Made by a program: the position numbers and the translations under genes
Part shown: in pieces, positions 1 through 28,907 of the stretch
Numbering within the stretch: the first letter of the stretch is position 1
How the letters are laid out: the number at the start of each line of letters is the position of its first letter
DNA from: Candidatus Saccharimonadota bacterium
Lineage (GTDB): Bacteria; Patescibacteriota; Saccharimonadia; Saccharimonadales; UBA10212
Reading direction: 5' to 3'
DNA: 28,907 bases
Assembly: GCA_043731125.1 (NCBI GenBank)
Contig: JAYTJL010000038.1
Location: 1-28,907, forward strand
The notes under the pieces: model-generated
Told to the model about the DNA's origin: nothing
The model's input: only the letters and a program-made list of their open reading frames with translations
The model's database searches: none

Positions 1-36
1 CGCCTGTTATACTAAACCCAAGTAAACAGAAGCGAT

Positions 37-534
37 ATGAAAAAAGTAAATAAGAAAAACCGCAAACTAATAGTTCAGTTTGTTGAATATATGGTCAGCG
101 GTGGGGTGTACTTTTGGATTGGCTATGGGTTTTTTGCTCTTTTCTGGTCAGTATTAGACTGGAGTCTTTGGTGGGCAACCATCATAAGCAACCTTATTGG
201 CTGGACTGTCAATTTCATACTACAGAGATATTGGGTATTTAAAAACCCGCACTTAAAAGAGAGCATGAGTAAGGTGACCGGACGCTATATATTTATAACT
301 CTGGTCGACTTTATAATGAACTACTATATACTTTACGGCCTAAAACTTATTGGCATATCACCGTACATCGGTCAATTTATATCATCAGCGTTCTTCACGG
401 TTTGGAATTACTTGTGGTACCGCTTCTGGGTATTCCCAGAAAAAATGGCTAAAAAGCCAGCCCATATATCTCCTGCGCGCATTGTGGCGCACCGGGCACA
501 TGGGCGCCACGGCTACCACAAGCATAAGCATTAG
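37..534 (+). CDS. GtrA-like polysaccharide/lipid-carrier flippase family membrane protein with His/Arg-rich C-terminal tail
   Basis: 4 hydrophobic segments; QFVEYMVSGG, NFILQRYWVF and WNYLWYRFWVF match the GtrA repeat pattern; candidate -10 TATACT at 8-13. Confidence 0.8.
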   Translation: MKKVNKKNRKLIVQFVEYMVSGGVYFWIGYGFFALFWSVLDWSLWWATIISNLIGWTVNFILQRYWVFKNPHLKESMSKVTGRYIFITLVDFIMNYYILYGLKLIGISPYIGQFISSAFFTVWNYLWYRFWVFPEKMAKKPAHISPARIVAHRAHGRHGYHKHKH

Positions 535-575
535 CGTACAATATAAGAACAATGAACGAACAAATAAAAACAAAA

Positions 576-628
576 TTACCATTTACCAATTACCATTCAA
601 CAATTATTTACCATTTACCATTAACCAT
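576..628 (+). repeat. Degenerate heptamer tandem repeat (TTACCAT consensus)
   Basis: ttaccat ttaccaa ttaccat tcaacaa ttat ttaccat ttaccat taaccat, read directly. Confidence 0.85.
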
Positions 629-688
629 TTCAGCTCGACTGATAAATGGTGACCGTCGACTGATGACTTCTTTGGCTGGAGGCGAGTG

Positions 689-1171
689 ATGGAAGAACAG
701 CCAAAGACTGTTAGGCCGACTAAAAAGCAGTCAGAATTACTGCGCTTTATTGAAAGTTTTATTACTGCCAACGGCTATAGTCCTAGTTACCGTGAAATCA
801 TGAAAGGGCTAAATTATACGTCTGTTGCCACTGTTAGTTTGCACGTTAACAGCCTAATAAATAGAGGTCACCTTCAAAAAAGAGACCGATCTGCTAGGTC
901 TTTAGAAGTGGTGCATCCGACTGGTCAGCCAGACAAAGGAGTTGTTGCCAAACAGCTAAGGGTCAGCGAAGAAAAATGGCTGGTGGAGAGAGTAGAAATG
1001 TTTTTTGCCGAAATAGAGAAGGCACCGGCAGTTATAGAAAAAGAGCTAGACCAACTATATGTCCTGATAGGTGCTTTAAAAGTATTGGGAGCTCACGGTG
1101 CTGCACATAGTTTTATCGCTCGCCTTAGTGAGTTGAAAAAACGATCAGCCAGCGGTGAGTACTCGGTTTAG
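689..1171 (+). CDS. LexA-type N-terminal DNA-binding (winged HTH) protein lacking the S24 autopeptidase domain
   Basis: PTKKQSELLRFI..NGYSPSYREI..L..TSVATVSLHVNSLINRGHL..RSARSLEV is the LexA DBD pattern; C-terminal half is helical-looking with no Ala-Gly site or Ser/Lys dyad motifs; GGAGG at 678-682 favours ATG 689. Confidence 0.8.
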   Translation: MEEQPKTVRPTKKQSELLRFIESFITANGYSPSYREIMKGLNYTSVATVSLHVNSLINRGHLQKRDRSARSLEVVHPTGQPDKGVVAKQLRVSEEKWLVERVEMFFAEIEKAPAVIEKELDQLYVLIGALKVLGAHGAAHSFIARLSELKKRSASGEYSV

Positions 1172-1213
1172 AACAAGAACTAATAACTTATAACTAATAA
1201 ACTTGGCTAATGG

Positions 1214-1852
1214 CTAGATAATGTGGTCGACGACTTTTGTTATAGCAAAACCAGCGCTGGCAAGTAGTGCTATACCAACGCTGCCAACTACACTGCCAAG
1301 AACAACTAAAGTAATATCTTTGAGGATTATAGAAAGACAAAGAATAACCACACCCATAGCGGGCAGGGTGTCTAGGCCAGAGAAGGGTGGTGATATAAAT
1401 GCGGCAGCAGTGAACACGACAATGACTAGTCCGATAAGTGAAGTAAACGGTTTGGTGTTGATGAGTCCACCTAGTCTTGGTTTTGAAAATTTTTCAAAAA
1501 AGCGGATGAATTTTAACAGTGGCACAATCATTGCTTTTTGGACTTTGTCGCTAATTACTTTTTTACGCCACTTTTGCGGCAGCCAAAGTTTTTCTTTACC
1601 AACTATCATTTGAGCAGCTATAGTAACGGCAATAATTTCAAAAATATGGCTGATGCCGCCAGTAGGGATTGGCAGTGCTGGGAGTGCCATGAATAGCAGG
1701 ATCATAATTGCAAAGCTTCTTGGGCCGAAGACTTCTTCTAAGTCGTTAATAGTCTTCTTGTTTTTGTCTTTTAGCCACGCCTCTAGTTCGTTGCTGAAAA
1801 GTACACTTGCTTCTATTTGTATCGGTCGACGTTTTGATACTGTAGTTGTCAT
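1214..1852 (-). CDS. exoD: Exopolysaccharide biosynthesis protein ExoD family membrane protein
   Basis: RSFAIMILLFMALPALPIPTGG, LWLPQKWR, PPFSGLDTLPAMGV are ExoD-family motifs. Confidence 0.85.
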   Translation of the reverse strand: MTTTVSKRRPIQIEASVLFSNELEAWLKDKNKKTINDLEEVFGPRSFAIMILLFMALPALPIPTGGISHIFEIIAVTIAAQMIVGKEKLWLPQKWRKKVISDKVQKAMIVPLLKFIRFFEKFSKPRLGGLINTKPFTSLIGLVIVVFTAAAFISPPFSGLDTLPAMGVVILCLSIILKDITLVVLGSVVGSVGIALLASAGFAITKVVDHII

Positions 1853-1888
1853 ATAACTACTAGTGTAGCGCAGTTGCCAGGTTTCGGT

Positions 1889-2794
1889 TTACCAATTTGG
1901 CGGAGAACTGGTCGTAATATTAGTCCACGGTCCGGCTGGTACTTCATGGCTTTCTACAAACCTCCAAGTAACGGTTCCAATATCATCAATGCCAAGATAA
2001 TCCATGGCAGCCGGCGACAAGTCTAAGCCAGCATAGTAAGCAGATGAGGCGCTACCAAATACATAGCCATGGTCGTCATCATTGAAAGGACCAACATCTG
2101 CCCATTGTACGTAGGCTGTGCTGCCATTTTTGCTGACTGCTATCCAGTGGTTTTTTAAGATAGAGCTGCCGTCTGGCACGGAACCACTAAACCAAGGAAT
2201 AACGTTCAGGTTTCCTTTCTGGCCAAACTCAGTGTAGTCACCATAAGGCAATGCAGCATAAAATGGATTTTCGTTTGGCGTAAAACCGCAAGGGTTGTAC
2301 CCGCAGCGGTTGGTTGGGTCGTCGACGCCGCCAAAAGCGCCAACCCAATCAGTAGTCCAAGCAGATGAAAAGTTAGCAATGTAGCCGTTGTCAGCAGAAG
2401 CTGCTTCACCAACCCAAAACATTGTAGCGGTAGTGTTGTGCCAGCCAGCGTAGGCAGGAGCTGGCTGAGGAGCAACAGGAGTCGGACTGGCTATTGCTAC
2501 TGGCACCGTAGTACTCGGTAGAGTCGGAGTCTGTTTATAATCCTGTGAGTTTGCTTTTGAAGAATTGGTTTTTCTACTGTTACTGTTAATTTTGCTACTG
2601 CTCATTGAGGCGGATGCCAAATCTGAGTCGTCACTTGCGGTGCTCGATGCTGATTTATAATCTCTGGCTGGTATATTAGCAAAAGCCAGCTGAAACAGTG
2701 GAGATAGGCCGAGTACAGCACAAAGTCCAATAATAACAGGCTTGGCCAGGGGAAGGCCATTTAGTGGGTGATGGAGGTTGATTTGATTTGTCAT
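1889..2794 (-). CDS. Secreted/anchored protein: hydrophobic N-terminus, Ser/Thr/Pro linker, C-terminal double-psi beta-barrel (RlpA/expansin-like) domain
   Basis: N-terminal hydrophobic stretch; low-complexity linker; AYVQWADVGP and GLDLSPAAMDYLG resemble the DPBB D-x-GP and DLS motifs. Confidence 0.55.
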   Translation of the reverse strand: MTNQINLHHPLNGLPLAKPVIIGLCAVLGLSPLFQLAFANIPARDYKSASSTASDDSDLASASMSSSKINSNSRKTNSSKANSQDYKQTPTLPSTTVPVAIASPTPVAPQPAPAYAGWHNTTATMFWVGEAASADNGYIANFSSAWTTDWVGAFGGVDDPTNRCGYNPCGFTPNENPFYAALPYGDYTEFGQKGNLNVIPWFSGSVPDGSSILKNHWIAVSKNGSTAYVQWADVGPFNDDDHGYVFGSASSAYYAGLDLSPAAMDYLGIDDIGTVTWRFVESHEVPAGPWTNITTSSPPNW

Positions 2795-2823
2795 TTTTTT
2801 GTTTTTGCTAACTTAACAAACCT

Positions 2824-2852
2824 AGTATACAGCAGATTAGCTAAAAAGTCAA
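2824..2852 (-). promoter_or_regulatory. Sigma70-type promoter for the DPBB gene
   Basis: Minus strand reads TTGACT-17 nt-TATACT, with TG immediately before the -10. Confidence 0.75.
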
Positions 2853-2950
2853 TATAATATTGTTAATCTATGAATTGTGTTTGCTACTGAATGGATTGGA
2901 AGAATGCGACCGGGGCTGGATAATTAACGGTGAGGTACCAAATATTAGAG

Positions 2951-3718
2951 CTAGCTTCTTAGGCGGTAGCCTTTTTGGAAGAGACGATAATTAACTCCAA
3001 GTAGCACGATTGTGGCTACGGATATTACAGCCAAGGCAATATATGGGTTGGTGTCAGAACTACCAATCATGCCGTATCGCACGGTGTTGATCATATAAAA
3101 TATTGGGTTGAACTGGGTAAGAGTTTTGAATGGTTCACTCAGTAGATTGACCGAATAAAATATGCCACCAAGAAAAATTAACGGCTGAATTATAAATGTT
3201 TGATAAAAACTTAAATTATCAAATGTTTCAGAACGCAGGCCAACCAAAACGCCGATTGATCCAAAGAACAAACCGCAGATAGCCAGGCTGGCAAGCAGTA
3301 GTGCTGGGTGAGCTACTGGGAGGTCAATAAGAAGTGATGCAGTAACAAATGTAACCGTAGCAATAATTGCGCCGCGCAACCAGCCTCCGAGCGTGAAGGC
3401 TGTCATTAGTGCACCATTACTAACTGGCGATGATAACTGATCGTCTATCGAGCGCTGAAATTTTTGTTGTAGCAAGGAGGAGCTATTGTTGGAAAAAGAA
3501 TTCATAGCCATGGACATAAGCAGGAGGCCTGGAATAATGAATACTGTGTAGCTAACGCCTTCAATACTCTGGATGCGAGTTCCTAGGGCGGCACCAAAAA
3601 TGGCGATATATAGGTATGTCTCTAGAAGAGGTCCGAGAATTGTTTGGCGTTTAATAGACCAAAAACGATAAATCTCACGGCGTAATACTGTCCAAAAACC
3701 GAGATAGTTATTTAGCAT
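2951..3718 (-). CDS. ABC-2 type transporter permease (YadH-like)
   Basis: REIYRF..QTILGPLL..YIAIFG, FIIPGLLLMS, PLIFLGGIFYSV..LP/S, NPIFYMINTVRYG; directly follows the ATPase stop. Confidence 0.9.
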   Translation of the reverse strand: MLNNYLGFWTVLRREIYRFWSIKRQTILGPLLETYLYIAIFGAALGTRIQSIEGVSYTVFIIPGLLLMSMAMNSFSNNSSSLLQQKFQRSIDDQLSSPVSNGALMTAFTLGGWLRGAIIATVTFVTASLLIDLPVAHPALLLASLAICGLFFGSIGVLVGLRSETFDNLSFYQTFIIQPLIFLGGIFYSVNLLSEPFKTLTQFNPIFYMINTVRYGMIGSSDTNPYIALAVISVATIVLLGVNYRLFQKGYRLRS

Positions 3719-4489
3719 TTATTTATCCCAGCCTTCACGAGTCAGTTCTTCTCGTCCAACTACTGAAAGGTAAACATCTTCTAACGTTTTTTTCTTAAAT
3801 TTCTTTTTAAGCTCATCAGGGGTGCCTTGGTCTACAATTTTGCCGTGGTTAATAAGGGCGATGTGGTCACACAGTTCTTCGGCCTCTTCTATGTAGTGGG
3901 TGGTGAGAAGAATGCTGGTGCCGGCCTTATTTTCTTTTTGCATATAACGCCAAAGTTCTAGTCTGAGTTCAACATCAACTCCTGCGGTCGGTTCGTCCAA
4001 TATCAAAAGCTTTGGTTGGTGCATCAGTGCTCGAGCTAATATTAGTCGCCGCTTCATGCCGCCTGATAATGTCCTGGTGCTGGTTTTGCGTTTATCTTCT
4101 AAAGAAAAATCTTTCAGCAGTTTATTAATTTGTTTTGTGCGCTCGTTCTTTGGCATTCCATAATAACCACCATGAAAGTCTAGCGTCTCTTCAACCGTTA
4201 AAAACCAGTCTAAATTTGTTTCTTGCGGTGCAAGACCGCACATCGCACGAGCTGCCTGGTAATCATTAACTACGTCGTGTCCAAAAATAGATGCAGTACC
4301 ACTGGTTGGTATTACGAGACCCATAATTGAATGAATCATTGTGGATTTACCGGCACCGTTTGGCCCAAGCAATCCAAGAAACTCACCAGGCCTAATAGTC
4401 AGATCAACACCCTTCAAGGCGTGAGGGCCGGTTTTATACTTTTTCTTTAGATTTTTTACCTCTAGGGCTGGTGGTTGGTCTGTCTTCAT
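3719..4489 (-). CDS. ABC transporter ATP-binding protein (YadG/DrrA-like)
   Basis: Walker A GPNGAGKS, signature LSGGMKRR, Walker B LLILDEPT, H-loop TTHY. Confidence 0.95.
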   Translation of the reverse strand: MKTDQPPALEVKNLKKKYKTGPHALKGVDLTIRPGEFLGLLGPNGAGKSTMIHSIMGLVIPTSGTASIFGHDVVNDYQAARAMCGLAPQETNLDWFLTVEETLDFHGGYYGMPKNERTKQINKLLKDFSLEDKRKTSTRTLSGGMKRRLILARALMHQPKLLILDEPTAGVDVELRLELWRYMQKENKAGTSILLTTHYIEEAEELCDHIALINHGKIVDQGTPDELKKKFKKKTLEDVYLSVVGREELTREGWDK

Positions 4490-4561
4490 GGGGGTTTTTG
4501 TTGGCCTCGCTTCAATACTACCAGATTGTTATTAATAAGATTAGTGCGGTATAATCATAAC

Positions 4562-4879
4562 ATGTCTACCAATAGAAAAGAAACCAGAAAATATGCCGAC
4601 CGTAGGGAGTATTTAAAGTTGGCTGTGGCGCGGCGACGCAAATGTCTAAAGTTAAGAGCAGTTGAATGCTGCGGGGGAAAGTGTCAAATATGTGGCTACA
4701 GCAAACACCCTGCAGTGCTGGACTTTCATCATATTGACCCAGCTTCAAAGAGTTTTGGGATAAGTTCTGGGGGGTATTCTAGGTCTTGGAGCAGCATTGA
4801 AGAAGAGATAAAAAAATGCATTTTAGTGTGCCCAAATTGCCGTAGAGAAATAGAACTAAGGATCATTGATATAAGTTAA
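4562..4879 (+). CDS. Small free-standing HNH-type endonuclease with zinc-finger (105 aa)
   Basis: CQICGY..LDFHH..EEIKKCILVCPNC; ATG 4562 lies 6 nt after TATAAT (4550-4555); the ORF-track start at 4475 overlaps the divergent ABC gene. Confidence 0.75.
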   Translation: MSTNRKETRKYADRREYLKLAVARRRKCLKLRAVECCGGKCQICGYSKHPAVLDFHHIDPASKSFGISSGGYSRSWSSIEEEIKKCILVCPNCRREIELRIIDIS

Positions 4880-4892
4880 GCCGCATAAGCGT

Positions 4893-4922
4893 TTGACGTG
4901 TATCCGTAATTACCCCTATAAT
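4893..4922 (+). promoter_or_regulatory. Sigma70-type promoter driving leader plus tRNA-Asn
   Basis: TTGACG (4893-4898), 18 nt, TATAAT (4917-4922). Confidence 0.75.
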
Positions 4923-5083
4923 CAATCAGTTGTCATGTGCACATTACAATTTGGTTGATATTTCTCTGGCAGTATGGTCAGTCTAGTGCGCTCCTCGGGA
5001 TGAGCAGCCCGACAAAATGTATTCCATTTTGCCGGCGCGACGTGCAAACCCCGAAGGGGTGTCTCATAAGGCGAAGCCGTTAT

Positions 5084-5394
5084 TCCGGGGTAGCTCAGCG
5101 GTAGAGCGGGTGGCTGTCGTTGGCAGCCTATCTCAAGTAATTAGATAGTGAAAACGGGGTGAATTGCAGGAAATCTAAGTCCGCACGTAGTGTCGGATAT
5201 GACAATCTGCAGCCAAGCCGAAGTTAGGTTAATAGACATCGGAAGGTTCAGAGACTAGAGAGTGAGCCTAACAATAATCTCTCAATAGCGCCCTGGTCGC
5301 ACTCAGTGCGATATGAAATAGTCCACACCACTATGAAAATAGAGGGCAAAGTGTAACCACTAGGTCGCTGGTTCGAATCCAGTCCCCGGAGCCA
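5084..5394 (+). tRNA. trnN: tRNA-Asn(GTT) interrupted by a group I intron; exons 5084-5117 and 5354-5394
   Basis: Joined exons fold TCCGGGG/CCCCGGA acceptor, GCTC/GAGC D arm, GGTGG-CTGT^TAA-CCACT anticodon arm, GCTGG-TTCGAAT-CCAGT T arm, discriminator G, encoded CCA. Confidence 0.93.
5118..5353 (+). ncRNA. Self-splicing group I intron (236 nt, no ORF) at tRNA position 35/36; has a P7.1-like insert (subgroup IA-like)
   Basis: P1 GGCTGT/GCAGCC with U5117.G5123 wobble; terminal G5353; P GAATTGCAGGAAA 5161-5173, Q AATCTGCAGCCAAG 5204-5217, R GTTCAGAGACTAG 5246-5258, S GAAATAGTCC 5315-5324; P3 CGGGGTG/CGCCCTG; P8 TCGCAC/GTGCGA; P9 CTAT-GAAA-ATAG. Confidence 0.92.
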
Positions 5395-5395
5395 G

Positions 5396-5418
5396 AGAAA
5401 TATTAATCAATCCAAGCT
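5396..5418 (+). repeat. Direct repeat copy 1 (att-like), immediately after tRNA-Asn CCA
   Basis: AGAAATATTAATCAATCCAAGCT; 22/23 identical to 9617-9639. Confidence 0.85.
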
Positions 5419-5459
5419 GCAATGAAAGAACCGTCTGAAGAGGCGGTTTTTTCATTGCA
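5418..5459 (+). terminator. Long hairpin downstream of tRNA-Asn (probable intrinsic terminator)
   Basis: TGCAATGAAAGAACCGTC pairs with GGCGGTTTTTTCATTGCA using two G-U pairs; the T-run follows the GC core. Confidence 0.7.
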
Positions 5460-5568
5460 CCCCTGCAACCCAGTTCTATCAAAGTCACTCCTGTCCCTTG
5501 TGTGAGCTATTCGAACTAGGGTTACAACTTGGGTTTGTATACTGTAGAAAGTGGTGTTTAATAAGATT

Positions 5569-6228
5569 ATGAATAACAAAAGTACATTTTTAACGACAGC
5601 CAGGGCTACAGGTCTACTTTATCTGGGCTTGGCAATAACCGGGATAATATCTTATGCAGTTATACGAAGCCAGATATTTGTAGATGACAACCCAGCAGAG
5701 ACGTTGAATAATTTAGTAAATAAAGAAATGCTTTCTCGAATCGGTATTGCTGGGGAACTCGCCCTGGTTTTGTTCCAGGCGTTGACTGCACTATGGTTTT
5801 ATAAGCTGTTTAAAAAGATTGATTCTTTTGCAGCTGTTACACTAACAGTTTTTGGAATAATTAATGCAGTGGCGATACTCGTTGCATCTGCATTCTGGCT
5901 GAGCGCTCAAACTACTGCAGGTTTTGGTGGTTCTGCTAATAATGTCTATAACTTGTTTCAAATCCACGACCAGATTTGGGTAGTATCTGCCGTATTTTTT
6001 GGTCTTTGGCTAATTCCAATGGGATATCTTGCAAAAAAGGCTAAAATGCCAAGTGCTCTTGCGGCCTTCTTGATATACGGAGGTATTTTGTATGTATTGT
6101 CGGCTTTTTTAATGGTATTACTACCAGATCAGAGCGACATAACAGATACGATAACAATTCCAGCTACAATTGGTGAGTTCTGGATAATTGGTTACTTGCT
6201 ATTTAAAAAACCAAAAATATCAACGTAG
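5569..6228 (+). CDS. DUF4386-like multi-pass membrane protein
   Basis: TARATGLLYLGLAI, LFYKLFK..D...A, VFFGLWLIPMGYL, IPATIGEFWIIGYLLFK; alternative GTG start at 5551. Confidence 0.75.
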   Translation: MNNKSTFLTTARATGLLYLGLAITGIISYAVIRSQIFVDDNPAETLNNLVNKEMLSRIGIAGELALVLFQALTALWFYKLFKKIDSFAAVTLTVFGIINAVAILVASAFWLSAQTTAGFGGSANNVYNLFQIHDQIWVVSAVFFGLWLIPMGYLAKKAKMPSALAAFLIYGGILYVLSAFLMVLLPDQSDITDTITIPATIGEFWIIGYLLFKKPKIST

Positions 6229-6337
6229 TATAGCTGTGTGTTACCAACTTGAATTAAATTAACTGCTGTTATTGGGTGCGGTTATGTAAACTACCAAAAA
6301 CTAGGAGGCGCTCTAGTCGACTATTGGAAAAACCTGC

Positions 6338-6362
6338 TATAATATGTAAGGTTAACTATACA
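6338..6362 (+). promoter_or_regulatory. Extended -10 (TGcTATAAT) followed by an imperfect 18-bp palindrome (candidate operator)
   Basis: TATAAT 6338-6343; TGTAAGGTTAACTATACA 6345-6362 matches its reverse complement at 14/18. Confidence 0.45.
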
Positions 6363-6366
6363 CTAT

Positions 6367-6591
6367 ATGTTTATAAAAGATAAAGATCACACAGTGGTGA
6401 ACACGGTACGCGAAGCACGTACCACTTTAAAGATGACCCAAGACGACCTAGCTGAGAAGGTTCAAGCTACAAGACAGACAATTATTGCTATAGAAAAGGG
6501 TAATTACGTGCCAAGCGTGCTACTAGCGCTTAGAATTGCCGTTATACTAGACAAGAAGGTGGAGGAAATCTTTAGTTATGAAAAAATATAA
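6367..6591 (+). CDS. XRE-family helix-turn-helix transcriptional regulator
   Basis: MTQDDLAEKVQATRQTIIAIEKGNYVPSVLLALRIA..VEEIF. Confidence 0.92.
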   Translation: MFIKDKDHTVVNTVREARTTLKMTQDDLAEKVQATRQTIIAIEKGNYVPSVLLALRIAVILDKKVEEIFSYEKI

Positions 6592-6943
6592 GCAACTACT
6601 CGATATCATTCTACTTCTGGGTCTAGGGACTATTGCGCTACTAGCAATTGCTCCGAAGACTTTTGTTATGCCTTCCAGCCTGCAGATGTTAATACTAGCC
6701 TGCGTGCTTGGACTCATAGCTACCTTCTTAGTATTACTTTGGCGTGAACAACCAGGCGACGAAAGAGAAATGCACAACCAAGCTATTGCTAGTCGCTCGG
6801 CATATATAGTTGGCTCACTTGTGTTAATTGTCGCGCTTGTGATTCAAAGTCTGAGGCACGAACTTGACGGCTTTATACCGATAGCTCTATTAGCTATGAT
6901 AGCAACAAAAATAATTGTTCAGAGAAGCAAGGACGGTAAGTAA
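6578..6943 (+). CDS. Small membrane protein (DUF2178-like) coupled to the XRE gene
   Basis: 4 hydrophobic segments with a DERE motif (PGDEREMH..ASRSAY); 14-nt overlap with the HTH gene, the typical XRE-membrane pair. Confidence 0.65.
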   Translation: MKKYKQLLDIILLLGLGTIALLAIAPKTFVMPSSLQMLILACVLGLIATFLVLLWREQPGDEREMHNQAIASRSAYIVGSLVLIVALVIQSLRHELDGFIPIALLAMIATKIIVQRSKDGK

Positions 6944-6957
6944 AAAGTAAAGTCAAC

Positions 6958-6987
6958 TTGACACTACTAATACACTTTAACTATACT
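6958..6987 (+). promoter_or_regulatory. Sigma70-type promoter for the Trx-DipZ-Grx operon
   Basis: TTGACA (6958-6963), 18 nt, TATACT (6982-6987); the -35 overlaps the inverted repeat GTCAA-C-TTGAC. Confidence 0.7.
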
Positions 6988-7023
6988 AGATACGTACACT
7001 AAATAACGTAAATGAGGGAAATC

Positions 7024-7512
7024 ATGAACAAAAAATTATTAATAATCGCGAGCATCGTTGCTGGGCTGTTTTTAGTAGGGGGTGTATTAGCATATTCAAG
7101 TGACCAAAGTAAGAAGAAAGATGCCGAACATGCTGCAATGATGAAAAAAGAAGGAGCAGCAGCCATGGAAAAAGAGAAAATGGCAAAAAATGGTGATGCA
7201 ATGTCAGTTAAGGGTAGCTACACGGCATATGATCAGAGTAAGCTGGCTAATGCCGAAAAAGGTGATGTAGTAATCTTCTTTCATGCTGGATGGTGTCCTA
7301 AGTGCCAAGAGTCCGATAAGAATTTCAATGCCAGTGCAACCCCAGACGGCTTAACGCTTCTAAAAATTGACTACGATAATTCTACCGAGCTAAAGCAAAA
7401 GTATGGCGTCACTATACAGCACACATATGTACAGGTCGACAAAAATGGCAACGAAATAAAGCAATGGAGCGGTAGCTACACATACGACGACTTGAAAAGC
7501 CAAATTAACTAA
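7024..7512 (+). CDS. Membrane-anchored extracytoplasmic thioredoxin
   Basis: N-terminal TM; FFHAGWCPKC; YGVTIQHT (cis-Pro-equivalent loop); GAGGG upstream of ATG 7024 (alternative start 7012). Confidence 0.85.
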   Translation: MNKKLLIIASIVAGLFLVGGVLAYSSDQSKKKDAEHAAMMKKEGAAAMEKEKMAKNGDAMSVKGSYTAYDQSKLANAEKGDVVIFFHAGWCPKCQESDKNFNASATPDGLTLLKIDYDNSTELKQKYGVTIQHTYVQVDKNGNEIKQWSGSYTYDDLKSQIN

Positions 7513-7532
7513 AGTACTGAGAAAGTAACCCG

Positions 7533-9257
7533 ATGTTTTTACTGTTTTCATCGTTTCTAGCTGGCATGCTGACTTCGTTAGCACCCTGTATGATCACGCT
7601 CTTGCCAGTTATTGTCGGGAACTCTTTAGTTCCTGACGGTGACGATAAGCTTGATCGTAAGAAACCGTATATTATTGCGGCGAGCTTGGCGGTGTCAGTA
7701 GTAATCTTTACGGTCATTCTAAAAGCATCGACTGTATTAATCGGAGTCGATCCTAAAATATGGCTCTATATCTCGGGCGGAATTGTTGTCATTCTTGGAA
7801 TAAGCATGCTATTCCCGAATCTTTGGGCAAAGATCAGTGCAAGACTGGGTTTTGAGCATAGTTCCAATAAGCTACTCGCAAGCGCCAACAAGCGCTCTGG
7901 CCTATGGGGACAGATCCTTACTGGTGCAGCGTTGGGACCAGTCTTTGCAAGCTGTAGCCCAGTCTATGCGCTGGTGCTGGCAACAGTCCTACCGATAAAT
8001 ATTGCACTCGGGATGGTTTACATTGTTGCCTTTGCCCTAGGGCTTGGACTTGCGCTTCTTTTGATTGCACTTGGTGGTCAACGAATTGTTAAACGACTCG
8101 GGTGGGCAGTTAACCCATACGGCTGGTTTAGGCGCGCGTTGGCAGTACTCCTCATAATTGTTGGCTTGATGATCATTGGCGGCTATGACAAGAAGTTTCA
8201 AACTTGGGTTATAGAGACGCTGCCTTTTGATGTAACCGATATAGAAGAAAGATTAATCCCAAAAAGCGAATCATCGTCAGGTTCTAAGAGTAGAGGCAGC
8301 AGTAGTATGGCAAAGTTCAATATAGATAATCCATATCAAGCTCCAGAGATTCACAATATTCAAAGCTGGATAAATAGCGATCCTCAGACACTCGAAAAGC
8401 TGAATGGCAAAGTAGTACTCATAGATTTCTGGACGTATTCTTGTATTAACTGCAAGCGAACTCAACCCTACTTAAACGCCTGGCACGATAAATACAATGA
8501 TGATGGGCTGGTTATACTTGGTATCCACGCTCCCGAGTTTGCATTTGAAAAAGTAACTAAGAACGTAGAAGATGCCGTCAAAGAAGCCAAGATTAAATAC
8601 CCTGTCGGACTAGATAATGACTTCTCGACTTGGCGAGCGTATGATAACCAGTTCTGGCCTGCAAAGTATCTGATAGATAAAGACGGTCAAGTTCGTTACA
8701 CGCACTTTGGCGAGGGTGAGTACGCAGAAACTGAACAGACTATACAGGTGTTGTTAAAAGAATCTGGTCAGAATGTAAGCGACAATATTGAGATAGAACG
8801 AAGTTCAACCTCATCAGTGCGCGGACAAACCCCAGAAACATATCTTGGTTTTGAACGCGCCGAACGGTTTGCTAATGCCGATCAATTTATAGCCAATAAA
8901 CCAGTAGACTATGTGCTTATGGATAGCCTCAAAGAACACGAATGGTCTATTGGCGGCCAATGGCAAATTAACGATGAATCAAGTCAAAGCCTTGCAGCGG
9001 GCACCAAGCTCAACATTAATTTCTCAGCAAAGGAAGTATATCTAGTTATGAGTGGCCCGCCTGGAGCACTGGTTGGAGTATCAGCTGAGGGATTAGATAA
9101 GCCTGGTGGAGCGGACGTCAACGCGCAGGACAAAGTAAGAATTAACGGGGCACGACTGTATAAAATTGTAAATGCCGATAAATATTTAACTAATAAGAAA
9201 CTAACTTTAACATTTCCAGCTGGCGTTACCATTAACGCATTTACATTTGGTGGTTAA
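7533..9257 (+). CDS. dipZ: DipZ-type fusion: CcdA TM domain + TlpA thioredoxin + DipZ C-terminal domain
   Basis: SLAPCMITLLP and FASCSPVY (CcdA cysteines); LIDFWTYSCINC; HAPEFAFEK; TPETYLG; NAFTFG end. Confidence 0.9.
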   Translation: MFLLFSSFLAGMLTSLAPCMITLLPVIVGNSLVPDGDDKLDRKKPYIIAASLAVSVVIFTVILKASTVLIGVDPKIWLYISGGIVVILGISMLFPNLWAKISARLGFEHSSNKLLASANKRSGLWGQILTGAALGPVFASCSPVYALVLATVLPINIALGMVYIVAFALGLGLALLLIALGGQRIVKRLGWAVNPYGWFRRALAVLLIIVGLMIIGGYDKKFQTWVIETLPFDVTDIEERLIPKSESSSGSKSRGSSSMAKFNIDNPYQAPEIHNIQSWINSDPQTLEKLNGKVVLIDFWTYSCINCKRTQPYLNAWHDKYNDDGLVILGIHAPEFAFEKVTKNVEDAVKEAKIKYPVGLDNDFSTWRAYDNQFWPAKYLIDKDGQVRYTHFGEGEYAETEQTIQVLLKESGQNVSDNIEIERSSTSSVRGQTPETYLGFERAERFANADQFIANKPVDYVLMDSLKEHEWSIGGQWQINDESSQSLAAGTKLNINFSAKEVYLVMSGPPGALVGVSAEGLDKPGGADVNAQDKVRINGARLYKIVNADKYLTNKKLTLTFPAGVTINAFTFGG

Positions 9258-9277
9258 TAAACTCATAAGGAGGTCCA

Positions 9278-9526
9278 ATGGATATAACAATATACTCAAC
9301 AACAACCTGCGCCTTTTGCCACGTATTGACTGCCTGGCTTGATAAAGAGAAGATACCCTACACCAAAAAAAATACCGACGAGGATGAATCGGCATTAGCC
9401 GATTTTATGATTGTTAATGACGGGAATCTAGGAGTTCCGTTTACGGTCATAAAAGACGGAAACGGCAATGAGACTAAAATTCTTGGTTTCGACCAAGCAA
9501 AATTCAAACAAGTTCTTGGTATCTAG
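9278..9526 (+). CDS. Glutaredoxin-like (NrdH/YruB-type) redoxin
   Basis: IYSTTTCAFC, GVPFTVI, ILGFD; SD AAGGAGG. Confidence 0.85.
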   Translation: MDITIYSTTTCAFCHVLTAWLDKEKIPYTKKNTDEDESALADFMIVNDGNLGVPFTVIKDGNGNETKILGFDQAKFKQVLGI

Positions 9527-9616
9527 TCACGACAATTAATAAGTGTAGCCTAGCATAAAGCGAACCTAAACCAGGTGGTTGGGATAATTGGTTGGAATCT
9601 AGCTGCGGGGGCCCGC

Positions 9617-9639
9617 AGAAATATTAATCATTCCAAGCT
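9617..9639 (+). repeat. Direct repeat copy 2 (att-like)
   Basis: AGAAATATTAATCATTCCAAGCT; directly abuts the TATACT -10 of uppP. Confidence 0.85.
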
Positions 9640-9653
9640 ATACTAGTGTTAGT

Positions 9654-10457
9654 ATGGACGCTTTGCATGCAATCATTCTGGGCATAGTTGAAGGACTGAC
9701 TGAGTTTTTACCCATTAGCAGTACGGGCCATTTAATTATTGCCGAACACTACATTCAGTTTAAAGATACTGCAGAAATTTTTACAGTGTCGGTGCAGGCA
9801 GGAGCGATAGCGGCTGTCATTTGGTACTACCGAAAAGATATATCTTCTAGAATTAGCGGGTTTTTCCGGCGGGACAGGGCACAAGTCGAATTTATGAAAA
9901 ATCTGTCCATAGCTACAGCACCGGCACTGGTGCTAGCCTTCTTGCTTAAAGATGAATTTGATAAATATGCCAAGCCATCAGTTGTAGCATTTGCTCTCAT
10001 AGCCGGTGCTGGCGTGTTGTGGTGGACAGATAAAAAGTTTCCGCCTCATAAAGAAAAAGCCGTACCAAACCTTGATAAGCTAACTACCAAAAATGCACTT
10101 TTTGCTGGGCTGGCCCAATGTATCGCGATCATACCAGGTGTATCGCGAAGTGGCGCCTCTATAGTTGGTGGTATGTTTGGCGGAATGAGTAGAGTTAACT
10201 CAGCTGCGTTGTCTTTTTATATGGCTGTCCCGATCATTTTACTTGCTACGGCTTATAAACTGTTTAGTGGTCGCAACGAACTAGCTATCAGTGTTGATGG
10301 AGGGGTGCAAAGCATTGTCATTGGAGTGGTAGTGTCGTTTGCGGTGGCATTAGTAGCAATATCTTGGCTCATTAAATATGTATCCAATCACAGTTTCAAG
10401 CTGTTTATTTATTACCGAATTGTGCTTGGGCTGTTAGTTCTGGCGCTACTAAATTAG
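9654..10457 (+). CDS. uppP: Undecaprenyl-diphosphate phosphatase
   Basis: LGIVEGLTEFLPISSTGH; AQCIAIIPGVSRSGASI. Confidence 0.96.
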   Translation: MDALHAIILGIVEGLTEFLPISSTGHLIIAEHYIQFKDTAEIFTVSVQAGAIAAVIWYYRKDISSRISGFFRRDRAQVEFMKNLSIATAPALVLAFLLKDEFDKYAKPSVVAFALIAGAGVLWWTDKKFPPHKEKAVPNLDKLTTKNALFAGLAQCIAIIPGVSRSGASIVGGMFGGMSRVNSAALSFYMAVPIILLATAYKLFSGRNELAISVDGGVQSIVIGVVVSFAVALVAISWLIKYVSNHSFKLFIYYRIVLGLLVLALLN

Positions 10458-11487
10458 AAACAGCCAATTTGCCGAGGGTGCCTTCGCTGCGCTCTATTAG
10501 TATAGGAACACCTGCTAGTCTTTCAGTCTCACGGTCTAGTAGTCTAACTATTGATTCAAAATCATCTTCTGTCTCGACGGGTACTATGTCGCCAACAAAC
10601 CACCTGGCGGACTTGTCGTCAATTACCATTGTTGCAGGCAGAGCTAGTTTGCAAGTGTTTTGCAGGGTTAAGCGCAAGGGGCGACTGACTGCTTTTCTAT
10701 TGAGGGCAACTACAACGTCGTTTTCTATAATTTCGTTAATTGTGCTCGCTGTTGGGTCTATTGTCATCCAGGCACTCTTGCCTGACTCTGTTAATGTTGC
10801 CAGGTGGTCTTGCATTGCGTCTTTACCTGAATGATTCATGTACCGTCTTAACTCCTTAGAGTATCCATAGCCAATTGTACTTTTTGTTGGAGGAGGAGTC
10901 TTGACGATAGTTGCTGTTGCACCAAGTACATCCATTGTAGGGATGCCGTTAAAGGTGGTAATTGCTAAGGCAGGGTTGATAGCTAGAATATTCTGTCGTC
11001 GAAAACTAAACAAATCGAAATCATCAGCTGTATCAGCAGCTTTGCTCATAGCGTAGGCGTTGGCAGCGCTGTATATTGCCAGAGCCATCACGTTCGGATG
11101 AAAACTAACAGTAGCAATATTCGAATTAGGCTGAGCTAGCATATGTTGAATGGTCGGTACAGACCTGCCAATGTCATTGGCATACTTTTCAAAGTTGCCA
11201 GTCCCCATAATGCTGTCAGCGCTAAGGCGGATTAGTTCTAAGATGCCAGCTTGTAGATTGATGCGTTCGTCGTTGGTTGATGTGTCTGGAATTTCATGGG
11301 TGATGAGTGCCTGATCAACCGACTGAAAAGGGAAGTTAGTAGTGTCATTAGGCAAAAAACCAATTCGGTTTTGAGGGTCGTGTCTTTTCTTAAGTGAAGT
11401 GATCCAGTCAATAGAAGTACTGTAGAACTGGTTTTGGTATTCCTCTGCTGGCTGTCTGTTATAATTTTTTATCATTGAATTGAGCAT
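10405..11487 (-). CDS. Hypothetical protein, possibly a divergent lysophospholipid-acyltransferase (LPLAT)-like fold
   Basis: Long ORF with protein-like composition; TVSFHPNVMAL lies where LPLATs carry the H-x4-D/E motif, but the acid is missing; start at 11487 chosen because the extension to 11583 looks non-coding. Confidence 0.5.
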   Translation of the reverse strand: MLNSMIKNYNRQPAEEYQNQFYSTSIDWITSLKKRHDPQNRIGFLPNDTTNFPFQSVDQALITHEIPDTSTNDERINLQAGILELIRLSADSIMGTGNFEKYANDIGRSVPTIQHMLAQPNSNIATVSFHPNVMALAIYSAANAYAMSKAADTADDFDLFSFRRQNILAINPALAITTFNGIPTMDVLGATATIVKTPPPTKSTIGYGYSKELRRYMNHSGKDAMQDHLATLTESGKSAWMTIDPTASTINEIIENDVVVALNRKAVSRPLRLTLQNTCKLALPATMVIDDKSARWFVGDIVPVETEDDFESIVRLLDRETERLAGVPILIERSEGTLGKLAVSNLVAPELTAQAQFGNK

Positions 11488-11743
11488 ATCAAAGCCAACC
11501 TGGATAGTGAAAAGTACTACGTTCAAAAACAAAGTACATGGTAATATTAAAGTCCGTTCGATTAACAAATAATTAGAACTCATCCCAGAAGGTAACTTTC
11601 TGCTCCAAAAAGACTCTCACTGTCTGCAAGATGATTTTTGCTTCTCGACGTAGCTATGGCTACGTCTCGTCGCAATAAATCGTCTTTCGCTAAGTGACTT
11701 TTGTCATTCTGGACAATGAAAGCACTTCCGAGATGAATCCTAG

Positions 11744-11924
11744 ATGCTGGAACCCCGTGTGAATCGGGGACTGTGCCGCAACGGTAAAAACCATGAGAAA
11801 CCCCTCCGCGGTTTCTCATCGCGCCGGGAGAATGAAATACATTTTCTCGGGCTGCTCATCCGGGTATAAAGATGAGCAAGTTGAAGTCCGATACAGCAAC
11901 ACGTAAACTAACTCCCGTGCAGGA
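11744..11924 (+). ncRNA. Cobalamin (B12) riboswitch, variant with a three-hairpin P6 extension
   Basis: TGCTG-GAA-CCCC-GTGTGAATC-GGGG-A-CTG-TGCCG-CAA-CGGTAA ... AAG-TCCG-ATA-CAGCA four-way junction; downstream hairpin TCC-CGTGCA-GGA can kiss L5 TGCCG. Confidence 0.78.
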
Positions 11925-11954
11925 TAAGGTACTTTATACCTCAAGTATTTTATA

Positions 11955-11982
11955 ACCCTGTCAGAGAGACAGGGTATTTTTT
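11955..11982 (+). terminator. Intrinsic terminator (riboswitch expression platform) ending at the ATG of the next gene
   Basis: ACCCTGTC-AGAGA-GACAGGGT then A-TTTTTT, then ATG 11983. Confidence 0.7.
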
Positions 11983-13377
11983 ATGGCCGCGACAGCCGAA
12001 CGATCACAACACATAGGGTTTGACGAGTACTACTACGAGACGGCCCGCAAGATAGCGTTGGCTCCTTATATCGGTCGTACAGCACTTCAGGAGAATTTTG
12101 CTGGAGTAGAACAACGCAAGACAGATGAAGTAATCGACGGCATTGCTGAAGCAATACCAGGTGTAGTCAAAAATCTGCGGCCATACGATGTGGTTGATGG
12201 TGTATTGGTAGCTGAGGATGGTCAGCCCATGGAGGAGTTGCTAGTAAATGGAGTCAGTCATTCCATGAAATTGGCATCAGGAGATAGCCTGCTCGCGCAG
12301 TTTGGTCCGTCCAGGGCTAGACACGAGCTGAACGAGGCTAGGTTGTGGCAATCTATGGTAAACGGTGAGGGTGGCTACAATACGCTCCTTGTACTCTCAC
12401 CGTATAGCGAGGAGTACCTGACCGACGAGACAGTAGTTAAATTGCAACGGGCTGGCCAAGAACCAAAAACCAAGCGTGCAATGCTAAGAATCGCCCACTG
12501 GGATGGTCAACAACTGCATGTGCTAACACGCTCTATAGATAATTCGAGTGTTGCTATGTTACAGGAAGCTTCAGTGCGACATGATGGCTATAGGTATAAT
12601 GCAAAAAACTCGACAGAAATGTTGGGTGAGCGCCGTGAGTTGAACATGGGCAAAGAACAGGTAGTCAACTTTGCTCGTGGGCTGGTTGTCGAAGCAGATA
12701 GGCTGATTAGTCAAAACATTCGTGAACAAACAATTCAAGGTAGACCAGCAAGGGAGGCACATGACACACAGCAATATGTGCAGTCCCAGCAACAGATAAT
12801 CAGTAGCCTTGTGCGGATTAGTCGGCAGCTAGCGAGCGACCACACAACTTATGAAAGTTACAAGAAAGCTTGGGAAAAACAGCTCTACGACCATACAGCA
12901 CTCATTAAAGAACGAATGCTCGGAAACGACACTCGAATTATTGAAGATGTTGGACGAGCAGCATCAGCATCCGGTGTTGGGGCTGAATCAAGGGGTGAGA
13001 CATATAATATGTGTGGCACGATAATTTCGGCCAATGGAGAGTCGCGCGCTGGCGAAGGTATTGGCATGGAGTCGGTTAAGAATTTGATTGGAAGAAAAGT
13101 TACATGTCCTGAGTGCAAAGAAAAAGTAGAAATACCCACCAGTAAATTAAACGAAGACATATTGTGTTGTCCAGATTGTAAGTACGAGGTGGAAGTTTGC
13201 ACGGGGCAGGTTATTACCAAATCGCAGAAGGGCTCCAACAACCCAAGCTCAGATAGGATGAGTATCTACGACGTTGTAGCACAAGAATTTTCCAAGAATA
13301 TGCGCAGGATTGATAGCTCCATAGCAGTGCGTAAAATTGCCAAGCAAGAGAAGGAAGAGTTAGAAAGAGCTACTTAG
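11983..13377 (+). CDS. Hypothetical 464-aa protein with C-terminal zinc-ribbon
   Basis: NMCG, CPEC, CCPDC and VC cysteines; no TM or signal peptide apparent; no family recognised. Confidence 0.75.
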   Translation: MAATAERSQHIGFDEYYYETARKIALAPYIGRTALQENFAGVEQRKTDEVIDGIAEAIPGVVKNLRPYDVVDGVLVAEDGQPMEELLVNGVSHSMKLASGDSLLAQFGPSRARHELNEARLWQSMVNGEGGYNTLLVLSPYSEEYLTDETVVKLQRAGQEPKTKRAMLRIAHWDGQQLHVLTRSIDNSSVAMLQEASVRHDGYRYNAKNSTEMLGERRELNMGKEQVVNFARGLVVEADRLISQNIREQTIQGRPAREAHDTQQYVQSQQQIISSLVRISRQLASDHTTYESYKKAWEKQLYDHTALIKERMLGNDTRIIEDVGRAASASGVGAESRGETYNMCGTIISANGESRAGEGIGMESVKNLIGRKVTCPECKEKVEIPTSKLNEDILCCPDCKYEVEVCTGQVITKSQKGSNNPSSDRMSIYDVVAQEFSKNMRRIDSSIAVRKIAKQEKEELERAT

Positions 13378-15161
13378 AGTTTGGACGGCTTGACTTTAGC
13401 CAGTGCTGCGACATTTTCGACAATACTGTGACCTAGCTTTTTGTGATGTTCGGCATTTGCCTGACGCATTTCGTCTATGCCGTCGTCTCGTTTTTTCAGG
13501 TGTTCGATATGTTTGTCACGGTATTTACTAAATTCATTTTTAGAAAGTTTAGTTCTTTTAACAAAAGAACTAATTTTTTCGCTACCAATATAGTTAGGCA
13601 ACATCACATAGCTGGCGCCGTGCTCATATAGTTCTTCGGCGTGCTTGGGGGTGTCTCCCATACAAATGACGGCAGTGTCTGGGTTTTTGCGGTCGATATA
13701 TTCTAAAAGTAGATCTGTTGTTATCCGGTCGGAAATGACGGAGACAACTAATTTAGCGTCTTCAACGCTAATCTCTTCTAAAAATTCCGGATCGGCCGCA
13801 TCACCGTAGAGGCAGTGAATTTTTTTATGTTCCATAGCCTCTATCATTTCAGGGTCATAGTCTACTACTACGTAAGACTTTTTAAGTTCTTGAAAAACTC
13901 GTAAAAATTCATGCCCACCTTTTTGGTACCCGAAAAGCACCAGGTCATACTTTTGTCTGTGTTCGTGCTCTGGACGCGGTTTGTTTCTTTCAATTCTTTG
14001 TAAGAATTTTTCTAGTCTCATGTAAATAGGGTTAAGGTAGGTAATTATGTAAGTTGATGACGCAATTGAGAGAAGAGATATTATTGTAATTGCAGTGAGC
14101 AGTTCTTTCCCTGCAATACCCTGGCCTATTGCCAGTGCAACAAATATGATTGAAAATTCACCAGCCTGACCCAGCATTGCTGAGGATTTAAAACTAGTCT
14201 GCTTGGTATAGCCCATAGCGGAAACGGTTAATAACCCAATGAACGGCTTTAGAACAATAACAACAAAAAGGCCAAACAAAACTACAGGTAGCATACCTCC
14301 AAAATCTTCTAGGTGTAATTGCGAGCCGAGTGTAATAAAGAACAGTACTATAAAAAAGTCACGCAGTGGTTTTAGTCTAAGGCTAACCTCCCCAGCAAAT
14401 GGAAGTGAAGACAAGCAGATACCTGCAAAGAGTGCGCCAACTTCCTGGGAAAAACCAATCGCTTCAAAGAGTGCTGCACTTCCAAAGCCCCAGCTGATAG
14501 CCGATAGGAACAAGAATTCCTGGCTGCCCGCCACCGTTCTTTGAAGTATGCGCTTGGTGAGCAACTTTGCACTGATTTGGTACATGATGTAACCAATTGC
14601 AATGCCTTTTATTGCGAGAAACAGCAGGGAAGTTACGGAAAACGACTCTCCCGAGTCCTTGGCCGCTAAAAATAGCAGTGCTATTGTAGCTGCTATGTCC
14701 TCAATTAGTGTCATGCCGATGGCAATCTTACCGTAGAGTCTAGACTGCTCGCGTTTATCTGCCAGTAATTTTAGGACAACAATTGTACTGCTGAAAGAGA
14801 GTGCAACCCCTAGAATTAAAGCCTCGGTAGAACTCAAACCGAGCGCTTTACCACCAAACCACCCCAGCATAGCGGTCACAAAAATAGTCATAGCACCAGA
14901 TGTGCCTACCACTTTGCCTACTTCTTTTACGACTTTAGGGTTAAGACCTAGTCCAATGATGAATAGCAGTAATGCGACGCCAATTTCTGAGAAATTTTTG
15001 AATGTCTCTGGGTCTGAGATGAGGTTAAACGCTGCCGGGCCGACCAATATTCCTGTGATAATATGACCTATGATCATTGGCTGACCTATCAACCGCATCC
15101 CTAGGGATATCAGTGTTGCGAGTACCAGAATAAGGCTGAGGCCCGAAAATACGTTCTCCAC
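13374..15161 (-). CDS. CPA2-family cation/H+ antiporter with C-terminal KTN/TrkA-N domain (Kef-type K+ efflux)
   Basis: IGVALLLFIIGL, SFSSTIVVLKLL, PLRDFFIVLFF, LGQAGEFS; FGYQKGG..VVVDYD..LYGDAAD; SD AAAGGAGG before GTG. Confidence 0.92.
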   Translation of the reverse strand: MENVFSGLSLILVLATLISLGMRLIGQPMIIGHIITGILVGPAAFNLISDPETFKNFSEIGVALLLFIIGLGLNPKVVKEVGKVVGTSGAMTIFVTAMLGWFGGKALGLSSTEALILGVALSFSSTIVVLKLLADKREQSRLYGKIAIGMTLIEDIAATIALLFLAAKDSGESFSVTSLLFLAIKGIAIGYIMYQISAKLLTKRILQRTVAGSQEFLFLSAISWGFGSAALFEAIGFSQEVGALFAGICLSSLPFAGEVSLRLKPLRDFFIVLFFITLGSQLHLEDFGGMLPVVLFGLFVVIVLKPFIGLLTVSAMGYTKQTSFKSSAMLGQAGEFSIIFVALAIGQGIAGKELLTAITIISLLSIASSTYIITYLNPIYMRLEKFLQRIERNKPRPEHEHRQKYDLVLFGYQKGGHEFLRVFQELKKSYVVVDYDPEMIEAMEHKKIHCLYGDAADPEFLEEISVEDAKLVVSVISDRITTDLLLEYIDRKNPDTAVICMGDTPKHAEELYEHGASYVMLPNYIGSEKISSFVKRTKLSKNEFSKYRDKHIEHLKKRDDGIDEMRQANAEHHKKLGHSIVENVAALAKVKPSKL

Positions 15162-15181
15162 TATAAACCTCCTTTCGGAAG

Positions 15182-15240
15182 TTTAATTTTCAATTTACAA
15201 TTTATAATTTTCATTAAATTTACAGTTATCAATTGCTCAA
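15182..15240 (+). repeat. Degenerate 7-nt-period AT-rich tract (TTT[AT]CAA-like)
   Basis: ttttcaa tttacaa tttataa ttttcat taaa tttacag ttatcaa ttgctcaa. Confidence 0.6.
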
Positions 15241-15313
15241 ATAACCCAAACTGCTACAGACAGTTGAATATCTAATACTTATCACTTTTCTATTTTAACC
15301 TTTATGGTTATGG

Positions 15314-16729
15314 TTAGCTAAAAAATATTGCGAAAATGGCTGCACCACCTGCCACAGTCATCAAACCTGTTATCAACCATCCCAGCCAGGTGGTGGACCG
15401 TTTGTTAACCCATTCACCCATTATTTTTTTGTTACTACTTATAATTACAATCAGTCCAAGAACGAGTGGCGCAACAATCCCGTTGGCGACGGCTGAATAT
15501 ATTAGCGCCTTAATAGGGTCGATACCAACAAAGTTAAGCGACAAACCGGCCAACACTGCAATAATAAGAACTCCGTAGAATGCATGTGCACTTTTTAGTT
15601 TTTTGTTAAGTCCACCGCTCCAGCGCATACTTTCGCTGACCGCATATGTTGCGGATCCTGCCAACACCGGTATAGCTAGCAGTCCCGTACCGATTATGCC
15701 TATTGCGAATAGCCAGTACGCTGCGTCCCCAGCAATTGGCCTTAGGGCATTCGCAGCATCTGCTGCAGTCTTAATTTCTGTGATGCCGCTGGGGAATAGT
15801 ACTGCGCCGCAAGCTAGAATAATAAAAAACATGACAAGGTTGGAAAGGAACATACCACTCCAAACATCCATACGCATATTAGTGACCTCTGCTTTATTGC
15901 TACCACGGCGGCTGGGGATGTTGGTCTTGCCTTGCTGTATTTGCTCTTCAACTTCTTGTGAGGTTTGCCAAAAGAAAAGGTAGGGAGAAATTGTGGTACC
16001 TAAAATAGCGCAGATCAGAATTATTTGTTCTTTACTCCATGTTATGGATGGCACGAACGTGTGGTGTAGGGCGCTTGCCCAGTCGAGGTTTTTAACTAGT
16101 AGTGCTGAGGCTATGTATGCCAATAAAACCAGGGCCAGCCATTTGAGATACCGGGCATATCTGGCATATGGAGTGAATATCTGCAGCCCAAGACTAAACA
16201 CAGCAAAGCCGATAACCAATATAGTGAAATTCAATTCCGGGTATAGAAGTTGTACCGCTTTGGCCATTGCACCTAAGTCGGCGCCAATGTTAAATGCGTT
16301 TGCAGCAAAAAGTAGCAGCGTTGCGGTATACAAAATTCTTTTGGAAAAATGAACACGGATGTTACCAGCCAGACCACGGCCGGTCACCAGTCCAATGCGC
16401 GCACACATTTCCTGAACGATTGCCATAAGAGGGAAGGTGACGGTTGACAGCCAAAGCAATTGAAAACCATACTGGGCGCCGGCTTGAGAATAGGTGGCAA
16501 TTCCTGAAGGGTCGTCGTCTGATGCGCCAGTTGTTAGGCCTGGGCCGAGGTTATGCCAGTAGTCCTTTGTTTTTTTGTAGGTCTTTTTTGTACCTTCCTC
16601 TAGGTTGTGGGCCGAAGGCATGGACTTTGCTGCATTCTTGGTTATCTCAATAGCGTCATCAAGCGCAATGGCTGGCGCTTCGACTATGCTTTCGAAAATT
16701 TGTTTATTCTTGGGACTTTTGTTTACCAC
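15314..16729 (-). CDS. NRAMP-family divalent metal transporter (MntH-like)
   Basis: GPGLTTGASDDDPSGIATYSQAGAQYG; ILGTTISPYLFFWQ; GTG start uncertain. Confidence 0.9.
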   Translation of the reverse strand: MVNKSPKNKQIFESIVEAPAIALDDAIEITKNAAKSMPSAHNLEEGTKKTYKKTKDYWHNLGPGLTTGASDDDPSGIATYSQAGAQYGFQLLWLSTVTFPLMAIVQEMCARIGLVTGRGLAGNIRVHFSKRILYTATLLLFAANAFNIGADLGAMAKAVQLLYPELNFTILVIGFAVFSLGLQIFTPYARYARYLKWLALVLLAYIASALLVKNLDWASALHHTFVPSITWSKEQIILICAILGTTISPYLFFWQTSQEVEEQIQQGKTNIPSRRGSNKAEVTNMRMDVWSGMFLSNLVMFFIILACGAVLFPSGITEIKTAADAANALRPIAGDAAYWLFAIGIIGTGLLAIPVLAGSATYAVSESMRWSGGLNKKLKSAHAFYGVLIIAVLAGLSLNFVGIDPIKALIYSAVANGIVAPLVLGLIVIISSNKKIMGEWVNKRSTTWLGWLITGLMTVAGGAAIFAIFFS

Positions 16730-16810
16730 GTGAGCAGTCAGTATATTTACTTATCTGCTTATGGTATATGTAACCGCCCCTGAATACAACTGTCTGTAGT
16801 TGACCGTGTA

Positions 16811-17482
16811 TTATTTTTTGTTTTGTTTGGCAACTTCGGCCAGAACAATGGCTGTTATTTTTTCAGCAGTTGGAAAGCCATTAGCACCAGCAAGGTCTTT
16901 GTTGTTGATGACTCTACCGTTTAGGAAAAAGGTAGGAGTAGCTTGTTGCTGACCAGTCTTTCCAAATGCCGTGATATCTGCATTTATGATGTCATTAACT
17001 TTTGCCGAAGCATAGTCAGTCTCAAATTTTGCAACATCCAACCCAAATTCCTTAGCATATGACTTGAAGAATTCCAGTGGCTTGGTAGAATTCGACCAAC
17101 TAGATTGATTTTCAAAAAGTTTGTTGTTCATTTCCCAAAATTTACCTTGCAAATGTGCGGCTTCGGCTGCACGTGCAGCTGCGAAGGCATTAGGATGTGG
17201 TCCGACTAGAGGTAAGTGGCGGAGTTGGTATTGGGCAACATCTTTAAAACCGTCAACTGCATCTTTTACTGGTTGATAATACAGCCCGCAAACTGGGCAC
17301 TGGTAATCAACATATTCCAAAAGAGTTACACCGCTAGCGGCATTACCAACAACATGGTTAGTAGGGGGCGTGCCAGACTTAGTGTCAGCGGTTTTGTTGT
17401 CGTTTGAGTTTTGTGAAATCACAAAAAATGCGCCGAAAGCGATGATAAGGCCACCCATGATACCCAAAAACCTTTTGTCCAT
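16811..17482 (-). CDS. DsbA-family thioredoxin-like protein, N-terminally anchored
   Basis: EYVDYQCPVC; RHLPL; AARAAEAA..GKFWEM; ATPTFFLNG; SD GGAG. Confidence 0.9.
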   Translation of the reverse strand: MDKRFLGIMGGLIIAFGAFFVISQNSNDNKTADTKSGTPPTNHVVGNAASGVTLLEYVDYQCPVCGLYYQPVKDAVDGFKDVAQYQLRHLPLVGPHPNAFAAARAAEAAHLQGKFWEMNNKLFENQSSWSNSTKPLEFFKSYAKEFGLDVAKFETDYASAKVNDIINADITAFGKTGQQQATPTFFLNGRVINNKDLAGANGFPTAEKITAIVLAEVAKQNKK

Positions 17483-17554
17483 AATTTCTCCGATTAGTTA
17501 ACTAGCAACTAGTTTATCACAGCGTCAATTTACCATCCGTTAAAAATCGGACCC

Positions 17555-17944
17555 CTAACCGATATCAATCTCGCCGTTTTCCCCGAATAGATGACGAGTA
17601 ACCGTAACGGTTGGTAGCAACCCACCTATAGCTTCTTCGGCCTTATTCAGGTATTCGGTGTGATCTGCAACTTCATCATTAACCTCACCAAATGCACCAC
17701 AATGCACATGATCCATTATGTGCACTACTTCAAAATTATGAAGGCTGTGGAGTAGATATATATTATCTAGCACTAGCCCATGGTCGGCGATTGCTTTTGA
17801 GGCACCAGGAAATACCAGCAGGTCGTAATAGTGACCTAATTTATCTGTAACTTTTCTGTAGGCATCTTGAAATCTTGGGTCTGAGCAGTGCACCACAAGT
17901 GCCTGGCTCTTCTTTGCATGCATATCAATAGGTGGATAGCTCAT
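17555..17944 (-). CDS. Small beta-class carbonic anhydrase-like protein
   Basis: VVHCSDPRFQ (C-x-D-x-R), FPGA, MDHVHCGAF (H-x-x-C). Confidence 0.8.
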   Translation of the reverse strand: MSYPPIDMHAKKSQALVVHCSDPRFQDAYRKVTDKLGHYYDLLVFPGASKAIADHGLVLDNIYLLHSLHNFEVVHIMDHVHCGAFGEVNDEVADHTEYLNKAEEAIGGLLPTVTVTRHLFGENGEIDIG

Positions 17945-17947
17945 GAT

Positions 17948-18841
17948 TTAGGCTGCCTTACCTATAATGTCTACAGAAATCTCTTTTTTCTTGCGACGCG
18001 TTTCTAGCCGTACTAAACCCTCATCTCCGTTGGTGATAACTGTTTGAGTGGCAGCGGAGCGCAGCATAGCTGCCCCAACAAGCCTGGGTAACATTTTTTT
18101 ACGGAAGTCATTTCCGGGGTTTTTAATATCGTGGACTATCGCGCCTAGACTATCGAAGTATGCCTGAGTGAAAGGGTCTTTGTTTACTCTGTCTTGCCCA
18201 ACGTTTGTTAGGTGACTAACAACATAAGCAGAAGCAATATTTTCTCCCTCCATCTCATTGTAATTTTTATGTTTTGGGTACAATCGTTTGATGAAGTCGA
18301 TTAAGTCGCGCTCTTCTGGCTGCTCGCCTGGAGTCATAATGCGCCCAACCTCTCCGCCAGCTTCTACAAGCTCGGAAATGATCTTGTCGCTTACACGGTC
18401 TTTATAGTAGATTTCTCTTCTCCAATCATCAACGGTATTTTCTGTGGCCAGAGAAGGCGCGCCGATTTCTTCATTGATGGCCTGTCGGAATTTCCAAAAC
18501 TTACAGTCTGGGTGTACGTCTAGCGTGCTGGTGTTTCTCTGGGAAGCATCATCAAAAAGCGCTGTTTGGATATTAATAAAGCTTCCCGTTAAAGCCATGT
18601 GTGCAAGTTGTCTATCATTGCCGATACCATAAGCACCACCTGGTGTTTGCAACTTATTGCGCTTACTTTTGCGGCATTCACATCGTGGGTCGATGCAGCC
18701 AATCATAAATTGCTTTGTATCGGCTGTAACAACAAATGGCACATAGCTTTTTTTCGTGTCACTAAAATATCTAATAGCTGCGTTAGTTCGATCTTCTAGT
18801 GTATGTTGCTCATTTAAGCGTATGGTCTCTGGTTTGCTCAC
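17948..18841 (-). CDS. Divergent carbonic-anhydrase-like protein (zeta/cadmium-CA-like motif spacing)
   Basis: GCIDPRC, TPGGAYG, VHPDCKF preserve the Cys-x-Asp-x-Arg and His-x2-Cys ligand set; SD-like GGAAGG before GTG. Confidence 0.5.
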   Translation of the reverse strand: MSKPETIRLNEQHTLEDRTNAAIRYFSDTKKSYVPFVVTADTKQFMIGCIDPRCECRKSKRNKLQTPGGAYGIGNDRQLAHMALTGSFINIQTALFDDASQRNTSTLDVHPDCKFWKFRQAINEEIGAPSLATENTVDDWRREIYYKDRVSDKIISELVEAGGEVGRIMTPGEQPEERDLIDFIKRLYPKHKNYNEMEGENIASAYVVSHLTNVGQDRVNKDPFTQAYFDSLGAIVHDIKNPGNDFRKKMLPRLVGAAMLRSAATQTVITNGDEGLVRLETRRKKKEISVDIIGKAA

Positions 18842-19050
18842 GAGAAATAACCTTCCTGTATTGGAAAGGAGCTGGGAGATATGTATCTGGCAAGCACCTT
18901 AATCTTATTTGTACAATCCAATATTTTACTCCTTTCTACAAGTTTGTAAAGGACTTTTTGTGATTTTTGTCACAGAGGCTTAACGTACCAATTTAAAACA
19001 TAAAGATTATTTGTAGATATTCTTCACTCGGCTGGCGTAATATATAGGTA

Positions 19051-20094
19051 ATGTATATATTCACAACCTTCTTGTTGGTTTGGTTTTTGGCAACATGTTT
19101 GGTGATTGGAAAGACTAGCCGCGCGGCAGTACACAAATGTCAGCGGGGAAGCAGTGATGAATTAATAAAGTGCGAAAAATTATTTAGCTACTCAGCTAGT
19201 GTTAAATGGATGGTATGGCTGGGCGGGGTATTGTCAGCAACTGCACTATTCGGACGATCCTACAGCAAATATTGGTGGCTGGCGGCAATACTGGTGCTGG
19301 TTGTGACCGGGGTACTATTTATATGGCATCCAAAAAAGGCTGGTGGGTGGAATTGGCGTTACTGCGCTCTTCTATCCGTGCCATTAACCAAACTATTTTC
19401 ATACACCGAAGTTGTGCTTGGTAGGTCCGTGTGGTTAACAAATAAATTATGGCCAGTTAGCTTGCACGCTGGTATTTATGAAAAACAAGACTTAGCCAAT
19501 TTGATAGTCGCGCAGAAGGATTTACCTGAAAATCAAATTTCAGAGACAGACCTGAGGGTGGCTTATGGCGGGCTGATGTTTGGTGACATGAAAGTCTCGC
19601 AAGTTATGACACCGGCCCGGAAAGTAAAAACTATAGACAGTAGCGAGCCAATTAGCCCACATTTGATGGACGAGTTATACGCCAGTGGTTTTTCGCGGTT
19701 TCCTGTAATTGTTAGTGGTGGGAGGTTTATATCTAAAGATGTTGTTGGCACTCTTTATATCCGCGATCTAATAAAAAGTTCTAAGGCAGAGCTGGTGTCC
19801 GATGTTATGGAAAGGGATGCAGCATTTATAAATGAGAAGAGTAGTCTACGGCAAACCTTGGATGCATTTGTGAAGACCCATCATCACCTGCTAGTGGTTG
19901 TTAATAGCTTCGAGGAAGTTGTTGGAATTATTAGTATAGAGGACGTTATAGAGCAGATAGTTGGTACAAAAATTTTGGACGAATTTGACCAGTATGATGA
20001 CTTGCGTGCGGTGGCAGCCCAGGAAGCCAGCCATGATGCTAAGCACAATAGAGCCACAAGCACTAAACACGCAGACGAAACAGTGGTAGAATGA
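19051..20094 (+). CDS. CBS-pair protein with degenerate CNNM (DUF21) N-terminus (CorC/HlyC family)
   Basis: FGDMKVSQVMTP, SGFSRFPV, VVGTLYIRDL, HHHLLVVVNSFEEVVGIISIEDVIEQIVG.KILDEFD. Confidence 0.85.
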   Translation: MYIFTTFLLVWFLATCLVIGKTSRAAVHKCQRGSSDELIKCEKLFSYSASVKWMVWLGGVLSATALFGRSYSKYWWLAAILVLVVTGVLFIWHPKKAGGWNWRYCALLSVPLTKLFSYTEVVLGRSVWLTNKLWPVSLHAGIYEKQDLANLIVAQKDLPENQISETDLRVAYGGLMFGDMKVSQVMTPARKVKTIDSSEPISPHLMDELYASGFSRFPVIVSGGRFISKDVVGTLYIRDLIKSSKAELVSDVMERDAAFINEKSSLRQTLDAFVKTHHHLLVVVNSFEEVVGIISIEDVIEQIVGTKILDEFDQYDDLRAVAAQEASHDAKHNRATSTKHADETVVE

Positions 20095-20112
20095 CTCTCA
20101 TAGGCATGGGAG

Positions 20113-20165
20113 AATTTTCAATTTTCAATTTTCAATTTTCAATGAATGTTCAATCATCAATTTTC
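20113..20165 (+). repeat. Heptamer tandem repeat: (AATTTTC)x4 perfect plus degenerate copies
   Basis: AATTTTC x4 at 20113-20140, then aatgaat, aatcatc, aattttc. Confidence 0.9.
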
Positions 20166-20221
20166 AAAACAGCCGCCCTGGATGTAACCCCAAGCAAGCT
20201 GTCTGAAAGTGAGATTTATTG

Positions 20222-21979
20222 ATGAATCGGTCTTTTGCTGCAGGCACTGTCAAACTTGTTGGTGAACAGGTGTTGGTAAAAGGCTGGGTGCATTCGCGCC
20301 GCGACCACGGTGGACTTATATTTATAGACTTGCGTGACCATACCGGGCTTGTTCAGTTGGTGGTAAAACCAGAGAGTGTTGAAAGTTTTAAAAGTGCCGA
20401 AGATGTACGTGACGAATTTGTTATTAGTGCTGAAGGTACTGTTGCTGATAGAGAAGAAGGGCTAAAAAACCCCAACATTGCAACTGGTGGTATTGAAATT
20501 AACGTTGCAAAACTGGTGGTTTTGAATAAATCAGAAGCTTTGCCCATTCAAATCAATGCAGACCAAAATGTAGGCGAAGACCAGCGGCTTAAATATAGGT
20601 TTTTGGATTTGCGCCGGCCAAAGATGCAGGAAAACCTAAAAAAACGCGCGCGTTATTACAAATTCATTCGTGATTATATGGAATCTAAAGAATTTACTGA
20701 AGTTACAACCCCCATTTTAGCCAACTCCAGCCCAGAAGGTGCCCGTGACTTTTTGGTGCCGTCGCGCGTACATCCCGGAAAGTTTTATGCCTTGCCGCAA
20801 GCGCCTCAGCAGTTTAAACAACTTCTAATGGTTGGCGGCTTGCCGCGCTATTACCAAATCGCTACTTGCTTCCGTGATGAAGACCCAAGAGCCGACAGAT
20901 TGTACGGTGACTTTTACCAACTAGACCTGGAAATGAGTTTTGTGGAAGACGGCGAAGAAGTACGTAGCACTATGGAACCGCTGATTGTTGGACTGGTTAA
21001 AGACTTTGGTGGTATGAAACTAATCAGCGAAGAAATTCCACGCATTCCATATGCCGAGGCAATGGAAAAATACGGTAGCGACAAACCAGACTTGAGGTTT
21101 GGTATGGAGTTGGTGGAACTATCTGATGAACTCAATAATACCGAGTTTAGTGTTTTTAAAAATGCCATAGACGGCGACGGCTGTGTGAAAGCCATCTGCG
21201 TTAAGGATGCGGCCAGTCTCAGTCGGTCGCAAATCGATAATTTCACGGAAATTGCTAAAGCAGAAGGAGCAGGCGGGCTGGCCTACATTACATACGAAGG
21301 CGGCGAAGCCAAATCGCCAATAGCTAAATTCTTGAGTGCCGAAGAACTTGAGGCTATCAAATCCAAAACCGGGGCAAGCGACGGCGACGGAGTATTTTTT
21401 GGTGCTGACGAGAGAGGCAAAGTAAATAAAGTTCTTGGTAGGCTGCGTAGTGAGTTTGCCGACCACTTCAAATTGAAAGACCCAAATGTTGTAGCGCTAG
21501 CCTGGATAGTGGACTTTCCATTTTACGAGTGGGACGACAAGGCAAATAAATTAGACTTTGGTCACAATCCATTTTCTATGCCAAAAGGCGGGCTGGAGAG
21601 CCTAGCGAGCGAGGACAAACTCAGCATTTTAGCCGACCAATACGACATGGTAATGAATGGCTACGAAATATGCAGTGGCGGAGTGCGCAACCACAACCCA
21701 GAAGTGCTTTATAAAGTCTTTGAGACGCTTGGCCACGACAGGGAATACGTAGACGCTAAATTCGGAGGCATGTTAAATGCCTTCAAATACGGCGCCCCGC
21801 CTCACGCCGGCTGTGCCTTTGGCATAGACCGTATATTCATGGTGCTGGTAGGGGAAAGTAACATCCGTGAAGTCGTAGCATTTCCTAAAAACGGTGCAGG
21901 TGTAGATGTAATGATGAACTCGCCCAGCACTGTAGACGATCAGCAACTAAAAGACCTCAACATAACAACCATCGAATAA
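20222..21979 (+). CDS. aspS: Aspartyl-tRNA synthetase, non-discriminating type (Asp/Asn)
   Basis: GWVHSRRDHGGLIFIDLRD, LKYRFLDLRR, PEGARDFLVPSR, QAPQQFKQLLM, CFRDEDPRADR, GAPPHAGCAFGIDR. Confidence 0.97.
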   Translation: MNRSFAAGTVKLVGEQVLVKGWVHSRRDHGGLIFIDLRDHTGLVQLVVKPESVESFKSAEDVRDEFVISAEGTVADREEGLKNPNIATGGIEINVAKLVVLNKSEALPIQINADQNVGEDQRLKYRFLDLRRPKMQENLKKRARYYKFIRDYMESKEFTEVTTPILANSSPEGARDFLVPSRVHPGKFYALPQAPQQFKQLLMVGGLPRYYQIATCFRDEDPRADRLYGDFYQLDLEMSFVEDGEEVRSTMEPLIVGLVKDFGGMKLISEEIPRIPYAEAMEKYGSDKPDLRFGMELVELSDELNNTEFSVFKNAIDGDGCVKAICVKDAASLSRSQIDNFTEIAKAEGAGGLAYITYEGGEAKSPIAKFLSAEELEAIKSKTGASDGDGVFFGADERGKVNKVLGRLRSEFADHFKLKDPNVVALAWIVDFPFYEWDDKANKLDFGHNPFSMPKGGLESLASEDKLSILADQYDMVMNGYEICSGGVRNHNPEVLYKVFETLGHDREYVDAKFGGMLNAFKYGAPPHAGCAFGIDRIFMVLVGESNIREVVAFPKNGAGVDVMMNSPSTVDDQQLKDLNITTIE

Positions 21980-22000
21980 AATGAGAGTTTTGGTTTTTGG

Positions 22001-22804
22001 ATGAGTGATAAGTATTCTACTAAGAATAGGCATGGGCTCAAGCTGGTTATTCAAGTAGATAAGCCAGATAATCCTACTAATTTAGCATTCATCGCTCACG
22101 GGCAGGGTGGTTTTAAAGAGCAAGAGCATATTCAAGCTTTTGCTGATGTTTTTTTGGAAAATAAATTCCGAGTTGTTCGTTTTGATGCGACACATTCCAT
22201 AGGTGAAAGTGAAGGCGATATTATGGATGTTACATACACTAGCTACATTGAAGACCTGGAAGACGTAATTAACTGGGCGCGAACCAAAGAATGGTTTCAT
22301 CAGCCCTTCGCGCTTTGCGGTCACAGCATGGGAGGTACATCGACTGCATGGTACGCTCAGCATCATGCGGAGGAAATTCTTTGCGTTGCGCCACTAGCCG
22401 CAGTGGTTAATTTTGAAGTCTATGATAAATTCAAGAAAAAACAGGATCCTGGTTTCATGGAGGCATGGAAAGAGAAGGGGTATTTTGAGAGTGAGAGTCG
22501 GTCAAAGCCAGGCGTTATAAAAAAGGTTGGCTGGGGCGTTTCTGAAGATCTTAAAAAGTATGATCTACTAGTTGATGCAAAAAAGCTTACTATGCCGGTG
22601 TTGTTAATGGCTGGAGACCATGACACCTCTACACCATACGAACATCAGGAATTGTTATATGAAAAGATTCCATCTTCCAATAAGAAGCTAGTGAAGATTG
22701 AAAACGCCGATCATGGCCTTTGGAGAGAAGGAGTTGGCGATAAAAAATACGACGATGCTAAATCCGCAATCAACAATTGGCTAAAGGATCTAATAGATAC
22801 TTAA
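22001..22804 (+). CDS. Alpha/beta hydrolase
   Basis: AHGQGG oxyanion motif, GHSMGG nucleophile, AGDHD acid, ADH histidine. Confidence 0.9.
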   Translation: MSDKYSTKNRHGLKLVIQVDKPDNPTNLAFIAHGQGGFKEQEHIQAFADVFLENKFRVVRFDATHSIGESEGDIMDVTYTSYIEDLEDVINWARTKEWFHQPFALCGHSMGGTSTAWYAQHHAEEILCVAPLAAVVNFEVYDKFKKKQDPGFMEAWKEKGYFESESRSKPGVIKKVGWGVSEDLKKYDLLVDAKKLTMPVLLMAGDHDTSTPYEHQELLYEKIPSSNKKLVKIENADHGLWREGVGDKKYDDAKSAINNWLKDLIDT

Positions 22805-22823
22805 CAAGTCAAGTATTTTAGAG

Positions 22824-23408
22824 ATGAGTTATTTTACGGAAAGTTTTGATGAAAAGGTGGTTGAACTGCTGAATGGCGGTGGAGTTGGTTTTATGCCCAG
22901 TGACACGGTGTATGGGTTATCGGCACGTGCATTGGACAAGGTGGCCGTGGAGAAGATATATCATTTGAAACAGCGCGACGATGGTAAGCCGTGTATTGTT
23001 CTATTATCTAGTGTAGATCAAGCAACACAACTAATGATCGACCCGAAAGATCTTGAGCCAGTTGCTACGTATTGGCCGGCGCCGTTGACGCTGATAGCTC
23101 CAGCTGAGAATTCGCCTGAGTATTTGCATCGAGGCTTGGAGTCGCTAGCGGTCAGGGTCCCAGACAGTGAAGATTTGCGCGGTTTGATTGCAATAACTGG
23201 ACCACTTGTAAGCACCAGTGCAAATATTCAGGACCAACCAATTGCGCGTACTCCCCAACAAGCCCAAGAGGTGTTTGGAGATTATTTGGATTTTTATATT
23301 GACGCTGGAGAACTTAGCGGTGAACCGTCTACTGTATTGAAGTTTGCTGACGGCAGGCTACAAATAGTACGTCCGGGTGCTTGGCAAATGCCACCGCAAC
23401 CCCTATAG
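22824..23408 (+). CDS. tsaC: L-threonylcarbamoyladenylate synthase (TsaC/YrdC/Sua5-N)
   Basis: PSDTVYGL, KQRDDGKP, YWPAPLT, AVRVP, STSAN, PSTV..RPGA. Confidence 0.93.
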   Translation: MSYFTESFDEKVVELLNGGGVGFMPSDTVYGLSARALDKVAVEKIYHLKQRDDGKPCIVLLSSVDQATQLMIDPKDLEPVATYWPAPLTLIAPAENSPEYLHRGLESLAVRVPDSEDLRGLIAITGPLVSTSANIQDQPIARTPQQAQEVFGDYLDFYIDAGELSGEPSTVLKFADGRLQIVRPGAWQMPPQPL

Positions 23409-23419
23409 TTTAGGTACTA

Positions 23420-25192
23420 ATGGCAACTGATAAAAACCTACAAGAAATTCCAGAAGACGCGCTCGAAGAAAAGACTTCTCCAGAACCGACAGAAGAGCCC
23501 AAGGCTAAGAAAATAAAAGTCAACGGTACGTCGCCCGCTAAAAAGTTTAAAACTTGGTTTGTTGGTAATAAAAAGCTATCAATACCGCTAACGGGAATTT
23601 TTGTATTTGCCGTGCTGATGGCTGTGCCGTTCACCCGCTACGCGGTAGCCGGTACTATTATCAAAAAAGACGTAACAGTGAGTGTCAGAGACAGTAAAAC
23701 TGGTGGCGTAGTCAGTAGTGCGTACGTTAGCATAGGCACTAAAGTGGCCGAAACCAACGGGCAGGGAGAGGCACTGGTGAAGAGCGTTTCACTTGGTAAC
23801 AAGACTATAAAAGTAACCAAAGACTATTATAAGGACGCTACCACCAACTATACGGTTGGATTTTCTGGTACTCACCAGGCTACCGTTAAGACTGAATCTA
23901 CTGGCCGTCAAACTCAACTGCATGTTGTAAATAGCGTTGACGGTACCCCTGTACCTGAAGTTGAAGTAGTTAGCGGTGGTAGCCTTGGTAAGACAGATAG
24001 CAAGGGAATGGTGACAATTGTTGTACCAGCTGGTCAGTCATCTAAGAAAGTTACACTTAGCCTTGATGGTTATAATGACCAAGAAGTCGTAGTTAAAGCT
24101 AGCGACGACAAAGTTATACAGAACGAGTTTACGATTACCCCATCGGGCAAGATATATTTTCTCTCAAAACTTTCTGGCAAAATTGACCTGGTAAAAACCA
24201 ATTTGGACGGAAGTAGTCGCGAGACTATATTTGCAGGCACCGGAAAAGAAGACGATATTGGTACAGTACTGCTGGCAAACCGGAGCTGGAAATACTTGGC
24301 GCTACTCTCCAAGCACGACAGTGACTTGGCTAAGCTGTACTTAGTGGATACAAGCAACGACAAAGTAACCGTAATGGACGAAGGTAACGCCGGCTTTACG
24401 CTTGCTGGATGGGACGGGGACTCATTTATATATAAAGTATCGCGAAATGCTTATAGTGAATGGCAAAGCAAAAAACACGTAATAAAAAGTTTTGATGCCG
24501 AGAGCAAGACAATTACGGCGCTAGACCAGACAGATGCATCTGGGAATGCCGGAAGTTACATCCAAGAAAACATTGGCGATATCTACGCCTTAGCTGACGG
24601 GTCTATTGTCTATACCAAAATATGGTATGACTACCCGTACGGAAATGAGTCAAAACTAGGTGGCAAGAGTAATGGGATATACAGTATTAGATCTGACGGT
24701 AGTGGAAAGAGGACTCTAAAGACAATCGACGCACAAACAGGCGGGTATATTACAGTCAGCCCAAGCAAGCCGAACGAATTATATTTTTACTACTACAACA
24801 GTGGAGATTCGACCGCTAATTACCTTGAATATAGCAATGGAGCACTGGAAGATTCCACAGAAAAGGATTTCCCAGAGGGAGGGGTGTACAACACCTATCT
24901 GCTTTCTCCAGACGGCAACAAAAACTTCTGGAGTGAGTCACGTGACGGTAAGAATACTTTAATAGTAGGAGACGGTGAAGGCGATAATGGTAAAACAATC
25001 GCTCGTCTTAGCGATTACCAGACCTATGGTTGGTATACGAGCGAGTATTTATTGGTCAGCAAAAACAGCAGTGAATTTTTTGTCATGCCGGTCAGTGGAC
25101 TAGGTAAAGACAGATCGCCTCTGAAAATAAGCGACTATCACAAACCCGCCCAAAGTTATTTCGGGTATGGAGGAGGATATGGAGGAATCTAG
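23420..25192 (+). CDS. Membrane-anchored surface protein with carboxypeptidase-regulatory/PEGA-like Ig domains and a TolB-like beta-propeller
   Basis: Single TM at about aa 53-70; VSSAYVSIG..TNGQGEA and TDSKGMVT repeats; KTNLDGSSRE, IRSDGSGKR, LLSPDGNK; C-terminus YFGYGGGYGGI. Confidence 0.6.
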   Translation: MATDKNLQEIPEDALEEKTSPEPTEEPKAKKIKVNGTSPAKKFKTWFVGNKKLSIPLTGIFVFAVLMAVPFTRYAVAGTIIKKDVTVSVRDSKTGGVVSSAYVSIGTKVAETNGQGEALVKSVSLGNKTIKVTKDYYKDATTNYTVGFSGTHQATVKTESTGRQTQLHVVNSVDGTPVPEVEVVSGGSLGKTDSKGMVTIVVPAGQSSKKVTLSLDGYNDQEVVVKASDDKVIQNEFTITPSGKIYFLSKLSGKIDLVKTNLDGSSRETIFAGTGKEDDIGTVLLANRSWKYLALLSKHDSDLAKLYLVDTSNDKVTVMDEGNAGFTLAGWDGDSFIYKVSRNAYSEWQSKKHVIKSFDAESKTITALDQTDASGNAGSYIQENIGDIYALADGSIVYTKIWYDYPYGNESKLGGKSNGIYSIRSDGSGKRTLKTIDAQTGGYITVSPSKPNELYFYYYNSGDSTANYLEYSNGALEDSTEKDFPEGGVYNTYLLSPDGNKNFWSESRDGKNTLIVGDGEGDNGKTIARLSDYQTYGWYTSEYLLVSKNSSEFFVMPVSGLGKDRSPLKISDYHKPAQSYFGYGGGYGGI

Positions 25193-25199
25193 CCGAAAT

Positions 25200-25260
25200 A
25201 TTTTTCATTTAACATTTTTCAGGTACCATTTATTTAACAGGTTTCATTTACAATTTATTC
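25200..25260 (+). repeat. Degenerate 7-nt-period tract (TTT[AT]CA[TG]-like)
   Basis: ttttcat ttaacat ttttcag gtaccat ttat ttaacag gtttcat ttacaat. Confidence 0.55.
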
Positions 25261-25278
25261 ACAACGCGAGGTCTATGT

Positions 25279-25602
25279 ATGACTTTTGATGATTATCAGA
25301 AGCAGGCACTGGAGACATTGTTGCCTTCTAGTGGCAATATTCCCTATGTCGCACTTGGACTTACAAATGAGGCCGGAGAAGTAGCCGGTAAAGTTAAAAA
25401 ATGGGTACGAGACAATGACAGCGACACAAGCAAACTAGACAAAACGGCCATAGCCGACGAACTTGGGGATGTACTTTGGTATGTGGCAATGTTGGCTCAG
25501 TTGCTAGACGTCCCACTCGAAAGTGTTGCCAAGGGCAATATAGACAAACTGGCCAGCAGGCAGCAGCGTGGTAAATTACAAGGTAGCGGCGACAATCGTT
25601 AG
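25279..25602 (+). CDS. MazG-like nucleoside triphosphate pyrophosphohydrolase
   Basis: [50 protein letters not shown]. Confidence 0.9.
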
Positions 25603-25673
25603 TAGTTAGTAGATAGTGGATTAAGGTTGTATGAACACTCCCCTGTGCCCTACTTACTAGGATACTTGACTAG

Positions 25674-26318
25674 TCAAGTATTGTCCAAGGACCGCCACAG
25701 GTACCAAGCCGCCACTGACTCATATGGAGCCCAATGATGCTTTTTAGACAACAATTTTAAATCTGCCGATTTTGGCATTTTATCAAGGCCATACAATTGC
25801 ATAGCTCCTTTGCGGATGCCGAGGTCACCCACTGGCAATATGTCCAACCGTCCGAGCGAAAATATCATAAACATATGCGCACTCCACTCCCCTATCCCTT
25901 TTACAGAGGTCAGCTGGGCTATAACGGCTTCATTAGGTAGTGTTGCTATGTGCTCCAAGTCTAGTCGGCTGTCTAGTACATGTGCCGCCAAATCTTTGAT
26001 ATATGAAATTTTGGCATAACTAACGCCACAGTCACGGATGGTTTGGTCATCAATTGGGATTAATTGTTCTGGCGTTGGTACGCTTCCACCGAAGAGGTCT
26101 AGTACCCTGCCGTGAATTGTGGCAGCGGCTTTGACGCTGAGCTGCTGAGAAATGATGCTATCTAGCAGTTCTGCGTAGTAGTCTGTATGCGGAGTTATTC
26201 TGCAGTCGCCGTATTTGACTATTACTGGTTTTATGACTGGATCATTAGTTGCTAGGTGTTCTTGGGCGGCTGACAACATAGCTGTGAACTTTTTGGTTTG
26301 GTTTTTTTCGCTGGTCAT
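25674..26318 (-). CDS. alkA: DNA-3-methyladenine glycosylase II (AlkA family)
   Basis: SIISQQLSVKAA, GVSYAK, LTSVKGIGEWSA HhH motif, LPVGDLGIR, WAPYESVAAWYLW. Confidence 0.92.
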   Translation of the reverse strand: MTSEKNQTKKFTAMLSAAQEHLATNDPVIKPVIVKYGDCRITPHTDYYAELLDSIISQQLSVKAAATIHGRVLDLFGGSVPTPEQLIPIDDQTIRDCGVSYAKISYIKDLAAHVLDSRLDLEHIATLPNEAVIAQLTSVKGIGEWSAHMFMIFSLGRLDILPVGDLGIRKGAMQLYGLDKMPKSADLKLLSKKHHWAPYESVAAWYLWRSLDNT

Positions 26319-26445
26319 CTCGTGTTAATATAACACCTAGAAGCAACTAACTATAAGCTAGTAACCCATAACCAATAACTAGGAATTAGCATGTAGTGAA
26401 AGTTATCAGTTACAAATTATAAGTTAACAAGGTGGTAAATAAAAA

Positions 26446-26943
26446 GTGCAACCTAACAATAATTCGCCCGTATCGCCTTCTCCACAACCGCAACCGTCAG
26501 TGAGTCCTATTCACGATGTTCTCTCTCAACCTGTTGATCCTGCTATGGCAAACCTGGAAAGAACTGGGGCGGTTTTCTCAGACCTCTCCCCCGCCAACGA
26601 GCCCGCCAACCCTATTGCTGGTACAGCCGCTCCTCATTCAGGTGCTATACACGAAACATCAGCTGCCGAACAATCGCTGGACGGAGTCCTAAAGCAAGTA
26701 ACAAGCAATATAACGGCAGCACCACCAGCCATGGTACAACCCGCGAAGAAAAAAAGAGGTTTGTTTGGCGGAGGAAAACCAAAAAAACCACACCCGGCAT
26801 CTGCTTCGCATGGACCTACCAAATCTGCTGTGACCAATCCAATTCACCAAGCACCATCAAAACCAAAAAAACCAGTTCTACCTATTGTTTTTGCGGTACT
26901 AGCCGCCACTGGCCTCGGCGCTGCTGCTGTTATGGCCCTCTAG
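26446..26943 (+). CDS. Pro-rich disordered protein with a single C-terminal TM (tail-anchored)
   Basis: P/S/A-rich body, basic KPKKP, then hydrophobic VLPIVFAVLAATGLGAAAVMAL-stop; GTG start. Confidence 0.55.
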   Translation: MQPNNNSPVSPSPQPQPSVSPIHDVLSQPVDPAMANLERTGAVFSDLSPANEPANPIAGTAAPHSGAIHETSAAEQSLDGVLKQVTSNITAAPPAMVQPAKKKRGLFGGGKPKKPHPASASHGPTKSAVTNPIHQAPSKPKKPVLPIVFAVLAATGLGAAAVMAL

Positions 26944-27674
26944 AGATCACAGTCTAGAATGAGGGCTTGATGATCGGAAACTACCTTATCTGATGCATAA
27001 AATTTATTTACTTTGACCTGGTTGTTAACAAAGATATAGTCGCACACTTCGACCTTGTCTGTTAGGTTGGTCCTTGTTGTTGTAAGGTTGTTGGTTGCGC
27101 ATAAGTTGGTAAGAGAATTGTTCAGTAATTCAAGAGACTCGCTCTTGGGCGATAAGTTGAAATCACCCGTTAAAATGACTGGTCCTGATAGTGTATCAAT
27201 GTATTCTTTGATCTGTTGCATTTGACGATATGTATCAGCATTACCGTTCTTATGATCAGGAATATGGTGCCCATGATGAGTAAGGACATGAACTGGCTTA
27301 GAAGAGTGAATTACTTCTGCGTGAACAAGATTCCTGACATTATAATCGTGTGTATTAAAGTCAAAATTATCTTTATGTTCAAGGTTGGTATAGATTACCT
27401 CCGAGCGTTTAATTGGTTCTTTGCTCAGTACGGCATTACCAAACCTAGCTTTACCCTCCATGAATTTAAAACTAAATGCGCCTCCGAATACTGCAGATTG
27501 GTAGTCTAAGTCTCGTTGGATTGCCTCAATATGCAGAAAAAGCGCTGGGTCTGGTTTGTTGAGGCTGACTGCTTCTTGCAAGCATAGGATATCTGCATCC
27601 TCATCTTTCAAGAAGTTAAGAATGTCTTTTGTTAGCTTGCCGCCCCACCATACATTTAGCTGAACAAGCTTCAT
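26940..27674 (-). CDS. Endonuclease/exonuclease/phosphatase (EEP) family protein
   Basis: VQLNVW, DILCLQE, GNAVLS, ILTGDFN, CDYIF, VSDHQAL. Confidence 0.92.
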   Translation of the reverse strand: MKLVQLNVWWGGKLTKDILNFLKDEDADILCLQEAVSLNKPDPALFLHIEAIQRDLDYQSAVFGGAFSFKFMEGKARFGNAVLSKEPIKRSEVIYTNLEHKDNFDFNTHDYNVRNLVHAEVIHSSKPVHVLTHHGHHIPDHKNGNADTYRQMQQIKEYIDTLSGPVILTGDFNLSPKSESLELLNNSLTNLCATNNLTTTRTNLTDKVEVCDYIFVNNQVKVNKFYASDKVVSDHQALILDCDL

Positions 27675-28907
27675 TTACTTGAATTCCTTTCTGAGCCAGT
27701 CGTCTAGACTACCTGCACCGCCACCGCTGAGGCACAATACTAAGTCGCCCGTAGATAGGTGTCTGTTAATGGTGGATTTAAGGTCATCGTTGAGTTCTCT
27801 TGGATGGGCTTTGGCCTTGGAGGTGTCACTGAGCGATCCTATGAGTACTAACGGCGTTAAGACTTCCTGAGCTGGGTCTTCTCTGGCTAGAAAACTTGGC
27901 ACCCAATACAGCTGGTTGACGTTGTCAAAAAGGTATTTGTGAAGGTCTTTAGTGTGGTGCATCCGGCGGTCGGTAAGAGGTTCGTAAACAACCACTAATT
28001 TTTGGTTAGGCTGAAGCGATTCTTTAGCAACATCCAGCGCGCCAGCGATTTTCTCTGGTGTGTGTGCGTAGTCGGAATAAAGATTTTCCACTATTTTTTC
28101 AAAACGTCTTGAAACGCCGGGAAAAATACTCAGGCAAGCAAGTATCTTTTCCATGGGCTCTTTGGTGAGCTTGTGAACAGCGTTTGCTACAAGCCAGGCG
28201 TCTAGTCGATTGTACTTGCCTACCAGTTGTATTTTTTGGCCCGGGTCATCACTACCCAATACTAGGTAAGTGTCATCCGCTTTAACGTTGAGTCTAGCCG
28301 CGTCGTCGTCTAGCATCACTTTCCACTGACTCTGACTTAGGAATTGCAAAAAGGCGGAATTATAGTCATCTTGGGTTGGAAAAATCTCGTGGTGATCCCA
28401 GCTAATTCCAGAAAGCACAGAAACATAAGGGTGAAATGCTAGGAAATTTCGATCAAATTCATCGCATTCGTAAATGAAATACTCACTACTGGGCTCAAAA
28501 TGGCCAATATCACCAAAACTCAACTTTACTCCCACCGAATAACTGATCGGAATATTCAGTTGCTTGAATACCCAAATAGCCATTGCTGTAGTCGTTGTTT
28601 TTCCGTGTGTACCAGCAATTGCAAAAAGCTTTAGATTATTTTGCGACAAAATCTCATTCAGTAGACTATCGCGTTTAGTCATTTTAATGCCGTTTGCCTT
28701 ACAAAATTCAAATTCCGGATGATTGGGGTATTCTTTCTCTACCGCTGAACTGTATACATACCAATCAATAGGGTTTTTAGCATGGGCATTGGATATATAT
28801 TCATCGCTCACCCCTATCCCCACGTCTTGAATGCCGTTTAGGGCGAGAAGTTGTAGATAAGGACTGCCATCTGCTTTGTCAGACCCACTCACCGTATTGC
28901 CAGTCTG
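27675..28907 (-). CDS. murC: UDP-N-acetylmuramate--L-alanine ligase (MurC/Mpl family), 5'-truncated by the window edge
   Basis: VSGSD, VYSSAV, AIAGTHGKTTTT, ECDEFDRNF, WDHHEIF, GVSRRFE, DYAHTP; the frame is open to the window end. Confidence 0.8.
   Translation of the reverse strand, partial: QTGNTVSGSDKADGSPYLQLLALNGIQDVGIGVSDEYISNAHAKNPIDWYVYSSAVEKEYPNHPEFEFCKANGIKMTKRDSLLNEILSQNNLKLFAIAGTHGKTTTTAMAIWVFKQLNIPISYSVGVKLSFGDIGHFEPSSEYFIYECDEFDRNFLAFHPYVSVLSGISWDHHEIFPTQDDYNSAFLQFLSQSQWKVMLDDDAARLNVKADDTYLVLGSDDPGQKIQLVGKYNRLDAWLVANAVHKLTKEPMEKILACLSIFPGVSRRFEKIVENLYSDYAHTPEKIAGALDVAKESLQPNQKLVVVYEPLTDRRMHHTKDLHKYLFDNVNQLYWVPSFLAREDPAQEVLTPLVLIGSLSDTSKAKAHPRELNDDLKSTINRHLSTGDLVLCLSGGGAGSLDDWLRKEFK

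Follow-up and report, generated by a model that had tools for sequence, protein, structure and literature searches.

Does an HNH gene that stands directly before an intron-split tRNA gene form a homing unit with that intron, and if so, is its nuclease still able to cut? This question is raised by a stretch of 28,907 nucleotides from a Candidatus Saccharimonadota bacterium (hereafter the window), in which a small HNH gene precedes a tRNA-Asn gene that is interrupted by a group I intron. How a self-splicing intron and a homing endonuclease become united in one mobile element is known from few cases, in phages. Here, we describe the locus, the family to which the HNH protein belongs, and related genomes with and without the intron.

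A free-standing HNH gene precedes an intron-split tRNA-Asn gene

We identified the following features at the locus.

4526..4555, + strand: promoter-like site of the HNH gene, TTGTTA, 18 nt, TATAAT (10 of 12 consensus matches; putative function)
4562..4879, + strand: free-standing HNH endonuclease gene, 105 aa plus stop (homology, profile matches, AF2 model)
4841..4843, + strand: codon CGT, Arg94, in place of the invariant His after the second CxxC (family alignment)
4893..4922, + strand: promoter-like site of tRNA-Asn, TTGACG, 18 nt, TATAAT (11 of 12 consensus matches)
5084..5117, + strand: 5' exon of tRNA-Asn(GUU); its last bases, CUGU, reach anticodon nt 35 (100% identity with the intron-less allele of G001, a genome of the same genus)
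5118..5353, + strand: ORF-less group I intron, 236 nt (RF00028, P1 pairing, terminal G5353)
5354..5394, + strand: 3' exon of tRNA-Asn, beginning with UAA and ending in an encoded CCA (sequence, comparison with G001)

A reading made earlier from the sequence alone had described a 105-aa HNH ORF about 200 nt before the host gene of a group I intron that lacks an ORF. This description was borne out. The ORF lies on the + strand downstream of a divergently transcribed ABC-transporter pair (coding span 4562-4876, stop codon 4877-4879), 205 nt separate its stop codon from the start of tRNA-Asn, and Rfam RF00028 matches at 5082-5345 with 73.7 bits against a cut-off of 50.

Profile searches matched the ORF to PHROG 2255 'HNH endonuclease' (E=1.8e-26) and to PHROG 3106 (E=1.2e-21). 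Pfam PF01844 scored 19.5 bits, slightly under its cut-off of 21.4, and an NCBIfam search with the ORF returned zero family matches. With the family profile, matches were obtained to a group II intron protein, in its En domain (6ME0, E=1.3e-5), and to McrA, in its C-terminal motif. An AlphaFold (AF2) model built on 31 relatives (pLDDT 88.8) consists of a long N-terminal helix (residues 11-36), strands at 54-57 and 86-89, and a helix at 91-98. When this model was compared with known structures using Foldseek, nearly all matches were HNH nucleases, but every one was weak: the best were Gme HNH 4H9D, Cas9 HNH domains, McrA and Cap5 (all E>0.1), and no match to the PDB reached E<=0.001.

The protein has a basic helix at the N terminus, a zinc knuckle of the form CxxC...CxxC and an HH pair at 56-57. 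The basic helix (11-36) is conserved in the family. Neither the knuckle cysteines (C41, C44, C90 and C93) nor the H56-H57 pair varies in the family, and the window keeps them all; the pair, the candidate general base, is located at the end of the first strand. The modelled protein is consistent with a beta-beta-alpha fold bearing a CxxC...CxxC zinc knuckle, and these features identify the predicted product as a member of the HNH / His-Me finger family.

The host gene, tRNA-Asn(GUU), spans 5084-5394. Its intron lies between anticodon nt 35 and 36, at the junction CUGU/UAA. In P1, GGCUGU pairs with GCAGCC, which places U5117.G5123 at the 5' splice site; the P1 loop is 5 nt long, the internal guide GCAGCC occupies 5123-5128, and the last intron base is G5353. 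A catalytic core, a U.G pair at the 5' splice site and a terminal G are the features expected of a group I intron, as predicted here. We placed the junction at CUGU/UAA on the strength of the P1 pairing, the intron-less allele of the sister species (GGCTGT/TAACCA), the terminal G in 59 relatives and a separate tRNA-Thr(UGU) in the genome.

The last of these points matters because ARAGORN, which called zero tRNAs in the window under default settings, called tRNA-Thr(tgt) when introns were allowed. This call results from the TGT repeated at both junctions. We rejected it in favour of Asn, given the P1 pairing, the G001 allele, the separate tRNA-Thr(UGU) and the lack of any other tRNA-Asn: of the 39 tRNAs found in this genome, an 81%-complete assembly, one is a tRNA-Asn. 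Default tRNA finders overlook this gene, which can therefore be falsely scored as missing.

Both genes have promoter-like sites. The -10 box of the HNH gene is 6 nt from the ATG, suggesting that the HNH mRNA is probably leaderless, and the same TATAAT-then-ATG arrangement recurs in the orthologs L004 and L030. The promoter-like site of tRNA-Asn is conserved in G001, which has neither HNH nor intron, and in G002, the genome with the closest ortholog. The 205-nt spacer matched no named RNA when 4850-5480 was compared with Rfam at relaxed thresholds. Judged by these sequence features, the HNH gene in the Saccharimonadia lineage of this organism stands upstream of the tRNA behind a promoter-like site of its own, and the intron is ORF-less.

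The HNH family occurs in and beside tRNA-Asn genes

We next considered where relatives of the HNH gene are found. A word-indexed search returned 262 matches, and species-representative genomes hold at least 439 relatives, almost all in CPR lineages, where identity to the window HNH ranges from 83 to 49%. Locus classes were assigned for the best 80 species-level loci by intron-aware tRNA detection and Rfam. Seventy-five of these 80 lie in or beside a tRNA-Asn(GUU) gene. At 58, the HNH ORF is inside a tRNA-Asn(GUU) intron of ~500-700 nt, on the sense strand; at nine, ORF and tRNA share a strand, with the ORF 27-69 nt upstream and an ORF-less intron of 174-236 nt in the tRNA. Three more loci have the HNH gene beside an intron-bearing tRNA-Asn in another orientation, and at five it adjoins an intron-less tRNA-Asn. 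The remaining five loci are unclassified, four of them at contig ends. The layout of the window recurs in L004, L030, L031, L034, L035, L036, L039, L050, L068, L073 and G083.

Since the genomes are roughly 0.5-1.3 Mb in size, adjacency to tRNA-Asn at 75 of 80 loci is far above chance. A location inside the intron (58 of 80) or beside tRNA-Asn (17 more) is that expected of a homing gene, and predicted HNH endonucleases inside the group I intron of tRNA-Asn are widespread among CPR bacteria.

The intron-bearing hosts of close homologs are all tRNA-Asn genes with the junction CUGU/UAA, and the terminal intron base is G in 59 of 59 ORF-bearing introns. These introns (median length 554 nt) resemble the ORF-less intron, enlarged by an insert that occupies the P1 loop. 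Between the 5' splice site and the start of the ORF lie a median of 33 nt, and the guide GCAG is close to the ORF end in 57 of the 59. From the guide to the 3' splice site, the median distance is 231 nt, and the window has the same spacing.

The anticodon stems of the host tRNAs differ widely, so that the recognition site cannot be read from sequence. Odd D-arms were seen in several intron-less tRNA-Asn genes next to HNH genes (L007, L037, L069, L032), a small sample. D-arms vary in intron-bearing tRNA-Asn genes too, and we make no claim that they mark resistant target sites.

HNH and intron co-occur in related genomes

A survey of HNH genes against intron-plus and intron-minus tRNAs had been proposed as a check of the pairing. 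Among 41 genomes sampled from the order, five carry the tRNA-Asn intron: G000, G002, G008, G019 and G037. All five of these genomes have a close HNH homolog, compared with one of the 36 intron-less genomes; the sampled genomes are related to one another, and these counts are descriptive, not a formal test. The one exception, G003, has its HNH gene directly upstream of an intron-less tRNA-Asn, and in G008 the HNH gene is on a different contig from the intron-bearing tRNA-Asn. The distribution is patchy, with an HNH match in 14 of the 41 genomes.

We also examined 150 genomes drawn evenly from the phylum. Strong HNH matches were present in 15, and 13 of these were inside or beside a tRNA-Asn intron, 11 of them intronic. 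G083 has the same layout as the window, and G120 and G130 carry the HNH gene directly upstream of an intron-less tRNA-Asn. In G117, one HNH copy is intronic and another lies 35 nt upstream of the tRNA that contains this intron. Seven genomes (G150, G114, G141, G161, G093, G124 and G052) have an ORF-less tRNA-Asn intron and no family member at E<=1e-10. The intron can thus exist without the HNH protein, and a required role of this protein in splicing appears unlikely.

Two close relatives are of particular use. G002 has the layout of the window: ABC transporter, HNH gene (75% identity, His94 intact) and intron-bearing tRNA. G001 has no intron and no HNH gene, and its exons are 100% and 98% identical to those of the window. 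The similarity extends upstream, at 93% identity, starting at the position of the HNH stop codon, and guaB, on the other strand, occupies the place of the HNH gene. Comparison of G001 with the window therefore reveals a presence/absence pattern with an intact empty site, as expected of a homing element. Sporadic distribution together with an intact empty site would characterize a homing gene. The promoter and leader between HNH and tRNA are 93% like those of G001 and much less like those of G002, which is a poor fit to a single co-conversion of HNH gene and intron from a G002-like donor.

Phage relatives adjoin intron-less tRNA-Asn genes

The core of the HNH protein matches 299 phage records, and the best phage relatives are 47-58% identical to the window HNH. 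We inspected the gene neighbourhoods of ten distinct phages. In six of the ten, the HNH gene is directly beside an intron-less tRNA-Asn(GTT) in a tRNA cluster. It is upstream of tRNA-Asn on the same strand in Vibrio phage VH1_2019, Xanthomonas XbC2, Erwinia Kaldavass and Synechococcus S-H38, and downstream in Klebsiella Muenster and Cronobacter CR3. FelixO1, DAC15 and Lak-B6 have it among other tRNAs, and in Pseudomonas COT4 no tRNA is near the HNH gene.

The occurrence of HNH genes beside intron-less tRNA-Asn genes in both CPR genomes and phages indicates that the nuclease is tied to the tRNA-Asn gene and that the intron is an optional partner. Carriers whose tRNA-Asn is intron-less further imply that the intron is unnecessary for protection of the carrier. 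The sequence-only reading had held that HNH homologs found next to tRNAs regardless of intron status, or at unrelated loci, would count against a homing pair, together with a restored enzyme that has no preference for the exon-junction sequence. Part of this was seen, as HNH genes beside intron-less tRNA-Asn in CPR genomes and phages alike; unrelated loci are not the rule, with 75 of 80 at tRNA-Asn. We read the intron-less cases as broadening the model to include intron-less homing, not as overturning it.

The window protein departs from its family at a predicted metal ligand

The sequence-only reading had also noted the motif CPNCRREIE near the end of the protein and concluded that its distal His was lost. 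The motif was read correctly, but the missing residue is the proximal His (H94R). At the '+4' position, most homologs have E, not H; E is the family norm there, and the distal His is accordingly not the one lost. The family motif reads CxNC-H-REIE, compared with CPNC-R-REIE in the window, and C-x-x-C-H-[RKM]-E is kept in all 120 homologs listed. When 200 non-identical family sequences were aligned, 30 columns were conserved at >=95%. The window keeps 29 of these 30, with H94R as the sole departure. His occupies position 94 in 199 of the 200 sequences, and the window alone deviates. Its codon 94 is CGT, compared with CAC in the closest ortholog, G002.

His94 is located at the start of a helix, immediately after the second CxxC. 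Its column aligns with CPNC-H of McrA (6GHC) and with ANC-H in the En domain of a group II intron (6ME0). The catalytic metal of zinc-knuckle HNH enzymes is bound by the residue following the second CxxC, and we predict His94 to be such a ligand. The window copy has Arg94 where a metal-binding His or Asn is expected. It is a family HNH protein from which a defining catalytic residue is missing, and Arg at the predicted ligand position means that the enzyme is probably catalytically dead. The protein is not broadly decayed, as judged by one substitution at an otherwise family-invariant residue. That the rest is intact suggests an early step in decay following fixation of the homing element, and the nuclease was probably inactivated recently in this genome. 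Synonymous sites are saturated between the window and its G002 and L030 orthologs, which makes dN/dS unusable for these comparisons.

A collaborative homing pair with a disabled nuclease is the likely explanation

We consider it likely that the window carries a free-standing HNH homing endonuclease and an ORF-less intron that form a trans, or 'collaborative', homing pair targeting tRNA-Asn(GUU), with a nuclease that in this genome is probably inactivated. A free-standing endonuclease gene beside an intron without a working ORF is the layout of such a pair. The earlier suggestion of a collaborative-homing pair or its decayed relic gains support from the intronic homologs at the same site, the co-occurrence of HNH and intron, the empty site in G001 and the H94R substitution.

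In its active form, the nuclease would nick or cut the intron-less tRNA-Asn genes of related cells. Its target would be the insertion site of the intron, and the intron would be protective; in other genomes, the same family provides the ORF of this intron. Recombinational repair from the donor would then copy the intron and the neighbouring HNH gene into the broken gene. The donor gene would be spared either because the intron interrupts the site or because the site differs in intron-less carriers. The HNH gene and the intron would in this way move together, and R94 would be expected to abolish catalysis. The simplest account of the survey may be that the family occurs in three modes, intron-encoded, trans or collaborative, and intron-less homing, of which the window would represent the second.

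The pair could instead be a still-active trans-homing unit, either because the enzyme tolerates Arg94 or because H94R arose as an artefact of assembly or strain consensus in the metagenome-assembled genome. One of the 30 highly conserved columns is altered, the ORF is intact and has its own promoter-like site, and H94R amounts to a single A-to-G transition relative to the CAC of G002. These observations would suit an active enzyme, but His in 199 of 200 relatives argues for its necessity. We know of no His-Me finger nuclease in which Arg is a metal ligand at the position equivalent to 94, and we regard continued activity as rather unlikely. Loss of the catalytic His could also have been tolerated or even favoured had the protein been co-opted for a non-nuclease role, either as a maturase-like splicing helper or as a regulator of the tRNA-Asn gene or its promoter. 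The intron splits the only tRNA-Asn found, so splicing is essential; every intron-bearing genome of the order sample retains the HNH gene, G008 included, where it occupies a separate locus; and the binding and fold residues, among them the conserved basic helix 11-36, are all kept despite H94R. Such a role is nonetheless improbable when set against the seven genomes with an ORF-less tRNA-Asn intron and no family member at E<=1e-10, the conservation of catalytic residues across the family, the confinement of H94R to one species and the phage copies that adjoin intron-less genes. Moreover, we know of no HNH maturase. In its obligatory form, a maturase role was rejected on the grounds of the introns without HNH in those seven genomes and the family-wide catalytic residues.

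It is barely credible that the adjacency is incidental and the nuclease unrelated to the intron, for example phage-derived, part of a restriction or defence system, or at the edge of a tRNA-integrated island. The database names of homologs do include 'McrA' and 'HNH restriction endonuclease', and related HNH proteins are common in phages. Against this, 75 of 80 loci are in or beside tRNA-Asn, most of them inside the intron, the HNH gene flanks the tRNA at its 5' side and not at an attachment site, and there is one HNH copy per genome. Chance adjacency and the edge of an island or prophage were rejected, as the locus survey contradicts both and the HNH gene is 5' of the tRNA.

Free-standing and intronic forms may be stages of one pathway

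Free-standing and intronic HNH genes could be related in either direction. The HNH tree was built from 107 columns and is poorly resolved, and for this reason it does not settle the direction between the two forms. The window falls in a well-supported group (SH-aLRT 99) made up of six Saccharimonadia rows, all of them non-intronic, and the branches with good support require at least three changes of arrangement. In intronic copies, the conserved C-terminal 'G-I/V-T-Q-L-P' is encoded by guide and P2 sequence, and several free-standing copies retain a remnant of this guide-encoded C-terminus (ITSVP, TTKLP, FIELP, FAKLP). These remnants hint at escape from the intron, whereas the free-standing phage forms hint at the opposite direction. 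A search upstream of free-standing ORFs for a relic 5' exon, which would be a sign of exon duplication, found nothing above background.

Five states of the family were observed. In phages and some CPR genomes, the HNH gene stands alone next to an intron-less target; it stands alone next to an ORF-less intron in loci such as that of the window. Intronic and free-standing copies occur together in G117, and most CPR genomes of the survey have the HNH ORF within the P1 loop. Finally, there are ORF-less introns in genomes without an HNH gene. A tentative reading, which we hold to be possible but doubtful, is that these make up, in one HNH lineage, each of the states proposed for how a mobile group I intron is born and decays, that the free-standing, phage-like form is ancestral, and that the window represents the 'collaborative' stage, before invasion. 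Were that form indeed the ancestor, this would be the first cellular record, and the first in a tRNA gene, of a pre-adapted endonuclease invading an intron.

The interest for the mobile-intron field is that a single family supplies every stage of the proposed pathway. One nuclease family and one target gene offer many natural examples of each proposed stage, in cells and in phages, and the pathway is thereby testable through comparison and simple cleavage assays.

Comparison with known systems

Intron-split tRNA genes are frequent in phyla derived from metagenomes: 21 classes have been described, 17 of them new, and introns longer than ~400 bp may hold protein genes, as reported by Williams 2020 (bioRxiv 10.1101/2020.01.27.920355). 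The accessible text of that study gives no account of encoded proteins, of the HNH family or of free-standing arrangements. CPR genome papers touch on tRNA group I introns merely in passing (PMC8172020). In the literature searched, whose coverage was partial, we found no earlier description of the tRNA-Asn HNH family. Among endonucleases of bacterial tRNA group I introns, a partial literature search found only I-Ssp6803I described, whose gene lies within the group I intron that splits tRNA-fMet in Synechocystis (Bonocora and Shub 2001, cited in PMC3984707). I-Ssp6803I is a PD-(D/E)xK enzyme of a cyanobacterial tRNA-fMet gene, whereas the window family is HNH and associated with tRNA-Asn. To our knowledge, I-Ssp6803I has no free-standing relatives.

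Trans or collaborative homing and intron-less homing are both documented in phages (PMC2790892, PMC6083498, PMC3984707, PMC2330249). The endonucleases of phage tRNA clusters include T4 SegB, a GIY-YIG enzyme whose main site is the T2L tRNA-Asn gene, and F-TflI/II/IV of T5 (PMC2330249). The genes for SegB and the T5 enzymes sit between tRNA genes and target tRNA genes, leading to intron-less homing of the gene and its flanks (PMC2330249). The phage relatives of the window HNH share this position in phage tRNA clusters and adjoin tRNA-Asn. SegB belongs to the GIY-YIG class and the window family to the HNH class, and introns are absent from the SegB and T5 systems.

In phage T4, the free-standing HNH endonuclease MobE and an nrdB group I intron that carries the defunct I-TevIII constitute a case of trans homing (PMC2790892). 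The window resembles T4 in having a free-standing HNH gene near a group I intron without a working ORF, and in both cases the endonuclease is proposed to mobilise itself and the intron. The T4 system belongs to a phage, with a protein-coding host gene and a decayed intron ORF, whereas the window is part of a cellular genome, its host is a tRNA gene and the ORF is absent from the intron. The activity of MobE has been shown, whereas that of the window family is a prediction. Unlike in T4, intact copies of the window family reside inside the intron in other lineages.

A second precedent is cyanophage S-PM2, where the free-standing F-CphI lies beside an ORF-less psbA intron and the two engage in collaborative homing, which has been proposed as a step towards composite mobile introns (PMC6083498, PMC3984707). 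The catalytic motif of F-CphI is of the Endo VII type, its architecture differs, and a protein-coding phage gene serves as its host, in contrast to the HNH protein and tRNA host of the window. Compared with F-CphI, the window family is distinguished by the presence in nature of both the 'before' state, in which the gene is free-standing, and the 'after' state, in which the ORF is inside the intron.

Sequences flanking the tRNA-Asn gene

A structured repeat of ~75 nt forms an insertion that separates the tRNA-Asn promoter from the tRNA (window 4971-5080). Its predicted RNA fold has an energy of -41.8 kcal/mol (z = -2.8), and one of its hairpins differs among copies, with compensating changes. 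The repeat is absent from this promoter/tRNA position in G001, the same-genus genome lacking both the intron and the HNH gene, or in G002, which shares the layout of the window. The window's own genome (G000) carries four copies:

Copies of the ~75-nt repeat in G000
window 4971-5080, between tRNA-Asn promoter and tRNA
window 11793-11861, minus strand
G000:C36:140-220
G000:C19:4560-4632

Further copies occur at 86-90% identity in G003, which belongs to another genus. The repeat could represent either a mobile hairpin element of small size or a kind of RNA domain not described before.

The 3' flank of tRNA-Asn also differs between genomes. In G001 (L022, G001:C22), uppP, encoding undecaprenyl-diphosphatase, directly follows the tRNA, whereas in the window ~4.2 kb of other genes (5396-9639) lies between the two.

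Two HNH copies at one tRNA-Asn gene

A single tRNA-Asn gene in G117 (L113, G117:C1:289400-291100) is accompanied by two intact HNH copies, the first preceding the 5' exon by 35 nt, the second lying within the intron. The two are near neighbours of each other in the tree.

Group I introns in CPR tRNA genes

At least one group I intron match was present in 63 of the 151 sampled genomes, with many of the matches grouped in apparent rRNA operons. Several CPR tRNA genes besides tRNA-Asn are split by ORF-less group I introns:

ORF-less group I introns in other tRNA genes
tRNA-Phe (GAA): L117, L120, L123, L130, L137, L146
tRNA-Leu (CAA): L141, L142
tRNA-Met (CAU): L133, L111
tRNA-Arg (ACG): L148

The ORF-less tRNA-Asn introns of L125, L131 and L143 (G093, G124 and G052) are longer, at 246-305 nt. 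For L125 and L131, no guide sequence lies directly downstream of the 5' splice site, and their P1 loops may therefore contain remnants of a lost ORF.

HNH relatives in phages and a distant paralog in CPR genomes

The public records of three phages carrying HNH relatives beside tRNA-Asn are incomplete. The HNH ORF is unannotated in Vibrio phage VH1_2019 (L150) and Synechococcus phage S-H38 (L157), and the adjoining tRNA-Asn is unannotated in Erwinia phage Kaldavass (L152), where ARAGORN places it at L152:1516-1590.

The genomes below encode a more remote HNH paralog, at 34-42% identity, antisense to a tRNA with a CAU-type anticodon; ARAGORN calls this tRNA Met, or Thr in L011.

Genomes with the distant HNH paralog
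loci: L009 (G031), L011 (G033), L012 (G014), L013 (G034)
further genomes: G167, G075, G062, G186, G076, G088

This paralog falls within the ~600-nt intron span assigned by ARAGORN and adjoins the intron core. It would represent a second HNH-intron association in CPR tRNA genes, in antisense orientation.

Follow-up and report, generated by a model that had tools for sequence, protein, structure and literature searches.

A tRNA-Asn(GUU) gene from a Candidatus Saccharimonadota bacterium is split within its anticodon by an ORF-less group I intron with a P7.1-type hairpin and a P11-like pairing

The window, meaning the whole 28,907-nt stretch of Candidatus Saccharimonadota DNA analyzed here, contains at positions 5084 to 5394 a tRNA-Asn(GUU) gene that is split between nucleotides 35 and 36 by a group I intron. 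The elements recognized at and around the gene are given below.

4562 to 4879, + strand: free-standing HNH endonuclease-like gene, 105 amino acids, related by blastp to ORFs that long Asn.4Ug introns contain
4893 to 4922, + strand: promoter-like site, TTGACG-18-TATAAT (11 of 12 matches), in a region conserved upstream of tRNA-Asn in the same-genus genomes G001 and G002
5084 to 5117, + strand: tRNA-Asn 5' exon, tRNA positions 1 to 35, ending in anticodon nucleotides G34 and U35
5118 to 5353, + strand: group I intron, 236 nt, ORF-less, class Asn.4Ug
5354 to 5394, + strand: tRNA-Asn 3' exon, from U36 to the encoded CCA
5430 to 5452, + strand: terminator-like hairpin, ACCGUCU-GAAG-AGGCGGU, followed by a U run; read from the sequence, visible in a spurious Rfam alignment, and absent from the consensus scan

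When the two exons were joined, ARAGORN recognized a 75-nt tRNA-Asn(GTT) with an encoded CCA, a U1-A72 pair, and G73. The first-pass annotation had placed the split inside the anticodon at 35/36 and had read the junction CTGT^TAA as restoring the anticodon GTT. Both statements were borne out, since the spliced product is canonical and an intact ortholog has the same sequence. That ortholog is in G001, a genome of the same genus, where an uninterrupted tRNA-Asn gene is identical to the spliced product of the window gene and reads CTGTTAA. The G001 sequence aligned to window positions 4875 to 4970 (93% identity), 5081 to 5117 (100%), and 5354 to 5418 (98.5%). The last two matches flank a gap of exactly 236 nt, and 5118 to 5353 is therefore an insertion. 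It lies between positions 4 and 5 of the tRNA-Asn loop, with U at position -1 and G at the omega position.

The rule that U precedes the 5' splice site and G the 3' splice site allows two choices, one giving the Asn anticodon GUU and the other a Thr-like UGU. The second choice, with both sites two bases upstream (CU^GU...AAG^UGUAA), is the one taken by ARAGORN with its intron option, which miscalled the split gene as Thr(tgt); run on the unspliced window, ARAGORN called no tRNA. The expectation that standard tRNA finders can miss such genes thus proved correct. A Thr identity for the gene is nonetheless so improbable that we set it aside: the intact G001 gene fixes the junction as CUGU^UAA, U5115 forms a Watson-Crick pair with A5125 while U5117 forms an invariant U.G wobble, the genome already has a tRNA-Thr(UGU) and has no other Asn gene, and the combination of U1-A72 with G73 suits a bacterial tRNA-Asn.

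The intervening sequence belongs to the group I family. The Rfam model RF00028 matched 5082 to 5345 over its full length (model positions 1 to 253) with 73.7 bits, against a gathering score of 50, and an E value of 3.5e-17. The conserved helices P3 to P9, the P3/P7 pseudoknot among them, are present, and the match was the sole group I hit in the 645-kb, 80-contig, 81%-complete genome. At Rfam gathering thresholds the entire 28.9 kb yielded the group I intron only, with no cobalamin riboswitch reaching threshold. Short homologs, 27 of them distinct, were aligned with MAFFT together with 8 nt of each flanking exon (alignment A2), and a P1 to P9 model of our own, pseudoknots included, was evaluated on the result. 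The resulting intron elements are as follows.

5112 to 5128, + strand: P1, exon GGCUGU (5112 to 5117) with the guide GCAGCC (5123 to 5128) and a 5-nt L1, CGUUG; four of six pairs invariant
5119 to 5122, + strand: possible P10 strand GUUG, opposite 3' exon UAAC (5354 to 5357)
5129 to 5147, + strand: P2, with bulged C5134 and a GUAA (GNRA) tetraloop at 5137 to 5140; 7/7 pairs covary, 78% paired, some rows being misaligned by MAFFT
5155 to 5161, + strand: P3 5' strand, partner at 5289 to 5295; 100% paired, double changes in four of seven pairs
5165 to 5211, + strand: P4 (5165 to 5170 with 5206 to 5211) around P5/P5a; covariation in the 27 homologs
5212 to 5247, + strand: P6/P6a, with a 13-nt L6 holding UUAGG (5224 to 5228); all six P6a pairs covary, 97.5% paired
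5251 to 5257, + strand: P7 5' strand, with bulged A5252 and G5253-C5323 as the presumed guanosine-binding pair; invariant in 27/27 and fitting the Rfam consensus
5258 to 5283, + strand: P7.1-type hairpin, stem 5258 to 5262 with 5279 to 5283 and a 16-nt loop, U GAG CCUAA CAAUAA U; 5/5 pairs covary, 97% paired
5267 to 5271 with 5224 to 5228, + strand: P11-like tertiary pairing of CCUAA in L7.1 with UUAGG in L6; covariation
5289 to 5295, + strand: P3 3' strand; covariation in the 27 homologs
5296 to 5312, + strand: P8 hairpin; four of five pairs covary, and the deviations of the window copy are compensatory
5319 to 5324, + strand: P7 3' strand, after J8/7 AUGAAA; invariant, Rfam consensus
5328 to 5345, + strand: P9, with a GAAA tetraloop at 5335 to 5338; 6/6 pairs covary, loop GAA invariant and the fourth base nearly so
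5353, + strand: omega G, the guanosine with which the intron ends; G in 27/27 homologs

Across the 27 homologs, 94.0% of the cells of this model were paired, compared with 34.5 to 43.5% when the 3' partners were slid by one to three columns. Double changes occurred at 42 of 66 pairs, and none of 500 shuffles reached any of the observed measures. The helices that covary are P3, P4, P5, P6a, P8, and P9, whereas P7 is invariant in all 27 sequences and covariation is uninformative for it. The U5117.G5123 wobble of P1 at the 5' splice site, which had been picked out from the window sequence, is likewise kept in 27/27, and the terminal G that had been noted proved to be just as constant. The proposed P10 fared less well: its four base pairs can form in the window, but the helix is not conserved, since no more than 4 of the 27 homologs have at least four contiguous pairs; in the subclade that these form, a fifth pair covaries. 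Relative to the consensus at columns with at least 88% agreement, the window intron differs at 7 of 132 columns, all of them in P4 and P8 and all keeping a standard pair, as would be expected of a ribozyme under selection. One A x A mismatch is present in P6a of the window copy and another in P9. A pseudoknot-free minimum free energy fold recovered P1 to P6, P8, and P9, with a modest z score of -2.1. A helix of AGGUUCA with UGAGCCU in that fold was considered as a conserved feature and rejected, the variable triplet of L7.1 covarying with L6 and not with that strand. No ORF of 40 or more amino acids is contained within 5118 to 5353, in agreement with the earlier description of the intron as ORF-less and with no homing endonuclease reading frame inside it; a 43-amino-acid frame at 5017 to 5148 extends just into the first 31 bases of the intron.

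The hairpin between P7 and P3', seen in the first pass as a GAGAG/CTCTC stem, has compensatory changes at every pair. Its loop is nearly invariant except for a short triplet that is complementary to the P6 loop. An exact L7.1/L6 complement was found in 78 of 80 distinct introns from four host classes, compared with 50 +/- 3.5 after shuffling, and 0 of 2,000 shuffles reached 78. The other two introns (L064 and L103) hold an uncompensated G x A in this pairing. For all three loop positions that vary, a mutual-information scan of all columns gave the predicted L6 column as the top partner. The pair types observed were CCU/AGG, CCC/GGG, CUC/GAG (in both Asn and Met hosts), UCC/GGA, and GCU/AGC. 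Their recurrence across host classes argues for a real contact, although kinship among the introns inflates the counts. P11 has been defined as a tertiary pairing of the P7 extension with P6 in subgroup IA (Jaeger, Westhof and Michel 1991, referenced and depicted in PMC12088405), and the L7.1 x L6 pairing predicted from covariation corresponds to it, that is, to a known contact.

The subgroup of the intron can be considered in this light. The hairpin between P7 and P3' is a P7.1 as found in subgroup IA, and P11 is present as judged by covariation, so that two hallmarks of IA occur together. A second extra helix, P7.2 or P7.1a, is absent from the window intron, where the single hairpin fills the 29-nt insert from 5258 to 5286; larger inserts between P7 and P3' were seen only in G031 and in the seed Mga42 of the Williams alignment. 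The IA-like architecture claimed at the outset gained support from the covarying hairpin and the P11-like pairing, with the missing P7.2/P7.1a as the reservation. The closest structural comparison is the IA1 intron of the Candida albicans mitochondrial LSU gene, which (PMC12088405) has, like the window intron, an extra helix between P7 and P3' and a loop pseudoknot P11 with an extended P6; the window intron is much smaller, with one extra helix, and is without P7.1a/P7.2 and P9.1. Its host, too, is of another kind, a bacterial tRNA and not an organellar rRNA or a phage mRNA.

The classical IC3 tRNA introns are those of cyanobacterial and plastid tRNA-Leu(UAA) at site 3, of tRNA-fMet at site 2, and of Azoarcus tRNA-Ile(CAU) and Agrobacterium tRNA-Arg(CCU) at site 5. 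They share with the window intron a compact length (200 to 250 nt), a location in the anticodon loop, a P1 built from the anticodon stem-loop, and GNRA loops in L2 and L9. They differ from it in site and host tRNA and in being without the P7-P3' helix and P11. It could be argued that the window intron is at heart such a classical IC3-type intron that has acquired an idiosyncratic hairpin, its P7.1 and P11 resembling IA through convergence and not ancestry. The GNRA loops in L2 and L9 would fit this, the core strings GAAUUGCGGGAAA, GGUUCAGAGACUA, and GAGAUAGUCC agree well with the generic Rfam consensus, and there is one extra helix where typical IA introns have two, P7.1/P7.2 or P7.1/P7.1a. 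When 50,697 phage records were searched with the intron by BLAST, only short, weak matches (70 to 77% identity) to unannotated stretches came up, which do not help in assigning a subgroup. Yet an IC3 intron should have a short J7/3 without an inserted helix, and in the window intron a 29-nt insert forms a conserved hairpin. True IC3-like tRNA(CAU) introns in the same genome family have a J7/3 of 2 to 3 nt and core strings unlike those of the window intron. The hairpin and its L6 pairing are, moreover, common to Asn4, Met5, Asp4, and Met2 hosts in several phyla, the hairpin appears in tmRNA introns as well in the Williams alignment, and a pairing of the P7 extension with P6 is, in the sources cited above, a described IA feature. 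We therefore consider convergence on an IC3 background unlikely, and lean toward an IA-type family, as opposed to a modified IC3, as the better of the two descriptions.

With an IA-type fold of this kind, an ordinary group I self-splicing reaction with a P7.1/P11 brace would proceed along the following lines. The pre-tRNA would be transcribed from the promoter-like site at 4893 to 4922, which, judged by its sequence, probably drives it. P1 would arise from base pairing of tRNA nucleotides 30 to 35 (GGCUGU) with the guide sequence GCAGCC within the intron. The first attack, after U5117 (the U of the wobble), is predicted to come from an external guanosine that occupies the G5253-C5323 site in P7. 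The terminal G5353 would then enter the guanosine site, and the freed 3'-OH of U5117 would attack after G5353, joining the exons into the anticodon loop CUGUUAA. P5 contains a motif resembling the 11-nt GAAA receptor (CCUAAG..UAUGG in the family, UCUAAG..UAUGA in the window), with the receptor role suggested by the motif; together with GAAA in L9 and GUAA in L2, it makes the usual tetraloop braces likely. The L9 GAAA would presumably dock on the receptor-like motif in P5 and the L2 GUAA on a helix, probably P8. The pseudoknot of the P7.1-type hairpin loop with L6, which the covariation supports, would brace the core as an equivalent of P11.

Whether the cell depends on this reaction was addressed by a genome-wide search for a second tRNA-Asn gene. 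In the 81%-complete genome 38 tRNAs were counted, with no second tRNA-Asn among them, and BLAST with the intact G001 tRNA-Asn retrieved only the two halves in the window genome; for this organism, another copy might still lie on a piece missing from the assembly. The same search retrieved only split halves in G002, G008, G019, G031, and G049, genomes that are 93 to 100% complete. Weaker BLAST matches were tRNA-Arg and tRNA-Thr and were discarded. Because the only detectable tRNA-Asn in these six genomes is split, intron removal is needed to read Asn codons, and splicing is probably essential, as had been suggested for the case that no second gene existed.

This dependence bears on the idea that the intron no longer self-splices, the gene being a pseudogene or relying on a protein helper. 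The P6a and P9 mismatches of the window copy and the departure of its P8 from the family consensus might be read in that direction, and the neighboring HNH copy has Arg for a conserved His, a hint of decay at the locus. The exact 5117-to-5354 junction does occur in metatranscriptome contigs, yet with flanking sequence that does not match the window, so that these contigs may stem from intron-less alleles of other organisms and cannot be assigned to the window locus; matches from RNA runs covered only conserved exon or core words. Loss of splicing is nevertheless very improbable in our estimation, given that the split gene is the only tRNA-Asn found in six genomes, that all invariant core positions are kept with seven of seven deviations compensatory, and that identity to the intact gene of G001 is 100% for the 5' exon and 98.5% for the 3' exon. 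We hold it to be highly likely that 5084 to 5394 is the single tRNA-Asn(GUU) gene of the organism and that its intron, between U35 and U36, is a self-splicing group I intron, catalysis being deduced from conserved structure.

The intron is a new copy of an already catalogued class. The view that bacterial tRNA introns are all of IC3 type and at other sites, on which the first-pass annotation had drawn, is out of date. In Williams KP (bioRxiv 2020, 10.1101/2020.01.27.920355), the bacterial tRNA intron classes were expanded from 4 to 21, and these include Asn.4Ug, Lys.4Ug, Tyr.4Ug, and Asp.4Ug. The suspicion voiced in the first pass that novelty might be limited was justified, since class Asn.4Ug with the same hairpin is in that catalogue. 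The seed Pam37.Asn.4Ug, so far as it is printed there, shares with the window intron the host tRNA, site 4 (35/36), the U before the 5' site, the terminal G, the core strings, and a P7-P3' hairpin with a GAG..CCUAAC..AAUAA loop. By-eye comparison with its printed Stockholm row showed the same P7, hairpin loop motif, and P3' string. Compared with this seed, the window copy has a 5-nt L1 and a free-standing HNH gene upstream. The 2020 preprint assigns no subgroup, leaves the L6 x L7.1 pairing unannotated, and is silent on endonuclease genes. A further preprint, Nakagawa et al. 2025 (bioRxiv 10.1101/2025.07.03.662931), is cited in PMC12641178 for a "novel insertion site" in Patescibacteria tRNA genes.

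Class Asn.4Ug has a wide distribution in Saccharibacteria and in other Patescibacteria. A group I hit (E value of 0.001 or lower) was obtained in 17 of 61 related genomes, and six of the 17 carried the Asn intron. An exact uninterrupted anticodon arm was found in ten relatives by a pattern search in which exact matches alone were used, a search with three mismatches being as noisy as its reversed control. Suspicious arm matches in intron-bearing genomes were fetched and turned out not to be tRNAs. A search of species-representative genomes with the hairpin-loop pattern gave at least 119 loci, at least 36 of which are Asn site 4, in Saccharibacteria (including Candidatus Saccharimonas aalborgensis), Peribacteria/Peregrinibacteria, Magasanikbacteria, and Parcubacteria. 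At least 51 others are tRNA(CAU) site 5, mostly in Isosphaeraceae, with a few in Asp4, Phe2, Met2, and Leu2.

The tRNA(CAU) site-5 loci, from Isosphaeraceae and other Planctomycetota (among L022 to L138), have the same P7.1 hairpin and a P11-type GGG/CCC pairing, and their carriers include cultured strains such as Singulisphaera acidiphila (L030). To at least 29 pattern hits (28 loci) the script assigned no tRNA host, and these may sit in other genes; they come from Clostridia, Bacteroidota, Bacilli, Chlamydiae, and one MAG labelled as an archaeon, and include L024, L028, L041, L047, L053, L054, L057, L060, L062, L075, L081, L096, and L100. The relatives also contain a second tRNA intron family, IC3-like and lying in tRNA(CAU) between positions 33 and 34 (L006, L007, and L009 to L012, in G021, G046, G014, G027, G043, and G045). 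Five of these six loci have no adjacent 5' exon, and what precedes P1 there resembles the end of a reverse-strand ORF.

About 200 nt separate the HNH gene from the split tRNA-Asn downstream of it. The predicted HNH protein is homologous over its full length to the L1 ORFs of Asn.4Ug introns of 540 to 558 nt (48 to 56% identity, E values down to 1e-38 by blastp); the Pfam HNH model scored 19.5 bits, below its cut-off of 21.4. Among 42 Asn.4Ug loci, the HNH gene is within L1, the P1 loop, in nine. It is free-standing upstream on the same strand, at a distance of 0 to 207 nt, in at least six distinct species including Candidatus Saccharimonas aalborgensis, and lies downstream on the opposite strand in one; no HNH gene was found in the flanks of the remaining loci. 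In a tree of the HNH proteins, one branch parts the intron-internal from the free-standing copies (support 91/90). The window copy alone reads CPNCR where the others read CANCH, a His-to-Arg change in the CxxCH motif that may have left it inactive.

Collaborative homing, in which an endonuclease gene that stands free is paired with an intron that has no ORF, was reportedly described by Bonocora and Shub and by Zeng and colleagues in 2009. The window locus resembles those cases in having an ORF-less intron beside a free-standing homing-endonuclease-like gene, here with homologs inside the same intron in relatives. They differ in that the earlier cases concern phages and protein-coding genes, while the window locus is in a tRNA gene of a bacterial chromosome and its predicted endonuclease has the His-to-Arg change. 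A broader proposal can be made, which we offer tentatively and would not yet favor over its negation. A lineage of IA type, marked by P7.1 and P11 and apart from IC3, may unite Asn.4Ug with the related introns at site 5 of tRNA(CAU) in Planctomycetota and in other tRNAs, such as Asp (site 4) and Phe (site 2); the three HNH arrangements seen in Saccharibacteria may be a natural series for the merger of endonuclease and intron; and the window locus may be a cis-linked collaborative homing pair, possibly decaying. If true, the endonuclease upstream, downstream, or in the P1 loop would represent a series leading from a free-standing gene plus an ORF-less intron to a mobile intron. With one HNH family placed in three ways relative to one intron, the question of how mobile introns arise could become testable.

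These results leave the established picture intact, as both the intron class and the tendency of the phylum to have introns in its tRNA and rRNA genes were recorded before. They indicate that a genome of 0.6 to 0.8 Mb apparently relies on a ribozyme for an essential tRNA, and they provide in the intron family a compact (about 230 nt) example of an IA-type P7.1/P11 brace with rich natural covariation. There is also a practical consequence. Because tRNA finders miss the gene or name it Thr, saccharibacterial genomes can seem to be without tRNA-Asn, and estimates of completeness or decoding capacity are distorted.

The surroundings of the gene differ further between the window and G001, which is without the intron, the HNH gene, an insert in the tRNA leader, and a downstream stretch of about 4.2 kb. 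In G001, a match to window positions 9589 to 9841 directly follows tRNA-Asn and overlaps the 3' end of the tRNA. This arrangement marks window positions 5419 to about 9615 (about 4.2 kb) as inserted sequence, with a duplicate of the tRNA 3' end at its flank. Upstream, an insertion of about 107 nt in the tRNA leader (4973 to 5079, core 4998 to 5067) is missing at the same site in G001 and carries a 70- to 80-nt element forming a long hairpin. In an Rfam scan of 4500 to 5600 at E values below 1, neither the conserved sequence that precedes the tRNA nor the leader element had a match. The element has at least four copies in the genome at 77 to 86% identity, including 11793 to 11861 on the - strand of the window, G000:C36:140-220, and G000:C19:4560-4632. 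Its core at 5002 to 5040 also occurs in metatranscriptome contigs at a depth of 17 to 65, with flanks unlike those in the window.

What the first reader, a model, noticed from the sequence alone, without database searches (positions are those of the whole stretch)
11744..13377. Variant cobalamin riboswitch with a complete OFF-type expression platform controlling an unknown zinc-ribbon protein
Seen: a B12-riboswitch receptor core. It has P3 TGCTG/CAGCA, J3/4 GAA, T-loop hairpin CCCC-GTGTGAATC-GGGG, L5 TGCCG and P6 CGG/CCG. A downstream P13 hairpin (TCC-CGTGCA-GGA, 11913-11924) has a loop that can kiss L5 with one bulged base. P13's CAGG (11920-11923) is complementary to CCTG (11957-11960) in the 5' arm of a terminator that ends exactly at ATG 11983, giving a plausible antiterminator/terminator switch. 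Established: cobalamin riboswitches normally repress B12 uptake/synthesis genes or B12-independent isozymes (metE, nrdAB/nrdD). Inference: the 464-aa soluble protein with CPEC/CCPDC zinc ribbon resembles none of these. It could be an unrecognised B12-scavenging factor or a B12-independent substitute enzyme in a host-dependent bacterium that cannot make B12. This is the best candidate for an undescribed system here.
Basis: partly seen in the sequence, partly recalled or inferred. Interest (0 to 1): 0.82.

Follow-up and report, generated by a model that had tools for sequence, protein, structure and literature searches.

The report
B12 riboswitch controlling an unknown new-fold protein
A genuine vitamin-B12-sensing RNA OFF-switch sits in front of a protein of unknown function and no recognisable fold, and the pairing recurs across an order of tiny B12-dependent bacteria, marking the protein as an undescribed part of their B12 biology.

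Summary
Rfam's cobalamin model matches only below threshold (28.7 vs 31.5 bits). Comparative data settle it: a clade-specific covariance model finds the full aptamer plus P13 in 65 of 66 sources searched, and 16 of 19 base pairs show compensatory changes.

The OFF platform is real. A GC-rich hairpin plus U-tract abuts the start codon. Its 5' arm is complementary to L13 and the 3' arm of P13 (mean -10.25 vs -6.73 kcal/mol shuffled). The window's own antiterminator is weak.

The 464-aa product belongs to a fast-evolving family found in at least 156 of 301 genomes of this order (one homolog is labelled Saccharimonadales) and not elsewhere in the phylum. Its main domain models at pLDDT 96.6 yet matches no solved or predicted structure.

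Nearly all genomes of the order rely on B12-dependent NrdJ and carry CobA, so the protein is not a missing adenosyltransferase. Lineages that switched to class I RNR lack riboswitch and family. In one genome the gene shares a riboswitch operon with a transcobalamin-like binder (DUF4430) and a DUF6580 protein.

Best reading: a cytoplasmic B12 acquisition or handling factor (about 0.5). A B12-independent bypass is not excluded. No earlier scan note on other DNA.

The parts
11539..11573 (+). Candidate promoter and leader motif: extended -10 (TG-n-TAATAT, 11539-11547), then AAAGTCCGTTCGATTAACAAATAA
   Evidence: The same motif lies 15-45 nt upstream of the aptamer in L002 and L007. In the window about 170 nt separate it from the aptamer. 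Its role as a promoter is inference; the sigma-70 scan did not call it.
11745..11898 (+). Cobalamin aptamer. P3 is 11745-11749 with 11894-11898; J3/4 is 11750-11752; P4/L4 is 11753-11769; P5/L5 is 11772-11780 (L5 11774-11778); P6 is 11782-11784 with 11888-11890; J6/3 is 11891-11893.
   Evidence: RF00174 28.7 bits; model R1 98.6 bits, but the window was one of the seeds; covariation in P3, P4, P5 and P6 over 63 distinct sequences.
11785..11887 (+). Idiosyncratic insertion of about 100 nt in the P6 loop (several hairpins); not part of the conserved core
   Evidence: Absent in L005 and L011, and different in sequence and length in L002, L003 and L010. Rfam treats it as an insertion.
11913..11924 (+). 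P13 hairpin; the L13 loop CGUGCA (11916-11921) is the proposed kissing partner of L5
   Evidence: The P13 stem covaries in all 4 pairs. L5 is invariant in 65 of 65. L13 reads CG-N-GCA in 61 of 65, and among those only the predicted bulge varies.
11919..11961 (+). Antiterminator: GCAGG (11919-11923) pairs with CCUGU (11957-11961) and stacks on the middle hairpin 11924-11953
   Evidence: This is the MFE of the nascent transcript, -14.9 kcal/mol, lost when L13 is blocked (-9.1). Family-wide complementarity between L13/P13-3' and the terminator's 5' arm.
11955..11982 (+). Intrinsic terminator and probable ribosome-binding-site sequestor: stem-loop 11955-11975, U-tract 11977-11982, directly followed by ATG 11983
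   Evidence: Pattern scan; RNAfold -12.9 kcal/mol; arms covary among the seed loci; similar hairpin plus U-tract within about 60 nt of P13 in about 45 of 63 distinct loci. Occlusion of the G-rich stretch 11971-11974 is inference.
11983..13377 (+). Gene for the 464-aa protein P0001, member of an order-specific uncharacterised family
12010..13032 (+). Main alpha/beta domain (residues 10-350) with no recognisable fold. Near-invariant residues: E56, G80, E115, E118, S139, R169, D186, D239, G253, C344.
   Evidence: AlphaFold2 pLDDT 96.6, pTM 0.92; no structural match; conservation.
13096..13206 (+). C-terminal four-Cys zinc ribbon (C375, C378, C396, C399) plus conserved C406
   Evidence: Invariant Cys columns. 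Sub-threshold Zn_ribbon_LysW and YnfU hits. The profile matches eL43-type ribbons in the PDB.

Best explanation
The region 11745-11982 is a functional cobalamin riboswitch of the class-II type of core, with an unusual insertion in the P6 loop. Its logic is OFF. When cobalamin is bound, loop L5 kisses loop L13 and holds P13 closed. That leaves CCUGU (11957-11961) free to form the terminator 11955-11975, so transcription stops at the U-tract that abuts the ATG, and the G-rich ribosome-binding stretch is buried as well. Without ligand, L13 and the 3' arm of P13 pair with the terminator's 5' arm. This extends the middle hairpin into an antiterminator, and the gene is expressed. This part is likely at about 0.9. 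The controlled gene encodes a cytoplasmic protein with a new-fold main domain and a C-terminal zinc ribbon. It belongs to a fast-evolving family confined to this order. Nearly all genomes of the order depend on imported B12 for their adenosylcobalamin-dependent ribonucleotide reductase NrdJ. I read the protein as a B12 acquisition or handling factor made only when B12 is scarce. It could be an intracellular corrinoid binder, escort or processing enzyme acting between uptake and CobA/NrdJ, perhaps using the invariant Cys344 and the acidic cluster. This part is likely at about 0.5. Shown here: the RNA structure, its conservation, the platform logic and the phyletic link to NrdJ and B12. Inferred: ligand binding, the direction of regulation in vivo and the protein's biochemical role.
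For: RNA. All 9 ortholog loci have a cobalamin-clan hit on the gene's strand, upstream of the gene. So do 28 of 29 further loci of distant homologs, 15 of them above Rfam cut-offs. My model R1 finds the full aptamer plus P13 in 65 of 66 sources searched, including L026, which Rfam missed. 96.5% of cells are paired against 75.6% in shuffles. 16 of 19 pairs show double changes. The covariation score is 0.547 against at most 0.108 for slid controls. L5 is invariant; L13 reads CG-N-GCA in 61 of 65, varying there only at the bulge.

Platform. A hairpin plus U-tract abuts the start codon. The L13/P13-3' segment pairs with the downstream 60 nt at a mean of -10.25 kcal/mol, against -6.73 shuffled and -6.76 for a reversed query. 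31 of 63 loci are individually at p<=0.05. The target lies in the terminator's 5' arm in 38 of 52. Window folding is consistent.

Protein context. This is the only cobalamin riboswitch candidate in the window's genome. NrdJ is the only RNR found there. NrdJ is present in 294 of 301 genomes of the order. The family is present in 156 of 301 and in more divergent forms behind the single riboswitch of 'negative' genomes.

In G058 one riboswitch heads DUF4430, DUF6580, the family gene and a membrane protein. DUF4430 is the transcobalamin C-terminal domain (PMC4350170).

Eleven genomes with class I RNR, from three families of the order, show neither the riboswitch nor the protein family. The five of them that were in the CobA sample show no CobA above cut-off. 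NrdJ-bearing relatives in the same family have riboswitch and gene adjacent.

No EcfT, BtuC-type permease, DUF6580 or DUF4430 was found in the window's genome.
Against: No ligand binding or regulation was measured. The window's RF00174 score is below the curated cut-off, and its antiterminator is only 5 bp (p about 0.44). The kissing loop is supported by conservation only, not by covariation. The A5 alignment was fitted to the model, which favours the structure.

For the protein there is no B12-binding domain, no signal peptide or membrane segment seen by eye, and no fold relative, so the role rests entirely on context. Riboswitch control and co-loss with NrdJ are equally expected for a B12-independent bypass. 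The co-operon with uptake genes was seen in a single genome. The family is detected in only about half of the NrdJ-bearing genomes. The window's genome is 81% complete.
Confidence: 0.5

Rival explanations
1. The protein is a B12-independent bypass. It would be expressed only when B12 is lacking and would compensate for an inactive NrdJ, for example through an alternative route to deoxynucleotides or a way to survive without them. This would parallel metE or nrdAB/nrdDG under cobalamin riboswitches in other bacteria.
For: OFF-type riboswitches classically repress B12-independent isozymes (established knowledge). NrdJ is the only RNR found in the window's genome. The conservation pattern looks enzyme-like, with invariant E, D, S, R and C at 15% mean column identity. 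Loss together with NrdJ in class I RNR lineages also fits this reading.
Against: No resemblance to any RNR, nucleoside kinase or deoxyribosyltransferase fold. In G058 the gene is co-transcribed with B12-capture and membrane genes, which is the company kept by acquisition genes. Very fast sequence divergence is unusual for a central metabolic enzyme. G114 lacks NrdJ, CobA and any class I/II RNR, and it also lacks the family.
Confidence: 0.2
2. The protein is a regulator or nucleic-acid-binding factor, using its zinc ribbon, that reprograms the cell under B12 starvation (growth arrest, replication control).
For: A C-terminal zinc ribbon of the kind found in ribosomal and transcription proteins. 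Long helices, with weak VIA matches to sigma-factor and TetR-like helical bundles at Z about 5.
Against: Those Z-scores are at noise level by the tool's own calibration. No DNA-binding domain was detected. The invariant acidic, Ser and Cys residues in the main domain suggest a catalytic or ligand site.
Confidence: 0.1
3. The protein is a novel ATP:cob(I)alamin adenosyltransferase that fills a gap, because the window's genome shows neither a CobA-type nor a PduO-type enzyme.
For: Neither PF02572 nor PF01923 was found in the window's genome, while NrdJ needs adenosylcobalamin.
Against: CobA/BtuR is present in 141 of 151 genomes of the order, including genomes that carry the family. Its absence from the 81%-complete window genome is most simply an assembly gap.
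Confidence: 0.03
4. The riboswitch is an orphan relic, and the downstream hairpin is merely a terminator unrelated to the gene.
For: The Rfam score in the window is below the gathering threshold.
Against: The pairing of riboswitch and gene is conserved across the order, with compensatory changes in every helix and a conserved antiterminator/terminator relation.
Confidence: 0.01

Closest known systems
Cobalamin riboswitches, Rfam clan CL00101 (RF00174 Cobalamin, RF01689 AdoCbl-II, RF01482 AdoCbl); classes Cbl-I, Cbl-IIa, Cbl-IIb as summarised in PMC7367189
   Same: A four-way junction P3-P6, a T-loop-type L4, conserved L5, a J6/3-P3' core, an L5-L13 kissing loop to a regulatory hairpin, and OFF regulation through a terminator. 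Minimal relatives (L005, L011, L034, L036) score as RF01689, up to 57.2 bits.
   Different: The window's copy carries an insertion of about 100 nt in the P6 loop. Rfam aligns this stretch as a plain insertion rather than to its P6-extension positions, so I do not read it as the Cbl-I P7-P11 extension; no direct comparison with P7-P11 was made. No P2 module or convincing P1 was seen. It falls below Rfam's gathering score. Ligand selectivity (AdoCbl versus MeCbl/HyCbl) cannot be read from the sequence.
B12 uptake and capture genes usually found under cobalamin riboswitches (BtuB/BtuFCD, ECF-CbrT, BtuM, transcobalamin-like DUF4430 binders)
   Same: Same regulatory position. In G058 the family gene is in the same riboswitch operon as DUF4430 and DUF6580. 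In some genomes DUF4430 plus DUF6580 are the riboswitch's only cargo.
   Different: The family protein shows no obvious membrane segment or signal peptide and no sequence or fold similarity to any of these. It cannot itself be a membrane transporter.
B12-independent isozymes under cobalamin riboswitches (MetE, NrdAB/NrdEF, NrdDG)
   Same: Repressed by B12, in an organism whose only detected RNR is B12-dependent.
   Different: No similarity to MetE or to any RNR class. No NrdD was found in the window's genome.
Intracellular cobalamin trafficking and processing proteins (CblC/MMACHC, CblD/MMADHC, the Cys-ligating BtuM); recalled from memory, not tested
   Same: The proposed role is handling of imported corrinoids before adenosylation. 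An invariant cysteine could ligate cobalt.
   Different: No detectable homology. This is an analogy of function only.

Membership tests
Cobalamin riboswitch (Rfam CL00101) | Match to a curated covariance model at or above its gathering score | tested here: inconclusive
   Window: RF00174 28.7 bits against a cut-off of 31.5, local match only. Homologous elements pass: L011 41.5 and L036 57.2 (RF01689, cut-off 36.5), L009 33.9 (RF00174), L067 56.2 (RF01482, cut-off 50).
Cobalamin riboswitch (Rfam CL00101) | Four-way junction P3-P4-P5-P6 supported by covariation | tested here: met
   All four helices have compensatory changes; 96.5% of cells paired; score 0.547 against 0.152 shuffled.
Cobalamin riboswitch (Rfam CL00101) | L5-L13 kissing loop linking aptamer and expression platform | tested here: inconclusive
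   L5 UGCCG is invariant. L13 reads CG-N-GCA in 61 of 65, with variation there only at the predicted bulge. This fits the kissing loop, but there is no covariation to prove the pairs.
Cobalamin riboswitch (Rfam CL00101) | Binds a cobalamin and changes gene expression | not testable with these tools
   Needs in-line probing or ITC, and termination or reporter assays.
Cbl-I class | P2 loop-stem-loop and a P7-P11 extension of P6 (PMC7367189) | tested here: not met
   The window's insertion is aligned by Rfam as an insertion, not to the extension. It is absent or different in close relatives. No P2 module is apparent.
Cbl-II class | No P2 module and a short P6 loop or hairpin (PMC7367189) | tested here: inconclusive
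   Met by relatives such as L005 and L011 (P6 loop of 7 nt). The window has the same core but a P6 insertion of about 100 nt.
Zinc-ribbon proteins | Two CxxC knuckles that are conserved | tested here: met
   C375, C378, C396 and C399 are invariant in 14 orthologs. Cys columns are 85-99% conserved in 146 sequences. Pfam and NCBIfam ribbon models hit below their cut-offs.
Cobalamin adenosyltransferases (CobA/BtuR PF02572, PduO PF01923) | Match to the family profile | tested here: not met
   No Pfam or NCBIfam hit for P0001. A separate CobA gene exists in 141 of 151 genomes of the order.
B12-binding domain proteins (PF02310) and transcobalamin-like binders (DUF4430) | Match to the family profile or fold | tested here: not met
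   No such hit for P0001. No fold match in the PDB, AFDB Swiss-Prot or the atlas.
Ribonucleotide reductases (any class) | Ten-stranded alpha/beta barrel, with matches to PF02867 or PF13597 | tested here: not met
   No profile hit and no RNR among the fold matches.

The most novel reading that the evidence does not exclude
The 464-aa protein founds a new structural class of cytoplasmic corrinoid-handling proteins. It would be a B12 binder, escort or processing enzyme specific to Saccharimonadales. Together with still unidentified membrane partners (DUF6580, P0161-like proteins) it would form an undescribed route by which these epibiotic, genome-reduced bacteria obtain B12 for their only ribonucleotide reductase.
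Probability: 0.45. Interest if true: 0.85.

Novelty: new variant of a known kind. Interest (0 to 1): 0.72.

Why it matters
Riboswitches are reliable signposts to ligand-related genes, and unknown genes behind cobalamin riboswitches have led to B12 transporters and binders before (my recollection, not checked here). In this case the signpost points to a protein with a confidently modelled but unmatched fold. The protein is present in at least half of the genomes of an order in which nearly every member relies on B12-dependent NrdJ to make DNA precursors. No known B12 importer was found in the window's own genome. Working out what this protein does would bear on how these ultra-small symbionts obtain an essential cofactor from hosts or neighbours. 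It could also add a new protein class to B12 biochemistry. The RNA itself adds a well-supported set of class-II-type aptamers with a clean L13/terminator competition, useful for riboswitch models.

Tried and rejected
(1) Rfam at gathering thresholds gave no cobalamin hit in the window. I needed the permissive scan and a clade-specific model.

(2) The 'novel adenosyltransferase' idea arose from the absence of CobA and PduO in the window's genome. I rejected it because CobA is near-universal in the order.

(3) I tested for a mutually exclusive distribution with the DUF4430 capture system. It does not hold: about 10 of the 25 DUF4430 genomes also have the family.

(4) Fold searches with both models found nothing above noise. 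These covered Foldseek PDB, VIA-align wide, AFDB clusters, AFDB Swiss-Prot and the ESM atlas. AFDB clusters gave only 'uncharacterised protein' relatives.

(5) The language-model atlas, PADLOC, NCBIfam and PDB sequence profiles gave only generic zinc-ribbon matches.

(6) Literature searches on cobalamin riboswitches in Saccharibacteria, Patescibacteria or CPR found nothing relevant, and DUF6580 has no literature.

(7) Longest exact Watson-Crick complementarity was a poor statistic for the antiterminator (5.3 vs 4.7 nt). I replaced it with duplex energies that allow G-U pairs.

(8) The P0161-like membrane protein was not found in the window's genome with a single-protein query.

(9) DUF6580 has no sequence relative in the PDB, so I could not equate it with a solved B12 transporter component.

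(10) Model coordinates are not exposed, so spatial clustering of the conserved residues could not be checked.
Full report
1. The observation.

They are listed in the observation check and the parts table. The ORF 11983-13377 encodes 464 aa containing CPEC and CCPDC.

Rfam at gathering thresholds reports only a group I intron elsewhere in the window. A permissive scan of the intergenic region gives RF00174 at 28.7 bits (cut-off 31.5, E 1.6e-5). It matches model positions 48-166 only, over 11750-11831. It is the only cobalamin candidate in the whole 0.65-Mb, 81%-complete genome.

2. Is the RNA real?

The protein has 13 homologs in the 5.8-billion-protein index, one of them labelled Saccharimonadales. 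Nine of their loci were fetched. They share synteny: the gene is convergent with a Na/H-exchanger-TrkA gene, followed by Nramp or DsbA. All nine have a cobalamin-clan match on the gene's strand, upstream of the gene, two of them above curated cut-offs.

The upstream regions show one architecture:
- The core is GCUGGAA, then P4, then ACUGUGCCGCAACGGU, a variable insert, and AGUCCGAYACAGC.
- Then comes a P13 hairpin with loop CG-N-GCA.
- Then a middle hairpin.
- Then a GC-rich hairpin and U-tract abutting the start codon.

This alignment shows that Rfam's local match in the window mistook GCGCCGGGAGA, inside the P6 insertion, for the B12 box. The true J6/3-P3' is at 11886-11898.

I built a covariance model of aptamer plus P13 from the ten seed loci. 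It finds the complete element once in each of 65 of the 66 sources searched, at 35-108 bits. That includes L026, which Rfam had missed, and there is only one hit in the window.

On the resulting alignment of 63 distinct sequences:
- 96.5% of cells form standard pairs, against 75.6% in shuffles.
- 16 of 19 pairs carry changes on both sides.
- The covariation score is 0.547, against 0.152 shuffled and at most 0.108 when partners are slid.
- Each of P3, P4, P5, P6 and P13 has compensatory changes.

One caveat: the alignment was fitted to the model.

L5 is UGCCG in all 65 sequences. L13 is CG-N-GCA in 61 of them, and among those only the base predicted to bulge varies. That pattern is what the kissing loop predicts, but it gives no covariation.

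By the classification summarised in PMC7367189, the core is of the Cbl-II type. The window's P6 insertion of about 100 nt is idiosyncratic: it is absent from L005 and L011, and different in L002, L003 and L010. Ligand preference cannot be inferred.

3. The expression platform.

A simple scan calls the terminator at 11955-11975. Among 63 distinct loci, 52 have a hairpin followed by a U-tract. About 45 of these are strong (at most -8 kcal/mol) and lie within about 60 nt of P13. In many the U-tract runs directly into the start codon.

The terminator 5' arms commonly read CCUGCUCG or CUUGCUCG, the complement of L13 plus the 3' arm of P13 (CGAGCAGG). Quantitatively:
- This 10-nt segment pairs with the next 60 nt at a mean of -10.25 kcal/mol.
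- Shuffled targets give -6.73, and a reversed query gives -6.76.
- 31 of 63 loci are individually at p<=0.05.
- The target lies in the terminator's 5' arm in 38 of the 52 loci with a called terminator.

The window's own pairing (GCAGG:CCUGU, -7.4 kcal/mol, p about 0.44) is among the weaker ones.

Folding agrees:
- Before the terminator's 3' arm is transcribed, the MFE is the antiterminator stacked on the middle hairpin (-14.9 kcal/mol).
- Blocking L13, which mimics the kiss, abolishes that structure (-9.1).
- The full-length MFE is the terminator (-22.8).

So this is a kinetic OFF switch. The G-rich 3' arm lies 8-12 nt before the ATG, so it is probably also the ribosome-binding site. That last point is inference.

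4. The protein.

Pfam and NCBIfam give only sub-threshold zinc-ribbon matches. A profile search of 1.8 billion representatives finds 329 members at E<=1e-3.

In 301 sampled genomes of the order, the subfamily profile finds 77 and a broader profile finds 156 (123 of 217 genera). In about 190 genomes of other orders of the phylum nothing was found at E<=1e-8.

Across 146 sequences, mean column identity is 15%. Even so, E56, G80, E115, E118, S139, R169, D186, D239, G253, C344 and the ribbon cysteines are 90-99% conserved. That pattern suggests an active or ligand site.

AlphaFold2 with 14 sequences gave pLDDT 82.7. With 146 sequences, the main body (residues 10-350) gave pLDDT 96.6 and pTM 0.92. 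Neither model matches anything:
- Foldseek against the PDB: best E about 0.01-0.025, at TM about 0.1.
- VIA-align against 48,161 chains: best Z 5.5, which is noise by the tool's own calibration.
- AFDB Swiss-Prot: best E 0.35.
- ESM atlas: TM at most 0.30.
- AFDB clusters: only 'uncharacterised protein' relatives at 11-17% identity.

5. Context that bears on function.

(a) The window's genome has one RNR, a class II adenosylcobalamin-dependent NrdJ (NF005122, 1376 bits), next to NrdR. No NrdD and no PF02310 B12-binding domain were found.

(b) NrdJ is present in 294 of 301 genomes of the order. One of the 301 genomes, G263, is flagged as unpublished. It enters the order-wide tallies only, and no individual claim rests on it.

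(c) CobA/BtuR is present in 141 of 151 genomes and PduO in 0 of 151. The family is therefore not a missing adenosyltransferase.

(d) The pairing with the riboswitch holds in 28 of 29 further loci by Rfam, and in all of them by my model.

(e) I took 30 well-assembled genomes without a subfamily match. 23 of them have exactly one cobalamin riboswitch candidate. Most of these are followed by a 400-500-aa ORF. The broad profile recognises at least 10 of those as divergent family members, and three more link to them by BLAST.

(f) In four such loci the cargo is instead DUF4430, followed by DUF6580 or by an alpha-alpha-toroid protein. DUF4430 is the C-terminal domain of transcobalamin-type binders (PMC4350170).

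(g) In G058 one riboswitch heads a single same-strand operon: DUF4430, DUF6580, the family gene, a membrane protein and a NadD-like gene. A homolog of that membrane protein follows the family gene in L022 and L024.

(h) The same-genus genome G176 has a second, strong riboswitch (RF01482, 56.2 bits) upstream of its DUF4430 match, on a 1.7-kb contig. The window's incomplete genome may lack that piece.

(i) Natural loss experiment. Eleven genomes from three families of the order have a class I RNR above cut-off. They have no riboswitch and no family member. The five that were in the CobA sample have no CobA above cut-off. Two NrdJ-bearing genomes of the same taxonomic family (G232, G295) have riboswitch and gene adjacent. 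G114 lacks any class I/II RNR, CobA, the riboswitch and the family gene; G247 lacks the RNR, the riboswitch and the family gene, and was not in the CobA sample.

(j) No EcfT, BtuC-type permease, DUF6580 or DUF4430 was found in the window's genome.

6. Interpretation.

The RNA is a bona fide cobalamin riboswitch with OFF logic. The protein is tied to the B12/NrdJ lifestyle and is expressed when B12 is low.

Its company in G058, and its interchange with a capture-plus-membrane module at the same regulatory position, favour a role in B12 acquisition or intracellular handling. Its apparent lack of membrane segments places it in the cytoplasm, between import and CobA/NrdJ.

A B12-independent bypass remains a serious rival, because riboswitch control and co-loss with NrdJ fit it equally well. 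Nothing here measures ligand binding or activity.

7. Novelty.

The riboswitch is a new, divergent member of a known family. Its cargo is an uncharacterised, order-specific family with no recognisable fold.

Noticed in passing
window 5082-5345: A group I intron (RF00028, 73.7 bits, full length). The 5' end of the Rfam alignment reads like a tRNA acceptor/D arm, yet ARAGORN reports no tRNA in the window, as expected for an intron-split tRNA gene.
   Followed up: partly
window 11574-11744: About 170 nt lie between the conserved leader motif (TG-n-TAATAT plus AAAGTCCGTTCGATTAACAAATAA, 11539-11573) and the aptamer. In L002 and L007 the same motif sits only 15-45 nt upstream of the aptamer. The extra stretch contains a clean hairpin (GACGTAGC/GCTACGTC, about 11649-11668). 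Its origin is unknown, whether an insertion or a longer leader.
   Followed up: no
window 10405-11583 (-) and 11580-11819 (-): The divergent upstream ORF is 392 aa with no family match. It is 25-90 aa longer than its counterparts in related loci, so its true start may lie further in, which would remove the hydrophobic N-terminus. The 79-aa minus-strand ORF overlapping the aptamer is probably spurious. A minus-strand terminator-like hairpin (11819-11793) lies inside the P6 insertion.
   Followed up: no
L024 2617-3336, L022 2635-3357, L066 657-1412 (-): An uncharacterised membrane protein of about 240-250 aa (P0161 family; 30% identity between G120 and G058 copies, E 7e-19) repeatedly follows the riboswitch-controlled gene. 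It is itself followed by, and overlaps, a NadD-like adenylyltransferase gene. It is a candidate membrane partner. A single-protein query did not find it in the window's genome.
   Followed up: partly
L067 (G176 contig C52) 782-919: A genome of the same genus has a second cobalamin riboswitch of a different flavour (RF01482 AdoCbl, 56.2 bits) upstream of a DUF4430 match. So two differently built B12 sensors may coexist in this genus.
   Followed up: partly
Genomes G064, G146, G173, G197, G217, G260, G272, G284, G109, G143, G132: Three families within the order have a class I RNR (TIGR02506 above cut-off), and only weak TIGR02504 (NrdJ model) scores. They lack the riboswitch and the protein family. 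Where sampled, they also lack CobA above cut-off. This looks like repeated escape from B12 dependence. G114 and G247 (100% complete) show no class I/II RNR at all.
   Followed up: partly
L063 1707-3127: In G292 the riboswitch is followed by a DUF4430 protein and then a protein with squalene-hopene-cyclase/prenyltransferase alpha-alpha-toroid matches. From memory these are the two halves of a transcobalamin-like fold, encoded here as separate genes.
   Followed up: no
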